A stretch of DNA of 64,000 nucleotides from an uncultured bacterium. GTDB lineage: Bacteria; Patescibacteriota; Minisyncoccia; Phycocordibacterales; JAACPR01. Under the pieces are notes generated by a model. The model had not been told where the DNA came from and did not search any database. It worked only from the letters and a program-made list of their open reading frames with translations. The stretch is from positions 1,567-65,566 of the forward strand of contig CALLZK010000024.1 in assembly GCA_937858275.1 (NCBI GenBank), read 5' to 3'. Positions 1-64,000 of this stretch are shown piece after piece (positions within the stretch are counted from its first letter, which is position 1; the number at the start of each line of letters is the position of its first letter). The position numbers and the translations under genes were made by a program.

Positions 1-1
1 G

Positions 2-127
2 GCAAAAAATTTGGTTAATAGTATGAAGATTGAAGTGATTTGCAAAGAAAATAATTTGGCAAAAATGCTTGATATAAAATTAATTGATTATAAAACTGCT
101 CTAAAGTTGGCTTTGAGTAATCAATAA
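2..127 (+). CDS. 3' end of an unidentified upstream gene (partial; 5' end outside the window)
   Basis: Open frame from the window edge to TAA at 125-127 (..LVNSMKIEVICKENNLAKMLDIKLIDYKTALKLALSNQ*). No recognisable family. Confidence 0.2.
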   Translation, partial: AKNLVNSMKIEVICKENNLAKMLDIKLIDYKTALKLALSNQ

Positions 128-180
128 TTTATTTTAAAAAAAATTGTTTTTTTAATCAAAAATTGTTATAAATAAAAGTT

Positions 181-822
181 ATGAAAAATAATTTTTTAAT
201 TTTATCAATAATTGTAATTTTAATAGCGATTATTGGAATTTTTTATTTTAAATTTAATAGCAGAGAAAATAATCAAGATATAAAAGAAAATAATCAAGCA
301 AAAATAATTGATAATAATCAACAAAAAAATAATATGGAAAATATAAAAGCAACATTAAAAACAAATTTAGGAGAAATTGTATTAGAATTATACCCAAATA
401 AAGCCCCAAAAACAGTTGATAATTTTGTCACATTGGCAAAATCTGGTTTTTATGACGGAACAAGATTTCATAGGGTTATAAAAGATTTCATGATTCAGGG
501 AGGAGATCCGTTATCAAAAGATATTTCAAAAATAGATTTTTGGGGAACCGGTGGACCTGATTATGTTTTTGAAGATGAAAAAAATAATGTTCGATTGGTC
601 GAAGGGGTCATTGCAATGGCAAATCGTGGGCCAAACACAAATGGTAGTCAATTTTTTATAATTACTGCTCCACAAACTGATTATCTTTTTGGAAAACATA
701 CTGGCTTTGGAAAAGTTGTTGAGGGAATGGATATTGTTTTTAAAATAAGTTCTGTCCAAACTTTGACTCAAAATGATAGACCTATTGAAGATGTTGTTTT
801 GGAAAAAATAATAATTGAATAA
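181..822 (+). CDS. cyclophilin-type peptidyl-prolyl cis-trans isomerase with N-terminal membrane anchor
   Basis: N-terminal TM helix, then a cyclophilin core: 'FHRVIKDFMIQGGDP', 'GPNTNGSQFFI'. Confidence 0.9.
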   Translation: MKNNFLILSIIVILIAIIGIFYFKFNSRENNQDIKENNQAKIIDNNQQKNNMENIKATLKTNLGEIVLELYPNKAPKTVDNFVTLAKSGFYDGTRFHRVIKDFMIQGGDPLSKDISKIDFWGTGGPDYVFEDEKNNVRLVEGVIAMANRGPNTNGSQFFIITAPQTDYLFGKHTGFGKVVEGMDIVFKISSVQTLTQNDRPIEDVVLEKIIIE

Positions 823-852
823 ATAATCTAATATAAAATTGGCATAATCAAC

Positions 853-1890
853 ATGTTAGATTTTGGTATAAAATCAATTAAATCAATACCAACACCAGAT
901 GGGCTGAGAGAAGAATTTCCGTTACCAAAAGAAATTTTTTCAAAAGTTGTTAATCCTGCCAGAGAAACAATAAAAGCGATAATTGATGGTGAGGACACTC
1001 GTCTTTTATTATTAGTTGGACCTTGTTCTGTTCATAATGCCGATGAAGCATTTGAATATGCCAAAAAACTTTCTGAATTAATTCCTAAAGTTAAAGACAA
1101 AATTTTTATTGCCATGAGAGTTTGTCTTGATAAACCACGAACTGGTCGTGGATGGACTGGATTTTTTCAAGATCCAGACTTGAATGAATCTAGAAATATT
1201 GATAAGGGGTGGAGAGAAGGAAGAAAACTTATAATAAAAATTTTATCATTAGGCATTCCTGTTTCTATGGAATTACTTGATGTTGATGCTCGTCAAAATC
1301 TTGATGATGTAGTTAGTTATTGGTGGATCGGGGCAAGAACTACAACATCGCAGAGATTGCGAGAAATAGCTAGTGGTCTATCGGCACCTGTTGGTTTTAA
1401 AAATCCTACTGATGGCAAAATTGATTCAGCAGTTGAAGCAATTGATACTGCAAGACACGAAGCATCTTTTGTGGCGGCAAATGGTAAGGGTGTTCGTTGT
1501 GTATATTATACTTGTGGTAATAAAAATGGTCATTTAATTCTTCGTGGATTTGATGGAGGACCAAATTATTCAGCTAAAGATGTTTCTGATGCTATAAAAA
1601 AACTTGCCAATCGTGGTTTACCACAAAAAGTTTTGATTGATGTGTCTCATGCTAATTCTGGTAAAGATTATCGTAAGCAAAAAGATATTATTACAGAAAT
1701 TGGTACAAGAATCGCTTCGGGAGAAAAGGGAATCGCTGGTTTTTTGTATGAAAGTTATTTACAAGAGGGAAATCAAAAAATTCCAAAAGATATTGCATCA
1801 ATCAAACCAAATGTTTCAGTAACTGATAGCTGTGATAGTTTTGAAACAACAGAAAAAGTTATTTTATCTCTCAGAGAAATTTTAAAATAG
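853..1890 (+). CDS. 3-deoxy-7-phosphoheptulonate (DAHP) synthase, class I (AroG/F/H-like)
   Basis: 'LLLVGPCSVH', 'KPRTGRGW', 'GARTTTSQ', 'VSHANSGKDY', typical of class I-alpha DAHP synthases. Start ATG at 853 is about 5 nt after a TGGCATAAT extended -10 (839-848), so the transcript may be nearly leaderless. Confidence 0.85.
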   Translation: MLDFGIKSIKSIPTPDGLREEFPLPKEIFSKVVNPARETIKAIIDGEDTRLLLLVGPCSVHNADEAFEYAKKLSELIPKVKDKIFIAMRVCLDKPRTGRGWTGFFQDPDLNESRNIDKGWREGRKLIIKILSLGIPVSMELLDVDARQNLDDVVSYWWIGARTTTSQRLREIASGLSAPVGFKNPTDGKIDSAVEAIDTARHEASFVAANGKGVRCVYYTCGNKNGHLILRGFDGGPNYSAKDVSDAIKKLANRGLPQKVLIDVSHANSGKDYRKQKDIITEIGTRIASGEKGIAGFLYESYLQEGNQKIPKDIASIKPNVSVTDSCDSFETTEKVILSLREILK

Positions 1891-1974
1891 TTTTTCAAAA
1901 TATTTTGATTTACACGATTCTTTTTTAATTTTTTAATGAAAGTGTTTATGGGGTGTTGGGGGCATAAGGAGTAT

Positions 1975-2003
1975 TTGACAAAGTTATTTATTTATGCTAG
2001 TAT
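1975..2003 (+). promoter_or_regulatory. sigma70-like promoter TTGACA-17nt-TAGTAT for the small GC-rich gene
   Basis: TTGACA 1975-1980, 17-nt spacer, TAGTAT 1998-2003. A 5'-UTR hairpin TACCGG-CAAAT-CCGGTA (about 2029-2045) lies just upstream of a strong SD (GGAAGGAG). Confidence 0.5.
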
Positions 2004-2058
2004 CATGGTCGAATTGAACAAAAAAATTACCGGCAAATCCGGTAGGAAGGAGATAGTA

Positions 2059-2373
2059 ATGAATAAATTGTTAAGTGGTCTTTTAATTGTTTTGGTGGTA
2101 TTTTTTATCACCACGGTCGCAGATGCCGTCGTCGTCCCCAAACTTGTTTCTATTGAGATTCAAAACAATGAAATTTGGGTGGTTTTTGATCGCGGCACCA
2201 ACACCCAATTTCGTTTGGAGCGGGCAGTTGGGGCGGATGGTGTTTACCAGCCCTTTACTCCGGGCGAAATTGTGGCGACGGAGTTTCCGGCCCCCAACCT
2301 TGTCCGTTGGCGACTAAATCCGGCGGTACTTGGTACCGCCCAAAGAACTTTTCGGGTCGCTACCTTACCGTAG
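2059..2373 (+). CDS. small secreted protein (104 aa) of unknown function, in a about 50% GC island
   Basis: ATG at 2059 is preceded by 'aggaaGGAGatagta'. Signal peptide 'MNKLLSGLLIVLVVFFITTVADA'. Stop TAG at 2371-2373. Codon usage is GC-rich, unlike its neighbours. The ORF track extends it to 1936. Confidence 0.6.
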   Translation: MNKLLSGLLIVLVVFFITTVADAVVVPKLVSIEIQNNEIWVVFDRGTNTQFRLERAVGADGVYQPFTPGEIVATEFPAPNLVRWRLNPAVLGTAQRTFRVATLP

Positions 2374-2390
2374 CAACTCAAAAATTCTTT

Positions 2391-2428
2391 AAACCCGAGC
2401 AGAATTAATTTTCTGTCTCGGGTTTCAC
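2391..2428 (+). terminator. rho-independent terminator (CCCGAGCAGA...TCTGTCTCGGG + T-run)
   Basis: Inverted repeat with one bulge, followed by TTT. It lies 18 nt after the 2373 stop. Confidence 0.6.
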
Positions 2429-2433
2429 TTTAT

Positions 2434-2462
2434 TTGACATATTGTTTTAAATATGATATTAT
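2434..2462 (+). promoter_or_regulatory. sigma70-like promoter TTGACA-17nt-TATTAT for the 2511 gene
   Basis: TTGACA 2434-2439, 17-nt spacer, TATTAT 2457-2462. Confidence 0.5.
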
Positions 2463-2510
2463 AAAAGACGAAACAAAATTTATTTATTTTGTTTAATTTA
2501 TTTAAAAATA

Positions 2511-3509
2511 ATGAAATTAAAAATTATGAAAAATAGTTTAAAAGTTTTTACAGCAATTATTGTTTTATTGCTGGCTGTTTTTGTTTCTTCAAATTCTGTT
2601 AGTGCAGAAGAAGAACTAAATACAGAAATTGAAAACACAAATAAGGCAGAAGAAATTTCACAAATTTCCGCATTTTCAACTGAATCAGAAGAAATTGCTG
2701 AAGAAGAAGAAATTTTGCCACTAAGATTCATTTCTTGTTATCCGATAGAAGTAAACAGCAACACCGGTTTTAGAGTTGATTGGAGAGCGGAAATAACAGG
2801 TGGATCTGGTTCTTATAATTTATCATGGTCTGGAACTGACGGTTTATCTGGAAATTCCACATTGACTTCAATTGTTTATAATACAATTGGTTCAAAAACC
2901 GCTTCAGTTTCAAACATTGCTTCAACAGATGGACAAGTTTTGTTTGAAACATTTAATTGTTCTGGTTCTGTGACTGTATATCAAGCACCAGAAAATATTA
3001 CAAATACTCCAAACAATCCAAGTTCTGGCGGTTCAACTGGTGGTGGAAATATTACAACTGAAGATGGACAAGTTATTATAAATGACGGTTCTTCAAATAA
3101 TGTTCCAACACGAGGAGGGGGTGGGGGATCGGGTAGAGGAATTGATGAAGATACATCAAATTTAACAGAAGAACAAATGTTAGCATTAATATCTATACTT
3201 GCCATTTCTTCAACACCAACCTCAAATCCTGTTTTACCGACACAAATTTCTGCCATTTCAAATATTGTAAATAATCAAAATCAAGATTCCGATCTTGAAT
3301 TGGTTGAAATATTAGATGCAGAAATTGCTTTAGAAAATTCTGAAAATGAAAATCAAGGATTTCTATTGGCGGCGGTCAGTAATTTGGGTTCTGGAATATA
3401 TCAATTTGTTCTAAATAATTGGCTATGGCTAATAATAGCAATTTTGCTGATTGGATTTGTAATTTGGTTTATCTTAGTTAAAAGAAGAAAAGATCAAGAA
3501 CAAAAATAA
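2511..3509 (+). CDS. secreted or surface protein with signal peptide, acidic and Gly/Ser/Thr-rich low-complexity regions and a C-terminal TM anchor followed by KRRK
   Basis: Signal peptide 'MKLKIMKNSLKVFTAIIVLLLAVFVSSNSVSA'. Run 'GGGGGSGRG'. C-terminal 'LWLIIAILLIGFVIWFILVKRRKDQEQK'. Confidence 0.7.
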   Translation: MKLKIMKNSLKVFTAIIVLLLAVFVSSNSVSAEEELNTEIENTNKAEEISQISAFSTESEEIAEEEEILPLRFISCYPIEVNSNTGFRVDWRAEITGGSGSYNLSWSGTDGLSGNSTLTSIVYNTIGSKTASVSNIASTDGQVLFETFNCSGSVTVYQAPENITNTPNNPSSGGSTGGGNITTEDGQVIINDGSSNNVPTRGGGGGSGRGIDEDTSNLTEEQMLALISILAISSTPTSNPVLPTQISAISNIVNNQNQDSDLELVEILDAEIALENSENENQGFLLAAVSNLGSGIYQFVLNNWLWLIIAILLIGFVIWFILVKRRKDQEQK

Positions 3510-3540
3510 AGATTATAAAAAATTAAACAAAATATTTATC

Positions 3541-3570
3541 AAAAAACCGCATTAATTGCGGTTTTTTGTA
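3541..3570. terminator. bidirectional hairpin terminator (AAACCGCA-TTAAT-TGCGGTTT flanked by A and T runs)
   Basis: Perfect 8-bp inverted repeat with an A-run upstream and a T-run downstream. Confidence 0.6.
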
Positions 3571-3592
3571 TGTATTGTATTATTAAAAAAAT

Positions 3593-4357
3593 ATGGTTTA
3601 TAAAAACAATAAAAATACTAGTTGGGGTCAGGTCGCAAATTGGTACGATTCTTATTTAAAAAAAGAAGATTCCTACCAATCAGTTGTTATCTGGCCAAAT
3701 TTAAAAAGATTGGTTGATCTAAAACCAAATGAATCAATGCTTGAAATCGCTTGTGGTCAAGGGTTTTTTCTAAATAAATTTTATGATTTTTCAAAAAATA
3801 TTTTTGGTATTGATATTGGTTCTGACTTAATAAAGATCGCCCAAAAAAATAATCCAAAAATAAAATATGCAATTGCTAATGCCGAAGATTTAAATGTTTT
3901 TCCTGATACAAAATTTGATGTCATAAATATTATTTTGGCTTTACAGAACATAAAAAATCTCGATGCAGTTTCGGTTAATATTTCTAGAATGTTAAAAGAC
4001 GGCGGAAGAGCTTTCATAGTTTTAAACCATCCATTTTTTAGAATTCCTCAAAAAAGCGATTGGCATTATGATGCCAAAAAAAATCTTCAAGGTCGAATAG
4101 TTGATTCCTATATGAGTAATTTTGAAATTAAAATAAATATGCACCCCGGTAAAGATTCAAAATACACATATTCTTTTCATCGACCACTTCAGGTTTATTC
4201 AAAATCTTTTGCCAAAAATAATTTAGCTATTTTCAAAATTGAAGAATGGGTTTCTCACAAAAAAAGTCAAAAAGGTCAAAGATCTTCAGCCGAAGATCGT
4301 GCCAGAAAAGAATTTCCAATGTTTATGTGTTTGGAATTAAGAAAAATAAGTATATAA
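3593..4357 (+). CDS. class I SAM-dependent methyltransferase
   Basis: Motif I-like 'LEIACGQGFF' and a Rossmann-type methyltransferase layout. Substrate unknown. Confidence 0.7.
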   Translation: MVYKNNKNTSWGQVANWYDSYLKKEDSYQSVVIWPNLKRLVDLKPNESMLEIACGQGFFLNKFYDFSKNIFGIDIGSDLIKIAQKNNPKIKYAIANAEDLNVFPDTKFDVINIILALQNIKNLDAVSVNISRMLKDGGRAFIVLNHPFFRIPQKSDWHYDAKKNLQGRIVDSYMSNFEIKINMHPGKDSKYTYSFHRPLQVYSKSFAKNNLAIFKIEEWVSHKKSQKGQRSSAEDRARKEFPMFMCLELRKISI

Positions 4358-4364
4358 TAATTAA

Positions 4365-4742
4365 ATGAAATTTTACGATTATGTTTTGTGGAAAAGGAAA
4401 TATGTTGATTTGTGGACAATACCTCATTTTTTGATTGGTGTATTATTTGCTTTTTATGCAATTTGGGCCGATATGCCAATTTTAACAAGTTTTTATATAA
4501 TGACTTTAGTGGCTGTTTTGTGGGAAATATTTGAGATAAAATTTGATTTACACGAAGAATTTACAAATAGAATATCCGATGTTTTTTCTTCAATTACAGG
4601 TTTTTATTTATCGATAGTTTTGATTGATTTTTTTCAATTATCTGGAAAAACTTTTGAATTTTGGTTTTTAATTTTCATTTTTATTTATGTTGTTATTAAT
4701 ATTTTTGGATGGTGGTGTCATTATCTAAGAATAAAAAAATAA
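4365..4742 (+). CDS. small polytopic membrane protein (about 4 TM), function unknown
   Basis: Hydrophobic segments throughout. No recognisable motif. Confidence 0.5.
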   Translation: MKFYDYVLWKRKYVDLWTIPHFLIGVLFAFYAIWADMPILTSFYIMTLVAVLWEIFEIKFDLHEEFTNRISDVFSSITGFYLSIVLIDFFQLSGKTFEFWFLIFIFIYVVINIFGWWCHYLRIKK

Positions 4743-4800
4743 ATCCCCTTATTATTTTAATGTTTTTATGATTTTCAGATATATGTTATAATTTTTTATT

Positions 4801-5253
4801 ATGACAATACAAGAAACAATAAAAGAAGGTATAAAAACCGCCATGAAGTCAAAAGACGAAATCAGACTATCTGTTTTAAGAGGTCTTTCGGCTTCTTTTA
4901 CAAATGAATTAGTTAATTTAAAAAGAACACCACAAGACAAATTATCAGACGAAGAGGCCTTAAAAGTTATTACACGAGCTTCCAAACAAAGAAAAGATTC
5001 AATTGAGCAATTTGAAAAAGGTGGTCGTCCAGAGCTTGCAGAATCAGAAAAAGCCGAACTAAAAATCATAGAAGAATTTTTACCTCAGTTAATGTCTGAA
5101 GAAGAAATTAGAGCTTATGTTTTGGCAAAAAAAGATGAAATGGGAATAAACTCAAAAGAGCAATTTGGACAATTTATGGGTGCCATTATGTCTGGTCTGA
5201 AGGGTAAGGCAGATGGTTCTATTGTCAAAAAAGTCATAGAAGAAAGTTTATAA
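4801..5253 (+). CDS. GatB/YqeY-domain protein
   Basis: 'LRGLSASFTNE', 'KGGRPELAESE', and a C-terminal GatB/YqeY-like helical region. Confidence 0.8.
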   Translation: MTIQETIKEGIKTAMKSKDEIRLSVLRGLSASFTNELVNLKRTPQDKLSDEEALKVITRASKQRKDSIEQFEKGGRPELAESEKAELKIIEEFLPQLMSEEEIRAYVLAKKDEMGINSKEQFGQFMGAIMSGLKGKADGSIVKKVIEESL

Positions 5254-5257
5254 TTTT

Positions 5258-6343
5258 ATGGAAATATTTTTTTTGATTATAATAGTTATTTTGTTTATTT
5301 TAAACATTGCAATAGTTTTTTTCTTTCTGAAAAAGGGAAATGGTAGTGATAAAAATGATCAAAATAGCATGCAGCTTTTGTTGCAACATCTAAATGATCT
5401 AAATAAAACAGTTGATCAAAAATTAACAGAATCACGAAAAGACATGATTGAATCTATAAAATTTCAATCAGGCGAATCTCAAAAAACCATTGAAAATGTT
5501 AATGAGGAATCAAAAAAAATAATTAGAGAAATGACTGAAAAATTAACTAGGTTAGATGAAACAAACAAACAAGTTCTAAATTTTTCAGATCAACTTAAAA
5601 AACTTCAAGACACATTAACAAATCCAAAACAAAGAGGAATTTTGGGGGAATATTTTTTGGAAGAAACACTAAAAAATGTTTTACCGCCAAATTCTTATCA
5701 AATGCAATACAAATTCAAAAATGGAGAAATTGTTGATGCTGTTGTTTTTGTTAAAGAAAAAATAATTCCAATTGATTCAAAATTTTCTTTAGAAAACTAT
5801 CAAAGACTCATTGAAGAAGGCGATCCTACAAGAAAAGAAGAAATTCAAAAAATCTTCAAAGAAGATTTGAAAAAAAGAATTGACGAGACCTCAAAGTATG
5901 TTAGACCAGAAGAAAATACTATGGAATTTGCATTTATGTTTATACCTTCAGAATCTATTTATTATGATTTGTTGATTAATAAAGTTGGAACAACAAAAGT
6001 TTCAACAAGAGATTTGATCGAATATGCATTCAAAGAAAAACATGTCGTTATAGTTTCACCAACAAGTTTTTTGGCTTACTTACAAACAGTTTTACAAGGA
6101 CTTAGGGCAATGCAAATTGAAGAATCAGCCAAAGATATTAGAAAAAAAGTTGAAGGTTTGGCCAAACATATTTCCAATTACGATGAATATTTAAAAAAAT
6201 TAGGCGGACATCTTTCTACAACTGTTAATACATACAATATTGCATACAAAGAATTTAAAAAAATAGACAAAGATGTTGTGAAAATTTCAGATAAGGGTGG
6301 AGAAGTCGAGGTTTTGGAATTATCAAAACCAGAAATAGAATAA
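5258..6343 (+). CDS. rmuC: DNA recombination protein RmuC
   Basis: N-terminal TM, coiled coil, and the RmuC core 'FAFMFIPSESIYYDLL'. Confidence 0.85.
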   Translation: MEIFFLIIIVILFILNIAIVFFFLKKGNGSDKNDQNSMQLLLQHLNDLNKTVDQKLTESRKDMIESIKFQSGESQKTIENVNEESKKIIREMTEKLTRLDETNKQVLNFSDQLKKLQDTLTNPKQRGILGEYFLEETLKNVLPPNSYQMQYKFKNGEIVDAVVFVKEKIIPIDSKFSLENYQRLIEEGDPTRKEEIQKIFKEDLKKRIDETSKYVRPEENTMEFAFMFIPSESIYYDLLINKVGTTKVSTRDLIEYAFKEKHVVIVSPTSFLAYLQTVLQGLRAMQIEESAKDIRKKVEGLAKHISNYDEYLKKLGGHLSTTVNTYNIAYKEFKKIDKDVVKISDKGGEVEVLELSKPEIE

Positions 6344-6362
6344 TTTTTTAATTTTAAATTTT

Positions 6363-6386
6363 AAAGCCCCGAACTCTCGAGGCTTT
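6363..6386. terminator. hairpin between convergent genes (AAAGCC..CGA/TCG..GGCTTT)
   Basis: Interrupted 9-bp stem between the rmuC stop (6343) and the 6403 minus-gene stop. Confidence 0.4.
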
Positions 6387-6402
6387 GAAATTTATATTTG
6401 AA

Positions 6403-6717
6403 TTAATCTCTGGCAAACATCATGTGAAATTGTTTTGGTAAATCTGTGATTGAATTTGATTCCAAACAAACCCACACATTGCCAGTTTTTTTGATGGCAA
6501 AAATATTACAAATCAAACCATTTTGCATTATTGGTATTGCAATAAAATCAATTTCCAAATCTTCATCCTCAATTTGAATTCGATGTTTTTCTACTTCATT
6601 TTTGAGGTATTCTGGATTTGGTATTGTAAAATTATTGCTTAGGTAATGTCTTATGGTCAAAGACACGGTGTCTTTGTGTGTTTTTTGCAAAACTGTATGT
6701 TTTGATAGTGTCTGCAT
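6403..6717 (-). CDS. hypothetical small protein (104 aa)
   Basis: ATG at 6717 is preceded by 'aaaaaGGAGtaaa'. The longer track ORF (to 6960) would run through the rplU promoter and coding start, so the shorter version is preferred. Confidence 0.45.
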   Translation of the reverse strand: MQTLSKHTVLQKTHKDTVSLTIRHYLSNNFTIPNPEYLKNEVEKHRIQIEDEDLEIDFIAIPIMQNGLICNIFAIKKTGNVWVCLESNSITDLPKQFHMMFARD

Positions 6718-6830
6718 TTTACTCCTTTTTTGTTGAATGTTCAAAAATCTAATTACATTTTTAGCATTTTGTAAAAAATAGTCAAAAATTTTCTTTAGGA
6801 AAAATTTAACCCGTCTTATACAATTCTTTC

Positions 6831-6859
6831 TTGCAAAATTAATCAATTTGGTGTAATAT
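6831..6859 (+). promoter_or_regulatory. sigma70-like promoter TTGCAA-17nt-TAATAT for rplU
   Basis: TTGCAA 6831-6836, 17-nt spacer, TAATAT 6854-6859. Confidence 0.5.
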
Positions 6860-6909
6860 GATATTCCAACATGCAAAAAACAACTAAAACACAAGAAACA
6901 AGCAACAAA

Positions 6910-7221
6910 ATGGCCGTTATTAGAACAGGTGGAAGGCAATTTTGTGTAAAAGAGGGGCAAATTATAAAAATTGAAAAATTACCACAAGAATCTATAAAAA
7001 ATTCAAAAGATATAATATTTGAAGATGTTTTACTAGTTTCTGAGGGGGAAAATGTTCAAATTGGTACACCAAATATAAAATCAAAAGTATCTGCTGAACT
7101 AATAGAATCAGCTAGAGACAAAAAAGTTATAGTCATACATTACAAAGCAAAATCTCGATATTTCAAAAAAAATGGCCACAGACAGCCATACATGAAAGTC
7201 AAAATTTCAAATATTTCCTAA
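6910..7221 (+). CDS. rplU: 50S ribosomal protein L21
   Basis: 'MAVIRTGGRQFCVKEGQII' matches the L21 N-terminus. An in-frame ATG at 6871 would add 13 residues and leave almost no leader after the promoter. Confidence 0.85.
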   Translation: MAVIRTGGRQFCVKEGQIIKIEKLPQESIKNSKDIIFEDVLLVSEGENVQIGTPNIKSKVSAELIESARDKKVIVIHYKAKSRYFKKNGHRQPYMKVKISNIS

Positions 7222-7832
7222 AACCTATTTTTTAGTGCATTTTTGATTGTTTCTTTGTCAGAATATTCAAGTTCTGTTCCAGTAGATAAACCTCTGCCTA
7301 ATATGCTTATTTTTATTGAATAGTCTTTTAGCATTTCTTTTAATTCTTTTTTGATTATTTCGGCAGTATTATCTCCTTCGGGATTTGCACTAAGTGCTAT
7401 AATAATTTCTTTTAAAAAATCTTTTTTATTTTTTATTTCATTTGATAATTCAAATAATCTTATTTTGTTTTGTGGTTCTTTGTCTAAAACCGGGACCAAG
7501 CCTCCAAGGACAAAATAATAACCATTAAAAGTATTGCTTTTTTCTATAGAAATTAGATCAACATCTCTTGCAACAATCATCAAAATTTCAAAATTTCTAT
7601 TTTTGTCAGAACAAATGTTGCAAATGTTTTGATTTTGATTTTCAGAAATATAAAATCTTTTGCATGATTGGCAATTTTTAACTTTTTGATTTAGTTCCGG
7701 TATAAGTCTTGAAAGTTTATCAAGATAACTGTTTTTTTGTTTTAAAAGGTAATACACAAATCTTTCGGCTTGTCTTGGGCCGACTCCTGGAAATTTTCTA
7801 AATATTTCTGTAAGTTCTTCTATTATATTCAT
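7218..7832 (-). CDS. recR: recombination protein RecR
   Basis: HhH 'FPGVGPRQAERFVYYLL', a C4 zinc finger 'CQSCKRF...CNICSD', and a Toprim region. The chosen start (7832) abuts the dnaB stop. The track start at 7910 would overlap dnaB by 77 nt. Confidence 0.8.
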   Translation of the reverse strand: MNIIEELTEIFRKFPGVGPRQAERFVYYLLKQKNSYLDKLSRLIPELNQKVKNCQSCKRFYISENQNQNICNICSDKNRNFEILMIVARDVDLISIEKSNTFNGYYFVLGGLVPVLDKEPQNKIRLFELSNEIKNKKDFLKEIIIALSANPEGDNTAEIIKKELKEMLKDYSIKISILGRGLSTGTELEYSDKETIKNALKNRF

Positions 7833-7833
7833 A

Positions 7834-9201
7834 TTAAAAATCTTCAAAATCGGCATTTCCACCAACAGATGATGTATCAATATCTCTAAAGGTTGTTTTC
7901 TTATCATCAAAATATAATTCTACACGACCGGTTGGACCATTTCTGTGTTTTTCTATCATAATTTCGGCAATGTTTGGTTTCTCTGAATTTTCGTTGTATT
8001 TGTCTTCTCTGTGAATAAACATTACAACATCAGCATCTTGTTCGATAGAACCAGAATCTCTAAGGTCTGATAGTCTTGGTCTGCCACCTCTTTGTTCTAC
8101 AGCTCTTGATAGTTGGGAAAGGGCAATTACGGGCACATCTAATTCTCTTGCCAAGCCCTTTAGGGATCTAGATATTTCGGTTACTTGTTGAACAACATTA
8201 TCGCCACTTTTGTTTTGTGTTGGAACCATCAATTGTAAGTAATCAACTATAATCAAAGATAGATTTTTTTCTGCTTTTAATCTGCGGGCCGTTGATCTCA
8301 TTGAGACAATGTTGTTGCCTGGTCTATCGTCCACAAAAAACGGAGCACCAGAAAGGGTATCCAAAGAATCTCTTATTCTTTGAAAATCATCCTCATTAGT
8401 CAATCTACCAGTTCTTAATTTCCATGCATCTACCTGAGCTTGAGCTGCTAATATTCTATCAATTAATTGTTGAGCACTCATCTCCAAAGAGAATATTAAT
8501 GTTGGAACACTATTGTTGACAGCAACATTTCTAGCAATATCCAAAGCGAGAGAGGTTTTACCCATAGATGGTCTAGCAGCCAAAATTATTAAATCTGATT
8601 TTTGAAATCCGGCCAATGTATTATCTAGACTTTTAAATCCTGTCGGAACACCTCTTAGTTCGTCTTTTGATTTGTGTAATTTGTCCAATCTTTCCCATGC
8701 TTCTGGTAATGTTTCTTTTAGAGAAAAAAAGTTTTTTTTGGTGGTTCTATTTGTAACCTTAAAAATCTTTTTTTCGGCCTCATCAAGCAGTGACTCAAGA
8801 TCATATTCTTCACTATAACCCATGGCACCAATATCATGTGATGCATCTATCAAATTTCTTGTAATAGATTTTTTTAAAACTATATTTGCATAATGAACTA
8901 TATTAGAAGCAGATGGAACAGATTCGACCAATTCTGATAAATAACTTTTTCCACCAACCTGATCTAGAATTTTTTTCTCTTTCAATCTGCTAGATAGGGA
9001 AATGAGATCTATTGGAATTGCTTTTGAAAAAAGTTCCAGCATTGTTTCATATATTTTTTTGTGCCTATCTTGATAAAAATTTTCTATAGAAATTATATCT
9101 AATATTTCATTTATTGATTCTGGTTTTAATAAAATAGAACCAAGCAATGCCATTTCGCTTTCAATGCTTTGGGGTGGAATTTTTAGTTTGTTATCGTTCA
9201 T
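7834..9201 (-). CDS. dnaB: replicative DNA helicase DnaB
   Basis: Walker A 'ARPSMGKTSLAL', 'IIVDYLQLM', 'SQLSRAVEQR'. No intein. Confidence 0.95.
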   Translation of the reverse strand: MNDNKLKIPPQSIESEMALLGSILLKPESINEILDIISIENFYQDRHKKIYETMLELFSKAIPIDLISLSSRLKEKKILDQVGGKSYLSELVESVPSASNIVHYANIVLKKSITRNLIDASHDIGAMGYSEEYDLESLLDEAEKKIFKVTNRTTKKNFFSLKETLPEAWERLDKLHKSKDELRGVPTGFKSLDNTLAGFQKSDLIILAARPSMGKTSLALDIARNVAVNNSVPTLIFSLEMSAQQLIDRILAAQAQVDAWKLRTGRLTNEDDFQRIRDSLDTLSGAPFFVDDRPGNNIVSMRSTARRLKAEKNLSLIIVDYLQLMVPTQNKSGDNVVQQVTEISRSLKGLARELDVPVIALSQLSRAVEQRGGRPRLSDLRDSGSIEQDADVVMFIHREDKYNENSEKPNIAEIMIEKHRNGPTGRVELYFDDKKTTFRDIDTSSVGGNADFEDF

Positions 9202-9328
9202 ATCAATTATAATAGATTAACATAAAATTTACTTAAATAAATAATAAAAAAATTATAAATAAGTGTAAAGATTGTGGAAATCTAAATCACAACACAATAT
9301 ATGAAATGAGGCAATAAAACAAGATTGT

Positions 9329-10255
9329 TTATAGCCACTTTTTTCTTTTAAAGTAAATATACATTCCAATAGATAACAAAAGCATTAAACAAATTATGAT
9401 ATAAAAATCAAATCTTGAGCCAACGATTGGCATGTATTTTGTGTTCATGTTAAATATTCCGGCTATCAATGCCAAAGGAAGGAATATAAAGTTCGTCACT
9501 GTCAAAATTTTCATAATCTCATTTTGTTTTGTAGAAAGTAAAGAATCATTTGTTTCTCTCAATTCTTCCAAATATTCTTTTGTGCTTGTAAGTTCTGTTT
9601 TTACTTTGTGATATTCTCCAAGTGTTGCATGTGAATAATAATCAAAATCGCTACCAAAAAACTTTTTACAAGCCACCTCAAATGATTCCAAAATTTCTTG
9701 ATGAAGAGAAATTGATTCTTTGTAATTTAAAATTCTTCTATTTAATTTTGATATTTCTACAACCATTGTTTTTTCATGGCCAGAAAAAATTTTATTTTCA
9801 ATATCGTGAAGTAGATCTCTTATATGAGCTAATCTATGCATCATTGATTTGTACAAATACTGAGTCATGTGGAAAAAAATATGTCCAGCATGTTCGGCAC
9901 CATTTCCTTTATCCAAAATTGACTTTACTTCAAATGCTTTTGCAAATTCAAGTAATGCATCAACGGTATTATATCTGGTAGTGATAATAAATTTTTTGCC
10001 AATTATAAAATCAATTTCCTGTATCTTATCACTGGCGATTTTTTCTTGACCATTTTGATGTGTTGTGGGGAAGTTTAAAATTAAATAAATATAATCTTTG
10101 TAATATTCAACTCTCGGTCTAAGTGTTGGTAAAATCAATTCATTTGCAATTAACGGGTCAATCTCAAATCTTTTAACTATTTGTAAAGCTTCTTCTTGAG
10201 TTGGATTTTCTAAATCAACCCAAGTTATATTTTTATGTTTATATTCGCTCATCAT
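9329..10255 (-). CDS. corA: CorA-family divalent cation transporter (variant MN motif)
   Basis: Large cytoplasmic N-domain plus two C-terminal TM helices, with 'GIFNMNTKYMP' in place of the canonical YGMNF. Confidence 0.7.
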   Translation of the reverse strand: MMSEYKHKNITWVDLENPTQEEALQIVKRFEIDPLIANELILPTLRPRVEYYKDYIYLILNFPTTHQNGQEKIASDKIQEIDFIIGKKFIITTRYNTVDALLEFAKAFEVKSILDKGNGAEHAGHIFFHMTQYLYKSMMHRLAHIRDLLHDIENKIFSGHEKTMVVEISKLNRRILNYKESISLHQEILESFEVACKKFFGSDFDYYSHATLGEYHKVKTELTSTKEYLEELRETNDSLLSTKQNEIMKILTVTNFIFLPLALIAGIFNMNTKYMPIVGSRFDFYIIICLMLLLSIGMYIYFKRKKWL

Positions 10256-10282
10256 ATTTAAAACATTATATCAGGTTTATAT

Positions 10283-10311
10283 TTGACCCTCAAATATTTT
10301 TTTGTCATAAT
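10283..10311 (+). promoter_or_regulatory. sigma70-like promoter TTGACC-17nt-CATAAT for ctpA
   Basis: The track ORF start at 10283 (TTG) is actually this -35 box. Confidence 0.5.
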
Positions 10312-10318
10312 TGTGTTA

Positions 10319-11524
10319 ATGAAAAAGATTTTAAAAGATTTGTCGTTATATTCCGCATCAATAATTGTTGCTTTAATTGTTTTTTTTAGCGGTTTTTTTG
10401 CTGGAAATTTTAATCAGGTTCAAAATGCTAATATCTCAAATAATTCGGTAAATGCTTCAACTGAGGCGGATTTGTCCGAATTTTGGCGAGTTTGGAGAAT
10501 TTTGAATGAAAAATACAAATCTTCTAATGAAAATAATGTTTCAGACAAAGACAAAATATACGGAGCCATAAAAGGAATGGTAGATTCTTTGGGCGATCCT
10601 TATACACATTTTCTAACACCAGAAGAAAAAAAGAATTTTGAAACAAGCATTCAGGGAGAATTTTTTGGTGTTGGAATGGAAATATCTTCAAAAGAAAAAA
10701 TGATTGTGGTTGTGTCTCCTCTAAAAAACACACCAGCAGAAAAAGCTGGAATTTTGGCTGATGATGTAATTGTTTCTATAGATGGTGTTCCAACATTATC
10801 AATGGGTGTAGATGATGCAGTCAGCAGAATAAGGGGGCCAGCTGGTACAAAGGTAAAATTAAATGTTTATAGAAAATCCACTGAACAAAATTTTGATGTG
10901 GAAATTGTAAGAGAAAAGATTAATATTCCAACACTAGAAACAAAAGTGGTTGATGATGTATTTGTAATATCACTTTATAATTTTTCAGCAAACTCCACTT
11001 CTCAATTTAGAAATGCCCTAAGAGAATTTACTTCATCCAGAAAAAACAAATTAATTTTGGATCTTAGAGGAAATCCGGGAGGTTTTTTGGAGGCATCTGT
11101 TGATATTGCTAGTTGGTTTTTGCCAGCCGGAAAAGTTGTTGTAAAAGAAGATTTTGGTTCTTCTGAAAAGGTTTTCAGAAGTAAGGGTTATAACATATTC
11201 AGTAATCGAGATTTAAAAATGGTTGTATTAGTTAATAAAGGATCCGCATCTGCTTCAGAGATATTGGCTGGTGCTCTTTCAGAGTATGGTATAGCAAAAA
11301 TTGTTGGAACAAATACTTTTGGTAAAGGTTCCGTTCAGGAATTAATTCAAATATCAAAAGATACATCCTTAAAGGTTACAGTGGCTCAATGGTTGACACC
11401 AAATGGTGTATCAATATCTGAAGGTGGTCTAAAACCTGATCTTGTTGTAGATACTGCCCCAGATGGTGTAGAATTAATGGATTATCAATTTCAGAAAGCA
11501 ATTGAATTATTAAACACAATATGA
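10319..11524 (+). CDS. ctpA: carboxyl-terminal processing protease (S41, CtpA/Prc) with PDZ domain
   Basis: ATG at 10319 (MKKILKDL..., TM anchor). PDZ 'GVGMEI..VVSPLKNTPAEKAGI'. S41 catalytic 'GSASASEILAGAL'. Confidence 0.9.
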   Translation: MKKILKDLSLYSASIIVALIVFFSGFFAGNFNQVQNANISNNSVNASTEADLSEFWRVWRILNEKYKSSNENNVSDKDKIYGAIKGMVDSLGDPYTHFLTPEEKKNFETSIQGEFFGVGMEISSKEKMIVVVSPLKNTPAEKAGILADDVIVSIDGVPTLSMGVDDAVSRIRGPAGTKVKLNVYRKSTEQNFDVEIVREKINIPTLETKVVDDVFVISLYNFSANSTSQFRNALREFTSSRKNKLILDLRGNPGGFLEASVDIASWFLPAGKVVVKEDFGSSEKVFRSKGYNIFSNRDLKMVVLVNKGSASASEILAGALSEYGIAKIVGTNTFGKGSVQELIQISKDTSLKVTVAQWLTPNGVSISEGGLKPDLVVDTAPDGVELMDYQFQKAIELLNTI

Positions 11525-11955
11525 AAGTAATTTTACTACAAAACATAGCAGGATTGGGTCAAAAAGACGATATAAAGGATGTTAGTGAGGGATATGCTAT
11601 GAATATGCTAATTCCCAGAAAAATGGCAAAATTTGCCTCTTCTGGTGATATAAAGCAAATACAAAATACAAAAAATAAAAAATTAAAAAACAGTGAATTA
11701 TTGCAAAATAAAGTTCACAAACTACTTAATCAAATAGATGGAAAAAATATTATAATTAATGCCAAATCAAATGACAAAGGACATTTGTTTGCCCAAATTC
11801 ATGCCAAAGAAATTGCTGACTCAATAGGGGAGTTGGGTTTTGATATAAGCGAAGATTGGGTTGTATTAGAAAAACCAATAAAAGAAATTGGAAAATTTTC
11901 AATCAAAATATCTGCTTACAAAAAAAGTATTACTGTGAAGTTGGAAATCAAATAA
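11521..11955 (+). CDS. rplI: 50S ribosomal protein L9
   Basis: 'MKVILLQNIAGLGQKDDIKDVSEGYAMNMLIP'. The start overlaps the ctpA stop (ATGA). Confidence 0.9.
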   Translation: MKVILLQNIAGLGQKDDIKDVSEGYAMNMLIPRKMAKFASSGDIKQIQNTKNKKLKNSELLQNKVHKLLNQIDGKNIIINAKSNDKGHLFAQIHAKEIADSIGELGFDISEDWVVLEKPIKEIGKFSIKISAYKKSITVKLEIK

Positions 11956-11974
11956 AAATATTATTTTTTAATAT

Positions 11975-12247
11975 TTACAAAACACTAACTGTTTTTTTGA
12001 CAACTACTTTATTGTTGAAGCTTGTTTTTCTGGTTGTGCCAAATTTTACTACACCACTTTTTGTGGCATATATTGTGTGATCTTTACCCATTTTTACATT
12101 TTTTCCGGGAAGAACTCTTGTTCCTCTTTGACGAATTATTATATTTCCAGATTGTGCTTTTTCTCCGTCATATAATTTTGTACCCAAATACTGCGGATTT
12201 GAATCCGTTAAGTTCTTGGCTGTTCCTGCTGATTTTACATGTGACAT
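11975..12247 (-). CDS. rpmA: 50S ribosomal protein L27
   Basis: 'MSHVKSAGTAKNLTDSNPQYLGTKLYDGE..GNIIIRQRGT'. Confidence 0.9.
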   Translation of the reverse strand: MSHVKSAGTAKNLTDSNPQYLGTKLYDGEKAQSGNIIIRQRGTRVLPGKNVKMGKDHTIYATKSGVVKFGTTRKTSFNNKVVVKKTVSVL

Positions 12248-12301
12248 ATTTTGATTATTTTAATCAGATTTTAACTCTGTTTGCTAATTAATATTAGTTA
12301 T

Positions 12302-12652
12302 ATGAGTTTAAAACAAAACATTTTAAAAATCAAGTGGGTAATCGTGTTATTGGCATTTTTATTAACATATAATATTTTATTAATTTTAAATATTGATTTT
12401 GATACAAAAGATGAAGAGATCTTATTTGAAAGGGTATTTGAGATTGATTTTACTCAAAACAATCAAAATTTAGACAAAAATCAAAATACAAATAAACCGA
12501 AAAGTCAAATTTTAGCATCAAAAAGAGGTAAAAATTATTATTTTTCTCATTGTTCGGGTGCCAAAAAAATAAAAACAGAAAATATTATTTATTTTATGGA
12601 TGAATTATCTGCTCAAAAAGCTGGATATGTATTGGCTAAAAATTGCAAATAA
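12302..12652 (+). CDS. membrane-anchored small protein with C-terminal Ada-N-like metal-binding-type domain
   Basis: ATG at 12302 (the track's TTG at 12281 is unlikely). TM 'WVIVLLAFLLTYNILLIL'. C-terminal 'YYFSHCSGAKKI..NIIYFMDELSAQKAGYVLAKNCK' resembles Ada N-terminal Zn-binding domains, but with only 2 Cys. Confidence 0.5.
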   Translation: MSLKQNILKIKWVIVLLAFLLTYNILLILNIDFDTKDEEILFERVFEIDFTQNNQNLDKNQNTNKPKSQILASKRGKNYYFSHCSGAKKIKTENIIYFMDELSAQKAGYVLAKNCK

Positions 12653-12711
12653 TGGCTTTGTTGAGCCACACAATAAGCATTTAAAATATCAAGAAAATAT
12701 AAATATTTTGC

Positions 12712-12740
12712 TTGACTTTGGGTTGGTTTTTTGCTACTAT
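12712..12740 (+). promoter_or_regulatory. sigma70-like promoter TTGACT-17nt-TACTAT
   Basis: The track ORF start (TTG 12712) is this -35 box. Confidence 0.45.
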
Positions 12741-12746
12741 ATATGT

Positions 12747-12805
12747 AACTCAAGCAATGCTTGAGTTTTTTAGTTCTAGGCCTTGTAAACAAGATAAACC
12801 TAGAA
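12747..12805 (+). promoter_or_regulatory. two consecutive perfect hairpins downstream of the promoter
   Basis: Hairpin 1: AACTCAAGC-aat-GCTTGAGTT + TTTTT (12747-12770), which has intrinsic-terminator shape. Hairpin 2: TTCTAGG..(inner CTTGT-aaa-ACAAG)..CCTAGAA (12774-12805). Together they could be a terminator for the upstream gene or an attenuator or operator for the SLT gene. Confidence 0.4.
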
Positions 12806-13356
12806 CCTGTGTTCGATACCAATGGTTGCATGCACAGATTGGAATTAATAAAAACAATATTATACATCTTGCCATAGGAATTTCATTGTTAGTTGCGACA
12901 GCCACGAATCAGCCAGCAATGATTATTTCACAAAGTCAGAAAAATACAGATGACTCAACACCAAAATCGGTTGAAATACAAAACATCAATGAGAATAAGG
13001 TGATTGAGAATACAGAAACAGAACTAAAAAAACTCAAAACAACAAAAGAAGTTGTTCATGAAAAATTTAGCGATATACCAATTATGATAGAAATTGCCCG
13101 TTGCGAATCTGGTTTTAGACATCAGAATTCTAACGGGGAAGTTTTAAGAGGTTATATCAACTCAGCTGATGTTGGGGTTATGCAAATTAACGAAAAATAT
13201 CATTCTGAAACAGCTAAAAGATTAGGCTACAACATATACAGTTTGGATGGTAACATGGAATATGCCAGATATTTGTACGAAACTCAAGGAACAAGACCGT
13301 GGATTCATTCATCAAAATGTTGGAATTCTATTCGTGAAGTAGCTTTTGCAAACTAA
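12757..13356 (+). CDS. membrane-anchored lytic transglycosylase-like (SLT/Rpf-like domain) protein
   Basis: C-terminal 'IARCESGFRHQN...GVMQINEKYH...YARYLY' fits the SLT 'ES..GLMQ..Y' signature. The start is uncertain: ATG 12757 lies inside hairpin 1, and an in-frame TTG at 12826 precedes the TM 'IIHLAIGISLLVATA'. Confidence 0.6.
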   Translation: MLEFFSSRPCKQDKPRTCVRYQWLHAQIGINKNNIIHLAIGISLLVATATNQPAMIISQSQKNTDDSTPKSVEIQNINENKVIENTETELKKLKTTKEVVHEKFSDIPIMIEIARCESGFRHQNSNGEVLRGYINSADVGVMQINEKYHSETAKRLGYNIYSLDGNMEYARYLYETQGTRPWIHSSKCWNSIREVAFAN

Positions 13357-13361
13357 ATAAA

Positions 13362-13400
13362 AACAAAAAACTCGGTCGAACAATTTGCCGAGTTTTTTGT
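13362..13400. terminator. bidirectional terminator (AAAACTCGG..12 nt..CCGAGTTTT)
   Basis: Perfect 9-bp stem flanked by an A-run and a T-run, in the convergent intergenic region. Confidence 0.65.
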
Positions 13401-13598
13401 TTGATTAATTTTTTAATATATTTAAATTATTTGATCTATTTTAAAAAAGTATATTATTTAACCCCTCTCTCAAATAGGATATTATGTCGCACAATATATC
13501 TTTTGCGACACAATACTATATATAAATACTATAAATACAAAAAATCATTTTATTTAATAAACAAGAAAAAATAATAGAATTTAAAATTATAAAATATT

Positions 13599-13838
13599 TT
13601 AATTTTTGAACCAGTTTAATATATTTGATATTTCAGCTGCTTTTTTTATAACATTTACTACAAAATTTACTATAGCAACTATTACATTCCATATAAAAAT
13701 GAAGATTTTAGATAAATACTCATTCCAAATATATTCTGGACCATAACCATATAAAGATGCTACCACCAACACTATTATTATTAATATAATTATTTGTATA
13801 AAACCACCGGATGATTTTGTGTTTCTTTTCATATACAT
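13599..13838 (-). CDS. small 2-TM membrane protein, function unknown
   Basis: Two hydrophobic helices in 79 aa. Confidence 0.4.
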   Translation of the reverse strand: MYMKRNTKSSGGFIQIIILIIIVLVVASLYGYGPEYIWNEYLSKIFIFIWNVIVAIVNFVVNVIKKAAEISNILNWFKN

Positions 13839-13908
13839 TAAATTATATCACATGTATTTAAATATTTTTTTAGAAATGCACAATTAAAAATATAAATAAA
13901 ACAAAATT

Positions 13909-15252
13909 TTATAGTTTTGGTAAATATTGCATCGGATCAAGATATGCATTTAAATCAGCGAAAGGACCAGTCGCTCCAGTTGCCGCACATCCTGTACCAC
14001 CGGGTCTATATTCTCCGTATTTTCCGACTTTTACACCTTGCGAAGCATATATTGTCAAGTGCAAATGGGGGCCGGTTGTAACACCAGTATTTCCGGATAA
14101 TCCAATCATTTGTCCTGTGGAAACTTCTTGACCGACAACCACCGAAATACTTGAAAGATGGGCATACAAAGAAGTTAGTCCATTTGGATGTTCTACTAAT
14201 ATCCATTTACCCCAAGCATAACAGCCTGGATATGCATCTGTGTTCCCTAATCCAATTACTTTTCCTTGATAAACTGATTTTACTCTTGTACCAACCGGAG
14301 CTGCAAAATCTGTACCGGGGTGAAATGGTCTTCCATATATGTGAGGATTTGTTTTGGCAAATTGGGAACCACCAAATGCTTGTGTCACTCTTATACTATC
14401 TAATGGCCAAGACAAAATTCCATTTCTTGGTGCTGGATAGGATTTTGGATCTATTAAAATATTTAGTTTTGATTCTATATCCATTAATTCCCTTTCAAAA
14501 CTTTGTCTTTTTCTTAAGTTTTCTGCTAATATTTTTTGATATTCAGCCTCCTCATTTTTTGTTCTTTTAAGTAGGTCATCTTGTTGTTTTTTTGTTGATT
14601 CAACTGATTCCCTTTCGCTAGCTAATTCTTGTTTAAAAACAGATAAAATATTTTTTTCTTGTTGTTTTTCAATTTCTTTATTACCCAAATCGTCTATTAT
14701 TTTTTTTAATTCTATTATTTCTAAATTTATTTTATTTTTTAAGATTTCAGTTTGTTCTAAGTCACTCCAAAAATCAGAAATTGATTCATATCCTAATATT
14801 TTTTCTACAAAAGATTTTGAATTCAAGTCATTAATTTTTCTCATAGAAGAAGCTAGGGCATCAGAATTTTGTTTGATTAAGGATTCTTTTTGTTTTATTT
14901 CAAAACCAATTTTATCTATAAGTAATTCGGTCTCTATTATTTTTGTTTCGGTTTTTGTAATTTCAACTAAAAGCTTTTTTCTACTGGCTTCTAATTGTGC
15001 TAATGTATTTTGTAAAGTATTAGCTCTTCCACTAACACTTTGTAATGCTTGTCTTTGTTTTGCTATTTCAGCATCTATTTTTTGTAATTCAGTTCTTTTC
15101 TGATCAATTTCTTTTGATAATCTATCTATTTCTGTTGTTGATGCTGATGTATTTTGTGGTTGATTTGTTATTATGAAAAAACCAATTAAACATATTATCA
15201 AAAATACTGAAACAAGATTTATTTTTTTTGTGTTTATTTTTGAATTAATCAT
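13909..15252 (-). CDS. M23 family peptidase with N-terminal coiled-coil (EnvC-like murein hydrolase or activator)
   Basis: Signal anchor, long coiled coil, then M23 motifs 'HPGTDFAAPVGTRV' and 'HLHLTIY'. Overlaps the gltX stop by 8 nt. Confidence 0.85.
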   Translation of the reverse strand: MINSKINTKKINLVSVFLIICLIGFFIITNQPQNTSASTTEIDRLSKEIDQKRTELQKIDAEIAKQRQALQSVSGRANTLQNTLAQLEASRKKLLVEITKTETKIIETELLIDKIGFEIKQKESLIKQNSDALASSMRKINDLNSKSFVEKILGYESISDFWSDLEQTEILKNKINLEIIELKKIIDDLGNKEIEKQQEKNILSVFKQELASERESVESTKKQQDDLLKRTKNEEAEYQKILAENLRKRQSFERELMDIESKLNILIDPKSYPAPRNGILSWPLDSIRVTQAFGGSQFAKTNPHIYGRPFHPGTDFAAPVGTRVKSVYQGKVIGLGNTDAYPGCYAWGKWILVEHPNGLTSLYAHLSSISVVVGQEVSTGQMIGLSGNTGVTTGPHLHLTIYASQGVKVGKYGEYRPGGTGCAATGATGPFADLNAYLDPMQYLPKL

Positions 15253-16714
15253 TTTTAATTTTTTCTATTGCAATTTTAATTCTTTCAATGGTTTCCATTT
15301 TACCCAAAATATAAACCAGAGTAAAAGGATCTGGGCTTTTTTCTTTTCCAGACAGGGCAAATCTAAGTGGCCACAAAACACTACCTTTATCATTTTGTTG
15401 AACATATTTCCAAATAAAATCTTTTATTTGTTCTAATGATAAATTCTCAAAATCTTTTTCCTGTTCAATTATTGCTATTAATTTTTCTAAATGATTAATA
15501 GTATCTGTTTTGTTTGAATTTTTCCAAATTAATTTTGTGGCTTCATAGTTATTGTTTTTTTCAAAATAATAATTTATATCACCATCTAAAATTAAATTAT
15601 CAATATCTGAGAATTTTGAAATTCTTTCTTTTATGATTGGAATTATTTTTGATATTTTTTTATCTTCTTTTTGAAATTTTAAATTTTTAATTTTTTCTAT
15701 AAAAATATTTTTTATTTCATCATCCGAAATGTTTTTAATATACTCTTTGTTAAACCATAAAAGTTTTTCTTCGTTAAATTTTCCACCGCCAGTTTGAATT
15801 TTTTCTATTTCAAAACTTTGCATTATTTCATCCAAAGTCATCAATTCCCTATCGTCTCCGGGGTTCCAGCCAATTAAAGCCAAAAAATTAAGCATTGCAT
15901 GGGGTAAAATACCATCTTTTTTGTAATCTAAAAGATCTTTTGCACCATCTCTTTTGCCTAACTTTTTTTTGCCATCAGGACCCATTATTGGTGGTAGAGT
16001 TACAAAAATTGGGGGTTTTATATCAAGTGCTTTATATAGTGCTAAAAATTTTGGTGTTGAAGAGATAAACTCATCAGCTCTAAAAATGTGAGTCGTTTTC
16101 ATGTAATAATCATCAATAATATGAGCAAAATTGTATGTTGGATATCCATCGCTTTTAATCAAAATAAAATCGTCTAAGGCTTCTGGACCAGAACTTAATT
16201 TTCCACGAACAGCATCATTCCAATTGGTTGTTTGAGGATCAACTTTTAATCTAAGTGGTTTGCCAATACTCCACTCTGGCGGATTTTTTGGCCTGTAATT
16301 TCTGTATAAAAAAGGTTTGTTTTCTGTTTTTGCTTGATTTCTAAAATGTTCAATTTCTTCTTCAGAATACGGATCACAATATGCTAAACCTTTTTCTATC
16401 AAAATCTGAGCATGTTTTTGATATGTTCCCAACCTTTCTGATTGTTTGTATGGAGAATTTGGTCCACCAATGTCTGGTCCCTCATCCCAATCTATACCAA
16501 GCCACTTAAGTGATTCAACGATGTGTTCTATTGATCCCGAAACTTCCCTGGCCTTGTCTGTGTCTTCTATTCTTAATATAAAAGTGCCATTATTTTTTCT
16601 TGCAAATAACCAAGCAAATAATGCTGTTCTAACTCCTCCAACATGCATAAAACCAGTTGGTGATGGGGCAAATCTTGTTACTATCTGTGATTTTGGATTT
16701 TTTTCTGATGGCAT
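15245..16714 (-). CDS. gltX: glutamyl-tRNA synthetase
   Basis: 'RFAPSPTGFMHVGGVRTALF' (HIGH-class) and 'KLGKRDG' (KMSKS variant). Confidence 0.9.
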   Translation of the reverse strand: MPSEKNPKSQIVTRFAPSPTGFMHVGGVRTALFAWLFARKNNGTFILRIEDTDKAREVSGSIEHIVESLKWLGIDWDEGPDIGGPNSPYKQSERLGTYQKHAQILIEKGLAYCDPYSEEEIEHFRNQAKTENKPFLYRNYRPKNPPEWSIGKPLRLKVDPQTTNWNDAVRGKLSSGPEALDDFILIKSDGYPTYNFAHIIDDYYMKTTHIFRADEFISSTPKFLALYKALDIKPPIFVTLPPIMGPDGKKKLGKRDGAKDLLDYKKDGILPHAMLNFLALIGWNPGDDRELMTLDEIMQSFEIEKIQTGGGKFNEEKLLWFNKEYIKNISDDEIKNIFIEKIKNLKFQKEDKKISKIIPIIKERISKFSDIDNLILDGDINYYFEKNNNYEATKLIWKNSNKTDTINHLEKLIAIIEQEKDFENLSLEQIKDFIWKYVQQNDKGSVLWPLRFALSGKEKSPDPFTLVYILGKMETIERIKIAIEKIKND

Positions 16715-17839
16715 TTATTTGTGTTTTATTGCTAATAAAATTATTTCTTGGGCAATTGTTTCTGCGGCATTGATTTTGGAAAATTCTTTTGCCCCCCTAA
16801 TCATTGATTGTTGAATTTCTGAATTATTTAAAATTCTATCTATTTCAGAAATTAAAATTTTATCTGATAAGTTTGCTTCTTCTATTACCGTAGCAGCACC
16901 AGTTCTGGCATATATATAAGCATTTTTTCTTTGATGATTTCCCTGCGATTCCGTAATGGGTATAAGTATTGATGGTTTTTGCCAATTTGATATTTCGAAT
17001 ATTGTAGAACCAGCTCTGCTTATAATCAAATTAGCGGCTCCCGCGGACATTTTCATGGCCAAGTCATCAAGATATGGATAAATTCTATATCTTTTTAGAT
17101 GTTCTGGATTTTTTATTAAAACCTTAACTACTTTTTCGTATTCATCAAAATTATTTTTGCCGACTTGATGTATTATTTGATATTTTTTTATTAATTCTGG
17201 TAAACCGTTTAATATCATCTCATTTATTATTTGAGCACCCTGAGAACCGCCCAAAATCAAGATTATTGGAATGTTTGGTGACAAGTCTAGATATTCGGCC
17301 GCTCCGTCCGTCAAACTAATCTTTAAGGCCTTTCTAATGGGATTTCCGGTATGTGCAACTTTTTCTTGAGGAAAAAAATTTGCCGCCTCTGGATATGATA
17401 CTGCGATTTTTTTTGCAAATTTTGAAGCATAAATATTTGCTCTACCAGGAGCACAATCTGATTCGTGAATAATTACTGGTATGCCAAGAATTCTGGCTGC
17501 AAATGTGACCGGAAAACTTCCCGAACCACCTTTACTAAATACCACATCAGGATAAAGCCAAAACAATTCCCATAAAGATTTTATTACACCCCAAAAAGTT
17601 ATAAACAAATCACTAATATTTTTTTTGGATGAATATATTCTTAATTTTCCAGCCGGAATTTTTACATAAGATATCTTGTTGTCAAAAAGTAGTTTTTTGT
17701 TGTATGGATCAGGAGAAAAAAAATATAAATTTGGTTCTATTATTTTTTTCTTTTTGCAGACATCTTTTATACCCTCAGCAACCGCGATTATTGGATAAAA
17801 ATGACCACCAGTTACTCCGCCTGTAAAAACTATTTTCAT
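16715..17839 (-). CDS. murG: undecaprenyldiphospho-muramoylpentapeptide beta-N-acetylglucosaminyltransferase MurG
   Basis: 'MKIVFTGGVTGGHFYPIIAVAEGI', and a C-terminal 'GGSQGA' UDP-GlcNAc binding region. Confidence 0.9.
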   Translation of the reverse strand: MKIVFTGGVTGGHFYPIIAVAEGIKDVCKKKKIIEPNLYFFSPDPYNKKLLFDNKISYVKIPAGKLRIYSSKKNISDLFITFWGVIKSLWELFWLYPDVVFSKGGSGSFPVTFAARILGIPVIIHESDCAPGRANIYASKFAKKIAVSYPEAANFFPQEKVAHTGNPIRKALKISLTDGAAEYLDLSPNIPIILILGGSQGAQIINEMILNGLPELIKKYQIIHQVGKNNFDEYEKVVKVLIKNPEHLKRYRIYPYLDDLAMKMSAGAANLIISRAGSTIFEISNWQKPSILIPITESQGNHQRKNAYIYARTGAATVIEEANLSDKILISEIDRILNNSEIQQSMIRGAKEFSKINAAETIAQEIILLAIKHK

Positions 17840-18957
17840 ATTTGTTGATTTTGATTATTAATTCTTGATATATTTAGCATAATTCCAACTGAAAAAAAGG
17901 TAAAAAATAAAGCAGTTCCTCCGTGACTAATAAATAAAAGCGGTAAACCTGATAATGGAAATATTCCAAGCATTGAAGCCATATTTATAAAAGACTGGCT
18001 GACAATCATTATACCAAAACCAACCATAAGTAGTCCACCAAATAAATCGTTTGTATTCATTCCTATTTTTAAACTTTGAAATAAAAAAGATATAAATAAT
18101 AAAACTATAAAAAATGCTCCCACAAAACCAAATTCTTCTCCCAAAACAGCAAATATTGAATCACCTACCGGTTCTGGTAAAAGATCAAATTTTTGCAAAC
18201 TCTTACCAAAACCCCTACCCCCTAAACCACCAGAACCTATCGCAATCAGAGATTGGTGAACCTGATAACCCGTTGATTGTATATTGGCTTTTGTCGGCTC
18301 CATAAAAGTTTGTATTCTATCCAAAACATATGGTCTATTTAATAAAACAAATACAAGCAATATAATTGAAAATCCGATAACAACAGCAAAATGTTTTAGA
18401 TTTGCTCCACCAACAAAATACATGGACATTCCGGTTAATAAAATTACAAAAGCAGTATCATTGTCTGGTTGAAATAATAATAAAATTACAGTTATAAAAG
18501 TTATAATTATAAATGGCAGTGTTCCGTATCTAAATGTTTTAATTTTATTTTTTACAACAGATAACCATGTCGCCAAAAAAATTATGTAAAATATTTTTAA
18601 TATTTCACTTGGCTGAAAAGAAATTGGGCCAATTAATATCCATCTTTTTGCACCGGCAAATTCTAATCCTGTATAAGGAATAAAAACTAAAAGTGTTAAA
18701 AAAATTGAAGCTATCCATAGCCAAAAAGAATATTTTTTCCAAAATTTATAATTTATTTTTGAATTTATATAAAATATTATTCCACCCAATATGAAACCAA
18801 AAAATATTTGATTTGTGATTATCGAAGTGTATTTTATGTCATCTTTGGCTAATAAGCCCATTGATGCTGATAGAAAAACAAAAAAACCGGTCACAGCCAA
18901 CACTAAAATATTTATTAAAAATAATTTATTGACTGGATTTTTGTGTATCATTACCAA
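17836..18957 (-). CDS. ftsW: SEDS-family peptidoglycan polymerase FtsW/RodA
   Basis: 10-TM topology and 'SDSIFAVLGEEFGFVGA'. Overlaps the murG start by 4 nt. Confidence 0.85.
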   Translation of the reverse strand: MVMIHKNPVNKLFLINILVLAVTGFFVFLSASMGLLAKDDIKYTSIITNQIFFGFILGGIIFYINSKINYKFWKKYSFWLWIASIFLTLLVFIPYTGLEFAGAKRWILIGPISFQPSEILKIFYIIFLATWLSVVKNKIKTFRYGTLPFIIITFITVILLLFQPDNDTAFVILLTGMSMYFVGGANLKHFAVVIGFSIILLVFVLLNRPYVLDRIQTFMEPTKANIQSTGYQVHQSLIAIGSGGLGGRGFGKSLQKFDLLPEPVGDSIFAVLGEEFGFVGAFFIVLLFISFLFQSLKIGMNTNDLFGGLLMVGFGIMIVSQSFINMASMLGIFPLSGLPLLFISHGGTALFFTFFSVGIMLNISRINNQNQQI

Positions 18958-19002
18958 ATTATCTCATAATTTTTCAAAAAATCTATCTATTTTTGTTTAT
19001 AA

Positions 19003-20079
19003 TTATACAAATAATAATGCAAATAATATACCGATTGTCGCCAAAATTACTGAAATTATCCAATATCGCATAACAACTTTGTAAGATGGCCAACCAATCG
19101 CTTCAAAATGATAATGTAACGGAGCTGCTAAAAAAACTTTTTTTCCGTTGCGATATTTTTTTGACATTATTTGTATAAAAGATGAACCCGCAGTGGCAAT
19201 TAAAGGAAAAGCTATTATTGGTAAGACCAAAAATCCTATTCCACCAACTATATGGTCTGTCATGAAAGCAACAATTGCCAAAACAATAGTTAAAGACATT
19301 GATCCGGTTTCTGTCATATAAAATCTTGCCGGAGGTATATTAAACCACAAAAAAGCTAATGTTCCCCCGACAATTGCTCCGCAAAAAGCTGCTAAATTTA
19401 TTTGACCTAATGAAAAAGCGATTATTCCATAAGCTGAAAACATTATTGCGAAAATACCACCCGAAAGGCCATCTAGACCGTCTATAACTCCTCCAGAGTA
19501 TATTATAATTGTAACCAAAATAAAGAACGGAATTATTAAAAAACCAATATCTATATAATATTGAAAAGGTAAAGAAATTGAACTGACACCTAATTTGAAA
19601 TAAAACCAAGATGCAACAAATAAAGATATTATTGACACTAATGCAAGTCTTTTTGTTGATGATATGCCCCCAGCTATTCCATCTGACTTTCCTTTTATTT
19701 CAAATAAATCATCTATTAATCCAATAACTGCTCCCAAAATCATGGCAGTTAAAGGTATCCATGTCTGATTTCTACTTAGAAAATCTATTTTTTTGAAAAA
19801 ATCAATCGAAGTTATTTTGGATAATAAAAGTAATAAAAATACCACAATTAAAACACTAAGCCATATAACAATGCCACCCATTCTTGGTGTTTTTGCTTCT
19901 GTTTCGGAGTGAAATTTATTAAAAACTGATGCCGTGTTGCCCGAAGTGTCTAATTTACCCGCTTTACTTTTCCACATTTTATTTTTGTACAAAAAGTCGG
20001 TTATTGGAGATGTGATTAAGATTCCAATAAAAAAAGTCAGAGCGGTTGGTAAAATTATTTTTACGACATCTAATAACAT
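19003..20079 (-). CDS. mraY: phospho-N-acetylmuramoyl-pentapeptide transferase MraY
   Basis: 'GLIDDLFEI', 'VIDGLDGLSGG', and polytopic membrane topology. Confidence 0.9.
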   Translation of the reverse strand: MLLDVVKIILPTALTFFIGILITSPITDFLYKNKMWKSKAGKLDTSGNTASVFNKFHSETEAKTPRMGGIVIWLSVLIVVFLLLLLSKITSIDFFKKIDFLSRNQTWIPLTAMILGAVIGLIDDLFEIKGKSDGIAGGISSTKRLALVSIISLFVASWFYFKLGVSSISLPFQYYIDIGFLIIPFFILVTIIIYSGGVIDGLDGLSGGIFAIMFSAYGIIAFSLGQINLAAFCGAIVGGTLAFLWFNIPPARFYMTETGSMSLTIVLAIVAFMTDHIVGGIGFLVLPIIAFPLIATAGSSFIQIMSKKYRNGKKVFLAAPLHYHFEAIGWPSYKVVMRYWIISVILATIGILFALLFV

Positions 20080-20095
20080 AATTATTGATTATATA

Positions 20096-21043
20096 TTATA
20101 TTTTTAAGTATTCAATCGTCTTTTCTGTTAATTTTTTTACATCCAAAAATCTTCCAGGTTCTGTAGATCCAAGAACAACAATAACTATCGGTCTATTTAA
20201 TGCTGGATCAAAAACTACTGCCAAATTTCCACCTGCCAAATCTGTAAAACCAGTTTTTGATGCTAGAGTATTTGGAAGCATCCCAACATTTTGATTTGTG
20301 TTTCTAATGTTGTGAATTATTCCACTTTCAGAAACTATTCTCATGCTTGGATTTTTTGTATTTTCTAGAATATGGGGATGATTTTTTAAAATATATTCAA
20401 AAAGAGCCACAACATCCATAGCCGAACCGTGAGCTCCGGCAATATTTGGGCTTCTATCTAGACCGGTTGGATTTAAAAAGTAAGAATTTTTCATTCCAAT
20501 ATTTTTTGCTATATCATTCATTTTTTCAATAAAGTTATTTGAAGGAGATTGATAGTCACCAAAAGAATTTGCTGATAGTGTCGCAGCCGCATCATTTGAC
20601 GAGGTTAATAGCATAAAATTTATTAAGTCGTTTTTTTTAAACTTTTCACCGATTGATAAAAAATGATCACCTTCTTGTTTTAGATCTTCGGCAGTTACCT
20701 GGTATATTTCTTTTGTTGAAGTCATTTCAGCTGTAAGTGCCGTTAAAACCTTTGTAATGGATGCTAGTGGTAAAACCAAATTTTCATTTTTTGCAAAAAT
20801 TATTTCACCAGTGTTTAGATCTTTAACTACTGCTGAACTTGCCAAAATTTTTGTATCAAAAAATATTTCTTTTTTTATTAATTCTCTATTTTCAGAAAAA
20901 TCATCCGTGAAAATGGAATTACTAGAAGATGCTATTTGTTGTTCTGTATTTAAATTTGAAATAAAAACAAAAGAAAACAAGAAAGTGACCGGAAACACTA
21001 TTAGAATAAATAAATATAAAATTTCTTTTCTTGTTTTATGCAT
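20096..21043 (-). CDS. D-alanyl-D-alanine carboxypeptidase (S11, low-MW PBP)
   Basis: SxxK 'ASITK', SxN 'SSND', and KTG 'SKTGFT' motifs. Confidence 0.85.
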   Translation of the reverse strand: MHKTRKEILYLFILIVFPVTFLFSFVFISNLNTEQQIASSSNSIFTDDFSENRELIKKEIFFDTKILASSAVVKDLNTGEIIFAKNENLVLPLASITKVLTALTAEMTSTKEIYQVTAEDLKQEGDHFLSIGEKFKKNDLINFMLLTSSNDAAATLSANSFGDYQSPSNNFIEKMNDIAKNIGMKNSYFLNPTGLDRSPNIAGAHGSAMDVVALFEYILKNHPHILENTKNPSMRIVSESGIIHNIRNTNQNVGMLPNTLASKTGFTDLAGGNLAVVFDPALNRPIVIVVLGSTEPGRFLDVKKLTEKTIEYLKI

Positions 21044-21590
21044 TTTTTTCTATTTCTTGTTGATTATTTAGAAAATTATCTATATCTTGATTAACTTTTT
21101 GATATTCTGGAATTTCTTTTGTGTTGTTTATACCAAGATGGGCTAATGTTTCGGTGCTTGCTTGATATAGAAAGATCCTGTCATCGTTTGGATCTTGAGT
21201 TTTTATTATAAGTCCCCTAACTAATAGGTTTCTGATTATAAATTGTGAATTTACACCTCTTATATAATCAATTTTTGATCTGCTTATTGGGCCGCGGTAT
21301 AAAATAATTGTTAATGTTTCAATCGCTGCCTTGCTCAAGTCTTTGGAAAGTTCTTCTTTTTGTAAGTTATTTATAATCTCGGAATTTTGTGGTGATGTCA
21401 TTAAAACCGCTTCTGTTTCATTGTATATCAAATTTATTCCACTATTTTTTCTACTTTCTGACAAAAGAGCAATATTTTGTTTTATTTCCTCGGGGCTTCT
21501 TTTTAGTATTTTTGATAATTCAGAAAATGTTACCGGCTCCCCTTTCCAGAACAAAATACTTTCTATTTGTTTTTGAATATCGTTTTCCAT
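21036..21590 (-). CDS. scpB: segregation and condensation protein B
   Basis: 'IESILFWKGEPVTFSELSKIL' winged-helix repeats. Confidence 0.85.
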   Translation of the reverse strand: MENDIQKQIESILFWKGEPVTFSELSKILKRSPEEIKQNIALLSESRKNSGINLIYNETEAVLMTSPQNSEIINNLQKEELSKDLSKAAIETLTIILYRGPISRSKIDYIRGVNSQFIIRNLLVRGLIIKTQDPNDDRIFLYQASTETLAHLGINNTKEIPEYQKVNQDIDNFLNNQQEIEKNA

Positions 21591-21599
21591 TTTAAAATT

Positions 21600-22331
21600 T
21601 TAAGAATAATTCGGCAAATCTATTTTTTTGGTTTGAATTTTTATATCTTCCGTATAATTATTTTGTTCAGTTTCTATTATACCTTCTTTGACTAATTCTA
21701 ACATGGCCAAAAAACTAACAATAATATTTACCTTGTCTTTTTTGTCATAATCAGAAAAATCTCGAAAACTCATTGATATACTATTTTTTATTCTCTGAGT
21801 TAGTCTATGTATCATTTCCTCCAAGCTAATTGTCTTTTTTATAATTGCATTTGCAACTTTTTCTATTTTGGGTAAAGATTTTATAATTTCTAAAATAGTA
21901 TTTTTTATATAATCAAAATTAATTTGTTTTGATGGTGCAAACACAATCTGTTTTTTGACAATATTTTTTTTATTAAACATTGGATTTTTTAGATACATCA
22001 AAGATATTTCTGGTTCAAAGTTTTTTAATATTTTGTGAATTTTTAGTCTGGTTTCTAAATCTTTTATATCTTTTTGTTCCTCATCTGATAAATCAAGATT
22101 TGGTAAAAGAGATTTTGACTTTATCAATAAAAGAGTTGAGGCAATAAGAATAAAATGAGCTTGGTTTTCTATTGTGATGCTCTCTTTATTTTTTAAATAA
22201 TTTATATAATCATCGGTTATTTGAGCTAAAGAAACATCATTAATTAAGAGTTTTCTTTTTTCAATCAGGTTCAAGAGCAGATCAAGAGGACCTTCAAAAA
22301 CCTGTGTTTTTATTGAAAAATTATCGTCCAT
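21600..22331 (-). CDS. scpA: segregation and condensation protein A
   Basis: 'FEGPLDLLLNLIEKRKLLINDVSLAQITDDY'. Confidence 0.85.
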   Translation of the reverse strand: MDDNFSIKTQVFEGPLDLLLNLIEKRKLLINDVSLAQITDDYINYLKNKESITIENQAHFILIASTLLLIKSKSLLPNLDLSDEEQKDIKDLETRLKIHKILKNFEPEISLMYLKNPMFNKKNIVKKQIVFAPSKQINFDYIKNTILEIIKSLPKIEKVANAIIKKTISLEEMIHRLTQRIKNSISMSFRDFSDYDKKDKVNIIVSFLAMLELVKEGIIETEQNNYTEDIKIQTKKIDLPNYS

Positions 22332-22943
22332 TTATTTTGTGCTAATCTTTATTTCGATTTCATCATTTACACCAACATATTTTATTCCAAATTGTGAAAT
22401 ATCAAATCTTACATTTGTCATATATTTTTCACCTTCTTTTTCAACTGGAAAAGAAATGGATTTTGTAATTCCCCTGAAGGTTAATTCACCGGTTGCAATA
22501 TATCTATTTTCAGATTCTTTAATTACACTACTTAAATCAAACACTATTTCAGGATATGTTGCACAATTCAAAAATTCTTCTGCACACAAGTGTCTGTTTA
22601 ATCCATCTATTTTGAAATCTCTCGATTCTGATTTTATAACTACTTTAGCTTTTTGAATTATTTGATCTTCCGATAATTTTATGTCAGATACCGCATAATT
22701 TGTAAAAGTTCCGGGATGTGATTTTCCTGGCCCAAAACCAATTATTGTTAAATCCAAATTATTCAATATTTTTGATAATTGAGAATCTGAATTTTCAATT
22801 AATTCAGAGTCGTTTTCTGTTTGCTGAATTCCGTTTGTCATTACGGTTGGCAAATCTTGTGATGGGGATTTTACCCCGAAAACAACAAATAATAATACCA
22901 ATACAACAATCAAAATAATCACGATAATTAATGTTTTTTTCAT
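22332..22943 (-). CDS. YceI-like domain protein with N-terminal TM anchor
   Basis: 'FTNYAVSDIKLS', 'GELTFRGITKSISFPV', and a beta-barrel YceI-like pattern. Confidence 0.55.
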   Translation of the reverse strand: MKKTLIIVIILIVVLVLLFVVFGVKSPSQDLPTVMTNGIQQTENDSELIENSDSQLSKILNNLDLTIIGFGPGKSHPGTFTNYAVSDIKLSEDQIIQKAKVVIKSESRDFKIDGLNRHLCAEEFLNCATYPEIVFDLSSVIKESENRYIATGELTFRGITKSISFPVEKEGEKYMTNVRFDISQFGIKYVGVNDEIEIKISTK

Positions 22944-22993
22944 TTTTTTATATAATTAAATTATTAATTTGAATATGATTATATCAAATATAA

Positions 22994-23959
22994 TTATAAA
23001 TTGAAACCAATTTTATCCCTAAATAAATTGACAGTTTTTTGAGTTTCTTTCTTTGTTTTTTTGGCACCATCATTCAAAATTTCTAAAACCATATCTTTTT
23101 TGTTAATCCAATAATTTCTTTTTTCTCTAAGTGGTTTTGAAAAATTATCAATTACATCTATTAGATCTTCTTTTGCCTGTTTGTATGATATTCCTTCTTG
23201 ATATTTTTTTATTAAGTCATTTGTTTCATTTTCAGCTAAAAACATTTTGTGTATTTTGAACAAAATTGAATCTGTGCTTTTTGGAGCATCTTGTGGTACT
23301 GAATCTGTTTTTATGGACATTATTCTTTCTTTTATCTGATCCCTGTCGGCAAATATTTCTATTGTATTTTTGTAGCTTTTACTCATTTTCCTACCATCTA
23401 TTCCCGGTATTGATTCAGCATCTTTGTTTATCAATGGCTCTGGAACTTTGAATGTTTCACCGTATATTTTGTTAAATTTCTCAGCAATGTCTCTAGTTAT
23501 TTCTATGTGCTGTTTTTGATCTTTTCCAACCGGAACAACATCAGCATTGTGTATTAAAATATCTGCTGCCATCAGTAGCGGGTAGTTAAAAACACCGACA
23601 TTTATTTCTTTGTTTTTGGCTTCTGCATCTTTGAAAGCATGTGCTCTCATCAAATAAGGCATTGTAGTAATGCAACCAAAAATCCAAGCCATTTCTGTTA
23701 CGGCTGTCAAATCAGATTGCTTAAAAATTGTAACTTTTTTTGGATCCAGCCCTAAAGATAAAAAATCTACTGCAATATTTAGGCTGTTTTCAGAAAGTTC
23801 TTGCTTGTTTTGAACGGTTGTAATTGCATGTAAATCTGCTATAAAAATATTCGAATCATATTCATCTTGTAATTTTACAAGCTTTTGTATGACACCAAAA
23901 TAATTTCCAAAATGCTCTGTTCCGGTTGGTTTTATGGCTGATACTAATTTTTTTTTCAT
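22994..23959 (-). CDS. trpS: tryptophanyl-tRNA synthetase
   Basis: 'PTGTEHFGNYFG' (HIGH region) and 'KMSKSYKN'. Confidence 0.9.
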   Translation of the reverse strand: MKKKLVSAIKPTGTEHFGNYFGVIQKLVKLQDEYDSNIFIADLHAITTVQNKQELSENSLNIAVDFLSLGLDPKKVTIFKQSDLTAVTEMAWIFGCITTMPYLMRAHAFKDAEAKNKEINVGVFNYPLLMAADILIHNADVVPVGKDQKQHIEITRDIAEKFNKIYGETFKVPEPLINKDAESIPGIDGRKMSKSYKNTIEIFADRDQIKERIMSIKTDSVPQDAPKSTDSILFKIHKMFLAENETNDLIKKYQEGISYKQAKEDLIDVIDNFSKPLREKRNYWINKKDMVLEILNDGAKKTKKETQKTVNLFRDKIGFNL

Positions 23960-23975
23960 AAAATTTATTTAAAAT

Positions 23976-24815
23976 TTATATTTTTTTGAGAATTGGAAAT
24001 TTTATAATAAAAGAAGATCCCTTGTTTAGTCCATCTGATTCTGCCCAAATCTCTCCGTCTTGTGATTCAATAAAATGCTTTGAAACAAAAAGACCAAGTC
24101 CTGTTCCGGTAACATTCAAATCAACCGCCTCTTTGCTTCTTTGAAACTTTGTAAATATATTCTTTAGATTATCTGATTTTATTCCGATACCAGTATCAAT
24201 TATTTTTATAAATAAAAAATCATCGGATTGATTTGCAGAAATTTTGATATTTCCTTTTGGGGTATATTTTATCGCATTATCTATCAAACTAGACAAAACC
24301 TGATGCATTTTGTTTAGATCTGCTTTTATAAAAATATTAGAATCAATACGAGAATCCAACAATAAAGATAGGTGATTTTTTTTGGCTACTGGCTCAAATT
24401 CACAGAAAACTTTGTTTATTAATCTGTTAATGTTTACATCTTCTATTATATAACCAAGCTCATCTTTATCTATTTTTGAAACATTCAAATAATCGTTTAT
24501 TAAAAAACTTAATGTGTCACAAGAAGAATTTACCTTTTCTAGTGACTCCTTTATTTCATCTGAAATTTTTCCATAATCACCTTCTAAAATCATAGAAACA
24601 TATCCCTGTATAACAGTTAAAGGTCCTCTTAATTGGTGAGATGCTATAGAAACAAAATTTGTTTTTTGTAATTCTAAATTTTTTGATTTTTCATTATATT
24701 CTTTTATTTTAAGATTAGCCTCCTCTTCTATTTTTTTATAATGATATTGTTTGTATGATAAATATACAAAAATTAGAAATAATAATATGTAAATTGTAAG
24801 ATGTATCTGATTCAT
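23976..24815 (-). CDS. sensor histidine kinase with minimal N-terminus (one TM, no sensor domain)
   Basis: H-box 'SIASHQLRGPLTVIQGY', N-box 'LIDNAIKYTPKG', G-box 'IIDTGIGI', 'GTGLGLFVSK'. Confidence 0.85.
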   Translation of the reverse strand: MNQIHLTIYILLFLIFVYLSYKQYHYKKIEEEANLKIKEYNEKSKNLELQKTNFVSIASHQLRGPLTVIQGYVSMILEGDYGKISDEIKESLEKVNSSCDTLSFLINDYLNVSKIDKDELGYIIEDVNINRLINKVFCEFEPVAKKNHLSLLLDSRIDSNIFIKADLNKMHQVLSSLIDNAIKYTPKGNIKISANQSDDFLFIKIIDTGIGIKSDNLKNIFTKFQRSKEAVDLNVTGTGLGLFVSKHFIESQDGEIWAESDGLNKGSSFIIKFPILKKI

Positions 24816-25288
24816 TAATTTTGTCTTTTGTTAATTAATAAAATAAAAATTATTGGAATAATTAGTGCCAATCCGTAAGGAATATCCGCAATAATTTTTG
24901 TGGTGTTTGTAGAAAAGTTGTAGATGTTTTTGAGAATTGGTAAAGAATTTATTTGTAAACTTATTATCAAAATAATATAACTAGTTGATAATAAAATTGA
25001 GTCTACTATTTTTCTAAAAGATGTTGAATAATAATTTCCAATAGAAACACTTTTATTTAATATCCAAAATATAAATATATAAATTAACAAAAGAAATACA
25101 AGCTCAATGGTTTGGTTTGTGAATTCTATGTATGGAAAATTTTTAAATATTAATACTGTTGGATATGTGGCAAAAATTAAAGAAATTAGAATCCCCTTTT
25201 TGCCTTTTAAAAATAAAAAAGTCAAAATTGCTATTGTTACAATAATTATTATAATGTCCAAAGACAGAAAAGCAAAATTTTTCATCAA
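24815..25288 (-). CDS. 4-TM membrane protein whose stop overlaps the histidine-kinase start by 1 nt
   Basis: Four hydrophobic helices. Shares nt 24815 with the downstream kinase gene. It may act as the membrane sensing partner. Confidence 0.5.
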   Translation of the reverse strand: MMKNFAFLSLDIIIIIVTIAILTFLFLKGKKGILISLIFATYPTVLIFKNFPYIEFTNQTIELVFLLLIYIFIFWILNKSVSIGNYYSTSFRKIVDSILLSTSYIILIISLQINSLPILKNIYNFSTNTTKIIADIPYGLALIIPIIFILLINKRQN

Positions 25289-25314
25289 TAATATTATACA
25301 CTATTTATTTTATA

Positions 25315-26196
25315 TTAAAAGCCTTCATCTTCTAACATTTTTAGTGCATCTTTGACTTTTTTGGATAACCTTGTTGGTATTTCTATTTCTATTTTAATAA
25401 ACATATCTCCTCTGCGACCGTTTATTGTTGGAACTCCTTTTTCTTTGATTCTAAGTATTTCACCGTGTTTAATTCCTGGTGGAATTTTTACAGAAATAAT
25501 TTGTTCGTCCACAGTTTCAACATCTTTTTTTGTTCCAATAATTGATTCTGTCAATTTGATTTTTAGTAATGTTAAAATGTTAACTCCTTCTTTGGTCAGA
25601 TTTTTGTGTGGTTTGACATAAATTTTTACATATAAGTCTCCTGGATAGCCATCACTTATTGGCTCACCGCGACCCTTAACTCTAAGCATTTCGCCACTAT
25701 CTATTCCTGGGGGAATTTTTATAGAAATATTTTCTTTTTTTGATATATTTTGATATTCTATTTTTATATCTTTTTCTACTCCAAAAACTGATTCTTTAAA
25801 ACTTATTTCGGTACTAACTGAAATATCAGAACCCTTTTTTGCTCTTGAAAATCCCCTGCCACCAAAAAAACTTCCCAAAATGTCGTTTATATCAAATTCA
25901 AAACCTTGAGAATTTTGACTAAAATTTGAAAAATCAAAACCCCCAAAATCTGCACCAGAAAAACCACTATTATTTCCATTGAAACCAGAAAATCCAGATC
26001 CGAATTGATCATACTGAGCTCTTTTTTTGTCGTCCGATAAGATATTGTATGCTTCGTTTATTTCTTTAAATTTTTTTTCGTCACCATCTTTTTTGTCTGG
26101 ATGATACTGATGTGCTAATTTTCTAAATGCTTTTTTGATGTCTTCTTTCGAGGCATTTTTGTCTATCCCCAAAATTTTGTAGTAATCTTTGTTCAT
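25315..26196 (-). CDS. dnaJ: J-domain co-chaperone (DnaJ/CbpA-like, type II: no Cys-rich zinc finger)
   Basis: J-domain '[15 protein letters not shown]', a G/F-rich linker, two beta-sandwich C-terminal domains, and no CxxCxGxG repeats. Confidence 0.85.
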
Positions 26197-28088
26197 TATT
26201 TATTTTCATCTTTTTTTGATTCTTTTTCTTCCACCTCAGCATCTCTAACATCATCTTTTTTTTCTTCTTCTTTTGTCGAGTTATTTTGTTGTTGATTTAT
26301 GTGCTGGCCAATTTTTTGCATTTCTTCTGATAGTTCTGAACTAGCTTTTTTGATTAATTCAATGTCGTCTTTTTTGTTTAATTCTTTTAGATTGTTTATC
26401 TTATCTTCAATAGTTTTTTTGATTTCTGAAGTTATTTTGTCTCCGGCATCTTTTATTGCTTTTTCTGCTGTATATATCATCTGTTCTGATAAATTTTTTG
26501 TATCGATAAGCTCTTTTTTCTTTTTATCTTCCTCAGCATGCATTTCGGCATCTTTTTGCATTTTCTTTATATCGTCTTCTGAAAGCCCAGAACCTGCCTC
26601 AATTCTTATTGATTGGGCCTTGTTTGTTGCCTTGTCTTTTGCAGTTACATTCAAAATTCCGTTAGCATCAACATCAAATGAAACTTCAACCTGAGGCATT
26701 CCTCTTGGTGCCGGCGGTATTCCGTCTAAAATAAAACGACCCAAAGATTTGTTGTCATTTGCCATTGCTCTTTCTCCTTGAACAATGTGTATTTCAACCT
26801 GAGTTTGATTATCTGCTGCGGTTGAAAAAATTTGAGATTTTGTTGTTGGAATTGTTGTGTTTTTATCAATTAATTTTGTTGCAACACCACCCATTGTTTC
26901 AATTCCTAAAGAAAGTGGTATAACATCAAGCAACAAAACATCTTTTACATCTCCTTGTAAAATTCCCCCTTGAATAGCCGCACCAAGTGCCACAACTTCA
27001 TCTGGATTGATTGATTTGTTCGGTTCTTTTCCGAAAAGTTTTTTGACCTCTTCTTGTATTTTTGGCATTCTTGTTTGTCCGCCAACCAAAACTATTTCAT
27101 CAATATCTGTAATTTTAAAAGGTGAAGCATCCATTGCCCTTTTTGTTATTTCAATTGATCTTTCTATGAATTCTGAAGATAGTTCTTCAAGTTTTGATCT
27201 TGTTAACTTTAGTAATAAGTGTTTTGGACCGCTTGAATCAGATGTTATAAAAGGTATGTTTATTTCACTTTCGGTTGCACTGGAAAGTTCTATTTTTGCT
27301 TTTTCAGCCGCCTCATCCAATCTTTGTAATGCTAGAGGATCTTTTGAAATATCAATTCCAGAATCTTTTTTGAATTCTTCCAAAATCCATTTTATTATTT
27401 TTTGATCAATATCTTTTCCTCCCATGTGAGAATCGCCGTCTGTTGCTTTTACTTCAACTATATCATCACCCACTTCCAAAACTGATATATCAAAAGTTCC
27501 ACCACCAAAATCAAAAACTACAATTTTTTCATCTTTCTTTTTATTAAAACCATAAGCCAATGCCGCAGCGGTTGGTTCATTTATTATTCTTTTAACATCC
27601 AAACCTGCTATTTTTCCAGCATCTTTTGTGGCTTGTCTTTGTGAATCATTAAAATAGGCCGGAACAGTTATAACTGCTTCGGTTATTTTTTCCCCAAGTT
27701 TTGCTTCAGCATCTGTTTTAAGTTTTTGTAAAATCATCGCAGAGACTTCTTCTGGTCTGTATTTTTTATCTCCCATTTTTACAACAACACCACCGTTGTC
27801 AGATTTACCAACTTCAAATGGTACTGTTTTTTTATCCTTTTCTACTGCCGGATCTTCGTATGTGTGACCTATGAATCTTTTTATACCAAAAATAGTATTT
27901 TGTGGATTTGTAACTGCCTGTCTTTTTGCTAATTGACCAACCAGTCTTTCTCCGTTTTTGGATATTGCCACAATTGAAGGTGTTGTTCTATTTCCTTCGG
28001 AATTTTCTATAATTTCTGGTTGACCTGCCTCGACAATCGCTACAGCTGAATTTGTTGTACCCAAATCAATACCTATTATTTTTGACAT
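26196..28088 (-). CDS. dnaK: molecular chaperone DnaK (Hsp70)
   Basis: '[13 protein letters not shown]', 'DLGGGTFD', and an acidic C-terminus. Confidence 0.97.
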
Positions 28089-28118
28089 ATTTTTTATTTG
28101 TTATTAAAAATTAATAAT

Positions 28119-28715
28119 TTAATTTTTCAACCTGCCAACTTTAACTGTCGGATATTTTATGACCCTGTCTTGCAATTTGTATCCCTTTTGAATTACTTCT
28201 ACTATTTTACCATCTTTTTCTTTTTCTTCCACATCGACATTTTCTATTGAATGATGCGTTTTTGGATCAAAAAATTGATTTTCCGGATTTATTTCACTAA
28301 CTCCATTTTCTGTTAAAACATTTACCAGTTGAGAGTGAATAAATTCTATTCCAATTCTCCAATCTGGAGGTGCTTTTTCCCATGCTTCTTTGTTTTTGAA
28401 AGCTTGATCAAAACTTTCTATTGTTGGTAAGAGTTGTATTATGAAATCTTCAACTGCATATTTAATTAAATTTTTTTTGTCTTCTTCTGATCTTTTTTTA
28501 AAATTTATAAAATCAGCCTGAGATCTTTGCCAACCATCCAAATACTCTTGTTTTTCTTTTTTGCATTGCTCAAGATCTGATTTAAGATCTTTTATTTTTT
28601 TTAATAAATTTGAAGAATCAGATCCAGAATCTTCTAGATCTTGTTGTTCTTTTTCATAAAAAACATCCTCAAGATTTTCATCTTTTATATTATTTTGATT
28701 TGTGTCGTCAGACAT
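28119..28715 (-). CDS. grpE: nucleotide exchange factor GrpE
   Basis: Coiled-coil N-terminus and 'WQRSQADFINFKKR'. Confidence 0.85.
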   Translation of the reverse strand: MSDDTNQNNIKDENLEDVFYEKEQQDLEDSGSDSSNLLKKIKDLKSDLEQCKKEKQEYLDGWQRSQADFINFKKRSEEDKKNLIKYAVEDFIIQLLPTIESFDQAFKNKEAWEKAPPDWRIGIEFIHSQLVNVLTENGVSEINPENQFFDPKTHHSIENVDVEEKEKDGKIVEVIQKGYKLQDRVIKYPTVKVGRLKN

Positions 28716-28748
28716 TTTTGGTTAAAGTTAAAAGTTTTATAATAAAAA

Positions 28749-29156
28749 CTATCTCTTTGACCACTGTGGTGCTTTTCTGGCTTTTTTTAATCCGAATTTC
28801 TTTCGCTCTTTTACTCTTGGGTCTCTTTTTAGATATCCTAGTTTTTTTAGATTTTTTCTTAATTCTTCATTGTATTCAACTAACGCTCTGGAAAGCCCTA
28901 ATCTAAAACTTTCTGCTTGAGATTTTATTCCACCACCTATTATTTTTGCAACTATTTCAAATTTGTCTGAAATTTCCAGATCTCTTAGTGCAGAAAAAAC
29001 GATTTTTTGAGATTCGTTTGTTTTGAAATAATCAGCGACTGATTTGTTATTTATTACAATTGATTCTTTTGTTGAAGGTGTCATTCTAACCCTTGCTATC
29101 GAGGTTTTTCTTCTACCGATACCTTCTATGTATTTGTTGTCTGTTTTTGTTGTCAT
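28749..29156 (-). CDS. rpsI: 30S ribosomal protein S9
   Basis: C-terminal '...ARKAPQWSKR'. Confidence 0.9.
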   Translation of the reverse strand: MTTKTDNKYIEGIGRRKTSIARVRMTPSTKESIVINNKSVADYFKTNESQKIVFSALRDLEISDKFEIVAKIIGGGIKSQAESFRLGLSRALVEYNEELRKNLKKLGYLKRDPRVKERKKFGLKKARKAPQWSKR

Positions 29157-29161
29157 ATTTT

Positions 29162-29503
29162 CTAATCTTTTATTATCAAATTTTTCATTCTTTGATTTTT
29201 TAAAGTGTTTTTTGGTAACATTCCATAAACCGCTTTTCTAAAAACTTCCCCATAACCCTTTTTTGAAATAAGGTCACCTAATGTTTGATATTTTATTCCA
29301 CCTGGATATCCAGAATATCTAGTATATTCTTTTTCTATTTTTTTCTTAAAGTTTATTTTTGCCAAAGATGCATTTATTATCTGAACTTGTTGAGTTGAAG
29401 TTTTGTTTGGTGTATAACTAGCGGAATCTTTTTCCATTAACATTTTTGCAACTTGTGATGCAACTCTTCCTATTGTTTTGTCTTTTGCGTCTATTATTTT
29501 CAT
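29162..29503 (-). CDS. rplM: 50S ribosomal protein L13 (short, 113 aa)
   Basis: 'MKIIDAKDKTIGRVASQVAKMLMEK'. Confidence 0.85.
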   Translation of the reverse strand: MKIIDAKDKTIGRVASQVAKMLMEKDSASYTPNKTSTQQVQIINASLAKINFKKKIEKEYTRYSGYPGGIKYQTLGDLISKKGYGEVFRKAVYGMLPKNTLKNQRMKNLIIKD

Positions 29504-29508
29504 ATTTT

Positions 29509-29859
29509 TTATACAAATTCAATTAATGCCATTTTACTTGAATCGCTAAGTCTATTAGGTAATTTTGTAATTCTTGTGTAACCACCCTTAAATTCTTTGT
29601 ATTTTGGGGCTACAACAGAAAAAAGTTTTTGAGTTTGTTTTTTGTTTCCAAGCACAGAAAGAACATGTCTTTTGTTCGCCACAGAATCAGTTTTTGCTTT
29701 TGTAACAAGTTTTTCAATAAAAGGTCGTAGTTGTTTTGCTTTTACTTCTGTAGTTTTGATTTTTTCATCTCTTATGATAGAACATGCCAAAGACTTTAGA
29801 AGAGCTCTTCTTCCGTCCCTGTTTCTGCCTAATTTTTTGTTTCTATTGTGATGTCTCAT
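29509..29859 (-). CDS. rplQ: 50S ribosomal protein L17
   Basis: 'MRHHNRNKKLGRNRDGRRALLKSLACSII'. Confidence 0.9.
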   Translation of the reverse strand: MRHHNRNKKLGRNRDGRRALLKSLACSIIRDEKIKTTEVKAKQLRPFIEKLVTKAKTDSVANKRHVLSVLGNKKQTQKLFSVVAPKYKEFKGGYTRITKLPNRLSDSSKMALIEFV

Positions 29860-29901
29860 AGCAAATTACACTAACAATTTTTTGATAAAAAGTAAAGCCC
29901 T

Positions 29902-30870
29902 TTATTTTAAAATTAAACCATGCTCACCAAGAACTTTTTTGATTTCTTGTAAACCCTTCTCTCCCATACCATCAATTTCTAAGATGTCTTCTTCTTTTTT
30001 TCTAGCCAAACCACCTACAGTTCTGATATTTGCTGCCGACAGAGCATTTATAGTTCTTGATGATAAATTCAAATTTTCTACTCTTGTTTTTAGAAAATCT
30101 TCCATATCACCATCTTCTTTTTCTGATTTTGAATTTTTGTTAGAATCTTCTTGTTGTAATACTTTTGTTTCAACCTCTTCTTTAAAACCAACAACAGATT
30201 TTAGTTGAGTAATCATTATTTCAATTGATTTTTCTAGTGCAGATTTTGGTGTAATTGTACCATCGGTTTCTATCATTATTCTCAATCTATTAAAGTCAGT
30301 TCTATCACCAACTCTCATATTCTCTGTTTCATAATTTACTCTTCTAATTGGAGTAAATATTCCGTCTAAAGTTATTGTTCCAACCTCAACTCTGTCTTTT
30401 TTAATTTGATCTTTTGGAACATATCCAAGACCATTTTGAACTTTTAATTCCATTTCAACTGTTTTACCTTTTTCGGTTAAACTAAAAATGTGTTGCTCTG
30501 GATTTTTTATTGAAACTTGACTTGGTGCAACAATATCTTTTGCTGTTATGTTTTTTGGACCAACAGCTTTTATTGTTATTGTTTGAGACTCATTTCCCTC
30601 AAGAGACAGTCTTATTTTTTTAATATTTAAAATTATGGATATTAAATCTTCTTTTACACCTTCAATTGTTGCAAATTCGTGCCCAACACCTTTTACTTTT
30701 AATTCGACAATTGCTGCTCCAGGTAAAGAAGAAAGTATTATCCTTCTTAGTGAATTACCTAATGTGTGACCGTATCCAGGATACAAACCGTCTATTTCAT
30801 ACACACCTTTGAACCCTTCTTCCATAACGATTTTTGGCTTTGATGGCAAAGCAATATTGTGGTCTATCAT
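29902..30870 (-). CDS. rpoA: DNA-directed RNA polymerase subunit alpha
   Basis: N-terminal dimerisation domain 'PLEPGYGHTLGNSLRR' and a C-terminal HhH 'LNLSSRTINALSAANIRTVGGL'. Confidence 0.95.
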   Translation of the reverse strand: MIDHNIALPSKPKIVMEEGFKGVYEIDGLYPGYGHTLGNSLRRIILSSLPGAAIVELKVKGVGHEFATIEGVKEDLISIILNIKKIRLSLEGNESQTITIKAVGPKNITAKDIVAPSQVSIKNPEQHIFSLTEKGKTVEMELKVQNGLGYVPKDQIKKDRVEVGTITLDGIFTPIRRVNYETENMRVGDRTDFNRLRIMIETDGTITPKSALEKSIEIMITQLKSVVGFKEEVETKVLQQEDSNKNSKSEKEDGDMEDFLKTRVENLNLSSRTINALSAANIRTVGGLARKKEEDILEIDGMGEKGLQEIKKVLGEHGLILK

Positions 30871-30955
30871 TTTTAATACTTTTTAAATTAATTAATAATT
30901 TTTTATTCGTTTTTTCAGTATAAAAATTATACTAGAAAAAAAGAATAAAAGCAAA

Positions 30956-31564
30956 CTACCTTTTGTAAAACTGCACTACATTTCCCAAATTAAAAGCCAA
31001 TTCTGTTGGCTTGTATTGCGGATCCGCCAAAACTGTAATTGTGTAGTTTTTGTTATCAACATTTATCCAAGATGGAGGTGTCATATCTTTTTCTTTGTCC
31101 TTGAATGTTGCAAAAAGCGGTTTGTTTCGGTTTGATTCTTTTACTGTCACAACATCACCTTTTTTAACTTGAAAAGATGGAACTGTTGTTTTTTTGCCAT
31201 TAACTTTCATGTGACCATGAGTCACGATTTGTCTGGCTTGAAATCTTGTTGTTGCCAATCCTGATCTTAAAACTACATTATCAAGTCTTCTTTCTAGTAA
31301 TTCAAATAATTTTGCTTCTGGTTGTTTTATTTTTGATCTAACTATTGATTTTACATAATTAGATAATTGAGTAGCTGAAATTCCGTAAGTGTATCGAACT
31401 TTTTGTTTTTCCAAAACCTGAGTTCCAAAGTTGGTTTTTCCATGAACTCCGGTTGTTGAATATCCTTTTTTTTCTGCTCTTAAAATAAATTTTTGAGACT
31501 GTGTTTTTTCAAAAACAGCCGCTCCTAATCTTTTTGCAATTTTATATTTTGGTCCTACTTTCAT
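30956..31564 (-). CDS. rpsD: 30S ribosomal protein S4
   Basis: 'MKVGPKYKIAKRLG' and an S4 RNA-binding domain. Confidence 0.9.
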   Translation of the reverse strand: MKVGPKYKIAKRLGAAVFEKTQSQKFILRAEKKGYSTTGVHGKTNFGTQVLEKQKVRYTYGISATQLSNYVKSIVRSKIKQPEAKLFELLERRLDNVVLRSGLATTRFQARQIVTHGHMKVNGKKTTVPSFQVKKGDVVTVKESNRNKPLFATFKDKEKDMTPPSWINVDNKNYTITVLADPQYKPTELAFNLGNVVQFYKR

Positions 31565-31572
31565 AATATTTT

Positions 31573-32010
31573 TTATACCCTCCTTGGTTTAGGTGGTTTT
31601 GGTCCATTGTGTGGTACCGGGGTCATGTCTTTTAAACTATTTAATTGAATTCCCTTGCTAATAAAACTTCTGACTGAAGACTCTCTTCCGGAGCCAACAC
31701 CCTTTATGATAACATCAACTTTTTTCATTCCGACCTGCTCAGCTTTTTCTGCCAAAACTTCTGCGGCTTTTGAGGCAGCAAAAGGAGTTCCCTTTTTTGC
31801 ACCCTTAAAACCAAGAGCCCCGCTTGAAGATGCTCCAATAGCATTACCTTTTAGATCTGTAAGTAAAAGTGTTGTGTTGTTGTAAGTTGATCTAACATAT
31901 AAAATACCCGCCTCTATTCTTTTCTTGGATAATCTTTTGGCGGAAGCAGAAGACTTTGATGATGAGTCATCTGAGTTCTCTGTTTTTTTTACAATTCTTT
32001 TTTTTCCCAT
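31573..32010 (-). CDS. rpsK: 30S ribosomal protein S11
   Basis: 'GILYVRSTYNNTTLLLTDLKGN', 'PHNGPKPPKPRRV'. Confidence 0.9.
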   Translation of the reverse strand: MGKKRIVKKTENSDDSSSKSSASAKRLSKKRIEAGILYVRSTYNNTTLLLTDLKGNAIGASSSGALGFKGAKKGTPFAASKAAEVLAEKAEQVGMKKVDVIIKGVGSGRESSVRSFISKGIQLNSLKDMTPVPHNGPKPPKPRRV

Positions 32011-32038
32011 AAATTTTTATTTTAAAATTATTTTATTT

Positions 32039-32419
32039 TTATTTCTTTTCAACTGCCTTTCTACCAGATCCCATAGTTTTTCTAACATTTCCACGAACAG
32101 TTCTGGAGTTTGTTTTGGTTCTTTGTCCTCTTGCTGGTAATCTTTTTGCATGACGACTACCTTTATATGATTGAATGTCTTTGTATCTTTTTACATTGTT
32201 AGCAATTTGTCTTTTCAGATCTCCTTCTAGTTTTAGTTTTTCTATTTCTTGTCTGATTTTTGTTTCTTCTTCTTGTGTAATATCTTTTGTTTTTTTGCCT
32301 AAATCTATATTACAGTTTTTTAAGATTTTTTTTGAAGTAGATATGCCAATTCCGTATATTACAGTCAAAGCCATTTCTATTCTTTTGTCCTCTGGTAAGG
32401 TTATTCCTAATATTCTCAT
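32039..32419 (-). CDS. rpsM: 30S ribosomal protein S13
   Basis: 'MRILGITLPEDKRIEMALTVIYGIG'. Confidence 0.9.
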   Translation of the reverse strand: MRILGITLPEDKRIEMALTVIYGIGISTSKKILKNCNIDLGKKTKDITQEEETKIRQEIEKLKLEGDLKRQIANNVKRYKDIQSYKGSRHAKRLPARGQRTKTNSRTVRGNVRKTMGSGRKAVEKK

Positions 32420-32489
32420 TTTTGTATTTTTCGTATAGTTTGATTAATTTAACAGATATTAAACAAAAAGTAAAGGGTTATGTATTTTA

Positions 32490-32603
32490 TTAACCTTGTT
32501 TTTGTTTGTGTCTTGGATTTTTGCAAGTTATGTAAAGATTGCCTCTTCTTTTTACGATTTTGCAATTTTTACATCTTGCTTTTATTGCTGATTTTATTTT
32601 CAT
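32490..32603 (-). CDS. rpmJ: 50S ribosomal protein L36
   Basis: Not in the ORF track because it is under 60 aa. Translates as [37 protein letters not shown] (37 aa, C-C-C-H zinc ribbon), in the canonical infA-rpmJ-rpsM position. Confidence 0.85.
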
Positions 32604-32612
32604 AAATTTTTG

Positions 32613-32828
32613 TTATAATCTTCTAAAAATTCGAGCTTTTCCGCCATAAGGATCTAATTTCATTAAAACCTTGTCGCCTATTAAAACTCTTATTCGCATC
32701 ATTTTCATTTTTCCCGCAAGATAAGCCAAGACTTCTGTTCCGTCTTTTAGGACAACCTTAAACATGGCTTCTGGCAAAGCCTCTATTACAGTTCCCTCAG
32801 CTTGATCTTCGTTGTTTTTATCTACCAT
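32613..32828 (-). CDS. infA: translation initiation factor IF-1
   Basis: '[43 protein letters not shown]'. Confidence 0.9.
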
Positions 32829-32870
32829 TAAAATTCAGTTAAATATAATAACAAAATTATGATTAGTTTG

Positions 32871-34280
32871 TCAATTTTTATTATTAGTTATTTGTAAATT
32901 AATATTTTTTATATCGACCGGAAAAGTTTTTTTCCAAAAAGGAGAAATTGTAGCAGATCCTTTTGTTATTGCTGGAAAATTTGATAGGACCAAACCAAGA
33001 TCATTTTTTGTTTTTCCTGCCATTGTTTTTTTAAAATTTTCTATATCAATTTGCCAGACGAAAGTCATATTTTGATTTACATCTATTGTTTCGCTACTAA
33101 GCAAATTGGTTGAGTCTTCTAATTTTTTTATTGTAAAAATTACTGAATCTATATCTTGTATCAAAACATCTTGACCTACACGATAATCAATAATTGTATT
33201 TTTTGCAATTTCATTTGAAAGTGCTATTTTATTAAATACTTTTATACTTAATTTTCCATCAACACTTATATCTACACTTCTACCGTCTGCAGAATTTGTC
33301 TGTCTTACATTGTTAAAAACAAAAGAATTATCGTCAAATATTGCTATAAATTCTTTTGATATTTGATTAGTTATCTCCAAAATAAGTGCCGATTTTAGTT
33401 CTGAAATTAATTGTTGCGATGATCTGCTTAGAACTTCTGAATCTACAATTTTCCTAATTCCGTTGTACCCTTCGGTCATTGGGGTTTTTGATTTTGCATA
33501 GAAAGAATTGAATTGTTCTTGTCCTTTGAAACCGGGGATTGTAAAGTCTACCAAGTTTATGTTGTACTTTTCTCCGTTTTCGTCCGCAAAAACAACCGCA
33601 TCTATGCTACCTGGTATTTTGTTTCCATCAACTATTCTATAACCAGGAACAGTAATTGATTCTTGTATTCTATAAATTAAACCGTTTGGAGATTCAAATC
33701 TTGTATTGCGAATAAGTGTTTGTGGTCTGTCCGAATATTCATTAAAAATAGTGATGGTTCCACTTGCTTTTGATTGAACAAATTCCTCTTTTTCTGCTGG
33801 TATATTTTTTGTTAATTCTTTTGAGATTTCTATTAATCGATAACCTAAAACATTTTGATTTGAATTTTTTGTGATATCAGCGATTGGAATACTTTTGTTT
33901 ATTGAAGCCTCAACTGTTTTTTGTTCTATACTGATTACTGCATTTTCTAAAAAAGAAATTATAAAAAAAACTATGGCCAAAATAGCTACAATAGATGAGG
34001 TTATTAAAAAAGTTTTTATTTTTTTGCCTTTCTTGTAATTTTTGCCATTTAACTCATTTAGATATTTTTCATCTAATGGAATGTCTTTTTTTACAAAACC
34101 AGATGGTGGTGTAATTGGGGTTTTTGGTTTTAATTCCTGAACAATATGATCATTTTTTAATGATTTTGTCGGTTTTTTTTCTAAAATAACCGGTCTTCTT
34201 CTTGGCGGAACCGGAATATCCCTAATTGATCTTTTTTGTTTTGGTGGTATTACATCTTGTAAAAAATTATTATCATTCAT
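32871..34280 (-). CDS. bitopic membrane protein: Pro/Lys-rich cytoplasmic N-terminus, one TM, about 370-aa extracytoplasmic domain; function unknown
   Basis: 'IPVPPRRRPVILEKKP...', TM 'FLITSSIVAILAIVFFIISFL'. No recognised motif. Confidence 0.5.
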   Translation of the reverse strand: MNDNNFLQDVIPPKQKRSIRDIPVPPRRRPVILEKKPTKSLKNDHIVQELKPKTPITPPSGFVKKDIPLDEKYLNELNGKNYKKGKKIKTFLITSSIVAILAIVFFIISFLENAVISIEQKTVEASINKSIPIADITKNSNQNVLGYRLIEISKELTKNIPAEKEEFVQSKASGTITIFNEYSDRPQTLIRNTRFESPNGLIYRIQESITVPGYRIVDGNKIPGSIDAVVFADENGEKYNINLVDFTIPGFKGQEQFNSFYAKSKTPMTEGYNGIRKIVDSEVLSRSSQQLISELKSALILEITNQISKEFIAIFDDNSFVFNNVRQTNSADGRSVDISVDGKLSIKVFNKIALSNEIAKNTIIDYRVGQDVLIQDIDSVIFTIKKLEDSTNLLSSETIDVNQNMTFVWQIDIENFKKTMAGKTKNDLGLVLSNFPAITKGSATISPFWKKTFPVDIKNINLQITNNKN

Positions 34281-34315
34281 ATTTTGTTTATTTTAACAGA
34301 AAAAATTAATTAATA

Positions 34316-35488
34316 CTAATTATCTAAAAAATTTGAAAAATTTGCAATAATCGAAATCAGAGGATCTTTGTTTATATCATCTTGATATAAACAAAGATCA
34401 GGTATGTTTTTTTGATTTATTATATGAATTATTGGTTCAGAATTTATTTTTAAGGTTTTAAAGTAAAAATCTTTTGATTTTAAAATTGATTGGGTAAATT
34501 CACTTATTTGTAAATCGGTTGTTAAAAAGATTATGCCGGGAGTTATTTCATTAATCCACTTTTTTTCCATAAATTTTGAAATTTCTGATATATATTGATC
34601 TTTTAAACTATTTAAAAAATTAATTTTTTCTGAAAATGCTTCTTGGTTCATGTTTTTATCATAAAACAATTCAATTTCTGAGAATATTTGTTTTTGTTCG
34701 ATTTTGTATTTTTTGATCAATTCTCTAATAAAGAAATTATTACCTTTTGGAAAGGTTACCACACTTTTTAGTACAGAATTTTTGTATAAAGATAAATCTG
34801 TTGTTTCGCCACCAATATCAATCAAAACAAAACTGTCAGTTGAAGGAAATGTATTTTTTATTACAGATAAAATAACAAAAGGATGTGAATTTAGAGATAT
34901 TTTTTTTGGTAAAAAAGCATCTTCTATTTTTTTGATAATTAAATCAGATAGTTTTTTTGAAATATAACCTTCATAAAATGATATTTTTGCTTTTTCAAAA
35001 TATTTTCCAAAAGGATTTGAAATTTCGTAATCATTTAGACTAACTGAAAGTATTTTGTTTTCGATTAAGCATTCTTTTGATGTTATTTCTGTATTGTTTT
35101 TATCGAGTAGGTTTTTGAGAGTTTTTTCGGTAAATTTTGTTTTTTTGTCTTGTGTAAAATTAAAATTTTTTAACTTTAATTTGTACCATGGTGAGGAAAA
35201 ACAACAAAAAACTTCGGAAACTGAATTTTCGCTTTGATATTTTGAATTGTTTTTTATTCCTATTTCTTTGATATCTTTTAAAACCAAATCAAAAGATTTT
35301 ATTAATTTTTTGATAAAAACATTTTGATCAAATGACATTTCTGTTTCTACATAATGTCTTTTTGTATATATTACTTTTGGTCTATCTTCTTTTGATTCAA
35401 TAACAATAGCACCACCAACACTAGCACTTCGAAAATCTAATACAATTTTTAATTTGGGAGATATTTTTTTATTACGAGAAATAAACAT
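34316..35488 (-). CDS. actin-like ATPase (FtsA/PilM/MreB superfamily)
   Basis: Phosphate-1 'KIVLDFRSASVGGAIV' and phosphate-2 'VLIDIGGETTDLSLY'. Confidence 0.6.
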   Translation of the reverse strand: MFISRNKKISPKLKIVLDFRSASVGGAIVIESKEDRPKVIYTKRHYVETEMSFDQNVFIKKLIKSFDLVLKDIKEIGIKNNSKYQSENSVSEVFCCFSSPWYKLKLKNFNFTQDKKTKFTEKTLKNLLDKNNTEITSKECLIENKILSVSLNDYEISNPFGKYFEKAKISFYEGYISKKLSDLIIKKIEDAFLPKKISLNSHPFVILSVIKNTFPSTDSFVLIDIGGETTDLSLYKNSVLKSVVTFPKGNNFFIRELIKKYKIEQKQIFSEIELFYDKNMNQEAFSEKINFLNSLKDQYISEISKFMEKKWINEITPGIIFLTTDLQISEFTQSILKSKDFYFKTLKINSEPIIHIINQKNIPDLCLYQDDINKDPLISIIANFSNFLDN

Positions 35489-35551
35489 TTGTTTTTATTA
35501 TAAAACTTAAAAAGATTTTAGGCAAAGTTTTATTGTTTATATCTTTTATTT

Positions 35552-37342
35552 TTATTGCAAAATCGCCTTGATTCTTCTTGTGCCAGATGAAACAGCTTCT
35601 TCTTTTATTATTTTGAATTGCCCCAATTCTTTTGTGTTTGAAACATGCGGACCACCGCAAAATTCTTTTGAGTAAGCAGTTTGTAGATCGTTGCCAATAT
35701 AATATATACTAACTTCATCTGGGTATTTTTGATCAAAAAAATGAAGAGCTCCCGTTTTTACGGCCAAATCTTTCGGTAATGTTATTGATTTAATTGGTAG
35801 GGCTTCTTTTATTTTATTATTTACAATTTCTTCTATTTTATTTTTTTGCTCATCTGATATTTTTTGATTATAAGAAAAATCAAATCTCAGTCTTTCAGAA
35901 TTTATATTACTACCTCTTTGACTAACATCAAGACCGCAGACATCTCTTAGTGCTTGATGAAGTAAGTGTGTTGCAGTGTGATATTTTTTTTCTATTTCAG
36001 TGTCACCAGACAAACCACCTTTAAATTTTTTATCGGAATTTGAACGGGATAATTTTTGATGTTCGGAAAAAAATTCTTTTGCTTTTTGCAAATCAAATGA
36101 TAAATTATTATTTTTTAATATTTCAGCGGTTATTTCCATTGGAAAACCATAATTTTGATATAAATCGAATATTACTTTTGGTTCGATTTGCTCTTTTGTT
36201 TCAATTATTTTGTTAAGTTTTTTGATACCATCTTTTAGAGTTTTTCTGAATTTTGATATTTCTTGATTTATTATTTCTTTTGTATTTGAAATGTTCAAAT
36301 TTGGATATATTTGGTTGTAATATTTGATTATAGAGTCAATAATCAAATCATATTTTTCAAAAGATATTTTGTCAGAATGAATAATCATTCTTCTAATTAA
36401 TTTTCTCAGTACATATCCCCGGTCGCTATTTGTTGGTATAACACCATCAGAAATCAAAAAACAAGATGCTTTGATGTGGTCGGCTATTATTTTTGCTGAA
36501 TAATCCAAATAATTTGATGAATTTTCTTTTATTATTTTTATAATTTCAGAAAAGGAGTCTATTTCGTAAACATTTTTTTTGTTATTTAAAATCACCGACA
36601 ATCTTTCAAGACCAGCTCCGGTATCTACAGCAAATTTTGATAATTTTTTTATTATTTTTCCATTATCTTTTTCGTATTGCATGAAAACATCATTCCAAAT
36701 TTCTACAATTTTTTGTTCTTCATCAGCCAAATCAAATTGCTCTTTTGTTAAGTCTCCCAATGTTCCGGTTACATCATAAAACATTTCTGTGCAGGGGCCT
36801 GTGGGACCTGTCCATGTATCTGTTTTGGAATTTTTTACTGCTGGCCACCAATTAGAATCGGCTCCTTTAAAATAAATTCTATTTTCTGGTAGAAAATTTT
36901 TCCAAATTTCAAATGATTCGGTGTCTTTTGGAGAATTTTCATCTCCAGCAAAAACTGTGACATACAATCTATTTTTATCCAAACCAAGCCCTTCTTTGGA
37001 ATCAGTCAAAAATTCAAAACTCCACTTTATTGCTTCTTTTTTAAAATAATCACCAATAGACCAATTACCTAACATTTCAAAAAAAGTTAAATGTGTATTA
37101 TCGCCGACCTCTTCAATATCTACTGTTCTAATGCATTTTTGAGCACTGGCCAATTTTGTGTTTGGGGCAATTTCTGTTCCCAAGATAAAAGGAATTATTG
37201 GTTGCACACCAGCATTAACAAATAATGTTGAATTTATTTGATTATTTTGATCTTTGGTTATAACTGATGCTGAATCAATAATTGAATGATTTCTTTGTTT
37301 AAAAAAATTTAAAAATTTTTCTCTTATCTCTCTTGAGTCCAT
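35552..37342 (-). CDS. alaS: alanyl-tRNA synthetase, short form (596 aa)
   Basis: Catalytic core 'TLFVNAGVQP', 'GNWSIGDYF', and an editing-domain 'HTATHLLHQAL', but it ends about 270 aa earlier than canonical AlaRS. Confidence 0.85.
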   Translation of the reverse strand: MDSREIREKFLNFFKQRNHSIIDSASVITKDQNNQINSTLFVNAGVQPIIPFILGTEIAPNTKLASAQKCIRTVDIEEVGDNTHLTFFEMLGNWSIGDYFKKEAIKWSFEFLTDSKEGLGLDKNRLYVTVFAGDENSPKDTESFEIWKNFLPENRIYFKGADSNWWPAVKNSKTDTWTGPTGPCTEMFYDVTGTLGDLTKEQFDLADEEQKIVEIWNDVFMQYEKDNGKIIKKLSKFAVDTGAGLERLSVILNNKKNVYEIDSFSEIIKIIKENSSNYLDYSAKIIADHIKASCFLISDGVIPTNSDRGYVLRKLIRRMIIHSDKISFEKYDLIIDSIIKYYNQIYPNLNISNTKEIINQEISKFRKTLKDGIKKLNKIIETKEQIEPKVIFDLYQNYGFPMEITAEILKNNNLSFDLQKAKEFFSEHQKLSRSNSDKKFKGGLSGDTEIEKKYHTATHLLHQALRDVCGLDVSQRGSNINSERLRFDFSYNQKISDEQKNKIEEIVNNKIKEALPIKSITLPKDLAVKTGALHFFDQKYPDEVSIYYIGNDLQTAYSKEFCGGPHVSNTKELGQFKIIKEEAVSSGTRRIKAILQ

Positions 37343-37362
37343 ATTTTTTATATATTACTTTA

Positions 37363-38064
37363 CTACTTAAAATTGAGCAAATCTAAATCTTTTTCAGGAT
37401 ATATTTCGGTTGATTCTATTAATTCGTACAAATTTCCCTTTTCTGGATAATCCCAACTTATCAAATCCAAATTGGCACATTTGGCATATTTTTTGGCATT
37501 TTCGGTAAATTTTGTATTCGTAATAAGTAAACCATTTGTCATTTTTCTTTTTTTACCCTCAATTAAAAATTCTTGTTCGGACAAATCATCGAATCTAGCT
37601 TTTATGTATAAGGTAACTTTTGTATCTGTTTTGGTGTTTATTTCATTATGATATTTTGCCTCAATTAAAAGTAAATCATCAATATCATATGCCAAAACAT
37701 CTATTTCATGCTCAATACATTTGCCCACAAGCATAATTCCTGTTTGGGTTTTGTACCCTTTGGCATTCATTATTTTTGCTATATATTTTTCAAAAGGAAA
37801 ACCAGTTGGACCAAGTTCTGATAGTTTTCTTCGAATTGAGTATCTAAGGGCGGTTTTTTTTGATTTTTGATTTAAAATTTCATAAGCCCTTTTATATATT
37901 TTTGAAGTTTCAATGCCGTTTTTTAATTCAGATTCGATTTTATCTGAAATTTCATTTGCCAAAATAGAAGATGCTCCAGATTTTTTTAGTGAATTTCTAA
38001 GTTTTTCTCTATTAAATAATTCCAGTTGGCCGTTAGATTTTAGTATTTTTATATTGTCAGACAT
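37363..38064 (-). CDS. ATP-cone domain fused to Mrr-like (PD-(D/E)xK) restriction-endonuclease catalytic domain
   Basis: N-terminal 'IKILKSNGQLELFNREKL..' is ATP-cone. C-terminal 'EHEIDVLAYD...IEAKYH...LLITNTKFTENAKKYAK..LDLISWD' fits the Mrr_cat pattern. Confidence 0.6.
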   Translation of the reverse strand: MSDNIKILKSNGQLELFNREKLRNSLKKSGASSILANEISDKIESELKNGIETSKIYKRAYEILNQKSKKTALRYSIRRKLSELGPTGFPFEKYIAKIMNAKGYKTQTGIMLVGKCIEHEIDVLAYDIDDLLLIEAKYHNEINTKTDTKVTLYIKARFDDLSEQEFLIEGKKRKMTNGLLITNTKFTENAKKYAKCANLDLISWDYPEKGNLYELIESTEIYPEKDLDLLNFK

Positions 38065-38065
38065 T

Positions 38066-38539
38066 TTAACCTTTTATGTATATATCCACCTCGTTTATAT
38101 TTTCATCTTCACCAATTTCAAAAACATTTAATCTGACAATTTGATTGTTAATTGTGGCTATTATGTTTTCATCCAAATCACCATCAAAAGAAATTTTGAA
38201 ATTTCTTGAATCTATAACCTGAATACAAACATTATCAGAATCTGGTTGTGAATAAGTAATAGCTATTTCTGTCAGATTATCTTTTTTTATAACTTCAACA
38301 TTGTGCAAGTAGCAGGGATTTGGCACCTCAAAAGAACCGGCTACTGTGTACTTGCCGTTTTTGTATTGCTGTTTTATGTTTAATGTTTCAGACGGGGTTT
38401 GAATCAAATCTTCTATTGCCTTTTGTCTGTCATTTGAATATTGTTCTGTTTTATTATTTTTATAATAGACATAGATAGAGGATGCTAAAAAGAATAATAC
38501 AATTGCTGCTAAAATTGAAAATGATGTTTTTTTGTTCAT
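38066..38539 (-). CDS. secreted or anchored small protein, function unknown
   Basis: Signal anchor 'FSILAAIVLFFLASSIYVYY', and 2 Cys. Confidence 0.45.
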   Translation of the reverse strand: MNKKTSFSILAAIVLFFLASSIYVYYKNNKTEQYSNDRQKAIEDLIQTPSETLNIKQQYKNGKYTVAGSFEVPNPCYLHNVEVIKKDNLTEIAITYSQPDSDNVCIQVIDSRNFKISFDGDLDENIIATINNQIVRLNVFEIGEDENINEVDIYIKG

Positions 38540-38557
38540 AATGTTTAATTATATCAA

Positions 38558-39616
38558 CTAATTTATTATACCGCCACCAAGACAAATATCCCCATCATAA
38601 AAAACCGCTGACTGACCCGAGGTCGGCACTTCTTCATTTGCATTATTTTCAAGTTCTATATTATTTTCAAAATCTCCACCAATTATTTTAAATAATTGTG
38701 TTTTTTGTCTATATCGGAAAACAGCTTCTATATTTTTTAATTTTGACAATGGTTTATTTATAAAATTTAAATTTGTAATCAAAATTCTTTCTTTACTAGC
38801 ATCATTTTTTTCTTCGGCAACAATCAAAATATTTTTTGAAATATCCTTATCAATAACATAAAACGGTTTGTCTGTTGTTTTTTTATGAAAAATATCAAAA
38901 TTATGTCTTTCACCAATGGTATAAAATATTGCTCCTTCGTGTTTTCCAATTACATTACCTTTTTTATCGACAACATTTCCGGGATTGATTTCTATATAAT
39001 TTTTTAAAAAATTTTTCATATCAACATGCCCAATGAAACAAAGTCCCTGACTGTCTTTTTTATCCGCAGTAAATAAGTTCGCTTTTCCGGCAATTTTTCT
39101 GACATCTTTTTTGTTTAAATGACCAATTGGAAAAAGAACTCTTTTTAATATATCCTGATTCAAATTCCATAAAAAATAAGTTTGATCTTTTTGTTGATCG
39201 ATTGATTTTTTTAAATAAAATTTTTCATCAGAATTTTTATAATTTTGAGCATAGTGACCAGTTGCAATAAAATCAGCATTATTTTGAATTGCAAAATTTA
39301 AAAAAGATTTGAATTTTATTTCTTTGTTACACATTACATCCGGATTTGGAGTTCTGCCGTTTTTATATTCTTCAATCATATAATCAAAAACACCCAATTT
39401 GTATTCTTTTTCTAAATCACAAAGTAAAAATGGTATTTTCAATCTGGCACAAACTTTCATTGCATCTCTCATTTCTGCCCTCCAATTACATGCAACAAAT
39501 TCTGGATACCAAACCTTAATAAAGACACCAACAACATTATATCCCTGTTTTTTTAACAAATAAGCCGAAACGGAGCTATCAACTCCTCCAGATAATCCGA
39601 CAAATACTTTTTTCAT
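38558..39616 (-). CDS. mnmA: tRNA-specific 2-thiouridylase MnmA
   Basis: PP-loop 'VFVGLSGGVDSSVSAYLL'. Catalytic Cys in 'QGLCFIG'. Confidence 0.9.
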   Translation of the reverse strand: MKKVFVGLSGGVDSSVSAYLLKKQGYNVVGVFIKVWYPEFVACNWRAEMRDAMKVCARLKIPFLLCDLEKEYKLGVFDYMIEEYKNGRTPNPDVMCNKEIKFKSFLNFAIQNNADFIATGHYAQNYKNSDEKFYLKKSIDQQKDQTYFLWNLNQDILKRVLFPIGHLNKKDVRKIAGKANLFTADKKDSQGLCFIGHVDMKNFLKNYIEINPGNVVDKKGNVIGKHEGAIFYTIGERHNFDIFHKKTTDKPFYVIDKDISKNILIVAEEKNDASKERILITNLNFINKPLSKLKNIEAVFRYRQKTQLFKIIGGDFENNIELENNANEEVPTSGQSAVFYDGDICLGGGIIN

Positions 39617-39643
39617 AATTTAATTTATAGCAGAATTTTATTT

Positions 39644-40639
39644 TTAATCCAAATACAAAAATCTATTTCTTCTATGCCCATCCAAATCGGTCGCAAAGTA
39701 CATTTTACCATCTCTACCAGTTAAAAAAAATAAATTTTTTGTTTTTCTTGGATTTGCAGCAGCCAAGATAGATTTTATTCCGGGATTACCAATAGGGGTT
39801 GGTATTAAGCCGGTATTTCTATAGGTGTTGTAAGGATGATTATCTTCTAAATCACTCATTGTCAAATCAAATGTGCTTTTTCCTATGTAATAAACAAAAG
39901 GAGCATCAACCTGTAAGGGCATTCCTATTTCTATTCTGTGCCATAAAATATCTGATACCTCTTGAAATGTTTCTGCGGTAGCTTCTTTTTCTATAATAGA
40001 AGCCATTATTATAATTTCTTCCAAGCTGTATTTTGAATTATTTATAATATTTTGATTTTCCCCAATCTTTCTTTCAAAATTTTTATTAAAAACATCCAAA
40101 ATATTTTCTGCAGTAGTATTTATTTTAAAATCGTAAGTGTCTGGAAATAAATAACCTTCTTTATCTTTTGCCAAATTCAAAAAGTTTTGATAATCAAAAT
40201 CCGGTATTTTATTTTTTATCTCTTGAGCAATTTGATTGACGGTAATACCTTCAAAAAAAGTAATTCTAACTACCGGCATTCTGTATTCACCAGTATCAAG
40301 TCTTTGAACAATTGACAAAAGATTTTCTGGACGATTAAAAATATAATCACCGCTAATGATTTTTTTATTTCTAATAGCAATAATTATATTAAAAAAGTTT
40401 TCTGATCTAATTAAATTATTTTCTTTTAAAATTGATGCGGTCTTTCTTGTAGATTGACCCCTTTCTATGTTTATTTTAATTTCTTGATTTTCAAAAGTTA
40501 GATTTGTTGGTGGTTTTATAAAATAAAAAAACCAAAGAGTTATCGAGATTGAAATAGCTAAAAAAAACAAAATAATATTATTGATTTTTTTTAAATAAGA
40601 ATTTGATATTTTACTTGTGAAATTATTGTTCTCTGACAT
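39644..40639 (-). CDS. mltG: endolytic murein transglycosylase MltG (YceG-like)
   Basis: N-terminal TM, 'MASIIEKEA', and the YceG pattern. Confidence 0.8.
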   Translation of the reverse strand: MSENNNFTSKISNSYLKKINNIILFFLAISISITLWFFYFIKPPTNLTFENQEIKINIERGQSTRKTASILKENNLIRSENFFNIIIAIRNKKIISGDYIFNRPENLLSIVQRLDTGEYRMPVVRITFFEGITVNQIAQEIKNKIPDFDYQNFLNLAKDKEGYLFPDTYDFKINTTAENILDVFNKNFERKIGENQNIINNSKYSLEEIIIMASIIEKEATAETFQEVSDILWHRIEIGMPLQVDAPFVYYIGKSTFDLTMSDLEDNHPYNTYRNTGLIPTPIGNPGIKSILAAANPRKTKNLFFLTGRDGKMYFATDLDGHRRNRFLYLD

Positions 40640-40656
40640 TTAAAATTTTATTTATA

Positions 40657-41880
40657 TTAAATAGGTAAATCTGCTGGTGCCTCGCTTTTTTTGGAGTGAA
40701 CTCTTTGTAGTGATGGTGTATGAGACACACTTCCTGGAAAATGATAAATTGTCGCTAATTCCTCACTATTTAAAATAAAATGTTTTCTTTTTCTGCCAAA
40801 AAATGGTCTGAAAAAATAACCCCTTTCTCTATAAGCTTCAAAAATTTCTTGTTTGATCGCTTTTAATTTGTTTCCTGTAGGATCTTCCCACCAATAATCA
40901 AAACCTGTTTTGATTCCGGGCTTGAAACCATTTAATTCACTTGAGCTATATTGTTTAAATCCTCCAGCCAAACCGGCAATATTTACAGGATCAAAAACAT
41001 CTTTTTCTGCAACATACATACCTCGAATACCAACATCAAATGGTAATTTTGAAATGCTTCTTTCTATTGCATTTATTTTATCGATTTGACCTTTTGTGGC
41101 TAAAGGAACCTTTGTTGTACCTTCCCCAGCTTCAACCTCCACCATTGAATCTTCTCGTATCTTTTTAATTAGATCTTTTGCATCATCTTTCCACTTATCT
41201 GTTAAACCAAACCATTTTGTTGGATCCTTATCTTCTTTCTTGTGTGATCTAACTATTATTTGAAGCCACACGAATTCTCCCTGCTTTATTGAGCCCATAA
41301 ATTCCAACATTGGAGTTATTGGATCAGTTTTTTCTTCTTCTTCTGATGCTTTATCCAAACCATAATCGACATAAGTTTTTATTGGAACAGGATCTGGTGC
41401 CGTTAATTCAAATTCTGTAGCCCAAATAGAATAATCGGAATCATTATAATCAACATTTTTTGTATAATCTTCAACTTCAAAAACTTCAATTCCTGGATAT
41501 TGAGCATAAATTTGTGATTGAAGATATCCAACCATATTTTTTCTGGTCCAAACATAAAATCCAACATCTCCACCGTTTGAGGCGATTTCTAATGAAAACC
41601 AAGGTCTGACTTTTCCTTTCCAGTATTTGTCTATCGGTGTTGCTTCTCCCACTGTTTGAGAAAGTGCATTCATAAATAACTCCATAGACAGAGGTGTTTT
41701 GAATATGTCCATTGGTGGAACAATTCTAAGTATTTTGTATTCCTGATCTGCTAAAAATCTATTTCTGGCATAATTTATCCACATATTGACTAATATAACA
41801 GTCAAAATAATTGGTAAAAATATAGGCAAAATCAAAATCAAAAATTCTATTAATCTTTGTATTATATCAAAACTGTTCAT
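40657..41880 (-). CDS. membrane-anchored 407-aa protein, function unknown
   Basis: N-terminal TM 'LIEFLILILPIFLPIILTVILV' and a large acidic domain. No family assigned. Confidence 0.45.
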   Translation of the reverse strand: MNSFDIIQRLIEFLILILPIFLPIILTVILVNMWINYARNRFLADQEYKILRIVPPMDIFKTPLSMELFMNALSQTVGEATPIDKYWKGKVRPWFSLEIASNGGDVGFYVWTRKNMVGYLQSQIYAQYPGIEVFEVEDYTKNVDYNDSDYSIWATEFELTAPDPVPIKTYVDYGLDKASEEEEKTDPITPMLEFMGSIKQGEFVWLQIIVRSHKKEDKDPTKWFGLTDKWKDDAKDLIKKIREDSMVEVEAGEGTTKVPLATKGQIDKINAIERSISKLPFDVGIRGMYVAEKDVFDPVNIAGLAGGFKQYSSSELNGFKPGIKTGFDYWWEDPTGNKLKAIKQEIFEAYRERGYFFRPFFGRKRKHFILNSEELATIYHFPGSVSHTPSLQRVHSKKSEAPADLPI

Positions 41881-41932
41881 TTGAAAAAATTATAACATTT
41901 TAATATAAAAAACAAAATATTTTTGAATTATA

Positions 41933-42964
41933 TTAGACTACTAGTGTGTATTTTCCGCTTTTGTCTTTTTTGAAATGAGATTGATTTTGTAGATTTACCA
42001 AAACCGTATTATCTTTTACATATCTTTCTTTTAAAACCTTTTCAATTATTTCTTCTTTTGTTAGTGGACCGTGTTTTTGTAAAATATTTTTTATAACATC
42101 TCGAACAACACCCGGAGAATATCCCCACTCAGTTAATGCATAAAGTCCTCTGCCAACCAAAACAAATCGCTCATCTTTAATTAATTCATTATGGCATGTT
42201 GCGACATGTGCTTTTCTATTAAAAACTTTCGATATTTGATCGGCTAATTCTTTGAAGTGAATTGGTGAGCCGTGTTTTCTAATTACCAAAAAAGCATAAT
42301 CTCTAATTCCTTTAACATTTATATTTGGTGATTCTATTTTTCCCCATTCTCCAAGAGGATTTTGGGCAATTTTTTTTGAAATTCTCAACCATCTTTTTAC
42401 AACCTCTTCTCTTTTATATTTTTCAGATATTTCCTGGACATGATTTAGAAAAGATTTTATCAATTCTGATTCGGGTATTATGTCGTCATCTTTTAAATTG
42501 GAGTAGATTTTTTTTATGGATTCTTCTATTGATGAAGCCAAGTTTGTATTTACAGACCATCTATGATTAAAATGATCGTCTTCTTTTAATTTTACAAAAT
42601 GATCACCTATAACTAATAGAAAATGTATATGATTTCGAATGGTTTCATTTAATGATAAATGATTTAATAAATCCTCTTCGGAAACTACACCACCAAGATC
42701 ATCTATTACACCTTTTAATTCTTCAAAAACAGGAATAGTTTCGTTATATGCATCAGATTTTCTAATAGAAGAAAGAGAGTGCTCTTCTATTTGTCTAACT
42801 CGTTCACGAGTTATGTTGTATTCTTTTCCGATTGATTCCAAGGTTAATCTATCGGTATTTTTTGAAAGTCCATATCTTTTTAACAAAACATCTTTTGATC
42901 TCTGTGATAATCCAGAAATTAATTTTTTTGTCACTTCTTTTGGTTGAAAACTAAGTTTTATCAT
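41933..42964 (-). CDS. DNA-binding protein with N-terminal sigma-70 region-4-like HTH and C-terminal HARE-HTH-like domain
   Basis: 'LTLESIGKEYNITRERVRQIEEHSL' (sigma region 4) and 'HFKELADQI...FVLVGRGLYALTEWGYSP' (HARE-HTH-like). Confidence 0.55.
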   Translation of the reverse strand: MIKLSFQPKEVTKKLISGLSQRSKDVLLKRYGLSKNTDRLTLESIGKEYNITRERVRQIEEHSLSSIRKSDAYNETIPVFEELKGVIDDLGGVVSEEDLLNHLSLNETIRNHIHFLLVIGDHFVKLKEDDHFNHRWSVNTNLASSIEESIKKIYSNLKDDDIIPESELIKSFLNHVQEISEKYKREEVVKRWLRISKKIAQNPLGEWGKIESPNINVKGIRDYAFLVIRKHGSPIHFKELADQISKVFNRKAHVATCHNELIKDERFVLVGRGLYALTEWGYSPGVVRDVIKNILQKHGPLTKEEIIEKVLKERYVKDNTVLVNLQNQSHFKKDKSGKYTLVV

Positions 42965-43064
42965 ATTTTTTATAAAATTTTTTTTTAATAAAATAACGAA
43001 TATCTATTTAAACTTTAAATAGAGTAGCATTTGCTTATAATCTTGTCAAGGTGTGGTTTTTTGA

Positions 43065-45464
43065 CTAAATTGCGACGATATTTACTATCTTACCTTTTAT
43101 GTAAATGAACTTTTTAATTTCTTTATTTTCAATCCATTTTTGAACTTCTTTTTTTTCTAAAGCCCTATTTTTTATGATTTCTTCTTCTTCGTCAATTTTA
43201 ATTTCAATTTCCGCCCTAACTTTTCCATTAATTTGAATAGCAATTGTTATATTTTGAATCTCAACCATAGAAGCATCGTATTTTGGCCAAACTTGATCAA
43301 AAATTGAGTTTTTATTACCCAATTTCTGCCAAATTTCTTCGCAAAGATGTGGAGCAAAATTTGATAAAATTACAATAAATTTTGAAAAATCTTCTTTTGA
43401 AATTTTGTTTTTGTCAACGACATTTGCAAAAGACATCATTTGGGCAACAATAGTATTTAATTTTAAATTACCAAAATCTTTTTCGGTTTTTTGAATCAAT
43501 TTATTAATTTCAATCAAAACTTCATCTGAAGAATTTTCAGCAATATTGTTTTGGGATATTCTCCAAACTTTTTCCAAAAACCTACGAACCCCAACAACAC
43601 CGTTTGTATCCCATGGATATGAACCGGCTTCATTGTATGGACCAATAAATGCAAGATATGTTCTGACGGTGTCTGATCCTAATTTTTCAACAATTAAATC
43701 GGGATTGATTACATTTCCTTTTGATTTACTCATTTTATTACCATCTGTACCAAGTATTATCCCCCTATTTAATCTTTTAAGATATGGTTCATCATCAAAA
43801 ACAAGACCAATATCTTTTAGGAATTTATAAAAAAATCTAGAATATAAAAGGTGCAATGTGGTATGTTCGGCACCGCCAGAATAAAAACTGATTGGCATCC
43901 ATTTTTTTAATAATTGAGAATCACATAAATTTTCATCGTTATGTGGATCTAAATATCTTAGATAATACCAAGAAGAATCAATAAAAGTGTCTAATGTTTC
44001 TATTTCCGGTGTCCAGCCTTTTCCGAATTCTTTTTCAGTTCTTTCTTTTAATTCTTTTGATTTTGCCAAAGGAGGAACTCCGGTTGGGGTATGATCAACA
44101 TCTTCTGGCAATAACCAAGGAAGTTTTTCTTTTGGAATTGGGTGAGGATTTCCTTTAGGATCATAGACAACCGGAACAGGACAACCCCAATATCTTTGAC
44201 GACCAACAGACCAATCTCTTAGACGATATGTTTTTTTGAATTCCCCACTAACTTTTGGAAGTATTTTTTTGATAGCATCATCTGAATCTAATCCATTAAA
44301 TTCTTGTGAATTAGTTAAAACACCCTTTTCTGTAAAACAATCATTTTGTTCTGTGGAATTTTTTGATTGAATTACTTTTTTGATGGGTAAATTAAATTTT
44401 TGAGCAAATTCAAAATCCCTTTGGTCGTGTGCGGGAACAGCCATCACGGCTCCTGTTCCATAATTTGCCAAAACATAGTCTGCGACAAAAATAGGAATTT
44501 CTTCTTTGTTTATTGGATTAATTGCAAAAACACCATCAATTAAAATACCGGTTTTTTCTTTTTGCAAAGAAGATCTTTCTATTTCATTTTTTTGTTTTGA
44601 TTTTTCTATGTATGAAATTATTTCAGATTTGTTTTTTGAGTTATTGATCAGTTCTTCTATCAAATTATGTTCTGGGGCTAAAACCACATAACTAACACCA
44701 AAGATTGTGTCTAGTCTGGTTGTAAAAACTTTTATTTTGTGTGAGAAATTTTTTATATCAAATTCAAATTCAACACCCTCATTTCTGCCGATCCAGTTTT
44801 TTTGCATTTCTTTAATTTCTTTTGGCCAATTTAAATTATCAAGATCATCAAATAATATATCTGCATAATCTGTTATTTTTATAAACCATTGTTCAATTTC
44901 TTTTTTTTCAACTTTGGCACCAGATCTTTCAGCGGTTCCGTCTGGCAAAACTTGTTCATTAGCTAAAACTGTTTTGTCGATCGGATCCCAATTAACAGTA
45001 GCTTTTTTCTTGTATGCCAAGCCCCTCTCAAACATTTTTGTAAAAATCCACTGTGTCCATTTGTAATATTCTGGATCTGAAGTTACGACTTTTCTATCCC
45101 AATCAAAAGATGCACCCATGGAAATCATTTGCTTGGTCATTGAATCTATATTTGAGTAAGTCCATGTTTTTGGATTTAATTTTCTTTTTATGGCAGCATT
45201 TTCGGCCGGCAAACCAAAAGAATCAAATCCTATTGGAAATAAAACATTTTTGTTATTAAATCTTTTGAATTTGGCATAAATATCAGTTACCGAAAAAGCA
45301 TACCAGTGGCCAACATGCAAATCTCCAGATGGATATGGAAATTCGACAAGAATATATTCGTTTTCTTTACCAGAAACCTCGTTTTGTGTTTTGAAAACTT
45401 TATTTTCTTGCCAAAATTTTTGCCATTTTTGCTCTATTTCTTTGTGATTATAAGAATCTTTCAT
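43065..45464 (-). CDS. leuS: leucyl-tRNA synthetase
   Basis: 'PYPSGDLHVGHWYAF' (HIGH) and 'KMSKSKGN'. Confidence 0.95.
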   Translation of the reverse strand: MKDSYNHKEIEQKWQKFWQENKVFKTQNEVSGKENEYILVEFPYPSGDLHVGHWYAFSVTDIYAKFKRFNNKNVLFPIGFDSFGLPAENAAIKRKLNPKTWTYSNIDSMTKQMISMGASFDWDRKVVTSDPEYYKWTQWIFTKMFERGLAYKKKATVNWDPIDKTVLANEQVLPDGTAERSGAKVEKKEIEQWFIKITDYADILFDDLDNLNWPKEIKEMQKNWIGRNEGVEFEFDIKNFSHKIKVFTTRLDTIFGVSYVVLAPEHNLIEELINNSKNKSEIISYIEKSKQKNEIERSSLQKEKTGILIDGVFAINPINKEEIPIFVADYVLANYGTGAVMAVPAHDQRDFEFAQKFNLPIKKVIQSKNSTEQNDCFTEKGVLTNSQEFNGLDSDDAIKKILPKVSGEFKKTYRLRDWSVGRQRYWGCPVPVVYDPKGNPHPIPKEKLPWLLPEDVDHTPTGVPPLAKSKELKERTEKEFGKGWTPEIETLDTFIDSSWYYLRYLDPHNDENLCDSQLLKKWMPISFYSGGAEHTTLHLLYSRFFYKFLKDIGLVFDDEPYLKRLNRGIILGTDGNKMSKSKGNVINPDLIVEKLGSDTVRTYLAFIGPYNEAGSYPWDTNGVVGVRRFLEKVWRISQNNIAENSSDEVLIEINKLIQKTEKDFGNLKLNTIVAQMMSFANVVDKNKISKEDFSKFIVILSNFAPHLCEEIWQKLGNKNSIFDQVWPKYDASMVEIQNITIAIQINGKVRAEIEIKIDEEEEIIKNRALEKKEVQKWIENKEIKKFIYIKGKIVNIVAI

Positions 45465-45479
45465 TTGAATAATATAATA

Positions 45480-46577
45480 CTACACCTTAAACTCAATTAC
45501 ATCACCATCTTTAACAATGTATTCTTTACCCTCAGTTCTAAGTAGCCCGCTTTCTCTTGCCTTGGCATATGAACCAACAGATAAAAGATCTTGCCAAAAA
45601 ATTATATCGGCCCTGATAAATTTTTCTTGAAAATCGGTATGAATTGCTTTTCCGGCAATCGGAGCTGTGGAATCTTTTTTTGTAGTCCATGCACGAGTTT
45701 CTTTTTGTCCAGTTGTAAAATAAGTTATAAGATCAAGAGTTTTGTAACTTTGTTTGATTAATTCATCAATTCCATATTCAGTAGAATTTCCTTGTCTAAA
45801 TTCTTTTTTTTCTGAATCTGAAAAATCTTTTATTTCTGATTCAAAATTTGCATCAACTATCACATAATTTGATTTTGAATTCTCAAAAAAATTTATGAGA
45901 TTTGTGAATCGCTCGTCATTTATTTCGTCCAAATTTTTTCCGCCGTTTTTTTTATTTAAAACATATAAAATTGGTTTTATGGATAACAAATGCAAACCAT
46001 TTAGAATTTTTTCTTCATCTTCTGAATAATCAATAGAATTTGCCATTTTTCCTTGCTCCAGAATTTTATCGACTTTTTCCAAAATTTCTTTTTCCAAAAC
46101 TGCTTCTTTTTTGCCACTTTTTGCATCTCTTGCAACTGAACCAAGTCTTTTTGTGACAGTTTCCCTATCTGCCAAAATTAATTCTAGATTTATAACTTCT
46201 ATATCTGAGAGCGGATTTATTTTTCCATGAACATGAATAACATTGTCATCTTCAAAAATTCTAACAACCTCAGCAATTGCATCAACCTCTCTGATGTGTG
46301 ATAAAAATTTGTTTCCCAAACCTTCTCCTGCAGAAGCTCCTTTGACCAAACCAGCTATATCTGTAAATTCCACAACCGCAGGAATTGTTTTTTCAGATTT
46401 TGACATTTCGGATAATTTCCAAAGTCTTTCATCCGGAACAGGAACTATTCCAACAGAAGGATCTATTGTGCAAAAAGGATAATTTTCGGCAGAAACAGAT
46501 TTTTTTGTTAAAGCATTAAAAAGTGTTGATTTTCCAACATTTGGTAATCCAACTATTCCGATGGTTAGTTTTGACAT
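45480..46577 (-). CDS. ychF: ribosome-binding ATPase YchF (Obg family)
   Basis: 'IGIVGLPNVGKSTLFNALT' and a C-terminal TGS domain. Confidence 0.9.
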   Translation of the reverse strand: MSKLTIGIVGLPNVGKSTLFNALTKKSVSAENYPFCTIDPSVGIVPVPDERLWKLSEMSKSEKTIPAVVEFTDIAGLVKGASAGEGLGNKFLSHIREVDAIAEVVRIFEDDNVIHVHGKINPLSDIEVINLELILADRETVTKRLGSVARDAKSGKKEAVLEKEILEKVDKILEQGKMANSIDYSEDEEKILNGLHLLSIKPILYVLNKKNGGKNLDEINDERFTNLINFFENSKSNYVIVDANFESEIKDFSDSEKKEFRQGNSTEYGIDELIKQSYKTLDLITYFTTGQKETRAWTTKKDSTAPIAGKAIHTDFQEKFIRADIIFWQDLLSVGSYAKARESGLLRTEGKEYIVKDGDVIEFKV

Positions 46578-46656
46578 GAGTTTTATAATGCCTCTTTTTT
46601 AAAAAAAATTCAAGTTTTGCAAGATTAATTATGGTTTTTAGAATCAAAAAAAATAA

Positions 46657-47961
46657 CTACACCTCCAAATTCATCCACATCCAAGTAAAAATAGCAGTTA
46701 GTATTAAAACCAAAAAAGTTAGTCCTCCATACACCAGATGTGTATAAGCAAAAATCATTCTGCGACTATCAAAATTGCCAGTTTTGATTATTTTCCAAAA
46801 ACTCATTTTATTTTCGTCAATTTTTATTTGTTTTCTAAAAGAAAATAAATTGGTATTTTTTGTGATTCCAATCATTGCAAGACCAACTGCTCCCATAAAT
46901 AATTTTAGATTTATTTCATTTTCAAATAATTTACTTTTTACAATAAAAGAAAGTGGATTTATTTGCTGAATTTTTATGGCAAGTTTTTGCTCTATATAAG
47001 ATTCAAGCCCAACCATCATTGAACTGCCGCCAGATAAATATATTGCATCTACGGTTTCGCCAGAGTTTTTTTCATAATAATTTATACTATTCCTAACTTC
47101 TTCTAATAAATTATCAACTATTTTTGTAATAGAATTTTTGTAAGCACCTTGAGCAGATTCTCCAATACCAAATTTTATTTTCATTTCTTCTGCCTCTAAT
47201 TTTGTAATTTTTAAATCATTTGAAATAGCATCTGTAAAAGAATCTCCGGCAATAGAGACTGTTGTTGATAATTTCAATAAACTATTTCCTTCAAAAATAG
47301 TAATGTTGCTTTTTTCACCACCAATATCTAGCACAACATGAGTATCTTTATCAATTGGAGGCAAAAAAACTTTTCCCATACACATACACACCAAAGAAAA
47401 TTCTACGACCTCAAGACCTAGTCGATGACACACCTCAACATAATCATTCAAAACACCTTGTTGAATCCCGATAAATGTCACATATTGAAGTTGTTTTTTG
47501 GGAATATTATAAGTTGTATAATCCCAATAAATTTGTTTGAAATCAAGTGGAACATGTTTTTTTGCCTCTTCCAAAATTTTTAGTCTGATTTCTGAATCTG
47601 AAAGAGATTTGTCCATGGCAGTTCCCCAAGTAAAAACCTGTGCTTCTGGTAAAGACAAAATAACTCTATTAGTTGAAGTTTTTCTGGGTTTTGCATTTTG
47701 AAGTAAAATTTTTATTTTTTGTTCCAAAATTTCTTTATTTAAAATTTTTCCCCTTTCAACAACTCCGTTTTCTAATAAAACTCGAGACCAAGATCTTGGT
47801 GCATGAGAAAAAAATGCATTAAATTCTAACAACTCTATTGAAGTATCAGAAATATCCATACCAAAAGCAGTGTCAATTCTTTTTCTAAAAAAAGTGTTGA
47901 ATGGATTTTTAAAATTTGGTTGTAAATTCTGTTGTTTTTGTGGTTGTATTTTTGATTCCAT
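46657..47961 (-). CDS. pilM: type IV pilus assembly protein PilM fused to a PilN-like C-terminal TM segment
   Basis: Actin-like 'VVLDIGGEKSNITIF'. C-terminal TM 'LVYGGLTFLVLILTAIFTWMWM'. Confidence 0.7.
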   Translation of the reverse strand: MESKIQPQKQQNLQPNFKNPFNTFFRKRIDTAFGMDISDTSIELLEFNAFFSHAPRSWSRVLLENGVVERGKILNKEILEQKIKILLQNAKPRKTSTNRVILSLPEAQVFTWGTAMDKSLSDSEIRLKILEEAKKHVPLDFKQIYWDYTTYNIPKKQLQYVTFIGIQQGVLNDYVEVCHRLGLEVVEFSLVCMCMGKVFLPPIDKDTHVVLDIGGEKSNITIFEGNSLLKLSTTVSIAGDSFTDAISNDLKITKLEAEEMKIKFGIGESAQGAYKNSITKIVDNLLEEVRNSINYYEKNSGETVDAIYLSGGSSMMVGLESYIEQKLAIKIQQINPLSFIVKSKLFENEINLKLFMGAVGLAMIGITKNTNLFSFRKQIKIDENKMSFWKIIKTGNFDSRRMIFAYTHLVYGGLTFLVLILTAIFTWMWMNLEV

Positions 47962-47995
47962 TTTTTTATTATAACAAATTTTTAATTAAAACAAA

Positions 47996-48430
47996 TTAAA
48001 AGTTAGCGAAATTGTTCCAACTTTCAATAACAACTTGTGGTGTGGTTGTGGAAACGACAACTTCTATTTTGGCAGTAAAGTTTTGATCACCAAATGAGCT
48101 TTCTCCACGAATAGTTTTTGTTGGATAATTTCCCGAAATAGAATAATTACACTCTTCATCAGTCTGAAATGTTAAATCTATACCAGAAACGGTGTCGTCT
48201 GAAACTGTTGTTGTTGGATCATTTACTAATTCCATCAGGGCATGTTCTATACATGTATTTGCCAAATATTTTGCAATTTTTGATTGTTCATTTGCGGAAG
48301 AAACTTGAGCATCATCAATAACCTGTAATGCCAAACTAGAAACAACAAAAAGTAATATTGCATTAACTAATAAAATTGCAGTTAATGCCACAAAACCATC
48401 TTTTTTTATTTTATAAGATTTTAATTTCAT
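47996..48430 (-). CDS. pilin-like or minor pseudopilin with degenerate prepilin motif
   Basis: 'KKDGFVALTAILLVNAILLF' is a class-III-like signal with no Glu at +5. Lies in the pilus locus. Confidence 0.45.
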   Translation of the reverse strand: MKLKSYKIKKDGFVALTAILLVNAILLFVVSSLALQVIDDAQVSSANEQSKIAKYLANTCIEHALMELVNDPTTTVSDDTVSGIDLTFQTDEECNYSISGNYPTKTIRGESSFGDQNFTAKIEVVVSTTTPQVVIESWNNFANF

Positions 48431-48433
48431 GTT

Positions 48434-51400
48434 TTATCTTCTAATATTAACTGTTGTCTTGAAATATTGTCTTGGGCCATTCTGATCTCTATTTGGTCCA
48501 ACATATTGTAACACTAATTCTATTTGAATTAATCCGGATTGTCCTTCTGCTGTTAAGTTTTTAAAATTAACCGCCAAAACATTTACAGTATTTGAAGTTA
48601 ATCTAACTTCCTGATCACTTCCTATTTTTTTATACAAAACACCATTTTTAACATAAAAAATAGTTTGAATATCATCTTTTTTCAGGGTAAGAGTTGAAAC
48701 ACCAGATTGACCGATAATAGTAGAGCCGAAAATTGATGCGGAATTTTGATTTGAACCAGAAAATTTTATTTCTATATCATTATTTGCAATTTCTATACTG
48801 CTTGTGCTATTTATAATAAATTTTATGGATTGTCCGGCAAACATTATACTTTGTTGATCTCCTGTATTTATTGAATAAAAAGGATATAAACAAAAACGAT
48901 TGTTACTACCAAATTCTACACCAGGGTTGCTTGTTATTTTTATAATATTGCTATTGTCTTCAAAAGAAGAGCTGTTTCCAAAATCAAAAATATCTTGTGT
49001 CGGCATTTCTATTGGACAAGAATTTGAGCCGGACATTTGATAATGTCTCAATAAAACATTTGAAATATATTCTTTTGATAATGATCCTGTGTATTCCAAA
49101 GATATTGAATTTAGGGTTGTGGTAGCAGTTTCTAATAATAAACTAAATGCTCCACCAAGTGGTTGATTTGTTATTACATCGCTTTCTAATTGTATGTTTC
49201 TTATTTGTGAGCCGTGAGCCGAAATCAATATTTGTTGTGGTGCCAAAGATGTTAAAGTCCAATTAGTATTATTTGTGGAATCTGTACTATTTGAAGCATT
49301 AACTGCGATATCGCTTATGTTATTAGAATCTTTCACATCTACATATTGAATTTCTCTATTTCCTTTTGGATCTATATTCCACTGAGTGCCACCAACTGTC
49401 GATCTTAATTTTAAAAGAGAATTTTCTTGACCTTTTATTGTCAAATTATTATTTATGGTTGTAGTTTGTTCTGCAACAAAAAATGCTGTATTACTATCAT
49501 TTCCCTCAATAGTTAAATTACCGTAAGTCCAGTCTGATTTTATGTTAAAATTAACATCCTGATTGCCGGTATATTTTATCGTACTATCAAATTCAATTGT
49601 TGGGTTATGAGAAAGTGTTTCATTTCCTGTCAAAATAAGAGTTGCATTATTTTGAATTGTAAAAGAATTGTTTGTAGTTAAATTATAACCATTTAGATTA
49701 AAAGTGGATCCGCTTGTAATGATTATATTATTAATAACCGCATTAGAATTTAATTTTAACCCCTCTTCGTTTGTATTTGAAATTGTGACTGTGCCAGTAG
49801 TAAGTGCGGTTGAATTTGCATGATTCAAATTTTGAACATTACTACCAGAAAAAATATAATTTGTATTACTTGCTATAGAAATAGTATATGTAATATTACC
49901 CTTTAGATTTATTGTTCCAGAATTTGGTACAGCATTAATTATATTCAAATTTCCATTAACAATTAAAGTGTCGTCTGTCGCAATGGTAAGATAATTATTA
50001 GTGGCATTTTTATTTATAGAAACATTATTAAATTCCAAATTTGAATTTACATCAATGGTTGTAAAACTTCCACCAAAAATTACTGTGCCCCCACTATGAT
50101 TAAATGTTCCACCAGTAGTATTGATGAAGTTTCCATTAAATTGAGTTGTTCCAGTTGAAGCATTGAATATTCCTGTTCCAGAAAGATTAAATGCTCCGGT
50201 GATAGTGACTGTTCCAGAACCACCGTTGAAAGTGCCGCCTGATTGGGTGAAAGTGCCGGTAACATTTAAATTGTTTGAGTTAATAATAAAACTATTAAAA
50301 GATTGAAGATTCAGACTACTTATTGTGGTGTTAGCACTACTTGATATTGAAACATGAGGATTATTGATTATTAGATTTGGTAGACCGCCGCCGTTTAAAT
50401 TGACAGTTTTTGGGTTGGTTGTTCCATCATTAATTATATTAAGATTTGTACTACCAGCCCAAGAATTTTCCCCGGACGATAGATTACCCTTCAAATTTAC
50501 CGTACCAGCACTAAAACCACCCTGATTAATAATCAGATTTCCGTTTATAATAAGTGTGTCTCCTGTTGATATTGTAACTAACTGATTGCTAGCACCCTTG
50601 TTTATTGTAATATTATTAAATTCCAAATTTGAATTTACATCAATGGTTGTAAAACTTCCACCAAAAATTACTGTGCCCCCACTATGATTAAATGTTCCAC
50701 CAGTAGTATTGATGAAGTTTCCATTAAATTGAGTTGTTCCAGTTGAAGCATTGAATATTCCTGTTCCAGAAAGATTAAATGCTCCGGTGATAGTGACTGT
50801 TCCAGAACCACCGTTGAAAGTGCCGCCTGATTGGGTGAAAGTGCCGGTAGTAGTTAAATTGCCGGAACCCACATCAAAAGACCCATTAAAAGCCTGAAGA
50901 TTTAAACTTTGAAATCTATTATTTCCCGAATAAACAATAGAAATGTTTGAATTATTTATTATAATATTTGATAAATTTGCATTATTAATAGTAATAGTTT
51001 TTGAATTTACCGTTCCGTCAGAAATTAAAGATATATTTGCAGTTCCACTAGCATCAACAGAAGAAAAATTTGCATTACCAAAGATATTTATATTTGCACC
51101 AGATATTGTACCGCTCAAATGAGTAAATGTATTTAAAACATTAAGTGTGTCACCGGTAGCAATAGTTAGAACAGTGGCGGGTGTTCGGTTTACTGTTAAA
51201 TTATTAAATGTTAAAGATGAATTTACATCTATTGTTCTATGGGCCCCAGCCAAAACAACGGTTCCATTATTGTGATTGAATGTTCCACCGGTAGTATTGG
51301 TAAAATTATTATTAAATTGAATATTGCCGACAGAATTTGGAGCATTAAATATTCCAGTACCAGATAAAGTAAATACTCCAGTAATTAAAATATTTCCAGA

Positions 51401-51799
51401 ACCACCGTTGAAAGTGCCACCTGATTGGGTAAAATGTGTTGAGGTGGTTAAAGAGTGTGTATTAACATTCAACGTTCCAGCAGACATGTTTATTTGCTGA
51501 ACAGACCAATTAGCAGTCAAATTGGCAGTGTTTGTACAACTAGAAGTAAAATAAGCAATATCTAATGTGTTTGGCACACTAGCACCACCACCAACTCCGC
51601 AGGAATTTGCAGTAGTAGACCAATTGGCAGAATCCGTTACACTTCCACCCTCTGTACCAACCCAATATCTATCTGCGGCAAAAACACTATTAGTAGAAAT
51701 AAAAAAACTAAAAAACACAGTTATTAATACGAAAAAAAATAAAACAAAATTTATTTTTATTTTTTTATCTTTTTTTATGTTTTTAATAAATTCTTGCAT
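48434..51799 (-). CDS. large secreted beta-helix-type repeat protein (putative pilus-associated adhesin)
   Basis: Signal peptide, then 'DRYWVGTEGGSVTDSANWSTT..PNTLDIAYFT', then three about 196-aa repeats 'TQSGGTFNGGSG.VTITGAFNLSGTGIFNA...'. Lies between the minor pilin genes. Confidence 0.7.
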   Translation of the reverse strand: MQEFIKNIKKDKKIKINFVLFFFVLITVFFSFFISTNSVFAADRYWVGTEGGSVTDSANWSTTANSCGVGGGASVPNTLDIAYFTSSCTNTANLTANWSVQQINMSAGTLNVNTHSLTTSTHFTQSGGTFNGGSGNILITGVFTLSGTGIFNAPNSVGNIQFNNNFTNTTGGTFNHNNGTVVLAGAHRTIDVNSSLTFNNLTVNRTPATVLTIATGDTLNVLNTFTHLSGTISGANINIFGNANFSSVDASGTANISLISDGTVNSKTITINNANLSNIIINNSNISIVYSGNNRFQSLNLQAFNGSFDVGSGNLTTTGTFTQSGGTFNGGSGTVTITGAFNLSGTGIFNASTGTTQFNGNFINTTGGTFNHSGGTVIFGGSFTTIDVNSNLEFNNITINKGASNQLVTISTGDTLIINGNLIINQGGFSAGTVNLKGNLSSGENSWAGSTNLNIINDGTTNPKTVNLNGGGLPNLIINNPHVSISSSANTTISSLNLQSFNSFIINSNNLNVTGTFTQSGGTFNGGSGTVTITGAFNLSGTGIFNASTGTTQFNGNFINTTGGTFNHSGGTVIFGGSFTTIDVNSNLEFNNVSINKNATNNYLTIATDDTLIVNGNLNIINAVPNSGTINLKGNITYTISIASNTNYIFSGSNVQNLNHANSTALTTGTVTISNTNEEGLKLNSNAVINNIIITSGSTFNLNGYNLTTNNSFTIQNNATLILTGNETLSHNPTIEFDSTIKYTGNQDVNFNIKSDWTYGNLTIEGNDSNTAFFVAEQTTTINNNLTIKGQENSLLKLRSTVGGTQWNIDPKGNREIQYVDVKDSNNISDIAVNASNSTDSTNNTNWTLTSLAPQQILISAHGSQIRNIQLESDVITNQPLGGAFSLLLETATTTLNSISLEYTGSLSKEYISNVLLRHYQMSGSNSCPIEMPTQDIFDFGNSSSFEDNSNIIKITSNPGVEFGSNNRFCLYPFYSINTGDQQSIMFAGQSIKFIINSTSSIEIANNDIEIKFSGSNQNSASIFGSTIIGQSGVSTLTLKKDDIQTIFYVKNGVLYKKIGSDQEVRLTSNTVNVLAVNFKNLTAEGQSGLIQIELVLQYVGPNRDQNGPRQYFKTTVNIRR
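50024..50849. repeat. intragenic tandem duplication: 238 bp 100% identical at 50024-50261 and 50612-50849 (period 588 bp = 196 codons), with a third diverged copy about 51230-51440
   Basis: Direct comparison of the two stretches. In-frame repeat inside the giant gene. Confidence 0.85.
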
Positions 51800-51819
51800 T
51801 TTTTTTTATTTTTTTATGT

Positions 51820-52077
51820 CTAATCATCAAAAGAACCAGCACCAACAAATTCATCGGCATCCAAAATAGCATCAACAATTGCATTCATGGCATTTTGTCC
51901 GCTTCTGTTCAGTTCCTGATGAGCTTTTATTCTTTCTCTACCAGAAAAAATATTTATGGATATTTGAACAATTATAGCCAACATTACAAGTGTAATTGCA
52001 AAATAAATTATAAATTCCAAAATAGTAAGTCCTGAATTTTGTTTAATTTTATTTTTTTTATTTTGTAGTAAAAACAT
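51820..52077 (-). CDS. type IV pilin-like protein (pseudopilin, 85 aa)
   Basis: 'NSGLTILEFIIYFAITLVMLAI' has a G/LTILE prepilin motif after a 16-aa leader. Confidence 0.65.
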   Translation of the reverse strand: MFLLQNKKNKIKQNSGLTILEFIIYFAITLVMLAIIVQISINIFSGRERIKAHQELNRSGQNAMNAIVDAILDADEFVGAGSFDD

Positions 52078-52099
52078 TTTATTATTTTAACATAAATTT

Positions 52100-52603
52100 T
52101 TATGGTTCAGGTTCTGGTGTCGGTTCTTCTTGAACCATTTTCCAATTAGATAAATATGTTGTCAAAATAGTTTCTCCATTTTGTCCAACCCTCTTTGGCC
52201 AAGTAACTTTACTCTGAATTTGTTTTATATCACCAATCCCGGAAATAGAAATTGTTCTGGTGAAAGTTTTACTATCCGATATTTGAATATTTTTGTGTTG
52301 TTCATTGTTGCTCAAAACCCACTGAGAATTCAACTCATCAAAGTAAATGCCGTAATCATTAACATCACTCAGAGATGCAAAATCTATATCTCTAATTGAT
52401 TTGACTGCTTCAAGCCCCTCTTCGGCAAGCAAAACTGCCTGATTTAGATTATAAGAATTTTCTGAGGTATCCAATATATCAATCATAAAAATTGCTACCC
52501 CCATCATACCAATTGTAAAAAAAGCAATTGCAAATAAAACTTCCAAAACTCCAAATCCACGATTTGTGATTTTGTATTTTTTTGTAAATTGAATACTTTT
52601 CAT
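52100..52603 (-). CDS. type IV pilin-like protein (pseudopilin)
   Basis: 'NRGFGVLEVLFAIAFFTIG' has Glu at +5. Confidence 0.65.
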   Translation of the reverse strand: MKSIQFTKKYKITNRGFGVLEVLFAIAFFTIGMMGVAIFMIDILDTSENSYNLNQAVLLAEEGLEAVKSIRDIDFASLSDVNDYGIYFDELNSQWVLSNNEQHKNIQISDSKTFTRTISISGIGDIKQIQSKVTWPKRVGQNGETILTTYLSNWKMVQEEPTPEPEP

Positions 52604-52609
52604 TTTAAT

Positions 52610-53116
52610 TTATGGTTGTTGTACAATATCATCAACACAATTATTACCAAATTCTACCAAGCCAGAATTTTCACAAATAGAAATTTGTTCAGAAACATTT
52701 CCTTTTGATAAAGTAATAATTCCTGTCCAATTTGGAAATCCTGTTGCATTTTCAAAATAAATAGAATTATTATTGGGTGTAGGTGGCAAAAATTCCACAC
52801 TCAATCCATACAAATTAAAAATTTCATTTACTGAATCGTTTGGGTTATAAGAATCACCTCTAAAAAGTACAAAAAAATCTTCACTGTTGGGATTAAAAAT
52901 AACACCATAGCCACTATCTCCTCGACGAGTTAAAGCAAATGCTTGAGCTTTTTTTAAAGTTGAAAAAACTTCATCGGCAGTACTTTTTGTAATTTGTGAA
53001 TTATAAAATTCAATTGTGGCAGGAATAGTTAGTCTAGCAATCAAAACCATCAAAAGAACAGCAATCATTATTTCTAATAAAGTAAATCCTTTATTTTTTT
53101 TGATAATTTTGATCAT
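52610..53116 (-). CDS. type IV pilin-like protein (pseudopilin)
   Basis: 'KGFTLLEIMIAVLLMVLIA' is a canonical prepilin N-terminus. Confidence 0.7.
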   Translation of the reverse strand: MIKIIKKNKGFTLLEIMIAVLLMVLIARLTIPATIEFYNSQITKSTADEVFSTLKKAQAFALTRRGDSGYGVIFNPNSEDFFVLFRGDSYNPNDSVNEIFNLYGLSVEFLPPTPNNNSIYFENATGFPNWTGIITLSKGNVSEQISICENSGLVEFGNNCVDDIVQQP

Positions 53117-53134
53117 TTTTTTAAAAAAACTAAA

Positions 53135-54202
53135 CTATCTTAGACTGCCAGACAAAGAATAGATTGGCAGAATAATTGATAGAGCAATTAATCCCACGAT
53201 AAGACCAATTGAAACAAGTAATATCGGCTCAATAACTGTAGGTAAATTTTTTGTTCTAGTGTTGATATCCCTTCCATAAAAAACTGCTAAATTTTCAAAA
53301 GAACCTTCTATTGTACCAGTTTTTTCACCAACCATAATTATGCTTCTAAAATTATGTGGATATAAATTTTCAAATGTTGAAATTGATTCAGACAAACTAA
53401 CTCCTTGAATAAGTTTTTCTTTTATAATCAAAAAAGAATCTTGATATGGAATATTTTTACTTTCCATACTAGCAATATCAAAAGATTCATTTATTGTTAG
53501 ACCAGACTTCAGAAGTATATGCATTAATTGTGAGTATAAGGCCAATTCATATGCTCGAACCAGTGGGCCGACAAAAGGTGTTCTCAAATAAATTTTTTGC
53601 AAAATTCTTCTTGTTGGAATCCATCTTGAAATTAAAACCATAAAAACAATAAATAATAAAACTCCCAAAGCAATCATTTTTGTATTATCTCGAAAAAAAG
53701 TTGCGGTATTTAAGACAATTCTTGTTACCAATGGTAATTGGATTTTCATACCTGTAAATATTGGAATAAGTTTTGGTAAAATAAATATTGAAAGTCCAAA
53801 ACCAAGCAAAATTGCTGCTGAAAGTACAATTTTTGGATATAAAGTTACAGATTTTATATCTCTTTTTAATTGTAAATTTCTTTCCATCCAATCAGCCAAA
53901 AACAAAAGATTATTTACCAAACTACCGCTAACCTCACCAGCTTTGACCATGCTAATAAAAACACTTTTTAATCTAACAGAGCTTTTTTGTAATGTAATTG
54001 AAAGAGGATTTCCTTTTTCAAGATCAATTATAACTTCATCCAAAAGTTTTTTCATCGCAGCAGATCTTGCCTCTTCTCTTAACATTCTAACAGATTCATT
54101 TATTGTAATACCGCTTTTCAATAATACTGCCAAATCACGAGCCAAATCAATTTGTTCTTGTGGTTTTATTTCTACTTGAAAAGCTAAAAAATTTGATGAC
54201 AT
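53135..54202 (-). CDS. pilC: type IV pilus platform protein PilC (GspF family)
   Basis: Two T2SS_F repeats and 3 TM segments. Confidence 0.85.
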   Translation of the reverse strand: MSSNFLAFQVEIKPQEQIDLARDLAVLLKSGITINESVRMLREEARSAAMKKLLDEVIIDLEKGNPLSITLQKSSVRLKSVFISMVKAGEVSGSLVNNLLFLADWMERNLQLKRDIKSVTLYPKIVLSAAILLGFGLSIFILPKLIPIFTGMKIQLPLVTRIVLNTATFFRDNTKMIALGVLLFIVFMVLISRWIPTRRILQKIYLRTPFVGPLVRAYELALYSQLMHILLKSGLTINESFDIASMESKNIPYQDSFLIIKEKLIQGVSLSESISTFENLYPHNFRSIIMVGEKTGTIEGSFENLAVFYGRDINTRTKNLPTVIEPILLVSIGLIVGLIALSIILPIYSLSGSLR

Positions 54203-54206
54203 AATT

Positions 54207-55883
54207 TTATGCTATTGGATTTAATAATTCTTCTAATGTCGTTGTTCCAGAAATCAAATGATACAATTCCCAATATTCCAAAGTCTTCATTCCTTGCAAA
54301 ATAGCAAATTTTTTGATGTTTTGTGATATTTCACCTGCTACAACCATCTTTCTAATTTCATCATTCATTTCCAAGACTTCAAAAATACCAGTTCGCCCAA
54401 GAAAACCTGTATTGCCACACATTGCACATCCAGCACCACTATAAAAATGAATATTATTGGGGTCTATCATTTTATCCTTAAATTCATTTTTCAAAACAGA
54501 TTCCAAATTTGGATTTGCTTTTATAAAAGCTGTTTCAGATTCTGTTGCATTTCTTGAAACTTTACAATACGGACAAACTTTTCTAACTAATCTTTGTGAA
54601 ATAATTACAGAAACCGATGTTGCAATAAGAGTTTTTTCCACATTTAATTCTGAAAGTCTAGAAAAAACGGTTGCAGTATCATTTGAGTGAAGTGTTGTAA
54701 AAAGAACATGGCCTGTAAGTGCGGCATTTATAGCAATAGAAGCAGTTTCATCATCTCTAATTTCTCCAACCATGATCATATCCGGATCTTGACGAACAAT
54801 AGATCTAAGTCCGTTTGCAAAATTTAAATTCTTTTTTTCGTTTACTTGAATCTGTTGAATTCCTTCCATGGCATATTCCACAGGATCTTCTATCGTGACA
54901 ACATTTAATTTTTTCTTATCAACCAATTGCAATATGGCATAAAGAGTTGTGGTTTTTCCAGAACCAGTAGCACCAGTTGATATAATCATTCCATTTGGAC
55001 GAGAAACTATTTTTTTTATTTTTTCTAAATCTTCTGGCATCAAACCAAGTTCTTCAAGTGTTAGTCTACGAGATTTTTCTGATAAAATTCTCATAACAAT
55101 ATTTTCACCGTTTGTGACTGGTAAAATAGAAACTCTAATATCGAATTTTTCTTTTCCGACTGAATGAGAAAATCTACCGTCTTGAGTCATTCCATGTTCG
55201 TCTGTTTTTAGATGAGATTTTATTTTTATAAGAAAAACTATTTTTGGATGAAGTTCTAAAGGATATGTTGCCACCCTTCTTAAAAGCCCATCAACACGAA
55301 CCCTTATTCCAACATCAGAAACGGATGGTTCAATATGTATGTCAGATGCTTTATTTTCATAAGCATATGAAACTACCCTATTTACCATTTTTACAATTAT
55401 TTCATCGTTTGCAGTTTTTTTAAAATCTTCCACAAAGTCCCTGAAGTCTTGTGGTAAATTGTTTTTGTAAAATAAAAGAAATTTTTCAATAGAGGTTGGA
55501 GTGGCATAATACATTTGTGATTTTTTGCCAACTATTTTTTCTAGATTTTTGGCAAGTTCATAATTTGTTGGATTTGTGGTAGCAATTTTGAATGTTGTTT
55601 CGTCTTCTGAAAAAATAAGTGCTTGTTGAGAAATTGCCACCGATTCTGGCATATAAGACAAGTAATTGTCTTGAATACTTTCGTGATTTAAATCCACAAA
55701 AGGAAAACCGAGATGTTTTGCGATTATTTGTCCAAGTTCTATTTCTGAAATAATTTTTTCTTTTACCAAAACCTTTTCAATAGAAACCTTTTCTTTATCA
55801 GCAATAGATTGTGCATTTTCAAAATCAACCAAAGAAACTGTTTGGCTATCTAATAAAACTTTTTTTAGCTCTTCTGTTGGCAT
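54207..55883 (-). CDS. pilB: type IV pilus assembly ATPase PilB (GspE family)
   Basis: Walker A 'STGATGSGKTTTLYA', 'IMVGEIRD', and a tetracysteine motif 'CPYCK..CAMCGNTG'. Confidence 0.9.
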   Translation of the reverse strand: MPTEELKKVLLDSQTVSLVDFENAQSIADKEKVSIEKVLVKEKIISEIELGQIIAKHLGFPFVDLNHESIQDNYLSYMPESVAISQQALIFSEDETTFKIATTNPTNYELAKNLEKIVGKKSQMYYATPTSIEKFLLFYKNNLPQDFRDFVEDFKKTANDEIIVKMVNRVVSYAYENKASDIHIEPSVSDVGIRVRVDGLLRRVATYPLELHPKIVFLIKIKSHLKTDEHGMTQDGRFSHSVGKEKFDIRVSILPVTNGENIVMRILSEKSRRLTLEELGLMPEDLEKIKKIVSRPNGMIISTGATGSGKTTTLYAILQLVDKKKLNVVTIEDPVEYAMEGIQQIQVNEKKNLNFANGLRSIVRQDPDMIMVGEIRDDETASIAINAALTGHVLFTTLHSNDTATVFSRLSELNVEKTLIATSVSVIISQRLVRKVCPYCKVSRNATESETAFIKANPNLESVLKNEFKDKMIDPNNIHFYSGAGCAMCGNTGFLGRTGIFEVLEMNDEIRKMVVAGEISQNIKKFAILQGMKTLEYWELYHLISGTTTLEELLNPIA

Positions 55884-55953
55884 TTTGAAATGTACTTTTT
55901 TTAAAAATAAATAATTTAAATCAAACTAAAACAGGCAAGGCAGAAGATTTTGA

Positions 55954-56421
55954 CTATCTTGTGACACCAATATAGTCAGATGAAACTATTGATCCGTCGG
56001 GGCCTTGTGTATTTTGGGCACATACAGTAACCCTTCCATTACCTGAATCGATTACAACTTTATATTGTCCGTTGTTATTTGAAACATCCGGATCGGTTGG
56101 TATTGCAGAAAGATAACTTGAAACCAGGTAGGATTCCAAGTCCGATGCATCCGTTCCATCATTAACACAGCCCTGTATGGCCTGATCTGTATCAGAATAA
56201 GAATCATCATCATATATATTTAATAAACTTAAATTACCAGCATTATCAATTCCATATTGATGAATTGCATTCAAGATCGCCAAAACATCAGATCTTCTCT
56301 GAGCATTATTTGCATCAGCAATTTGTTTTGCTGGATTTATGGCGACAATAACTATACCTGCCAGAATAGCAATTATTGCTATAACTAATAACATTTCTAA
56401 TAATGTAAAACCTTTTTTCAT
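55954..56421 (-). CDS. pilA: type IVa major pilin
   Basis: 'MKKGFTLLEMLLVIAIIAILAGI' and a C-terminal Cys pair (disulfide loop). Confidence 0.85.
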   Translation of the reverse strand: MKKGFTLLEMLLVIAIIAILAGIVIVAINPAKQIADANNAQRRSDVLAILNAIHQYGIDNAGNLSLLNIYDDDSYSDTDQAIQGCVNDGTDASDLESYLVSSYLSAIPTDPDVSNNNGQYKVVIDSGNGRVTVCAQNTQGPDGSIVSSDYIGVTR

Positions 56422-56534
56422 ATTTTTATATTTAAATTAATCTAATATTGTTTTAATAAAACTCTATAACCAACAAATTATAACATTATAAGAATTTATT
56501 GGGAACAGTCAAAAATAAAATAATGTGTAAAACT

Positions 56535-56753
56535 CTATTTCATTAACTGAGATAATTTATGTTGATTTGCCATCATCACTTCCATTGCGGCGGTTTGTTG
56601 ATCTTTTCCAGATTTTATTTTTGCTTGTATTTCTTCAGCAATTTTTTTGAAAAATTCTGGGTCTTTTTCAAATGCTGTAATAATTTTATCTTGCTGATCT
56701 TTTGGAAGATCCTTCATTTGCCTTCTAAGCATTGCTTTCATCAAAAAATTCAT
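56535..56753 (-). CDS. small helical protein of unknown function
   Basis: ATG at 56753 (MNFLMKAMLRRQ...). The longer track ORF overlaps the upstream gene by 50 nt. Confidence 0.35.
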   Translation of the reverse strand: MNFLMKAMLRRQMKDLPKDQQDKIITAFEKDPEFFKKIAEEIQAKIKSGKDQQTAAMEVMMANQHKLSQLMK

Positions 56754-56784
56754 ATTTTTAAAATTAAATTTATAATTTGTTTTA

Positions 56785-57105
56785 TTAATTATGTTTGTAA
56801 GTCTCACCCTCATTACCCAATCCACCGGACTCAAACATTATAGCAGAATCATCTAATCTTTTTTTCATTTTTGCTATTTCTTCATTCTTTTTTTTGATTT
56901 TATAACCTCTTGTCAAAAAAGGTGGCATCATAATCAAAATCGGAATCAAGACACCAACAATAAATGAAGTTACTATGATCAAACCAATTGGGCTCTCAAA
57001 ACTTATGATCCAAAATTTTACAGTTATCAAATCTAAATTTTGAAAATTAAAAACTAACCCGGCAGATAATAAAATTAAAAATACTAAAATTAATGAAATA
57101 ATCAT
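56785..57105 (-). CDS. LapA-domain (DUF1049-like) membrane protein
   Basis: TM, 'NFQNLDLITVKFWIISFE', TM, then a basic coiled tail, as in LapA/YrvD. Confidence 0.5.
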   Translation of the reverse strand: MIISLILVFLILLSAGLVFNFQNLDLITVKFWIISFESPIGLIIVTSFIVGVLIPILIMMPPFLTRGYKIKKKNEEIAKMKKRLDDSAIMFESGGLGNEGETYKHN

Positions 57106-57152
57106 ATTTATAGATATTTTAGCATAGTTTTAAATAATCCACCAATATGGAC

Positions 57153-57180
57153 TAGATTTTTAAAATAATTGCTGTATAAT
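57153..57180 (+). promoter_or_regulatory. candidate promoter for tRNA-Ala (TG-TATAAT extended -10 at 57173-57180)
   Basis: A perfect TATAAT 12 nt upstream of the tRNA 5' end. The -35 is weak. Confidence 0.4.
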
Positions 57181-57191
57181 AGTTTTTGTTT

Positions 57192-57264
57192 GGGCCGGTA
57201 GCTCACCTGGTAGAGCGCCTCACTTGCACTGAGGAGGTAGCGGGTTCAAGTCCTGTCCGGTCCA
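57192..57264 (+). tRNA. tRNA-Ala (anticodon UGC)
   Basis: Cloverleaf: acceptor GGGCCGG/CCGGTCC with G3:U70, D-arm GCTC..GAGC, anticodon stem CCTCA/TGAGG with loop CTTGCAC, T-loop TTCAAGT. 73 nt. CCA is not encoded. Confidence 0.9.
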
Positions 57265-57268
57265 CAAA

Positions 57269-57724
57269 ATGAATTTTGGTCTTTCAAAAAAAATGCAAAT
57301 AGTATTTTTTGTATTGATAATTTGTGCTGTAATAGGCCTGTTAGACACTGTTTATTTAACAATAAAACATTATGAGGGTGCTCCGGTTGTTTGTGGATTA
57401 TTTGATAGGTGTGACATTGTAACAACAAGTAAATACTCGACGATTTTTGGATTTCCAATTTCTCTTTTGGGAGCAATATATTATTTTTTAATTTTAATAT
57501 TAATAGATATTTATTTATTTTTTAAAATAAAATTTATTCCAAAAATTGCTTTAGCAATTTCCACATTATCATTTTTGTTTTCTGTGTGGTTAGTTTATTT
57601 ACAATTATTCATTCTAAAATCCATTTGCCCATATTGCATGCTATCGGCAACAACTTCCACAATTATTTTTGGATTGCTTATTTTTATAAATTACAAATCT
57701 CGCATTGCCAATTCTATTACATGA
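57269..57724 (+). CDS. vitamin K epoxide reductase (VKOR) family membrane oxidoreductase
   Basis: Loop Cys pair 'VVCGLFDRCD', active-site 'CPYC', and 4-5 TM. Starts 4 nt after the tRNA. Confidence 0.75.
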   Translation: MNFGLSKKMQIVFFVLIICAVIGLLDTVYLTIKHYEGAPVVCGLFDRCDIVTTSKYSTIFGFPISLLGAIYYFLILILIDIYLFFKIKFIPKIALAISTLSFLFSVWLVYLQLFILKSICPYCMLSATTSTIIFGLLIFINYKSRIANSIT

Positions 57725-58659
57725 TCCAAAAATTCTTTGTAATTTGAGCCAATTGGTGGTAAAGATTTTGGGAACAAAGATTCTTTTGTTAATCCTGGTA
57801 AAGAATTTGTTTCGAGTGCATAAATTCCTCTTCTTGGATGAATTATAAAATCAGTTCTAGAATAATGTCTCAAACCCAAAGAATCATGGGCCAAAATAGA
57901 ATATCTTTGTAAAACTTCTTTTTCATCATTATTAAAATTTCCAGGACAAATTTCTTCTGATTTTCCAGAATATTTTGCTTCATAATCAAAAAAATATTTT
58001 TCTTGTGGAATTTTTATTTCAACAGGAAGCATAGCATAAATTTTTTGGTCTCTGAATTTGTCTATTACTCCAACAGTTGCTTCTTTTCCAGAAATATATT
58101 CTTCTATTAACAAATTATCAAATTGAATAAACATACTTATTAATGTCTCAACCAAACTTTTGTAATCTCTTGCAATTGAAACACCAACCGAAGAACCGGA
58201 TGCAATTGGTTTTATAACTACCGGCATTGGAAAAGAACGAAATATATCTATAGCAATTGTGTGTACATCTCCGTCAGTTTTTTTCACAACTTTATAAATA
58301 GGAGTTTTTATGCCGAATTTTTGATAAATATCCTTTGTTAATTTTTTGTTCATTGAAATTGCAGCAGAAGCTTTTTGAGGACCAGTAAATGGCACTCCGA
58401 CATTTTCAAGAATTCTTTGAACTTTTCCATCTTCACCATATTCCCCATGCATTGCATTGAAAACACAATCAGAATTGGCACACACTTTTTCGGGAGAAGT
58501 TTCTGATCCTCCAGAAACCCAAATACCGGATCTGTCTACAACAACATCCAAAACATCATTTTCTTTTGATAATTCATCAATAACAGATCTTCCGGTTTTC
58601 ATGGAAACCTCATGCTCATTTGATGGACCGCCCCTGATGACAACTATTTTCTTTTTCAT
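57691..58659 (-). CDS. ddl: D-alanine--D-alanine ligase
   Basis: 'KIVVIRGGPSNEHEVS' and an ATP-grasp region 'SGSSVGV'. Confidence 0.9.
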   Translation of the reverse strand: MKKKIVVIRGGPSNEHEVSMKTGRSVIDELSKENDVLDVVVDRSGIWVSGGSETSPEKVCANSDCVFNAMHGEYGEDGKVQRILENVGVPFTGPQKASAAISMNKKLTKDIYQKFGIKTPIYKVVKKTDGDVHTIAIDIFRSFPMPVVIKPIASGSSVGVSIARDYKSLVETLISMFIQFDNLLIEEYISGKEATVGVIDKFRDQKIYAMLPVEIKIPQEKYFFDYEAKYSGKSEEICPGNFNNDEKEVLQRYSILAHDSLGLRHYSRTDFIIHPRRGIYALETNSLPGLTKESLFPKSLPPIGSNYKEFLDHVIELAMRDL

Positions 58660-58688
58660 TTTAAATAAAAATTAAACAATAATTTATT

Positions 58689-59945
58689 TTATTTTAACAT
58701 ACTTCTTCTTTTTCTGTGAAATGAAATTGCAAATCTGTGAGTTTCTTGATTAATTTGTAAAATTAAATTTTTGTATTTTTGAACTAAATTTTTATCTCCC
58801 AAAATTTCTTTTGGGGCATGTTTGTCGTTTTTTACAACAGATACAATTTTGGGTTTTTTATCATTTTGATTTTTATAAATTTCATCAATGACATTTTGAG
58901 CTATATTTTTTTGTCCAATTCCACCGTCTATAATTATCAAGTTGGGCCATATCCATTCTGAATGATTTAATCTTCTGGTGATTATTTCTTTAAGTGCGGC
59001 ATAATCATCATTTTTATTTTCATTTTTTATGATAAATTTTCTATATAGATTTTTTTGTAAGGAATTATTTTGATAAACCACCATAACTCCGACGGATTGA
59101 TCACCAGATGTGTGAGAAACATCGTAACTTTCTATTCTAAAAAAATCTTTGTTGCTAGAAATTAAATCAGAAAAATCTTCAGAAATCAAAGAAATATCAT
59201 TTATGTGTCCAAGAGCAAAAATGGTGTTTTTAATGTTTTGAGCTTTTTCAAATTCTTGCATTCTAGAAAAATCAGACATCTGTTTTTTTAAATTTGAAAT
59301 AATTTTTTTCTTTTTACCTTCAAAAAAAAGAATAATGTTTTTGATATTTTTTTGATATTTTTTGAGAGAATTTTTGTCTTCAAAAATATTTGGATAAATT
59401 CCAATTTCAAAATTCAAATTAATTCTTTTTTTGTCTAAATCTTTGAATTTTTCTATTGGTTTTTGATTATCAAAAAAAGGAAATATTCTCTGAATTATTT
59501 TTAGAGCTTGTTTTAATTGTCCCGCATTAACAAATGGACCAAAACTTTTTTTGATTTTAAAATCAAATAAATTATATTTTAATTCTCTCTGTCTCAAGAC
59601 CAAAATCCTGGGTATTTTTTCTTCTGTGATTACAACATAATTATAACTTTTATCGTCTTTTTCTTTGATATTGTATTTTGGTTTATGTTTTTTAATTAAA
59701 TTAGATTCCAAAATTAAAGCCTCCAAAACCGAATCCGTTTTTTTAAACACAATTTTGTCAGAAATTGTAATCATATCAACAATCGCGGGACCTCTGGTTT
59801 TGATTAAATCATTAGAAAAATAACTTCTAATCCTATCCTTTAGAGATGTGGCTTTCCCAATATACAAAATTTTGGATTTTTTTTTGAAAAAATAAACACC
59901 GGGTGAATTTGGGAATTTGTATTTTTTTAAATTTTCTAAATTCAT
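58689..59945 (-). CDS. uvrC: excinuclease ABC subunit C, short form (418 aa)
   Basis: GIY-YIG 'PGVYFFKKKSKILYIGKA', a UVR domain, 'IIDGGIGQ', and 'ETHRFAISFHRKRR' at the C-terminus. About 190 aa shorter than canonical UvrC. Confidence 0.8.
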   Translation of the reverse strand: MNLENLKKYKFPNSPGVYFFKKKSKILYIGKATSLKDRIRSYFSNDLIKTRGPAIVDMITISDKIVFKKTDSVLEALILESNLIKKHKPKYNIKEKDDKSYNYVVITEEKIPRILVLRQRELKYNLFDFKIKKSFGPFVNAGQLKQALKIIQRIFPFFDNQKPIEKFKDLDKKRINLNFEIGIYPNIFEDKNSLKKYQKNIKNIILFFEGKKKKIISNLKKQMSDFSRMQEFEKAQNIKNTIFALGHINDISLISEDFSDLISSNKDFFRIESYDVSHTSGDQSVGVMVVYQNNSLQKNLYRKFIIKNENKNDDYAALKEIITRRLNHSEWIWPNLIIIDGGIGQKNIAQNVIDEIYKNQNDKKPKIVSVVKNDKHAPKEILGDKNLVQKYKNLILQINQETHRFAISFHRKRRSMLK

Positions 59946-60025
59946 TTTTGTTATTTTTTATAATAATTTATACAAAATATTGTTTTTTAAAAAAATAATT
60001 TAATTTATAAAATAATTAGAAAAAA

Positions 60026-62632
60026 TTATTTTTTTCTTTTTAATACTCTTTTCAAATATTTTGAAGTAAATCCTTTTTCAGAATCAGCGACTTGCTCTGG
60101 AGTTCCTTTTGTTATAATTTTTCCACCATTAACTCCTCCACCAGGACCAATATCAATAATATAATCAGAGGATTTTATCAAATCCATATTGTGTTCTATT
60201 ACAACGACCGTGTTTCCTTTGTCGACTAATTTTTGTAAAATTTCAATTAATTTTTTTACATCTTCATAATGAAGACCAATGGTTGGTTCATCCAAAATAT
60301 AAATTGTTTTTTGTAAATGTGCCCTATATAATTCGGAAGAAATTTTTACCCTTTGAGCCTCACCACCAGATAAAGTTGTGGCGGATTGTCCTAATTCCAA
60401 ATATCCAAGACCGACATCATCTAAAGTTTTTAATCTATCGTAAATTGCTGGAATATCTTCGAAGAATTTTAGAGCTTCTTCAACTGTCATGTTCAAAACC
60501 TCATAAATATTTTTGTGTTTGTATTTGACTTCAAGAGTTTCTTTCATAAATCTCTTACCATTACAAATATCACAAGGAACATAAACAGTTGGTAAAAAAT
60601 GCATTTCAACTGCAATATATCCATTACCCTGACATGCCTCGCATCTTCCGCCTTTAACATTAAAAGAAAATCTATTGGCCTTCCAACCCCTTGCTCTTGC
60701 TTCTGAAGTTTCAGAAAACAAATCTCTAATAAAAGAAAAGGCACCAGTATAAGTTGCCGGGTTTGATCTTGGGGTTCGTCCAATTGGTGATTGATCTATC
60801 AAAATTGCTCTGCTGATATATTCGCTCCCACTAAAACTTTGGCAATTTTCCAAAACATCGGTTCTGTATCTACGATCAAATTTGTTTCTTAAATTTTTAT
60901 ATAATATTTCATAAACCAAAGATGATTTTCCGGAACCAGAAACTCCCGTTACTGATACAAATTTTCCTAACGGAAAATCAACATCCATATTTTTAATATT
61001 AAAAATATTTCCGCCTTTAATTTGAATTTTTCCACGATTTTCATTTCTACGACTGTCTGGAATTTCTATATTTTTTTCACCTCTCAAATAATCAAGAGTT
61101 AAAGATTTTGAATAATTTGTTTTTGCGGTTAATAATTTTTCTAAATCATCTGCGACAACAACATTTCCACCATGTACCCCAGCTCCAGGTCCAATATCAA
61201 CCAAATAATCAGCAGAAAAAATAGTATCTTCATCATGTTCAACAACAATAATAGTATTTCCAGCATCTCTTAACTCAAGAAGTGTTTTTATGAGACGGTC
61301 ATTGTCGTGTGAATGCAAACCAATTGTTGGCTCGTCCAAAACATAAGTTGCACCAACAAGACCAGATCCAAGTTGTGAAGCCAAACGAATTCTTTGTGAT
61401 TCCCCACCAGACAAAGTGTGTGCTCTTCTGTCTAATGTCAAATATTCTATTCCAACATTATTCATAAAATTTAATCTTTCAGTAATCTCTTTTAATACAA
61501 CCTTGGCAATTTCTTGTTCTTTTTTATTTAATTTTAATTTTTCAAAAAAAACTATGCACTCCGAAACTGACATTTTTGTTAAATCCACAATATTGGTTTT
61601 TGTATTTGGTAGAAAAATATGCAAAGCTTCTGGTCTTAGTCTGGCACCGTTACAAGACTCACACAAATCATTACCAAAAAAATGTTTTGTACCAAGACCA
61701 TTACAAGTTTGACAAGCTCCATATGGAGAATTAAAAGAAAATAACCTGGGTTCTATTTCTGGAAAAGAAAATCCATCATGCGGACACATAAATTTTGCAG
61801 AAATTAATTTTTCTTCATTTGGGGTAACGATTTTTAGTAATCCCTCAGATTCCTGCAATGCCCTTTCTATTGATTCAGAAAGTCTTTCTTTGTAGCCTTC
61901 TTTTTTATTTTTAATATCTGACAAATACAACTCGTCAATCAAAATATCAATATCGTGTTTTTTGTTTTTTGATAAAACAATACTTTCTCTTAATGAATAT
62001 ATTTTTCCATCTATTTTGGCTTTTTGATATCCTTTTCCCAACATATCATAAAGCAATTGATAATACTCCCCTTTTCGCCCAACTATAACAGGAGCAAAAA
62101 CCATTAATTTTTCGGAGTCAACTTTGACATTCAAAACCTTTTTTGAATTTTTTGATTCTATATTTTCTACTAAATTTATGATTGTATTTAAAATTTCTTC
62201 TTGTGTTAATTTTACAATTTCTTGTCCGCAAACAAGACAATGTGGTCTACCAATTCTGGCATATAAAATTCTCAAATAATCATAAATTTCAGTAATTGTA
62301 GCAACGGTTGACCTTGGATTATTTGAACGAGATTTTTGATCTATTGAAATTGCCGGAGAAAGACCAGTTATTTCGTCGACATCTGGTTTTTGCATTTTAT
62401 TTAAAAATTGCCTAGCATAAGCAGACAAAGATTCAACATATCTTCTTTGTCCTTCTGCAAAAATTGTATCAAAAGCCAAAGAAGACTTTCCGGAACCAGA
62501 AAGTCCGGTGAAAACAATCATTTTGTGCCTAGGCATTTCAACTGTAATATTTTTTAGATTGTGAGTTCTGGCACCTTTAACAATTATTTTTTCTTGGTCT
62601 ATATTATTTTTTTTAAAATTTTGTTTTGACAT
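60026..62632 (-). CDS. uvrA: excinuclease ABC subunit A (868 aa)
   Basis: Two ABC modules '[14 protein letters not shown]' and '[11 protein letters not shown]', and zinc fingers '[13 protein letters not shown]' and '[16 protein letters not shown]'. Confidence 0.95.
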
Positions 62633-62699
62633 TTTTTATAAAAACATACAAACCCTGATTTTGCTGACAGGGTTATATTGGAAATTCATTATCGCATTT

Positions 62700-62745
62700 T
62701 TTTTTAAAAAAACAAGCCCGCACATTCTGTCACAATATGCGGGCT
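62700..62745 (-). terminator. hairpin terminator (GCCCGCA..15 nt..TGCGGGC + T-run on the minus strand) after the GC-rich gene
   Basis: 7-bp GC-rich stem flanked by A and T runs. A second hairpin ACCCTG..CAGGGT (62652-62673) lies in the uvrA leader. Confidence 0.6.
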
Positions 62746-62759
62746 TTAGGGGACGAAGC

Positions 62760-63497
62760 TTAGGCAGTGCAACTTGCCGATGACACCCTGACCCTCATCC
62801 AGTCAACATGGGTATCAGCAGGCTTGGGCACATTACCGTAAGACTTCAAACGGTATTGAAACTCGGGCAAGGTCAAACGATTTAATATCGAGATCTGTCG
62901 AAGCAGTTCGTTGTATGTTTCATCTGCCGACAGGTTGCCGTTGTTTTTTACCAAAAACCTTGGCACATTCCTTGATTTGACCTCGCGATCAATCAGGTGG
63001 GCAACTTCATGGTAACGATGAATTCGTTTCCAAACCGCCTCTTCGTCCATGTCGTCGATACGACACTGTTCTTCCGCTCGCTTTTTAGCACGAGCAAAAC
63101 AAACATGTGGCGGAACATCGATTTCAATTGAAATGATGTCATTGCTTGAACTATATTTCAACAGATCAAGCATCAAAACGGCTTGTTCTTGCTCTCGCAA
63201 GATGCCGTTATGAATAACCACCGACAGTCCCCGTCCTTTCAGAACAGATTCATCAAGACCATCAAAAATTCTTTGGCCCTGATTATCTTTTCCGGACAAT
63301 GCACTTCCTCGCAAGATCACATGAAGGACCTTTTGAGTTCCACTTTGAGGAACTCGATAAAGTGCATCCTTCCAAATATTGTAAGCGATTTTGCACGGAA
63401 CATTCGCTCCGCGAGACATCATTTCACGAACCGAAGAAGCCAATTGCGGATCTTCGATTTGCTTTAAAAGTTCAGACATAACAATCATTCTTTTCAC
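62760..63497 (-). CDS. P-loop kinase-like protein (possible chloramphenicol-phosphotransferase-like or NMP-kinase fold) in a about 50% GC island
   Basis: GTG start at 63497 is preceded by 'ttGGAGGatagaa' (ATG alternative at 63488). Walker-A-like 'VILRGSALSGKDNQG'. 'IEIDVPPHVCFARAKKRAEE' resembles a kinase LID segment. Codon usage is GC-rich. Confidence 0.55.
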   Translation of the reverse strand: MKRMIVMSELLKQIEDPQLASSVREMMSRGANVPCKIAYNIWKDALYRVPQSGTQKVLHVILRGSALSGKDNQGQRIFDGLDESVLKGRGLSVVIHNGILREQEQAVLMLDLLKYSSSNDIISIEIDVPPHVCFARAKKRAEEQCRIDDMDEEAVWKRIHRYHEVAHLIDREVKSRNVPRFLVKNNGNLSADETYNELLRQISILNRLTLPEFQYRLKSYGNVPKPADTHVDWMRVRVSSASCTA

Positions 63498-63556
63498 TTC
63501 TATCCTCCAAGAGCATTTTAGCTCTATAATGTTACTGTACTAATCAACGAAAGCAC

Positions 63557-64000
63557 CTACTTTCGTTTCAATCCGTCAGAAACTTTACCATTTTTATTTA
63601 AAATATCAAGTATTTGTCTTATTTCGTCTCTTAAAATAGCAGCAGTTTCAAAATCAAGACTTTTGGCAGCAGCATTCATTTTTTTCTCTTTTTGTTTTAA
63701 TAATTTTTCTGGATTATTTTTTAACATTTTTTCATCAAGTTTTAGTAAAATATTAACAGCCTTTTTGTGTTCGGTATTAATTTGATCTGTTATATCTTTA
63801 ATAGATTTTATAATAGTTTTTGGGGTAATATTATTTTTCTTATTATATTGTAATTGAATTTCTCGACGACGATTTGTTTCTTTTATTGCTCTATCAAGAG
63901 AACCGGTTATTCTATCTGCATACAAAATAACCCTACCATCAACATTTCTGGCTGCTCGACCAATAGTTTGAATTAAAGAAGTTTCTGATCTTAGAAAACC
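63557..64000 (-). CDS. uvrB: excinuclease ABC subunit B, C-terminal part (gene continues beyond the window end)
   Basis: 'GFLRSETSLIQTIGRAARNVDGRVILYAD' (helicase motif VI region) and a C-terminal UVR domain '..AAKSLDFETAAILRDEI..'. Confidence 0.85.
   Translation of the reverse strand, partial: GFLRSETSLIQTIGRAARNVDGRVILYADRITGSLDRAIKETNRRREIQLQYNKKNNITPKTIIKSIKDITDQINTEHKKAVNILLKLDEKMLKNNPEKLLKQKEKKMNAAAKSLDFETAAILRDEIRQILDILNKNGKVSDGLKRK

What the first reader, a model, noticed from the sequence alone, without database searches (positions are those of the whole stretch)
1936..2430. Second GC-rich island: small secreted protein with textbook sigma70 promoter, structured leader, strong SD and terminator
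Bases 2059-2373 (about 50% GC against the AT-rich background) encode a 104-aa pre-protein. It has a clear signal peptide (..TTVADA|VVVPK) and an about 80-aa mature domain with no recognisable family. The gene carries a complete expression kit: TTGACA-17-TAGTAT, a leader hairpin TACCGG-CAAAT-CCGGTA abutting a GGAAGGAG SD, and a terminator. An abundant small secreted product of foreign composition in a host-dependent bacterium could be an acquired effector, an adhesin subunit or a bacteriocin-like molecule.
Basis: partly seen in the sequence, partly recalled or inferred. Interest (0 to 1): 0.6.

Follow-up and report, generated by a model that had tools for sequence, protein, structure and literature searches.

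The report
Small secreted Ig-like protein gene
The GC-rich island is a real gene for a small secreted beta-sandwich protein that a narrow group of Paceibacteria (tiny host-dependent bacteria) inherited together with a neighbouring surface-protein gene, so it is not foreign DNA, although its codons stay oddly GC-rich in every relative.

Summary
ORF 2059-2373 (+) encodes a 104-aa pre-protein with a promoter, leader hairpin, Shine-Dalgarno site and terminator hairpin. It is the strongest GC island in the window.

It is a true protein gene, not an RNA. There is no Rfam, tRNA or tmRNA match. Against a syntenic homologue, synonymous sites are saturated (pS 0.8) while pN is 0.24-0.30. Ten homologues share no RNA structure.

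The product is a signal-peptide protein with a confidently modelled Ig/FN3-like beta-sandwich (pLDDT 88). It matches no Pfam, NCBIfam, PHROG, PADLOC or PDB family. An exhaustive search of 1.84 billion proteins found only about a dozen small relatives.

In 7 of 7 loci with enough sequence, the gene sits directly upstream of a PKD-repeat, membrane-anchored surface protein, whatever lies upstream. This looks like a vertically inherited two-gene surface module.

The "foreign, acquired" reading is not supported. Relatives carry the same gene at the same place with the same raised GC3, while ribosomal-protein genes in the window do not. Each mRNA folds better than synonymous shuffles (mean z -2.0 against 0.0 in controls). 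That suggests mRNA-level selection, which is unproven. The function is inferred: an abundant extracellular partner of the PKD protein.

The parts
1975..2003 (+). Sigma-70-type promoter of the small gene: TTGACA, 17 nt (ending TGc), TAGTAT. The predicted transcription start is near 2010.
   Evidence: 10 of 12 matches, TG before the -10. The same TTGACA plus TGn-extended -10 arrangement precedes the homologous gene in L001, L005, L009 and L010. It is partly alignable with L001.
2027..2045 (+). 5'-UTR stem-loop (TACCGG-CAAAT-CCGGTA) directly before the SD, which it leaves unpaired. On the minus strand the same hairpin followed by T7 scores as a terminator.
   Evidence: -8 kcal/mol, z -1.8. (minus-strand terminator-like site 2044..2028). 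Non-homologous 5'-UTR hairpins are present in L001 and L010 but not obviously in L005.
2045..2052 (+). Shine-Dalgarno GGAAGGAG, 6 nt upstream of the ATG.
   Evidence: AGGAG occurs before every homologue.
2059..2133 (+). Signal peptide (MNKLLSGLLIVLVVFFITTVADA, then VV), with n-, h- and c-regions and A-x-A at positions -3 and -1. There is no Cys and so no lipobox.
   Evidence: Sequence inspection. Every family member has an equivalent N-terminal hydrophobic leader. The AF2 model shows a low-confidence N-terminal helix. No signal-peptide predictor was available.
2134..2373 (+). Mature 79-aa Ig/FN3-like beta-sandwich domain plus stop codon. This is the GC-rich part (GC 0.54, GC3 0.51).
   Evidence: AF2 pLDDT 88.2, pTM 0.73. 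Foldseek returns only generic Ig/FN3-like matches. pN 0.24-0.30 against pS 0.8 versus L001. GC figures.
2391..2435 (+). Terminator hairpin (14-bp stem, -20.4 kcal/mol) followed by an imperfect U-tract.
   Evidence: Clearer hairpin plus T-run terminators follow the homologues in L001, L005 and L010.
2434..2462 (+). Separate near-consensus promoter (TTGACA-17-TATTAT, TG-extended) of the downstream partner gene.
   Evidence: 11 of 12. TTGACA promoters also lie between the small gene and its partner in L001, L005, L009 and L010.
2511..3509 (+). Conserved partner gene: a 332-aa protein with a signal peptide, an acidic linker, one PKD-like Ig domain (residues about 68-161), a low-complexity stalk, a C-terminal transmembrane anchor and a basic tail.
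   Evidence: It is homologous to the gene directly downstream of the small gene in L001, L005, L012, L014, L015 and L016. PKD_4 hits on the homologues are reported.

Best explanation
Bases 2059-2373 are a genuine monocistronic gene.

**Product.** It encodes a small Sec-type pre-protein whose mature 79-aa part folds as a single Ig/FN3-like beta-sandwich. It belongs to a rare, unnamed family of small signal-peptide proteins.

**Inheritance.** In this Paceibacteria clade the gene is inherited vertically as the first gene of a two-gene surface module. The second gene encodes a PKD-repeat protein anchored in the membrane by a C-terminal helix.

**Function (inferred).** The small protein is exported and acts outside the cell together with the PKD protein, as a soluble or non-covalently bound Ig-like subunit of a surface or attachment structure.

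**Composition.** The GC-richness is not a mark of foreign origin. It is a property of the synonymous sites that is shared by the family. It is most likely maintained by selection acting on the mRNA, giving a compact, stable and probably abundant message. This step is inferred, not shown.

**Shown:** gene reality, purifying selection, fold class, synteny, family-wide GC3 excess, and the absence of a conserved RNA structure.
**Inferred:** export, partnership with the PKD protein, high expression, and the cause of the GC3 excess.

**Confidence by step.** The overall figure of 0.6 averages steps of unequal strength. My own estimates are about 0.9 that this is a real gene for a secreted Ig-like protein, about 0.5 for the functional partnership with the PKD protein, and about 0.4 for mRNA-level selection as the cause of the GC3 excess.
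For: **Protein-coding.**
- The homologue P0002 is 61% identical in the mature domain.
- Nei-Gojobori analysis gives pS 0.79-0.81 and pN 0.24-0.30. Twenty-nine conserved residues use different synonymous codons.
- Synonymous positions vary freely across 10 homologues.

**Not an RNA.**
- No Rfam hit at gathering thresholds or at E<=10, and no tmRNA or tRNA.
- RNAalifold on the codon alignment gives an energy near 0 and z near 0 on both strands.

**Fold.**
- AF2 gives pLDDT 88 and pTM 0.73 for a beta-sandwich (six strands of 3 or more residues by DSSP in this model; seven strands in the full-length model).
- The only structural neighbours are Ig/FN3-like domains.
- Weak profile hits fall on proteins that carry fn3 repeats. 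An FN3-like 'xFRLERAxGxxGxY' motif aligns to 'GFKIERKTGATGTW'.

**Family.**
- Twenty-two hits in 1.84 billion representatives, of which about 12 are small signal-peptide proteins.

**Module.**
- A PKD-like partner lies directly downstream in 7 of 7 loci with enough sequence, while the upstream genes differ: DAHP synthase, topA, bipA, a Na/H exchanger and hypotheticals.
- YqeY and RmuC lie nearby in the window, L012 and L014.
- Housekeeping identities are 59-75%, against 35-61% for the small protein and 30-54% for the partner.

**Composition.**
- Domain GC3 is at or above the neighbouring genes in all 9 AT-rich loci, clearly so in 7.
- The ribosomal-protein genes and rpoA in the window have GC3 of 0.16-0.27.

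**mRNA folding.**
- The mean z against synonymous-codon shuffles is -2.0 in 10 loci, against 0.0 in 13 control segments (Mann-Whitney p 0.0016).

**Expression signals.**
- They are conserved in all five homologous loci examined.

**Literature.**
- Ig-like and PKD signal-peptide proteins are among the most highly expressed genes of unknown function in cultured Paceibacteria (PMC10936435).
Against: - There are no expression, localisation or interaction data.
- Adjacency is the only evidence for a partnership. The two genes have separate promoters with a terminator between them.
- More distant PKD-protein homologues (L020, L021) have no small gene within 4 kb.
- The folding excess is modest in the window itself (z -1.4 to -2.0). 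It is absent in L005 and L018.
- The other GC3-rich gene of the window shows the same excess, so the test may respond to mixed GC3 rather than to selection specific to this gene.
- The GC-matched control set is small.
- Signal-peptide cleavage was judged by eye only.
Confidence: 0.6

Rival explanations
1. Recently acquired foreign gene. The island was imported from a donor of about 50% GC and has not yet drifted to the host's AT-rich composition.
For: GC3 of 0.49 is five standard deviations above the window's genes. Codon choice (CCG, GCG, CGG, ACC) is atypical for the genome. One distant family member lies in a 53% GC contig (L018).
Against: The syntenic orthologue occurs in a relative with 60% DAHP-synthase identity, and the same module occurs in six more genomes. 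Synonymous sites are saturated, yet GC3 is still raised in most lineages. The promoter, SD and terminator are of host type and AT-rich. No repeats, tRNA or mobility genes flank the island. There is no phage link.
Confidence: 0.07
2. Repeated allele replacement. The resident small gene is frequently swapped by recombination with alleles from GC-richer Paceibacteria. This is common for surface proteins, and it would keep GC3 high without any selection on the mRNA.
For: The small protein evolves fast (35-61% identity against 59-75% for housekeeping genes). GC3 varies widely between loci, from 0.26 to 0.60. The anomaly is confined to the gene itself.
Against: The adjacent partner gene, also a fast-evolving surface protein, has uniformly low GC3 (0.14-0.24). 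The only member seen from a non-AT-rich contig (L018, about 53% GC) is a distant, N-terminally extended form. No GC-richer genome carrying a close allele was found. This model does not predict the folding excess over synonymous shuffles.
Confidence: 0.13
3. Translation-level codon selection. The GC-ending codons are chosen either as preferred codons of a very highly expressed gene, or as rare slow codons that pace translation for Sec targeting and beta-sandwich folding.
For: The strong promoter and SD suggest high expression. The GC3 excess covers the whole ORF, including the signal peptide (GC3 0.44), and stops at its borders.
Against: Ribosomal-protein genes and rpoA in the same window show no GC3 shift (0.16-0.27), so GC-ending codons are not the genome's 'optimal' set. 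Phe is TTT in 5 of 5 cases in the mature domain, whereas G-ending four-fold codons are enriched, which is not a tRNA-matching pattern. The partner, which is also secreted, has low GC3. The rare-codon pacing version is not excluded.
Confidence: 0.18
4. Structured non-coding RNA on either strand, with a fortuitous ORF.
For: The region folds far better than dinucleotide shuffles (z -4.4 on the plus strand, -7.0 on the minus strand). The leader hairpin reads as a minus-strand terminator.
Against: There is no Rfam, tRNA or tmRNA match. The substitution pattern is protein-like: pN is much lower than pS, and CGN and AGA arginine codons are exchanged. There is no consensus structure or covariation on either strand. 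The raw z-scores are inflated because an AT-rich and a GC-rich segment were shuffled together.
Confidence: 0.02

Closest known systems
Fibronectin type III (fn3, PF00041) and other bacterial Ig-like single domains
   Same: Beta-sandwich of about 80 residues, with seven strands in the full-length model. The structural neighbours are FN3 and Ig domains. The profile weakly hits proteins that carry fn3 repeats. The B-C-C' strand motif resembles the bacterial FN3 motif 'GFxIERxxGxxGxW'.
   Different: No Pfam fn3 hit, or any other Pfam hit, even at E<=10. hhalign probability is only 2%. The best Foldseek E-value is 0.07-0.14. It occurs as a free-standing small secreted protein rather than as a repeat in a large multidomain protein.
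Highly expressed signal-peptide proteins with Ig-like and PKD folds in cultured Paceibacteria (Ca. Yanofskyibacterium, Ca. Minisyncoccus; PMC10936435)
   Same: The same bacterial class, the same kinds of domain (Ig-like, PKD), signal peptides, and an unknown function proposed to lie in host attachment.
   Different: Sequence relationship to those specific proteins could not be tested because their sequences are not held. No expression data exist for this gene. The paired small-gene/PKD-gene arrangement and the GC3 anomaly are not described there.
PKD-domain surface proteins (PF18911/PF00801). This applies to the partner gene only.
   Same: The partner's homologues carry weak or faint PKD_4 hits, and the GGxxPYxxxWxGTDG-type repeat is conserved.
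   Different: The window's own copy gives no Pfam hit at threshold. The small protein is unrelated in sequence to the partner's domain.
Genomic islands / horizontally acquired genes recognised by atypical GC
   Same: A sharp local GC and GC3 anomaly.
   Different: The position is syntenic in divergent relatives, which show the same anomaly. There are no mobility signatures, and the expression signals are of host type.

Membership tests
Fibronectin type III domain (Pfam PF00041) | Match to the family HMM at or above its gathering score | tested here: not met
   hmmscan against Pfam-A at E<=10 gave 0 families for the window protein and for P0002. None was found for P0003, P0006, P0008, P0010 or P0019.
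Fibronectin type III domain (Pfam PF00041) | Seven-strand Ig-like beta-sandwich of about 80-100 residues | tested here: met
   AF2 models with pLDDT 77 (full length) and 88 (mature domain) are all-beta sandwiches. Foldseek neighbours are FN3/Ig domains with TM up to 0.64, but E>=0.07.
Sec-dependent secreted protein (type I signal peptide) | N-terminal basic n-region, a hydrophobic h-region of 10-15 residues, and a c-region with small residues at -3 and -1 | tested here: met
   MNK / LLSGLLIVLVVFFI / TTVADA followed by VV, judged by inspection. An equivalent leader is present in all 14 family members. No dedicated predictor was available, so cleavage is inferred.
Lipoprotein (type II signal peptide) | Lipobox with an invariant Cys at +1 | tested here: not met
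   There is no Cys anywhere in the 104-aa sequence.
Known structured RNA families (Rfam 15), tmRNA, tRNA | Covariance-model match, or conserved base pairs with covariation | tested here: not met
   There is no match at gathering thresholds in the window apart from one tRNA-Ala elsewhere. Only chance-level hits (E>1) occur in 1850-2520. ARAGORN found nothing. RNAalifold gave no consensus structure.
Horizontally acquired genomic island | Atypical base composition relative to the genome | tested here: met
   GC up to 0.587 against 0.297. GC3 of 0.49 against 0.20 with sd 0.056.
Horizontally acquired genomic island | Absent from, or differently placed in, related genomes, with mobility genes, a tRNA or direct repeats at the borders | tested here: not met
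   Syntenic orthologues occur in L001, and the same two-gene module in L005, L012, L014, L015 and L016. No repeat of the region exists in the window. No tRNA is nearby. No phage family or convincing viral contig was found.
Bacteriocin / secreted peptide toxin locus | Family match of the precursor, with adjacent immunity, modification or ABC-export genes | tested here: not met
   There are no Pfam, NCBIfam or PADLOC matches beyond a signal-peptide-only hit. The neighbours are DAHP synthase and a PKD surface protein.
Diversity-generating retroelement target (variable region) | A near-identical template repeat and a reverse transcriptase nearby | tested here: not met
   blastn of 1900-2449 against the whole 64-kb window found only chance hits of 45 nt or less.
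Rho-independent terminator (downstream element) | GC-rich hairpin directly followed by a U-tract | tested here: inconclusive
   The hairpin is strong (-20.4 kcal/mol, z -6), but the tail is CACUUUAUUU and the consensus scan did not report it. Homologues have clearer U-tracts.

The most novel reading that the evidence does not exclude
A clade-specific family of small secreted Ig-like proteins in ultra-small, AT-rich Paceibacteria is under family-wide selection on its synonymous sites. That selection keeps the message GC-rich and tightly folded, without any conserved structure. It would make this one of the most stable and abundant mRNAs of the cell, feeding a major surface component that works with the adjacent PKD anchor protein in host attachment. 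It would be a clean natural example of selection for bulk mRNA 'structuredness' overriding strong AT mutation pressure in a reduced genome.
Probability: 0.2. Interest if true: 0.6.

Novelty: new variant of a known kind. Interest (0 to 1): 0.38.

Why it matters
Paceibacteria and other candidate-phyla-radiation bacteria depend on host cells, and almost nothing is known about the surface molecules they use. This work defines a conserved pair: a small secreted Ig-like protein and a membrane-anchored PKD protein, each with a strong promoter of its own. That gives a concrete candidate for a surface or attachment module that can be tested in the few existing co-cultures.

It also carries a caution for genome scans. 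A sharp GC island in an AT-rich genome was neither an RNA gene nor foreign DNA here.

The persistent GC3 excess, together with better-than-expected mRNA folding across homologues whose synonymous sites are saturated, is unexplained and deserves an expression and half-life measurement.

Finally, the public annotation of this gene (145 aa, starting at base 1936) probably uses the wrong start codon, which hides the signal peptide.

Tried and rejected
- **Known RNA families.** Rfam at gathering thresholds over the whole window, Rfam at E<=10 on 1850-2520, and ARAGORN found nothing relevant.
- **Whole-region folding z-scores**. I rejected these as evidence for an RNA gene, because shuffling AT-rich UTRs together with a GC-rich ORF inflates them.
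- **Repeat or DGR search** by blastn and tblastn within the window found only chance hits.
- **Scans of GTDB species-representative genomes.** Two scans with peptide patterns found no relatives. The 14-sequence alignment was too divergent to derive patterns.
- **Metagenome scan** gave one extra locus only, L011.
- **Viral contig scan** gave only a 24-residue match, which I treated as spurious. PHROGs gave nothing.
- **Family libraries.** Pfam, NCBIfam, PADLOC and PDB sequence-profile searches found no family.
- **Relation to the partner's PKD domain.** hhalign of the family against the partner protein showed none.
- **Conserved RNA structure.** RNAalifold on the codon alignment found none on either strand.
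- **First synonymous-shuffle run** timed out and was repeated in smaller runs.
- **Literature search** on GC3 and mRNA stability in AT-rich bacteria gave no directly applicable precedent.
Full report
**1. What is in the sequence**

- The promoter is TTGACA (1975-1980), a 17-nt spacer ending in TGc, then TAGTAT (1998-2003). It matches 10 of 12 consensus positions with an extended -10.
- A 6-7 bp hairpin, TACCGG-CAAAT-CCGGTA, lies at 2028-2044 (-8 kcal/mol, z -1.8). It abuts GGAAGGAG at 2045-2052.
- The ATG is at 2059 and the stop codon ends at 2373, giving 104 aa.
- A 14-bp hairpin lies at 2391-2425 (-20.4 kcal/mol, z -6.0). Its U-tract is imperfect, and the consensus scan did not call it a terminator.

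The window averages 29.7% GC. In 150-nt windows (sd 5.9%), this island reaches 58.7%, the highest value in the 64 kb. The anomaly lies mainly at synonymous sites. GC3 is 0.49, against 0.20 with sd 0.056 for 67 ORFs in the window.

Promoter-like hits alone are no more common here than in shuffles (4 found, 5.4 expected). That element is credible only because of conservation in homologues (section 3).

**2. RNA or protein?**

A GC island in an AT-rich genome usually suggests a structured RNA, so I tested that first.

- Rfam at gathering thresholds found only a tRNA-Ala at 57192.
- A permissive scan of 1850-2520 gave only chance-level hits with E>1.
- ARAGORN found no tmRNA.
- The region folds much better than dinucleotide shuffles on both strands (z -4.4 and -7.0). 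That comparison mixes AT-rich UTRs with a GC-rich ORF and is inflated.

The decisive evidence came from a homologue.

- P0002 (103 aa) is 61% identical over the mature domain.
- It lies in L001 (GCA_007116875.1) in the same position, between a DAHP synthase and a signal-peptide/TM protein.
- In the codon alignment, 29 conserved residues use different synonymous codons, including exchanges between CGN and AGA arginine codons.
- The Nei-Gojobori estimates are pS 0.79-0.81, which is saturated, and pN 0.24-0.30.
- Across ten homologues the third positions vary freely.
- RNAalifold finds no consensus structure on either strand. The energy is about 0, and z is about 0 against codon-column shuffles.

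The ORF is therefore a real gene under purifying selection on the protein. The fortuitous-ORF idea is rejected.

**3. The protein and its family**

*Signal peptide.* The N-terminus has the form of a type I signal peptide: MNK, then a 14-residue hydrophobic core, then TTVADA followed by VV. It contains no Cys, so it is not a lipoprotein. I judged this by eye because no predictor was available.

*Fold.*
- AlphaFold2 with a 15-sequence alignment gives a confident beta-sandwich for the mature 79 residues (pLDDT 88.2, pTM 0.73).
- A first model with only two sequences gave pLDDT 77.
- Foldseek against the PDB returns only generic Ig/FN3-like domains: cytokine-receptor FN3, the TarK N-terminal domain and Ig-beta. 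The best E-values are 0.07-0.14 and TM reaches at most 0.64.

*Family membership.* Pfam, NCBIfam, PHROGs, PADLOC and a profile search of PDB sequences give no family.

*Relatives.*
- An exhaustive HMMER search of 1.84 billion representatives found 22 proteins at E<=1e-3.
- About a dozen are small (103-228 aa) signal-peptide proteins. They share the motif YG.NT.FRL.RA.GP.G.YQPF.PGE.V...F......W........R.F[RK]V.
- The weakest hits lie on giant proteins, of which P0017 and P0022 carry fn3 repeats by Pfam. The motif aligns with an FN3 B-C-C' segment at low probability.
- I read the family as new and very divergent, within the Ig/FN3-like fold class. It is not a member of Pfam fn3.
- All members are unnamed metagenome proteins. 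The window's copy is annotated 'hypothetical protein, Candidatus Paceibacterota bacterium'.

*Probable wrong start in the public annotation.* The public model (P0001) is 145 aa and starts at 1936. That start is probably wrong for three reasons:
- the promoter lies inside the extension;
- the SD precedes 2059;
- all homologues begin at the position of Met42.

*Expression signals in homologues.* A TTGACA / TGn-extended -10 promoter and a strong AGGAG SD precede the gene in all five homologous loci examined. Hairpin plus T-run terminators follow it in L001, L005 and L010.

**4. Genomic context**

I recovered DNA for ten loci.

- In every locus with enough downstream sequence, the next gene is a homologue of window 2511-3509 (blastp E from 1e-12 to 4e-55). 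These seven loci are the window, L001, L005, L012, L014, L015 and L016.
- That partner has a signal peptide, one to three PKD-like Ig repeats, a low-complexity stalk, a C-terminal transmembrane helix and a basic tail.
- The upstream gene differs between loci. It is DAHP synthase, topA, bipA, a Na/H exchanger or a hypothetical gene.
- L012 and L014 keep yqeY and rmuC close by, as the window does.
- Housekeeping proteins are 59-75% identical between these genomes. The small protein is 35-61% identical and the partner 30-54%. Surface proteins inherited vertically would be expected to look like this.
- The two genes are separate transcription units. A terminator hairpin and a near-consensus promoter (2434-2462, 11 of 12 matches) lie between them.
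- More distant homologues of the PKD protein (L020, L021) have no small gene within 4 kb. Species-representative genomes yielded no relatives with the patterns used. The small gene is therefore confined to a narrow clade and is not universal.
- There is no phage association, no repeat of the region in the window and no tRNA at its borders.

**5. Why is it GC-rich?**

Recent import is not supported. GC3 of the domain, compared with the neighbouring genes, is shown below.

| Locus | Domain GC3 | Neighbouring genes GC3 |
|---|---|---|
| window | 0.51 | 0.14-0.20 |
| L001 | 0.39 | 0.23-0.30 |
| L009 | 0.40 | 0.21 |
| L010 | 0.60 | 0.39 |
| L012 | 0.60 | 0.19-0.38 |
| L014 | 0.58 | 0.18-0.42 |
| L015 | 0.46 | 0.20-0.39 |
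| L016 | 0.33 | 0.19-0.33 |
| L005 | 0.26 | 0.16-0.28 |

- The excess is present in all nine AT-rich loci and is clear in seven. Because synonymous sites are saturated between lineages, an old import would long since have drifted to the host's composition.
- It is not ordinary expression-linked codon bias. S9, L13, L17, S4, S11, S13 and rpoA in the same window have GC3 of 0.16-0.27.
- The partner gene has low GC3 throughout (0.14-0.24).
- The synonymous codons of the 240-nt domain region are arranged so that the mRNA folds better than shuffles that preserve both the protein and the codon usage. The z-scores run from -0.7 to -4.3 in the nine AT-rich loci, with a mean of -2.0 over all ten. Thirteen control segments from neighbouring genes average 0.0 (Mann-Whitney p 0.0016).

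There is no conserved structure. The most economical reading is therefore selection for a generally compact, GC-rich and stable message, not for a specific fold. This is an inference and has weaknesses:

- the effect in the window itself is modest;
- L005 and L018 lack it;
- the other GC3-rich gene of the window shows it too.

Two alternatives are not excluded: repeated allele replacement from GC-richer relatives, and codon pacing of translation.

**6. Likely function**

*Shown:*
- a real, conserved gene with a signal-peptide-type leader;
- an Ig-like fold;
- strong, conserved expression signals;
- obligate adjacency to a membrane-anchored PKD protein within this clade.

*Inferred:* the protein is exported by Sec and released from its signal peptide. 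It then acts at the cell surface with the PKD protein, for example as a soluble Ig-like subunit bound to the PKD stalk in a surface layer or attachment structure.

In cultured Paceibacteria that parasitise methanogens, signal-peptide proteins with Ig-like and PKD folds are among the most highly expressed genes of unknown function, and were proposed to mediate host attachment (PMC10936435). I could not test whether those proteins are homologues of this one.

**7. Verdict**

The secreted, well-expressed, possibly adhesin-related reading stands. The foreign-origin reading does not, and the RNA alternative is refuted.

This is a new, rare family of a familiar fold class in an understudied lineage, with an unexplained family-wide composition anomaly. 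I rate its interest as moderate.

Noticed in passing
window 62760-63497 (-): This is the second GC3 outlier of the window (GC3 0.42, GC1 0.54, against a gene mean of 0.20). It is a 245-aa ORF with no Pfam or PADLOC family and only faint adenylate/UMP-CMP-kinase-like NCBIfam hits (E 4e-7, far below the cut-offs). A hairpin plus T-run follows it. It also folds better than synonymous shuffles (z -2.8 and -4.2 on the sense strand).
   Followed up: partly
window 1936-2058 (+): The public annotation of this gene (P0001, 145 aa, 'PJ997_00025') starts at the ATG at 1936. That start reads through the promoter and 5' UTR and buries the signal peptide. Homologues and the SD point to 2059 as the true start.
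   Followed up: yes
window 2044-2028 (-): The leader hairpin is preceded on the plus strand by A7, so on the minus strand it scores as an intrinsic terminator (hairpin followed by ATTTTTTTGT). L001 has an analogous A6-plus-hairpin in its 5' UTR. No minus-strand gene nearby would need it. It could stop antisense transcription or simply act as a 5' stabiliser.
   Followed up: partly
window 2511-3509 (+), and its homologues in L001, L005, L012, L014, L015 and L016: The partner is a PKD-like surface protein with a conserved 'ITGG.GPY...WSGTDGLSG' repeat. It has one copy here and two or three in relatives. It also has a low-complexity stalk and a C-terminal TM anchor. GC3 is consistently at or below the genomic background.
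   Followed up: partly
window 13926-14126 and 31676-31826: These are minor GC bumps (0.46-0.47 in 150-nt windows). They lie inside an M23-peptidase gene (13909-15252, minus strand) and the ribosomal protein S11 gene (31573-32010, minus strand). The GC3 of those genes is ordinary (0.15 and 0.27), so the bumps probably reflect amino-acid composition.
   Followed up: no
L018 (ENA scaffold, about 53% GC): A distant family member (P0010, 167 aa, with an N-terminal extension of about 90 aa) lies in a much GC-richer contig next to an MGS-domain gene. This shows that the family is not strictly confined to AT-rich genomes.
   Followed up: no

Follow-up and report, generated by a model that had tools for sequence, protein, structure and literature searches.

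The locus and its genes

The stretch of DNA analysed here, which we refer to as the window (64,000 nucleotides), comes from a genome of the Paceibacteria, a group within the candidate phyla radiation (CPR). At 37363-38064 on the minus strand, the list of open reading frames contains a gene with an ATG start that encodes a protein of 233 residues. A 100% identical database protein is labelled 'restriction endonuclease [Candidatus Paceibacterota bacterium]', and this label is probably misleading for proteins of the family. The span 37363-38539 marked in a first-pass annotation of the sequence comprises two genes, the nuclease gene and an upstream open reading frame of 157 residues. The features that matter for what follows are these:

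37363-38064, minus strand: gene for the ATP-cone plus Mrr_cat/AF1548-type nuclease, short form without AF1548-like_C (open reading frame; Pfam)
37822-38052, minus strand: ATP-cone domain, residues 5-81 (PF03477; Foldseek; profile alignment to E. coli NrdR, EcoNrdR)
37789-37812, minus strand: domain junction GPTGFPFE, residues 85-92 (translation; alignments A1 and A3)
37456-37803, minus strand: PD-(D/E)xK nuclease domain of Mrr_cat/AF1548 type, residues 88-203 (PF04471; phmmer; Foldseek)
37645-37710, minus strand: catalytic core HEIDVLAYDIDDLLLIEAKYHN, with H119, E120, D122, E135, K137, H139 and N140 (translation; alignments)
38066-38539, minus strand: 157-residue open reading frame upstream of the nuclease gene (open reading frame; no Pfam family)
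38558-39616, minus strand: mnmA (tRNA 2-thiouridylase), the conserved upstream neighbour (Pfam)
35552-37342, minus strand: alaS, the downstream neighbour of the nuclease gene (Pfam)

The gene had been described as embedded among housekeeping genes, and the surroundings agree; alaS, mnmA, mltG/YceG, leuS, ychF, dnaK/J, mur/fts genes and uvrA/C lie around it in the window. The small upstream open reading frame stops 1 nt short of the nuclease gene's ATG and has an N-terminal hydrophobic segment (an anchor or a signal); it has no match in Pfam or PADLOC and no significant match in NCBIfam. Scans of 35000-41000 returned 39 promoter-like sites against 36.2 expected and no terminator on the minus strand. 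These scans are uninformative, and therefore co-transcription of the two genes is simply consistent with their arrangement. Of the 84 loci in the analysis, which are the window region and 83 retrieved loci, 11 have a homologue of the small protein, and because these homologues are confined to the closest relatives, we rejected it as a conserved partner and regard it as a lineage-specific insert.

An ATP-cone fused to an AF1548-type nuclease

The first-pass proposal that an ATP-cone is fused here to an Mrr-type PD-(D/E)xK domain is borne out by the HMM searches, in which both domains score above their Pfam gathering cut-offs: ATP-cone (PF03477) at residues 5-81 with 34.1 bits against 25.8, and Mrr_cat (PF04471) at residues 88-203 with 34.5 bits against 21. 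AlphaFold confidently models the protein as one two-domain body (pLDDT 89.6, pTM 0.83). The fusion is not a product of chance, since the same architecture recurs in 1517 close relatives and is shared by 367 clusters at 50% identity (E<=1e-30). No NCBIfam family covers either the window protein or its homologue from Criblamydia.

The modelled cone, a beta-hairpin plus four-helix fold, superposes on the cones of E. coli NrdR with an rmsd of 1.8-2.0 Å over 80-86 residues, and it also matches the cones of ribonucleotide reductases (Foldseek). NrdR, a repressor of ribonucleotide reductase genes that consists of a Zn-ribbon and an ATP-cone, is the best cone match. In a profile alignment to EcoNrdR residues 50-127, K9, E15 and K21 of the window protein align with K53, E59 and K65, which contact both ATP and dATP and are required for nucleotide binding (PMC12176259). 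Conservation at these positions is high: no alignment shows any substitution of K9, A1 and A3 show none of E15 or K21 either, and at least 90% of the A2 sequences keep K21. The canonical cone motif is KRDG, where the window cone reads KSNG and E. coli NrdR has KSND. The two proteins differ at the outer site, where R79 of the window protein occupies the position of EcoNrdR Y131, and in their output, where the window protein has a nuclease and NrdR a Zn-ribbon that reads DNA; the window protein also has no nrd linkage. By analogy, a logic of nucleotide-dependent conformational or oligomeric switching is probably common to both.

On the nuclease side, the closest relative of known structure is AF1548 of Archaeoglobus fulgidus (PDB 1Y88), a structural-genomics protein of unknown function whose nuclease domain is homologous (phmmer E 5e-22; Foldseek E 6.5e-12, rmsd 2.5 Å), and a profile of the family matches AF1548 across both the nuclease and the C-terminal domain (E 3e-49). 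The phmmer alignment places D122, E135 and K137 on D38, E51 and K53, the predicted catalytic residues of AF1548, which figures in the literature solely as a predicted endonuclease (PMC1821046). Both motifs quoted in the first-pass annotation, HEIDVLAYD...IEAKYHN and TNTKFTENAKKYAK, are present in the translation, and the D/E/K triad, tested for loss on alignment, is intact. The catalytic E...D...(E/Q)xK set of E92, D122, E135 and K137 is invariant in alignments A1, A2, A3 and A5, as are H119, E120, H139 and N140, and E92, H119, E120, D122, E135 and K137 stay invariant across phyla down to 33% identity. Members of the family are predicted to have nuclease activity and to bind nucleotides.

The aligned part of AF1548 starts just past the junction motif, and no segment of AF1548 aligns to the cone. 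No other stretch is as conserved in the family as the junction itself, GPTGFPFE, which is invariant in A1 and A3, was picked automatically as the family's most conserved pattern, and ends in the active-site helix glutamate, E92.

Most relatives are of a long form, in which an extra C-terminal ~45-50 residues match AF1548-like_C (PF22357), a domain that we take to be helix-hairpin-helix-like; domains of this kind commonly bind DNA. The window protein, a short form, ends at residue 233 and, in this respect too, differs from AF1548. Since alaS begins 20 nt downstream, no remnant of AF1548-like_C is possible. Insertion of alaS was considered as the cause of the C-terminal loss and rejected; the long forms at loci L004 to L007 also precede alaS. 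The short form may behave differently from the long form.

Distribution and gene neighbourhoods

The family occurs in Patescibacteria, Bacteroidota and Chlamydiota; its members are present in at least 598 GTDB species genomes and form thousands of protein clusters. A literature search returned no paper on a fusion of ATP-cone and nuclease and no published function for the family; an apparent match, a preprint on the P. aeruginosa metalloproteome, proved irrelevant.

Within Patescibacteria, the gene order leuS, sigma70_r4/HARE-HTH, DUF8128, mltG, mnmA and the nuclease gene is conserved, with mnmA directly upstream (with or without one small open reading frame between) in 52 of 63 loci. What follows the nuclease gene varies from locus to locus, alaS being nearby in 36 of those analysed. 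The gene diverges about as slowly as its neighbour mnmA, mean identity to the window copy being 47% for the nuclease and 49% for mnmA. The correlation between the two identities (Pearson 0.49, Spearman 0.12) is a weak test of co-inheritance because the identity ranges are saturated, and the conserved mnmA adjacency may be mere frozen synteny of small genomes. Genes of DNA repair or nucleotide metabolism lie within four genes in 37 of 64 Patescibacteria loci; these include UDG family 4 (23 loci), PDDEXK_1/Cas4-like proteins (17), MGMT (5), an ExoX-like exonuclease (2), RmuC (2), a UvrD-like helicase (2) and a YfbR-like HD 5'-deoxynucleotidase.

Outside the CPR, we examined 77 metagenome loci and typed the partners with NCBIfam. 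A beta-CASP RNase-type MBL hydrolase, of the RNA type with an RMMBL domain, lies within five genes in 36 of the 77 and, in 22 of 72, directly follows the nuclease gene on the same strand. Additionally, the 77 loci contain universal stress proteins (Usp; 26), P-type ATPase (16), MgtC (8), an archaeal-type protein of the thymidine/AMP-phosphorylase family (13) and PRPP synthetase (Prs; 11). A shared four-gene cassette is found in Pontibacter (Bacteroidota) and Criblamydia (Chlamydiota); in the latter its stop and start codons overlap, and at a Chlamydiia metagenome locus the family gene overlaps the beta-CASP hydrolase gene. A literature search for the cassette likewise found no paper describing the cone-nuclease fusion. 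A trio of MBL, Prs and TP genes is induced by microoxia in Bradyrhizobium diazoefficiens (PMC6515984). The lxa locus of B. cenocepacia bears a general resemblance in gene content alone (Usp, cation ATPase, kinase, acetate kinase), and the paper on it mentions no homologue of the cone-nuclease gene. In Bacteroidota and Chlamydiota the family gene lies within islands that abound in Usp, P-type ATPase and salvage genes, and the islands resemble low-oxygen and dormancy regulons. None of the salvage-type partners (beta-CASP, phosphorylase, Prs, Usp) was found in the window or in any of the 64 Patescibacteria loci.

A proposed nucleotide-gated nuclease for turnover, salvage or repair

To our knowledge, the ATP-cone is so far understood solely as a regulator of ribonucleotide reductases and NrdR; what would one do on a nuclease? 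The suggestion, already made from the sequence, that nucleotide status gates the nuclease is plausible, and the retention of NrdR's nucleotide-contact residues in the cone makes it a reasonable inference (PMC12176259). The reading that we favour, and to which we would give about an even chance of being correct, is that of an AF1548-type nuclease gated by adenylate or dATP, with a housekeeping or stress-linked function in nucleic-acid turnover and salvage, in repair or in both. The gene would be chromosomal and vertically inherited, and its product would be an AF1548-subfamily PD-(D/E)xK endonuclease that depends on Mg2+ and whose activity is switched by adenine nucleotides on the N-terminal ATP-cone. 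If NrdR and the ribonucleotide reductases are a guide, binding of ATP as opposed to dATP, ADP or AMP would alter conformation or oligomeric state, and the change in the cone would pass through the invariant eight-residue junction to the active-site glutamate in which it ends. In other words, we infer an allosteric gate, with the nuclease cutting its substrate, DNA or RNA, solely at a particular state of the nucleotide pool. In the cell, such cutting would serve nucleic-acid turnover that feeds nucleotide and ribose-phosphate salvage, and/or DNA repair. Since the salvage partners are absent from Patescibacteria, the salvage part of this role is carried over from the other phyla.

A more specific proposal, which we consider speculative and rather unlikely as a whole, is that the family provides the nucleotide-sensing entry to a hitherto undescribed pathway from nucleic acid to PRPP, with a core scavenging role in the CPR. 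A low-energy or low-oxygen state, signalled by the adenylate or dATP pool, would trigger the cone-gated nuclease and the aCPSF1-like beta-CASP RNase to degrade RNA or DNA, and the resulting mononucleotides would feed the archaeal-type AMP/thymidine phosphorylase and PRPP synthetase. CPR bacteria largely lack de novo nucleotide synthesis, and in them the nuclease gene would have taken on a core housekeeping role in scavenging nucleotides.

Alternative explanations

Could repair be the whole of the function? The protein might be a nuclease dedicated to DNA repair or recombination (structure-specific, resolvase-like or nicking) that is licensed by dATP or ATP, so that cutting is confined to times when dNTPs are available for repair synthesis. 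The repair genes found within four genes in Patescibacteria point this way, as do the AF1548-like_C domain of most family members and the label 'Holliday junction resolvase-like' that JGI pipelines give to several of them. These labels are automatic, however, and no resolvase is among the top fold matches. The repair neighbours sit in the variable downstream region and were not seen outside the CPR, the partners there being the RNase-type beta-CASP hydrolase and salvage or stress genes, and the window protein itself lacks the C-terminal domain. We think a purely repair-directed nuclease has a limited chance of being the answer.

Phage defence, in the form of an abortive-infection or toxin function, was the role first suggested for this gene, and it fares worse. 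During infection, the cone would sense a collapse or surge of dNTPs or ATP and free a non-specific nuclease, which would kill the cell or degrade phage DNA. The arrangement of a sensor and an Mrr-like nuclease does parallel ligand-gated defence nucleases; after AF1548, the nearest solved folds of the nuclease domain are the defence nucleases Can2/Card1, Cdn1, MspJI and AspBHI (Foldseek). For example, Can2/Card1 and Cdn1, which are CARF-PD-(D/E)xK ancillary nucleases of type III CRISPR systems activated by cyclic oligoadenylates, likewise pair an N-terminal sensor of an adenine-nucleotide-derived ligand with a PD-(D/E)xK nuclease, and their nuclease folds match at a Foldseek E of about 1e-4. 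In the window protein, by contrast, an ATP-cone takes the place of CARF as the sensor, the presumed ligand is (d)ATP or ADP instead of cA4 or cA3, and CRISPR or defence context is absent. Mrr, MspJI and AspBHI (type IV, modification-dependent restriction) share the Mrr_cat Pfam family and the fold, but a Pfam search of the window protein found neither Mrr_N nor an SRA-like reader of modified DNA, the N-terminal domain being the ATP-cone, and the family lies outside restriction and defence neighbourhoods, conserved as a core gene. The PADLOC candidate PDC-S02 matches weakly (E 6e-9), but the match is partial (profile positions 149-298 of 334), and the PADLOC matches of 31 family members scatter over PDC-S02 (11), CARF_PDDEXK (9) and ZorD (8). 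Being weak, partial and confined to the nuclease domain, this scatter over unrelated models indicates generic nuclease-domain similarity, and neither the window protein nor the family showed a full-length match to a PADLOC system or a defence-island context. A survey for defence-island association found no credible defence genes among the window neighbours and none in the top 25 Pfam families of 100 Bacteroidota neighbours. Across Paceibacteria the gene has a constant position within a syntenic housekeeping block, and it is conserved much as mnmA is; searches of 50,697 phage records gave 0 matches to the family and those of 72,556 plasmids gave 2, and BFVD contains no two-domain viral counterpart. 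All of this argues against the defence proposal, which we now hold to be improbable.

Slightly less probable still is a tRNA- or RNA-directed nuclease tied to translation, an idea that arises from the flanking genes, mnmA on one side and alaS on the other, and from leuS, which lies upstream of mnmA at a distance of a few genes. The frequent mnmA and alaS neighbours in Patescibacteria favour it, as does the RNA-type beta-CASP partner of the other phyla. Against this, the mnmA link is limited to Patescibacteria, where it falls within a long frozen synteny block, and no tRNA genes adjoin the nuclease gene, the sole tRNA of the window lying at 57192-57265. Mrr/AF1548-type domains are typically DNases.

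We attach the least credence to a non-catalytic, NrdR-like DNA-binding regulator of nrd or other genes that uses its nuclease fold for binding only; the cone is indeed closest to NrdR cones in structure and sequence, and in NrdR nucleotide-dependent oligomerisation controls DNA binding (PMC9110341, PMC12176259), but none of the catalytic residues varies among hundreds of divergent sequences, a pattern not expected of a domain that only binds DNA, Pfam finds no Zn-ribbon in the window protein, and linkage to nrd genes was rejected, a second cone-containing open reading frame being nearby in 1 of 78 loci and none other being present in the window. The open reading frame in that one locus encodes 784 residues and is possibly a ribonucleotide reductase.

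Significance

If a cone were shown to gate a nuclease, a well-studied allosteric switch would be extended to nucleic-acid degradation, and the ligand-activated PD-(D/E)xK nucleases would gain a (d)ATP-gated member. Should the PRPP-pathway reading be true, ribonucleotide reductase would no longer be the only enzyme shown to be under the control of an ATP-cone. Paceibacteria have reduced genomes that retain few dispensable genes, and in them the nuclease gene is a fixed part of the core. Its function could bear on nucleotide acquisition by small-genome symbionts and on the recycling of nucleic acids in energy-stressed bacteria.

The domains and their probable coupling

The first-pass annotation placed a fusion of an ATP-cone and an Mrr-type nuclease at 37363-38539; the fusion protein is real, but these coordinates hold two co-directional ORFs rather than one, the stop codon of the upstream ORF being followed after 1 nt by the ATG of the fusion gene. 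ORF calling gives:

37363-38064, minus strand: 233-aa ORF, the ATP-cone/nuclease protein (the target)
38066-38539, minus strand: small upstream 157-aa ORF, same direction as the target

The fusion itself is borne out, with both Pfam domains above their gathering cut-offs (ATP-cone, residues 5-81, 34.1 bits, cut-off 25.8; Mrr_cat, residues 88-203, 34.5 bits, cut-off 21) and all of the motifs quoted in the annotation found in the translation; judged by its sequence, the protein counts as a member of the ATP-cone family as well as of Mrr_cat/PD-(D/E)xK. The nearest solved relative of the nuclease domain is AF1548 of Archaeoglobus fulgidus (PDB 1Y88; E 5e-22 with the single sequence, 3e-49 with the family profile), a structural-genomics protein in which D38, E51 and K53 are predicted to be catalytic (PMC1821046). 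D122, E135 and K137 of the target align with these three residues and, together with E92, H119 and E120, do not vary in any of four alignments, which span phyla and extend to 33% identity; the catalytic D/E/K set on which the annotation depended is thus intact. Two cysteines of the nuclease domain, C116 (37717-37719) and C196 (37477-37479), are invariant family-wide together with H139, and AF1548 has both as well; a disulfide or a structural metal site is a possible role for them. On the sensor side, a profile alignment with the Escherichia coli NrdR cone sets K9, E15 and K21 on NrdR K53, E59 and K65, residues that contact bound ATP and dATP and whose mutation impairs nucleotide binding (PMC12176259). 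The canonical cone motif KRDG reads KSNG in the target and KSND at the same place in E. coli NrdR.

The nuclease domain is of the same type as in the AF1548 family, but the target lacks that family's C-terminal domain. Most relatives are ~280 aa long and carry this extra domain (Pfam AF1548-like_C), which is absent from the window protein and from a small clade of relatives at 57-76% identity; no remnant of it is possible in the window because alaS begins 20 nt downstream. An AlphaFold2 model built from 73 homologues is a confident, single two-domain body (pLDDT 89.6, pTM 0.83), for which Foldseek returned three groups of PDB matches: 1Y88 (E 6.5e-12), the nuclease domains of Can2/Card1, Cdn1, MspJI and AspBHI (E about 1e-4), and the E. 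coli NrdR cones (rmsd 1.8-2.0 Å over about 84 residues). Can2/Card1 share the design of a ligand-gated PD-(D/E)xK nuclease but have a different sensor. Among other known systems, a CARF nuclease is ruled out by the different sensor, NrdR by the missing Zn-ribbon and nrd link, and a type IV restriction enzyme by the missing modified-DNA reader; the target is not a member of any PADLOC system.

How might the two domains communicate? They are joined by GPTGFPFE (residues 85-92, ending in E92), the most conserved stretch of the family and one chosen twice by the search tool as the family signature. Because this linker is invariant and very short, we infer that sensor and catalytic domain are tightly coupled mechanically. 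Most likely, the target is a nuclease whose activity would be set by the adenine-nucleotide state that the cone reads. Cones in NrdR and in ribonucleotide reductases work by changing their conformation and oligomeric state according to the nucleotide (PMC9110341, PMC12176259). In the target, the helix bearing E92 follows almost at once on the final helix of the cone, an arrangement that would provide a direct route for switching the active site or for assembling or disassembling a cutting-competent oligomer.

A large family

Searches returned 1517 proteins with the window protein (E ≤ 0.001) and 6551 with the Criblamydia homologue, and when 50%-identity cluster representatives were searched exhaustively, 1036 passed E ≤ 0.001 and 367 passed E ≤ 1e-30, nearly all covering both domains. 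The family signature occurs in at least 598 GTDB species genomes and at least 583 metagenome stretches. Hosts include many lineages of Patescibacteria (Paceibacteria and relatives, Gracilibacteria, Peribacteria), Bacteroidota (Pontibacter, Chitinophaga, Psychroserpens, Cyclobacteriaceae, Sediminibacterium, Lentimicrobium) and Chlamydiota (Criblamydia, Chlamydiia MAGs). Public names, assigned automatically, range over 'restriction endonuclease', 'ATP cone domain-containing protein' and 'Holliday junction resolvase-like', and full-text literature searches found no paper on an ATP-cone and nuclease fusion. The gene itself is not new, since the architecture is catalogued publicly and a Candidatus Paceibacterota MAG already includes the exact protein (100% identical); what no study has characterised is the combination of sensor and effector.

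Neighbourhoods in Patescibacteria

The window (G+C ~30%) sets the target among housekeeping genes, as first described: alaS, mnmA, mltG/YceG, leuS, ychF, type IV pilus genes, uvrA/uvrC, dnaK/dnaJ, gltX, murG, ftsW and mraY, nearly all on the same strand. ORFs were called and clustered in 83 loci plus the window region. The 157-aa ORF has homologues in only 11 of these 84, the closest relatives of the window, and is therefore not a conserved partner of the nuclease. The upstream order is conserved (leuS, a sigma70_r4/HARE-HTH protein, DUF8128, mltG, mnmA, target), and in 52 of 63 loci mnmA immediately precedes the target or is separated from it by a single small ORF. The target is conserved to about the same degree as mnmA (47% versus 49% mean identity to the copies in the window). 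Downstream, the gene varies: alaS, a Cas4-like PDDEXK_1 nuclease, a family-4 uracil-DNA glycosylase, a YfbR-like HD 5'-deoxynucleotidase, MGMT, MgtC, PCMT or an ExoX-like exonuclease (Pfam). Linkage to nrd genes, which would have pointed to a simple regulator, is all but absent: a second cone-bearing ORF (784 aa, perhaps a ribonucleotide reductase) lies near the target in only 1 of 78 loci, and the window holds no other.

In one locus (L029), mltG and mnmA seemingly form one 629-aa ORF upstream of the target, which may be genuine or may stem from an assembly error or a frameshift, and because of which the two families merged in clustering. Further ORFs of the window are:

40657-41880, minus strand: ~410-aa protein; homologues carry DUF8128, with no match in the Pfam copy used
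41933-42964, minus strand: 343-aa protein, sigma-70 region 4 and HARE-HTH domain
34316-35488, minus strand: conserved ORF, ~390 aa, faint FtsA-like actin-fold match
32871-34280, minus strand: conserved ORF, ~470 aa, GlxA beta-barrel domain and TM segment
48434-51799, minus strand: 1121-aa ORF adjoining pilM, pilC/T2SSF and pilB/T2SSE

The first two, conserved in Paceibacteria and of unclear function, belong to the target's synteny block and always lie between leuS and mltG; the next two follow the target or alaS in many Paceibacteria loci, before infA-rpsM-rpsK-rpsD-rpoA. The 1121-aa ORF has no convincing Pfam family (its sole match is sub-threshold and Ig-like) and may be a pilus-associated surface protein.

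MgtC-family genes follow the target in 10 Patescibacteria loci. These membrane proteins, found near the target in Patescibacteria (L008, L017, L021, L031, L041, L043, L050, L051, L056) and elsewhere (L086, L091, L092, L099, L102, L112, L113, L116, L119), are among the very few neighbours common to both branches. Salmonella MgtC acts on the F1Fo ATP synthase and lowers cellular ATP, an effect that may be relevant to an ATP-sensing protein.

Neighbourhoods outside the Patescibacteria

Plasmids of Pontibacter actiniarum and Criblamydia sequanensis carry the same tight, same-strand cassette: the ATP-cone protein, an MBL-fold hydrolase, a thymidine phosphorylase family protein and a ribose-phosphate pyrophosphokinase. 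NCBIfam types the hydrolase as a β-CASP enzyme akin to the aCPSF1 and Cas14 RNases, the phosphorylase as the ~500-aa archaeal type (679 bits on NF003338; 506 bits on the AMP-phosphorylase model, just below its cut-off of 535), and the kinase as PRPP synthetase (Prs). Within five genes of the homologue in 77 non-Patescibacteria metagenome loci, we counted β-CASP genes in 36, Usp genes, often in tandem arrays, in 26, P-type ATPases in 16, the archaeal-type phosphorylase in 13, Prs in 11, 2-hydroxyacid dehydrogenase in 10, PFK in 9, MgtC in 8 and AAA_28 in 5; in 22 of 72 loci the β-CASP gene comes next downstream on the same strand. Annotated genome loci and a Pfam tally of 100 Bacteroidota neighbours agree with this pattern.

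The cassette, with an 84-aa ORF sometimes after the nuclease gene, recurs in Bacteroidota, Chlamydiota and many metagenome contigs (L084, 1972-6597; L085, 8001-12608; L092, L099, L102, L105, L114, L122, L150), often with Usp, PFK, MgtC and 2-hydroxyacid dehydrogenase upstream, and appears to be a so far undescribed module for stress and salvage. The MBL-Prs-phosphorylase trio, which makes up the last three genes of the cassette, is microoxia-induced in Bradyrhizobium diazoefficiens (bll3115-3117; PMC6515984), and the wider gene content resembles, in resemblance only, the low-oxygen regulons lxa and DosR (PMC3721108).

What is the nuclease for?

At the family level, the best-supported role is housekeeping or stress-linked nucleic-acid turnover feeding nucleotide and ribose-phosphate salvage. 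The main alternative, DNA repair, better fits the Patescibacteria neighbourhoods, where 37 of 64 loci have a gene of repair or nucleotide type no more than four genes from the target. Neither the window nor the vicinity of the gene in Patescibacteria holds the salvage and stress partners (β-CASP, phosphorylase, Prs, Usp).

Defence or abortive infection, raised as a possibility in the first-pass annotation, we regard as improbable on several grounds. PADLOC matches the target to PDC-S02 weakly and over only part of the profile (positions 149-298 of 334, E 6e-9), and matches of 31 family members scatter over PDC-S02 (11), CARF_PDDEXK (9) and ZorD (8), as expected from shared Mrr-like nuclease domains alone. 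PADLOC gives no credible defence match among ten window neighbours (two weak ones reflect shared PP-loop and HTH domains), and no restriction-modification or defence family is in the top 25 Pfam families of the Bacteroidota neighbours. BFVD holds Mrr-like nucleases and ribonucleotide reductase cones separately, with no two-domain counterpart. Fixed synteny, slow divergence and near absence from mobile elements (0 of 50,697 phage records; 2 of 72,556 plasmids, those of Pontibacter and Criblamydia, from different phyla) also argue against defence.

Turnover feeding salvage might, more specifically, amount to a stress-gated pathway that turns nucleic acid into PRPP, a proposal that we hold tentatively and consider rather unlikely as it stands. 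If true, this pathway would provide the first example of an ATP-cone in control of an enzyme that is not a ribonucleotide reductase.

What the first reader, a model, noticed from the sequence alone, without database searches (positions are those of the whole stretch)
48434..51799. 1121-aa beta-helix repeat protein in the PilY1 position of the pilus locus, with a recent exact internal duplication
A 1121-aa secreted protein is encoded between the pilin-like genes of the type IV pilus locus. In proteobacterial fimU-pilVWXY1E operons, the large tip adhesin PilY1 occupies this position. This protein is not a PilY1 beta-propeller. It starts with a signal peptide and 'DRYWVGTEGGSVTDSANWSTT...PNTLDIAYFT', which reads like passenger-associated or autotransporter-type beta-helix repeats. 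The body consists of Asn/Gly/Thr/Ser-rich strands 'TQSGGTFNGGSG.VTITGAFNLSGTGIFNA...NHSGGTVIFGG', predicted to form a right-handed beta-helix or solenoid. Two of its three about 196-aa repeats are identical at DNA level (238 bp at 50024-50261 and 50612-50849), so the duplication is recent or undergoing gene conversion. That pattern is typical of contingency-type surface adhesins. For an epibiotic reduced-genome cell, this is a strong candidate for the host-attachment module of the pilus.
Basis: partly seen in the sequence, partly recalled or inferred. Interest (0 to 1): 0.75.

Follow-up and report, generated by a model that had tools for sequence, protein, structure and literature searches.

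The report
Split minor pilin carrying beta-helix adhesin
In an ultrasmall Paceibacterota bacterium, a 1121-residue secreted beta-helix protein in the type IV pilus operon ends in the head domain of a minor pilin, while the tiny gene just upstream encodes only that pilin's stalk helix, so the two probably rejoin to mount an adhesin-like fibre on the pilus.

Summary
The ORF is real: 48434-51799, minus strand, 1121 aa. The exact 238-bp repeat is real too. It covers only the first 79 codons of two otherwise diverged 196-codon units, so it is a conversion-type patch and not a recent duplication of a whole unit. Two sibling assemblies break exactly there, so unit copy number is unverified.

The gene order is conserved in five lineages: pilin, PilB, PilC, two minor pilins, a 67-85-aa "stub" pilin (signal plus alpha-1 helix only), the big protein, a PilX-like pilin, PilM.

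Best reading: a split J-slot minor pilin that displays a beta-helix adhesin on the pilus. All evidence is computational. Physical association, tip location and adhesion are inferred. It is a new variant of known pilus tip adhesins.

The parts
55954..56421 (-). Major pilin (155 aa). It has a class III signal, KKG|FTLLE, and is the first gene of the operon.
   Evidence: Pfam N_methyl 3e-7. NCBIfam GspG-like 6e-12 and IV_pilin_GFxxxE above cut-off. The best sigma-70-like site of the region, 56512-56485, lies just upstream.
54207..55883 (-). PilB-type assembly ATPase (558 aa).
   Evidence: Pfam T2SSE 1e-115 and MshEN.
53135..54202 (-). PilC platform protein (355 aa).
   Evidence: Pfam T2SSF 5e-47.
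52610..53116 (-). Minor pilin m1 (168 aa). It is tentatively GspH/FimU-like. Its signal is KG|FTLLE.
   Evidence: Pfam N_methyl above cut-off. NCBIfam GspH 3e-5, below cut-off. Conserved in L004, L006 and L007.
52100..52603 (-). Minor pilin m2 (167 aa). It is tentatively PilV/GspI-like. Its signal is RG|FGVLE.
   Evidence: NCBIfam type_IV_pilV 7e-6, below cut-off. Conserved in relatives.
51820..52077 (-). Stub pilin (85 aa). It has a class III signal (SG|LTILE, with E5) and the alpha-1 helix only, with no globular head. It is proposed to be the stalk half of the split J-slot minor pilin.
   Evidence: Sequence. Weak N_methyl and ComGE matches. 67-74-aa orthologs lie immediately upstream of the big gene in L004, L006, L007 and the P0020 contig, and abut or overlap it. 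It aligns with the N-terminal half of the intact 168-171-aa pilins of L015 and L016.
48434..51799 (-). The big protein (1121 aa): Sec signal, N-cap, beta-helix, CBM-like domain A, pilin-head domain B.
   Evidence: ORF. AF2 pLDDT 88. Full-length ortholog P0001 at 40% identity. 100% identical to HMP18771.1, annotated as a hypothetical protein.
51677..51799 (-). Sec-type signal peptide (aa 1-41). Signal peptidase I is predicted to cut at VFA|AD.
   Evidence: Sequence. The AxA|A motif followed by (R/Y)YWVG is conserved in 8 homologs. Helix at aa 16-34 in the model. Cleavage is inferred; no signal-peptide predictor was available.
49262..51676 (-). N-terminal cap (aa 42-120) and right-handed parallel beta-helix (aa 121-846). 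The helix includes three ~196-aa units and a terminal 'LRST..W......V.V.DS....NNTNW' capping module.
50612..50849 (-). Exact 238-bp tract, upstream copy. It encodes the first 79 aa of unit 2 (aa 317-396).
50024..50261 (-). Exact 238-bp tract, downstream copy. It encodes the first 79 aa of unit 3 (aa 513-592).
   Evidence: Sibling assemblies break here.
48713..49261 (-). Subdomain A (aa ~847-1029), a beta-sandwich resembling the N-terminal carbohydrate-binding-like domain of GH33 sialidases.
48437..48712 (-). Subdomain B (aa 1030-1121), a pilin head domain of GspJ/XcpW-like fold without an alpha-1 helix. It is proposed to be the head half of the split minor pilin and the docking module.
47996..48430 (-). 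'Post' minor pilin (144 aa), DG|FVALT with no Glu5. It is tentatively PilX/GspK/ComGG-like, the apical cap subunit.
   Evidence: Sequence. Conserved directly downstream of the big gene in L001, L004, L006, L007 and the P0020 contig. Its L015 counterpart hits ComGG at 4e-5, below cut-off.
46657..47961 (-). PilM (434 aa) with a C-terminal transmembrane segment. It is the last pilus gene of the operon.
   Evidence: Pfam PilM_2 5e-27. NCBIfam pilM.

Best explanation
The 85-aa stub (51820-52077) and the 1121-aa protein (48434-51799) are the two halves of a split minor pilin. This pilin occupies the PilW/GspJ slot of a Paceibacterota type IV pilus operon.

Proposed steps:
1. The prepilin peptidase processes the stub. 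The stub supplies the hydrophobic and amphipathic alpha-1 helix that enters the pilus core.
2. The big protein is exported by Sec and cut by signal peptidase I.
3. Outside the membrane it folds into a right-handed beta-helix roughly 15 nm long, followed by a CBM-like beta-sandwich.
4. Its last ~90 residues form the beta-sheet head of that pilin. The head packs on the stub helix.
5. The reconstituted pilin joins the H-like, PilV-like and PilX-like minor pilins in the priming complex at the tip. Pilus extension then presents the beta-helix as the adhesive end of the pilus.

What is shown:
- the fold;
- the operon conservation;
- homology of subdomain B to the head of intact pilins in the same slot;
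- the conversion tract.

What is inferred:
- signal cleavage;
- stub-head pairing;
- tip location;
- adhesive function and any target.

The 238-bp identity between units 2 and 3 comes from intragenic recombination or gene conversion between tandem beta-helix units. That process also explains the variable unit number in homologs.
For: 1. Operon. The order pilin, PilB, PilC, m1, m2, stub, big protein, PilX-like, PilM has gaps of 3-34 bp between PilB and PilM (70 bp between the major pilin and PilB). The same order recurs in L004, L006, L007 and the P0020 contig, where stub and big gene abut or overlap. In L001 the big gene stays linked to the PilX-like gene and PilM.

3. Rosetta-stone loci.
- L015: PilC, m1, PilV-like, 171-aa pilin, PilX-like, PilM.
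- L016: PilC, pilin, 322-aa pilin, 168-aa pilin, PilX-like, PilM.
- In the 171-aa protein, residues 11-75 match the stub profile (22 bits) and residues 83-167 match the subdomain-B profile (53.9 bits, E 8e-19).
- The 168-aa protein passes Pfam N_methyl. It matches the stub profile (35 bits) and subdomain B (16 bits).
- Concatenated stub + B aligns colinearly with both pilins, with no large gap at the junction. The Tyr9-(Phe/Val)10 signature is shared.

4. No other gene in these operons carries subdomain B or a J-like head.

5. Subdomain B is at the extreme C-terminus in 56 of 58 family members.

6. Precedent. Sec-exported PilC/PilY1 dock through their extreme C-terminus onto minor pilins (PMC12918778). 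Beta-solenoids replace PilY1 in Thermus and cyanobacteria (PMC6561018; 10.64898/2026.02.12.705559).
Against: - No experiment and no multimer model supports stub-head pairing.
- The stub's match to the intact L015 pilin (22 bits) is only a little above the generic pilin N-terminus similarity of 13-26 bits.
- Family members with subdomain B also occur far from pilus genes and without an adjacent stub: L002, L003, L010, L011, L013, L014. In L001 no stub is nearby.
- The monomer model of subdomain B folds confidently without a helix.
- The H/I/K assignments of the neighbouring pilins rest on sub-threshold matches.
- Adhesion and the target are unknown.
Confidence: 0.5

Rival explanations
1. It is a pilus-associated tip adhesin that docks PilY1-style, and the stub plays no part. 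The conserved C-terminal module binds the PilX-like and PilV-like minor-pilin heads directly, by beta-sheet contacts or strand complementation. The stub is an independent small minor pilin, for example ComGE-like.
For: Operon conservation. The linkage big gene, PilX-like gene, PilM is kept in L001 without an adjacent stub. The extreme C-terminus is conserved...F(K/R)TT(V/A).... The PilC/PilY1 precedent of C-terminal strand complementation with PilK (PMC12918778). The stub weakly resembles ComGE.
Against: The intact L015 and L016 pilins show that subdomain B is normally covalently joined to a stub-like helix in this very slot. No J-like pilin remains in the operon if stub + B is not counted.
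Confidence: 0.2
2. It is a cell-surface or secreted beta-helix adhesin that is only co-transcribed with the pilus genes, as tapirins are, and is not part of the filament. The pilin-like terminal domain is a relic, or a generic wall- or surface-binding fold.
Against: There is no recognisable anchor (LPXTG, SLH, C-terminal TM) in a protein whose signal is probably cleaved. The position between translationally coupled minor-pilin genes is strict in five lineages. The terminal domain is homologous to a true pilin head.
Confidence: 0.2
3. It is an enzymatic beta-helix, a polysaccharide lyase or depolymerase like phage tailspikes, delivered at the pilus to open the host envelope rather than to adhere.
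Against: The best hits are non-enzymatic adhesin passengers. The helix is built from three near-regular repeat units, two of them partly identical, which is typical of stalks and not of active-site-bearing helices. There is no Pfam Beta_helix, Pectate_lyase or glycoside hydrolase match even at E up to 5.
Confidence: 0.07

Closest known systems
PilC/PilY1 tip adhesins of type IVa pili (Neisseria, Pseudomonas, Myxococcus, Acinetobacter)
   Same: A large Sec-exported non-pilin protein encoded among the core minor pilin genes. It is thought to sit on the priming complex at the tip and is held through its extreme C-terminus (PMC12918778).
   Different: There is no beta-propeller and no PF05567 match. 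The gene lies before the PilX-like gene, not after it. The C-terminal docking element is a whole pilin head domain (~90 aa), not a 6-10-aa strand, and a separate head-less stub pilin accompanies it.
GspJ/XcpW/PilW-class minor (pseudo)pilins
   Different: There is no significant sequence match to T2SSJ/gspJ models. Here the alpha-1 helix and the head are on two polypeptides with different export signals, and ~1000 residues precede the head.
ComZ (Thermus) and cyanobacterial PilX beta-solenoid minor pilins
   Same: A beta-solenoid carried by a core minor pilin at the pilus tip in organisms without PilY1 (PMC6561018; 10.64898/2026.02.12.705559).
   Different: Those are single-chain pilins with their own alpha-1 helix and a GspK-like fold. 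Their solenoid is triangular, like ice-binding proteins, and is inserted between the last two strands. Here the helix is a pertactin-like right-handed one, placed N-terminal to a J-like head, on a Sec-exported chain.
Modular pilins (S. sanguinis PilB/PilC; giant PilV-like pilins P0227/P0259/P0261/P0263; L015 LVIVD-propeller pilin)
   Same: An adhesive or other module is attached to a minor pilin so that the pilus displays it. Subdomain A is shared with the giant PilV-like pilins (PMC8179133).
   Different: Modular pilins are one polypeptide: class III signal, pilin, then module. Here the module precedes the head, and the pilin is split into two genes.
Tapirins of Caldicellulosiruptor
   Different: Sequence homology to tapirins was not tested directly. 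Tapirins are not known to carry a pilin head, and they lie beside the minor-pilin genes, not between them. Pilus attachment has not been shown for them.
Autotransporter and two-partner-secretion passenger domains (pertactin, Vag8, UpaB, Ag43, EtpA, HMW1)
   Same: Right-handed parallel beta-helix of repeated ~20-residue rungs. These are the best structural matches. Many sequence homologs of the helix carry TPS, T9SS or SLH modules.
   Different: There is no PATR Pfam match, no beta-barrel translocator, no TPS domain and no outer membrane to cross. The C-terminus is a beta-sandwich plus pilin head.
PilX1/PilX2 of Nanosynbacter lyticus TM7x (Saccharibacteria)
   Same: A CPR type IV pilus locus encodes a large tip-adhesin candidate with a non-PilD signal prediction and accessory domains (PMC11623550).
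   Different: Those are described as lollipop pilins with C-terminal jelly-roll or beta-propeller domains. Neither a beta-helix nor a split arrangement is reported.

Membership tests
PilC/PilY1 (Pfam PF05567, Neisseria_PilC) | C-terminal seven-bladed beta-propeller domain and a sequence match to the family model | tested here: not met
PilC/PilY1 (Pfam PF05567, Neisseria_PilC) | Sec-exported non-pilin protein encoded within the core minor-pilin operon | tested here: met
   Signal peptide with AxA|A. The operon position is conserved in five lineages.
PilC/PilY1 (Pfam PF05567, Neisseria_PilC) | Extreme C-terminal beta-strand complements the PilK/PilX sheet | not testable with these tools
   This needs multimer structure prediction or biochemistry. 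Only conservation of the C-terminal strand was seen.
Passenger-associated transport repeat (PATR) / type V autotransporters | PATR repeats (PF12951) and a C-terminal beta-barrel translocator | tested here: not met
   No Pfam or NCBIfam match. The C-terminus is a beta-sandwich plus pilin-like head.
Passenger-associated transport repeat (PATR) / type V autotransporters | Right-handed parallel beta-helix passenger fold | tested here: met
Type IV minor pilin, GspJ/PilW class | Class III signal peptide (G/A|xxxxE) and N-terminal alpha-1 helix on the same polypeptide | tested here: not met
   The big protein has a Sec-type signal. The motif and helix are on the adjacent 85-aa stub.
Type IV minor pilin, GspJ/PilW class | Globular head with the GspJ-type beta-sheet fold | tested here: met
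Type IV minor pilin, GspJ/PilW class | Sequence match to T2SSJ (PF11612) or gspJ (TIGR01711) | tested here: not met
   No hits among 28 subdomain-B sequences. hhalign against a GspJ profile gives E 0.037 over 13 columns. The intact L015 and L016 pilins do not hit these models either.
Type IV minor pilin, GspJ/PilW class | Homology to a bona fide pilin in the same operon slot, between I-like and K-like genes | tested here: met
   L015 171-aa pilin: subdomain-B profile 53.9 bits, E 8e-19. L016 168-aa pilin: above the Pfam N_methyl cut-off, stub profile 35 bits, B profile 16 bits. The alignment is colinear.
Modular pilins (single-chain pilin plus grafted module) | Pilin moiety and module in one polypeptide that starts with a class III signal | tested here: not met
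   There are two ORFs in different frames separated by 20 bp, each with its own signal. No family member with subdomain B has a class III N-terminus.
Contingency (phase-variable) surface-protein loci | Hypermutable simple repeats or cassette recombination that give on/off or variant switching, seen as variation between close strains | tested here: inconclusive
   There are no indels between the window and the sibling MAG over 11.7 kb. A-runs near the start codon do not vary. Unit copy number cannot be compared, because the sibling assemblies break in the repeat. Units number 2-5 in distant homologs.

The most novel reading that the evidence does not exclude
The stub and the big protein are a two-chain pilin. 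The alpha-1 spine is processed by PilD, and the globular head is exported by Sec at the end of a ~100-kDa beta-helix. They are made separately and reassembled outside the membrane. This would be a previously undescribed way to load a very large adhesin onto a type IV pilus tip. The dispersed paralogs that end in the same head domain would then be interchangeable tips competing for one stub.
Probability: 0.45. Interest if true: 0.85.

Novelty: new variant of a known kind. Interest (0 to 1): 0.72.

Why it matters
How CPR/Patescibacteria recognise and hold their hosts is largely unknown outside Saccharibacteria, and type IV pili are their most conserved surface machine.

This locus gives a concrete, testable candidate for the adhesive end of the Paceibacterota pilus. 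It also suggests a new assembly principle. A minor pilin is split into a stalk and a head, and the head is carried by a Sec-exported fibre. This extends the recent finding that PilC/PilY1 are held on the tip by C-terminal strand complementation.

The C-terminal head domain is also a searchable signature, with 574 cluster representatives at E up to 0.001 for the whole C-terminal module. It could be used to catalogue candidate pilus-displayed proteins in uncultured bacteria.

On the practical side, the exact intragenic tract breaks two of three public assemblies of this organism, so such genes are likely to be under-annotated.

Tried and rejected
1. Pfam, NCBIfam and PDB sequence searches of the whole protein found nothing meaningful. 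The only hit was a sub-threshold CATSPERD Ig-like match.
3. The word-indexed homolog search with the C-terminal 277 aa found nothing. The exhaustive profile search did find relatives.
4. The search for related loci in genome contigs with a single protein returned one irrelevant Chitinophagaceae locus, L005. Alignments A3 and A4 were too diverse for the metagenome scan. A2 worked.
5. I first thought the last 18 residues were a disordered docking strand, since pLDDT was below 50 in the full model. I dropped this because the deeper C-terminal alignment folds them as a strand at pLDDT ~80.
6. Profile-profile tests of subdomain B against GspJ and against the operon's own pilins were not significant. 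A first GspJ alignment was contaminated by frameshifted entries and was discarded.
7. Read-through or frameshift fusion of stub and big gene was rejected. The frames differ, the junctions differ between loci, and the big protein has its own conserved signal.
8. I rejected the idea that the exact repeat is a pure assembly artefact. Both flanks of the tract are present in independent assemblies, and L004 shows an analogous tract. Copy number remains unverified.
9. The promoter and terminator scan was no better than shuffles.
10. Rfam found only a tRNA at 57192-57264.
Full report
**Observation**

The ORF 48434-51799 exists, but on the minus strand. It starts with ATG and encodes 1121 aa. The window has 29.7% G+C.

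The N-terminus is MQEFIKNIKKDKKIKINFVLFFFVLITVFFSFFISTNSVFA|ADRYWVG. This is a Sec-type signal with an AxA|A site. Eight homologs share the site and the following (R/Y)YWVG...NWS cap.

Three ~196-aa units lie at aa 121-318, 319-514 and 515-710. The two 238-bp tracts, 50024-50261 and 50612-50849, are identical, and no other exact run of 15 nt or more exists at offset 588.

The tract covers only the first 79 codons of units 2 and 3. The rest of those units is 51% (nt) and 35% (aa) identical, and unit 1 is 73% identical to the tract. The units are therefore old. The identity is a patch produced by intragenic recombination or gene conversion, not a recent duplication of a whole unit.

**Source organism and assembly status**

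The protein is 100% identical to HMP18771.1, annotated 'hypothetical protein, Candidatus Paceibacterota bacterium'.

Two sibling MAGs break at the tract. GCA_035324455.1 has a 100-N gap with flanks ending at window positions 50795 and 50261. The underlying ENA contig NODE_272 ends at 50261. The third MAG has 335-aa and 547-aa fragments.

The tract is therefore real enough to break assemblies, but the number of units is not independently confirmed. Short-read bubble-popping could also turn near-identity into identity.

A homolog from a different sample (L004) has its own exact 389-bp tract at offset 585. Homologs carry 2-5 units. Between the window and the sibling MAG there are no indels over 11.7 kb, so I saw no sign of phase variation.

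**Context**

All genes below are on the minus strand, with gaps of 3-34 bp between PilB and PilM and 70 bp between the major pilin and PilB:

| Gene | Coordinates | Note |
|---|---|---|
| Major pilin | 55954-56421 | class III signal |
| PilB | 54207-55883 | |
| PilC | 53135-54202 | |
| m1 | 52610-53116 | weakly GspH-like |
| m2 | 52100-52603 | weakly PilV-like |
| Stub | 51820-52077 | 85 aa; class III signal and alpha-1 helix only |
| Big protein | 48434-51799 | 1121 aa |
| PilX-like pilin | 47996-48430 | 144 aa; G|FVALT, no Glu5 |
| PilM | 46657-47961 | |

YchF and LeuRS follow.

The same order, with a 67-74-aa stub abutting or overlapping a 1453-1904-aa homolog, occurs in L004, L006, L007 and the P0020 contig. 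In L001 the 40%-identical full-length ortholog keeps the PilX-like gene and PilM downstream, but it follows ribosomal protein L21.

Other homologs are not near pilus genes at all: L002, L003, L010, L011, L013 and L014.

**What the protein is**

No Pfam or NCBIfam family and no PDB sequence matches it. This includes PATR, Beta_helix and PilY1.

AlphaFold2 on a 45-sequence alignment gives pLDDT 88. About 85 short strands form a solenoid from residue ~98 to ~846, and beta-sandwich domains follow.

- Hap, Ag43, TibA and HMW1

Depolymerases and tailspikes score somewhat lower.

From about 750 residues at about 20-25 residues per rung, I infer a rod on the order of 15 nm. I could not measure this on the coordinates.

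Sequence homologs of the helix are widespread and carry T9SS, SLH, TPS or CarboxypepD_reg modules. The helix is therefore a generic extracellular stalk or adhesin module.

**The C-terminal module**

A profile of residues 845-1121 finds 574 cluster representatives at E up to 0.001 among 1.84 billion. The module has two parts.

Subdomain A spans ~170 aa.
- It can be tandem, with 24 copies in P0121.
- It also occurs inside giant PilV-like pilins with true class III signals: P0227, P0259, P0261 and P0263. L016 shows one of these in a pilus locus.

Subdomain B spans ~90 aa and lies at the extreme C-terminus in 56 of 58 proteins.

Short family members of 305-415 aa consist of little more than a signal peptide, a short N-terminal domain (the (K/R)(F/Y)W(V/I)G...NWS cap in most of them), A and B.

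Sequence methods do not confirm the GspJ link. hhalign aligns only FYVKNGVLYKK with WYLRNHTLYRA, at E 0.04-0.1.

**The key comparison**

A metagenome scan returned L015, a 4.5-kb contig with this gene order:
- PilC
- m1
- a PilV-like pilin fused to an LVIVD beta-propeller
- a 171-aa protein
- a PilX/ComGG-like pilin
- PilM

That 171-aa protein has a class III-type N-terminus (A|TTLIE). Its residues 11-75 match the stub profile over nearly its whole length (22 bits). Its residues 83-167 match the subdomain-B profile (53.9 bits, E 8e-19).

L016 has a second case, in the order PilC, pilin, 322-aa pilin, 168-aa pilin, PilX-like, PilM. The 168-aa protein:
- passes Pfam's N_methyl cut-off;
- matches the stub profile at 35 bits;
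- matches subdomain B at 16 bits.

Stub + subdomain B from four loci, concatenated, align colinearly with both intact pilins. The stub ends where B begins. They share a Tyr9-(Phe/Val)10 signature that the other pilins of the operon lack.

No other gene in the stub-containing operons carries subdomain B.

The slot between the PilV-like and PilX-like genes therefore holds one of two things: an ordinary ~170-aa pilin, or that pilin split into a head-less stub and a protein whose last domain is the head. In T2SS (gspH-I-J-K) and T4aP (fimU-pilV-pilW-pilX) order, this slot is the J/PilW position and not the PilY1 position.

**Mechanism proposed**

1. PilD processes the stub, which provides alpha-1.
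2. The big protein is exported by Sec and cut by signal peptidase I, then folds outside the membrane.
3. Subdomain B packs on the stub's amphipathic alpha-1C and restores a J-type minor pilin.
4. This pilin assembles with the H-, I- and K-like pilins into the priming complex.
5. Extension then carries the beta-helix on the pilus tip.

What is shown: the folds (as predictions), the operon conservation, and the homology of B to a pilin head.

What is inferred: signal cleavage, pairing, tip location and adhesion.

The model fits three published findings:
- Sec-exported PilC/PilY1 are locked to the tip through their extreme C-terminus (PMC12918778).
- Beta-solenoids substitute for PilY1 in Thermus ComZ and cyanobacterial PilX.
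- Large non-PilD-signal tip candidates exist in Saccharibacteria (PMC11623550).

I found no description of a pilin split into separately exported stalk and head. One search of the held library used the exact phrase 'split pilin' (no paper holds it), and another searched for pili, adhesins and beta-helices in Paceibacteria/Parcubacteria.

**Rivals**

- PilY1-style docking without the stub (0.2).
- A tapirin-like surface adhesin that is only co-transcribed with the pilus genes (0.2). The dispersed paralogs are the main argument for this.
- An enzymatic depolymerase helix (0.07).

The dispersed paralogs can also be read another way, as alternative tips that share one stub. That reading is untested.

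**Verdict**

It is wrong or unsupported on PATR membership, on 'recent duplication' and on contingency behaviour.

The more interesting finding is the split J-slot pilin architecture. It is a new variant of the known family of pilus tip adhesins and modular pilins, and so far it is supported only by computation.

Noticed in passing
window 46657-47961 (-): PilM (434 aa) carries a C-terminal transmembrane segment after the PilM_2 domain (aa 34-363). No separate PilN or PilO gene is present in the operon, so this may be a PilM-PilN-like fusion.
   Followed up: partly
L015 1565-3403 (+): The operon with the intact 171-aa J-slot pilin also has a 612-aa PilV-like class III pilin fused to an LVIVD-repeat beta-propeller (Pfam 1.4e-33). 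This is a pilin-borne propeller in a CPR-like pilus operon, so the accessory module sits on a different minor pilin there.
   Followed up: partly
L016 4402-8499 (+); proteins P0227, P0259, P0261, P0263: These are giant (1357-1529 aa) PilV-like pilins with significant N_methyl motifs. Three of the four also have a CarboxypepD_reg domain, and all have one copy of subdomain A (E ~1e-21 to 5e-25). L016 shows one of them inside a pilus locus.
   Followed up: partly
L004 8001-13121 (P0003 gene): An independent exact 389-bp intragenic repeat at offset 585 sits in the 1706-aa homolog. Conversion tracts between beta-helix units therefore recur in this family.
   Followed up: partly
L008 4901-5000 (GCA_035324455.1, DAOLBR010000001.1); L009 position 1: The public sibling assembly has a 100-N scaffold gap exactly at the 238-bp tract, and the ENA contig ends there. 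As a result the gene is annotated as two partial proteins (335 aa and 608 aa).
   Followed up: yes
protein P0121 (3924 aa): This protein has 24 tandem copies of subdomain A. It also gives a sub-stretch OB_HELZ2 Pfam hit that is probably spurious.
   Followed up: no
window 37363-38064 (-): A 233-aa protein combines an ATP-cone with an Mrr_cat restriction-endonuclease-like domain. This looks like an NrdR-like N-terminus on a nuclease fold, which is an unusual pairing.
   Followed up: no
window 41933-42964 (-) and 40657-41880 (-): A Sigma70_r4 + HARE-HTH protein is followed by a 407-aa protein with no family hit here (DUF8128 in L001). The pair is syntenic downstream of LeuRS in L001.
   Followed up: no
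window 51777-51819 (-): A-runs (A7 and A9) fill the 20-bp spacer between the stub stop codon and the big gene's ATG, and A8/A7 runs lie in codons 8-13. There is no obvious Shine-Dalgarno sequence, and no length differences from the sibling MAG.
   Followed up: partly
L003 18482-19303 (+): Three consecutive T4SS_pilin (PF18895) genes lie ~7 kb downstream of the non-pilus paralog P0046, which also carries a Laminin_G_3 domain.
   Followed up: no
L011 4951-10552 (+): Two family members (661 aa with Laminin_G_3, and 1183 aa) sit in tandem between L21 and RecR. The window has L21 (6871-7221) directly next to the RecR-position gene with nothing between them.
   Followed up: partly
window 57192-57264 (+) and 57269-57724 (+): A tRNA is followed 5 bp later by a VKOR-family gene on the plus strand. 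They lie between the pilus operon and the D-Ala-D-Ala ligase gene.
   Followed up: no
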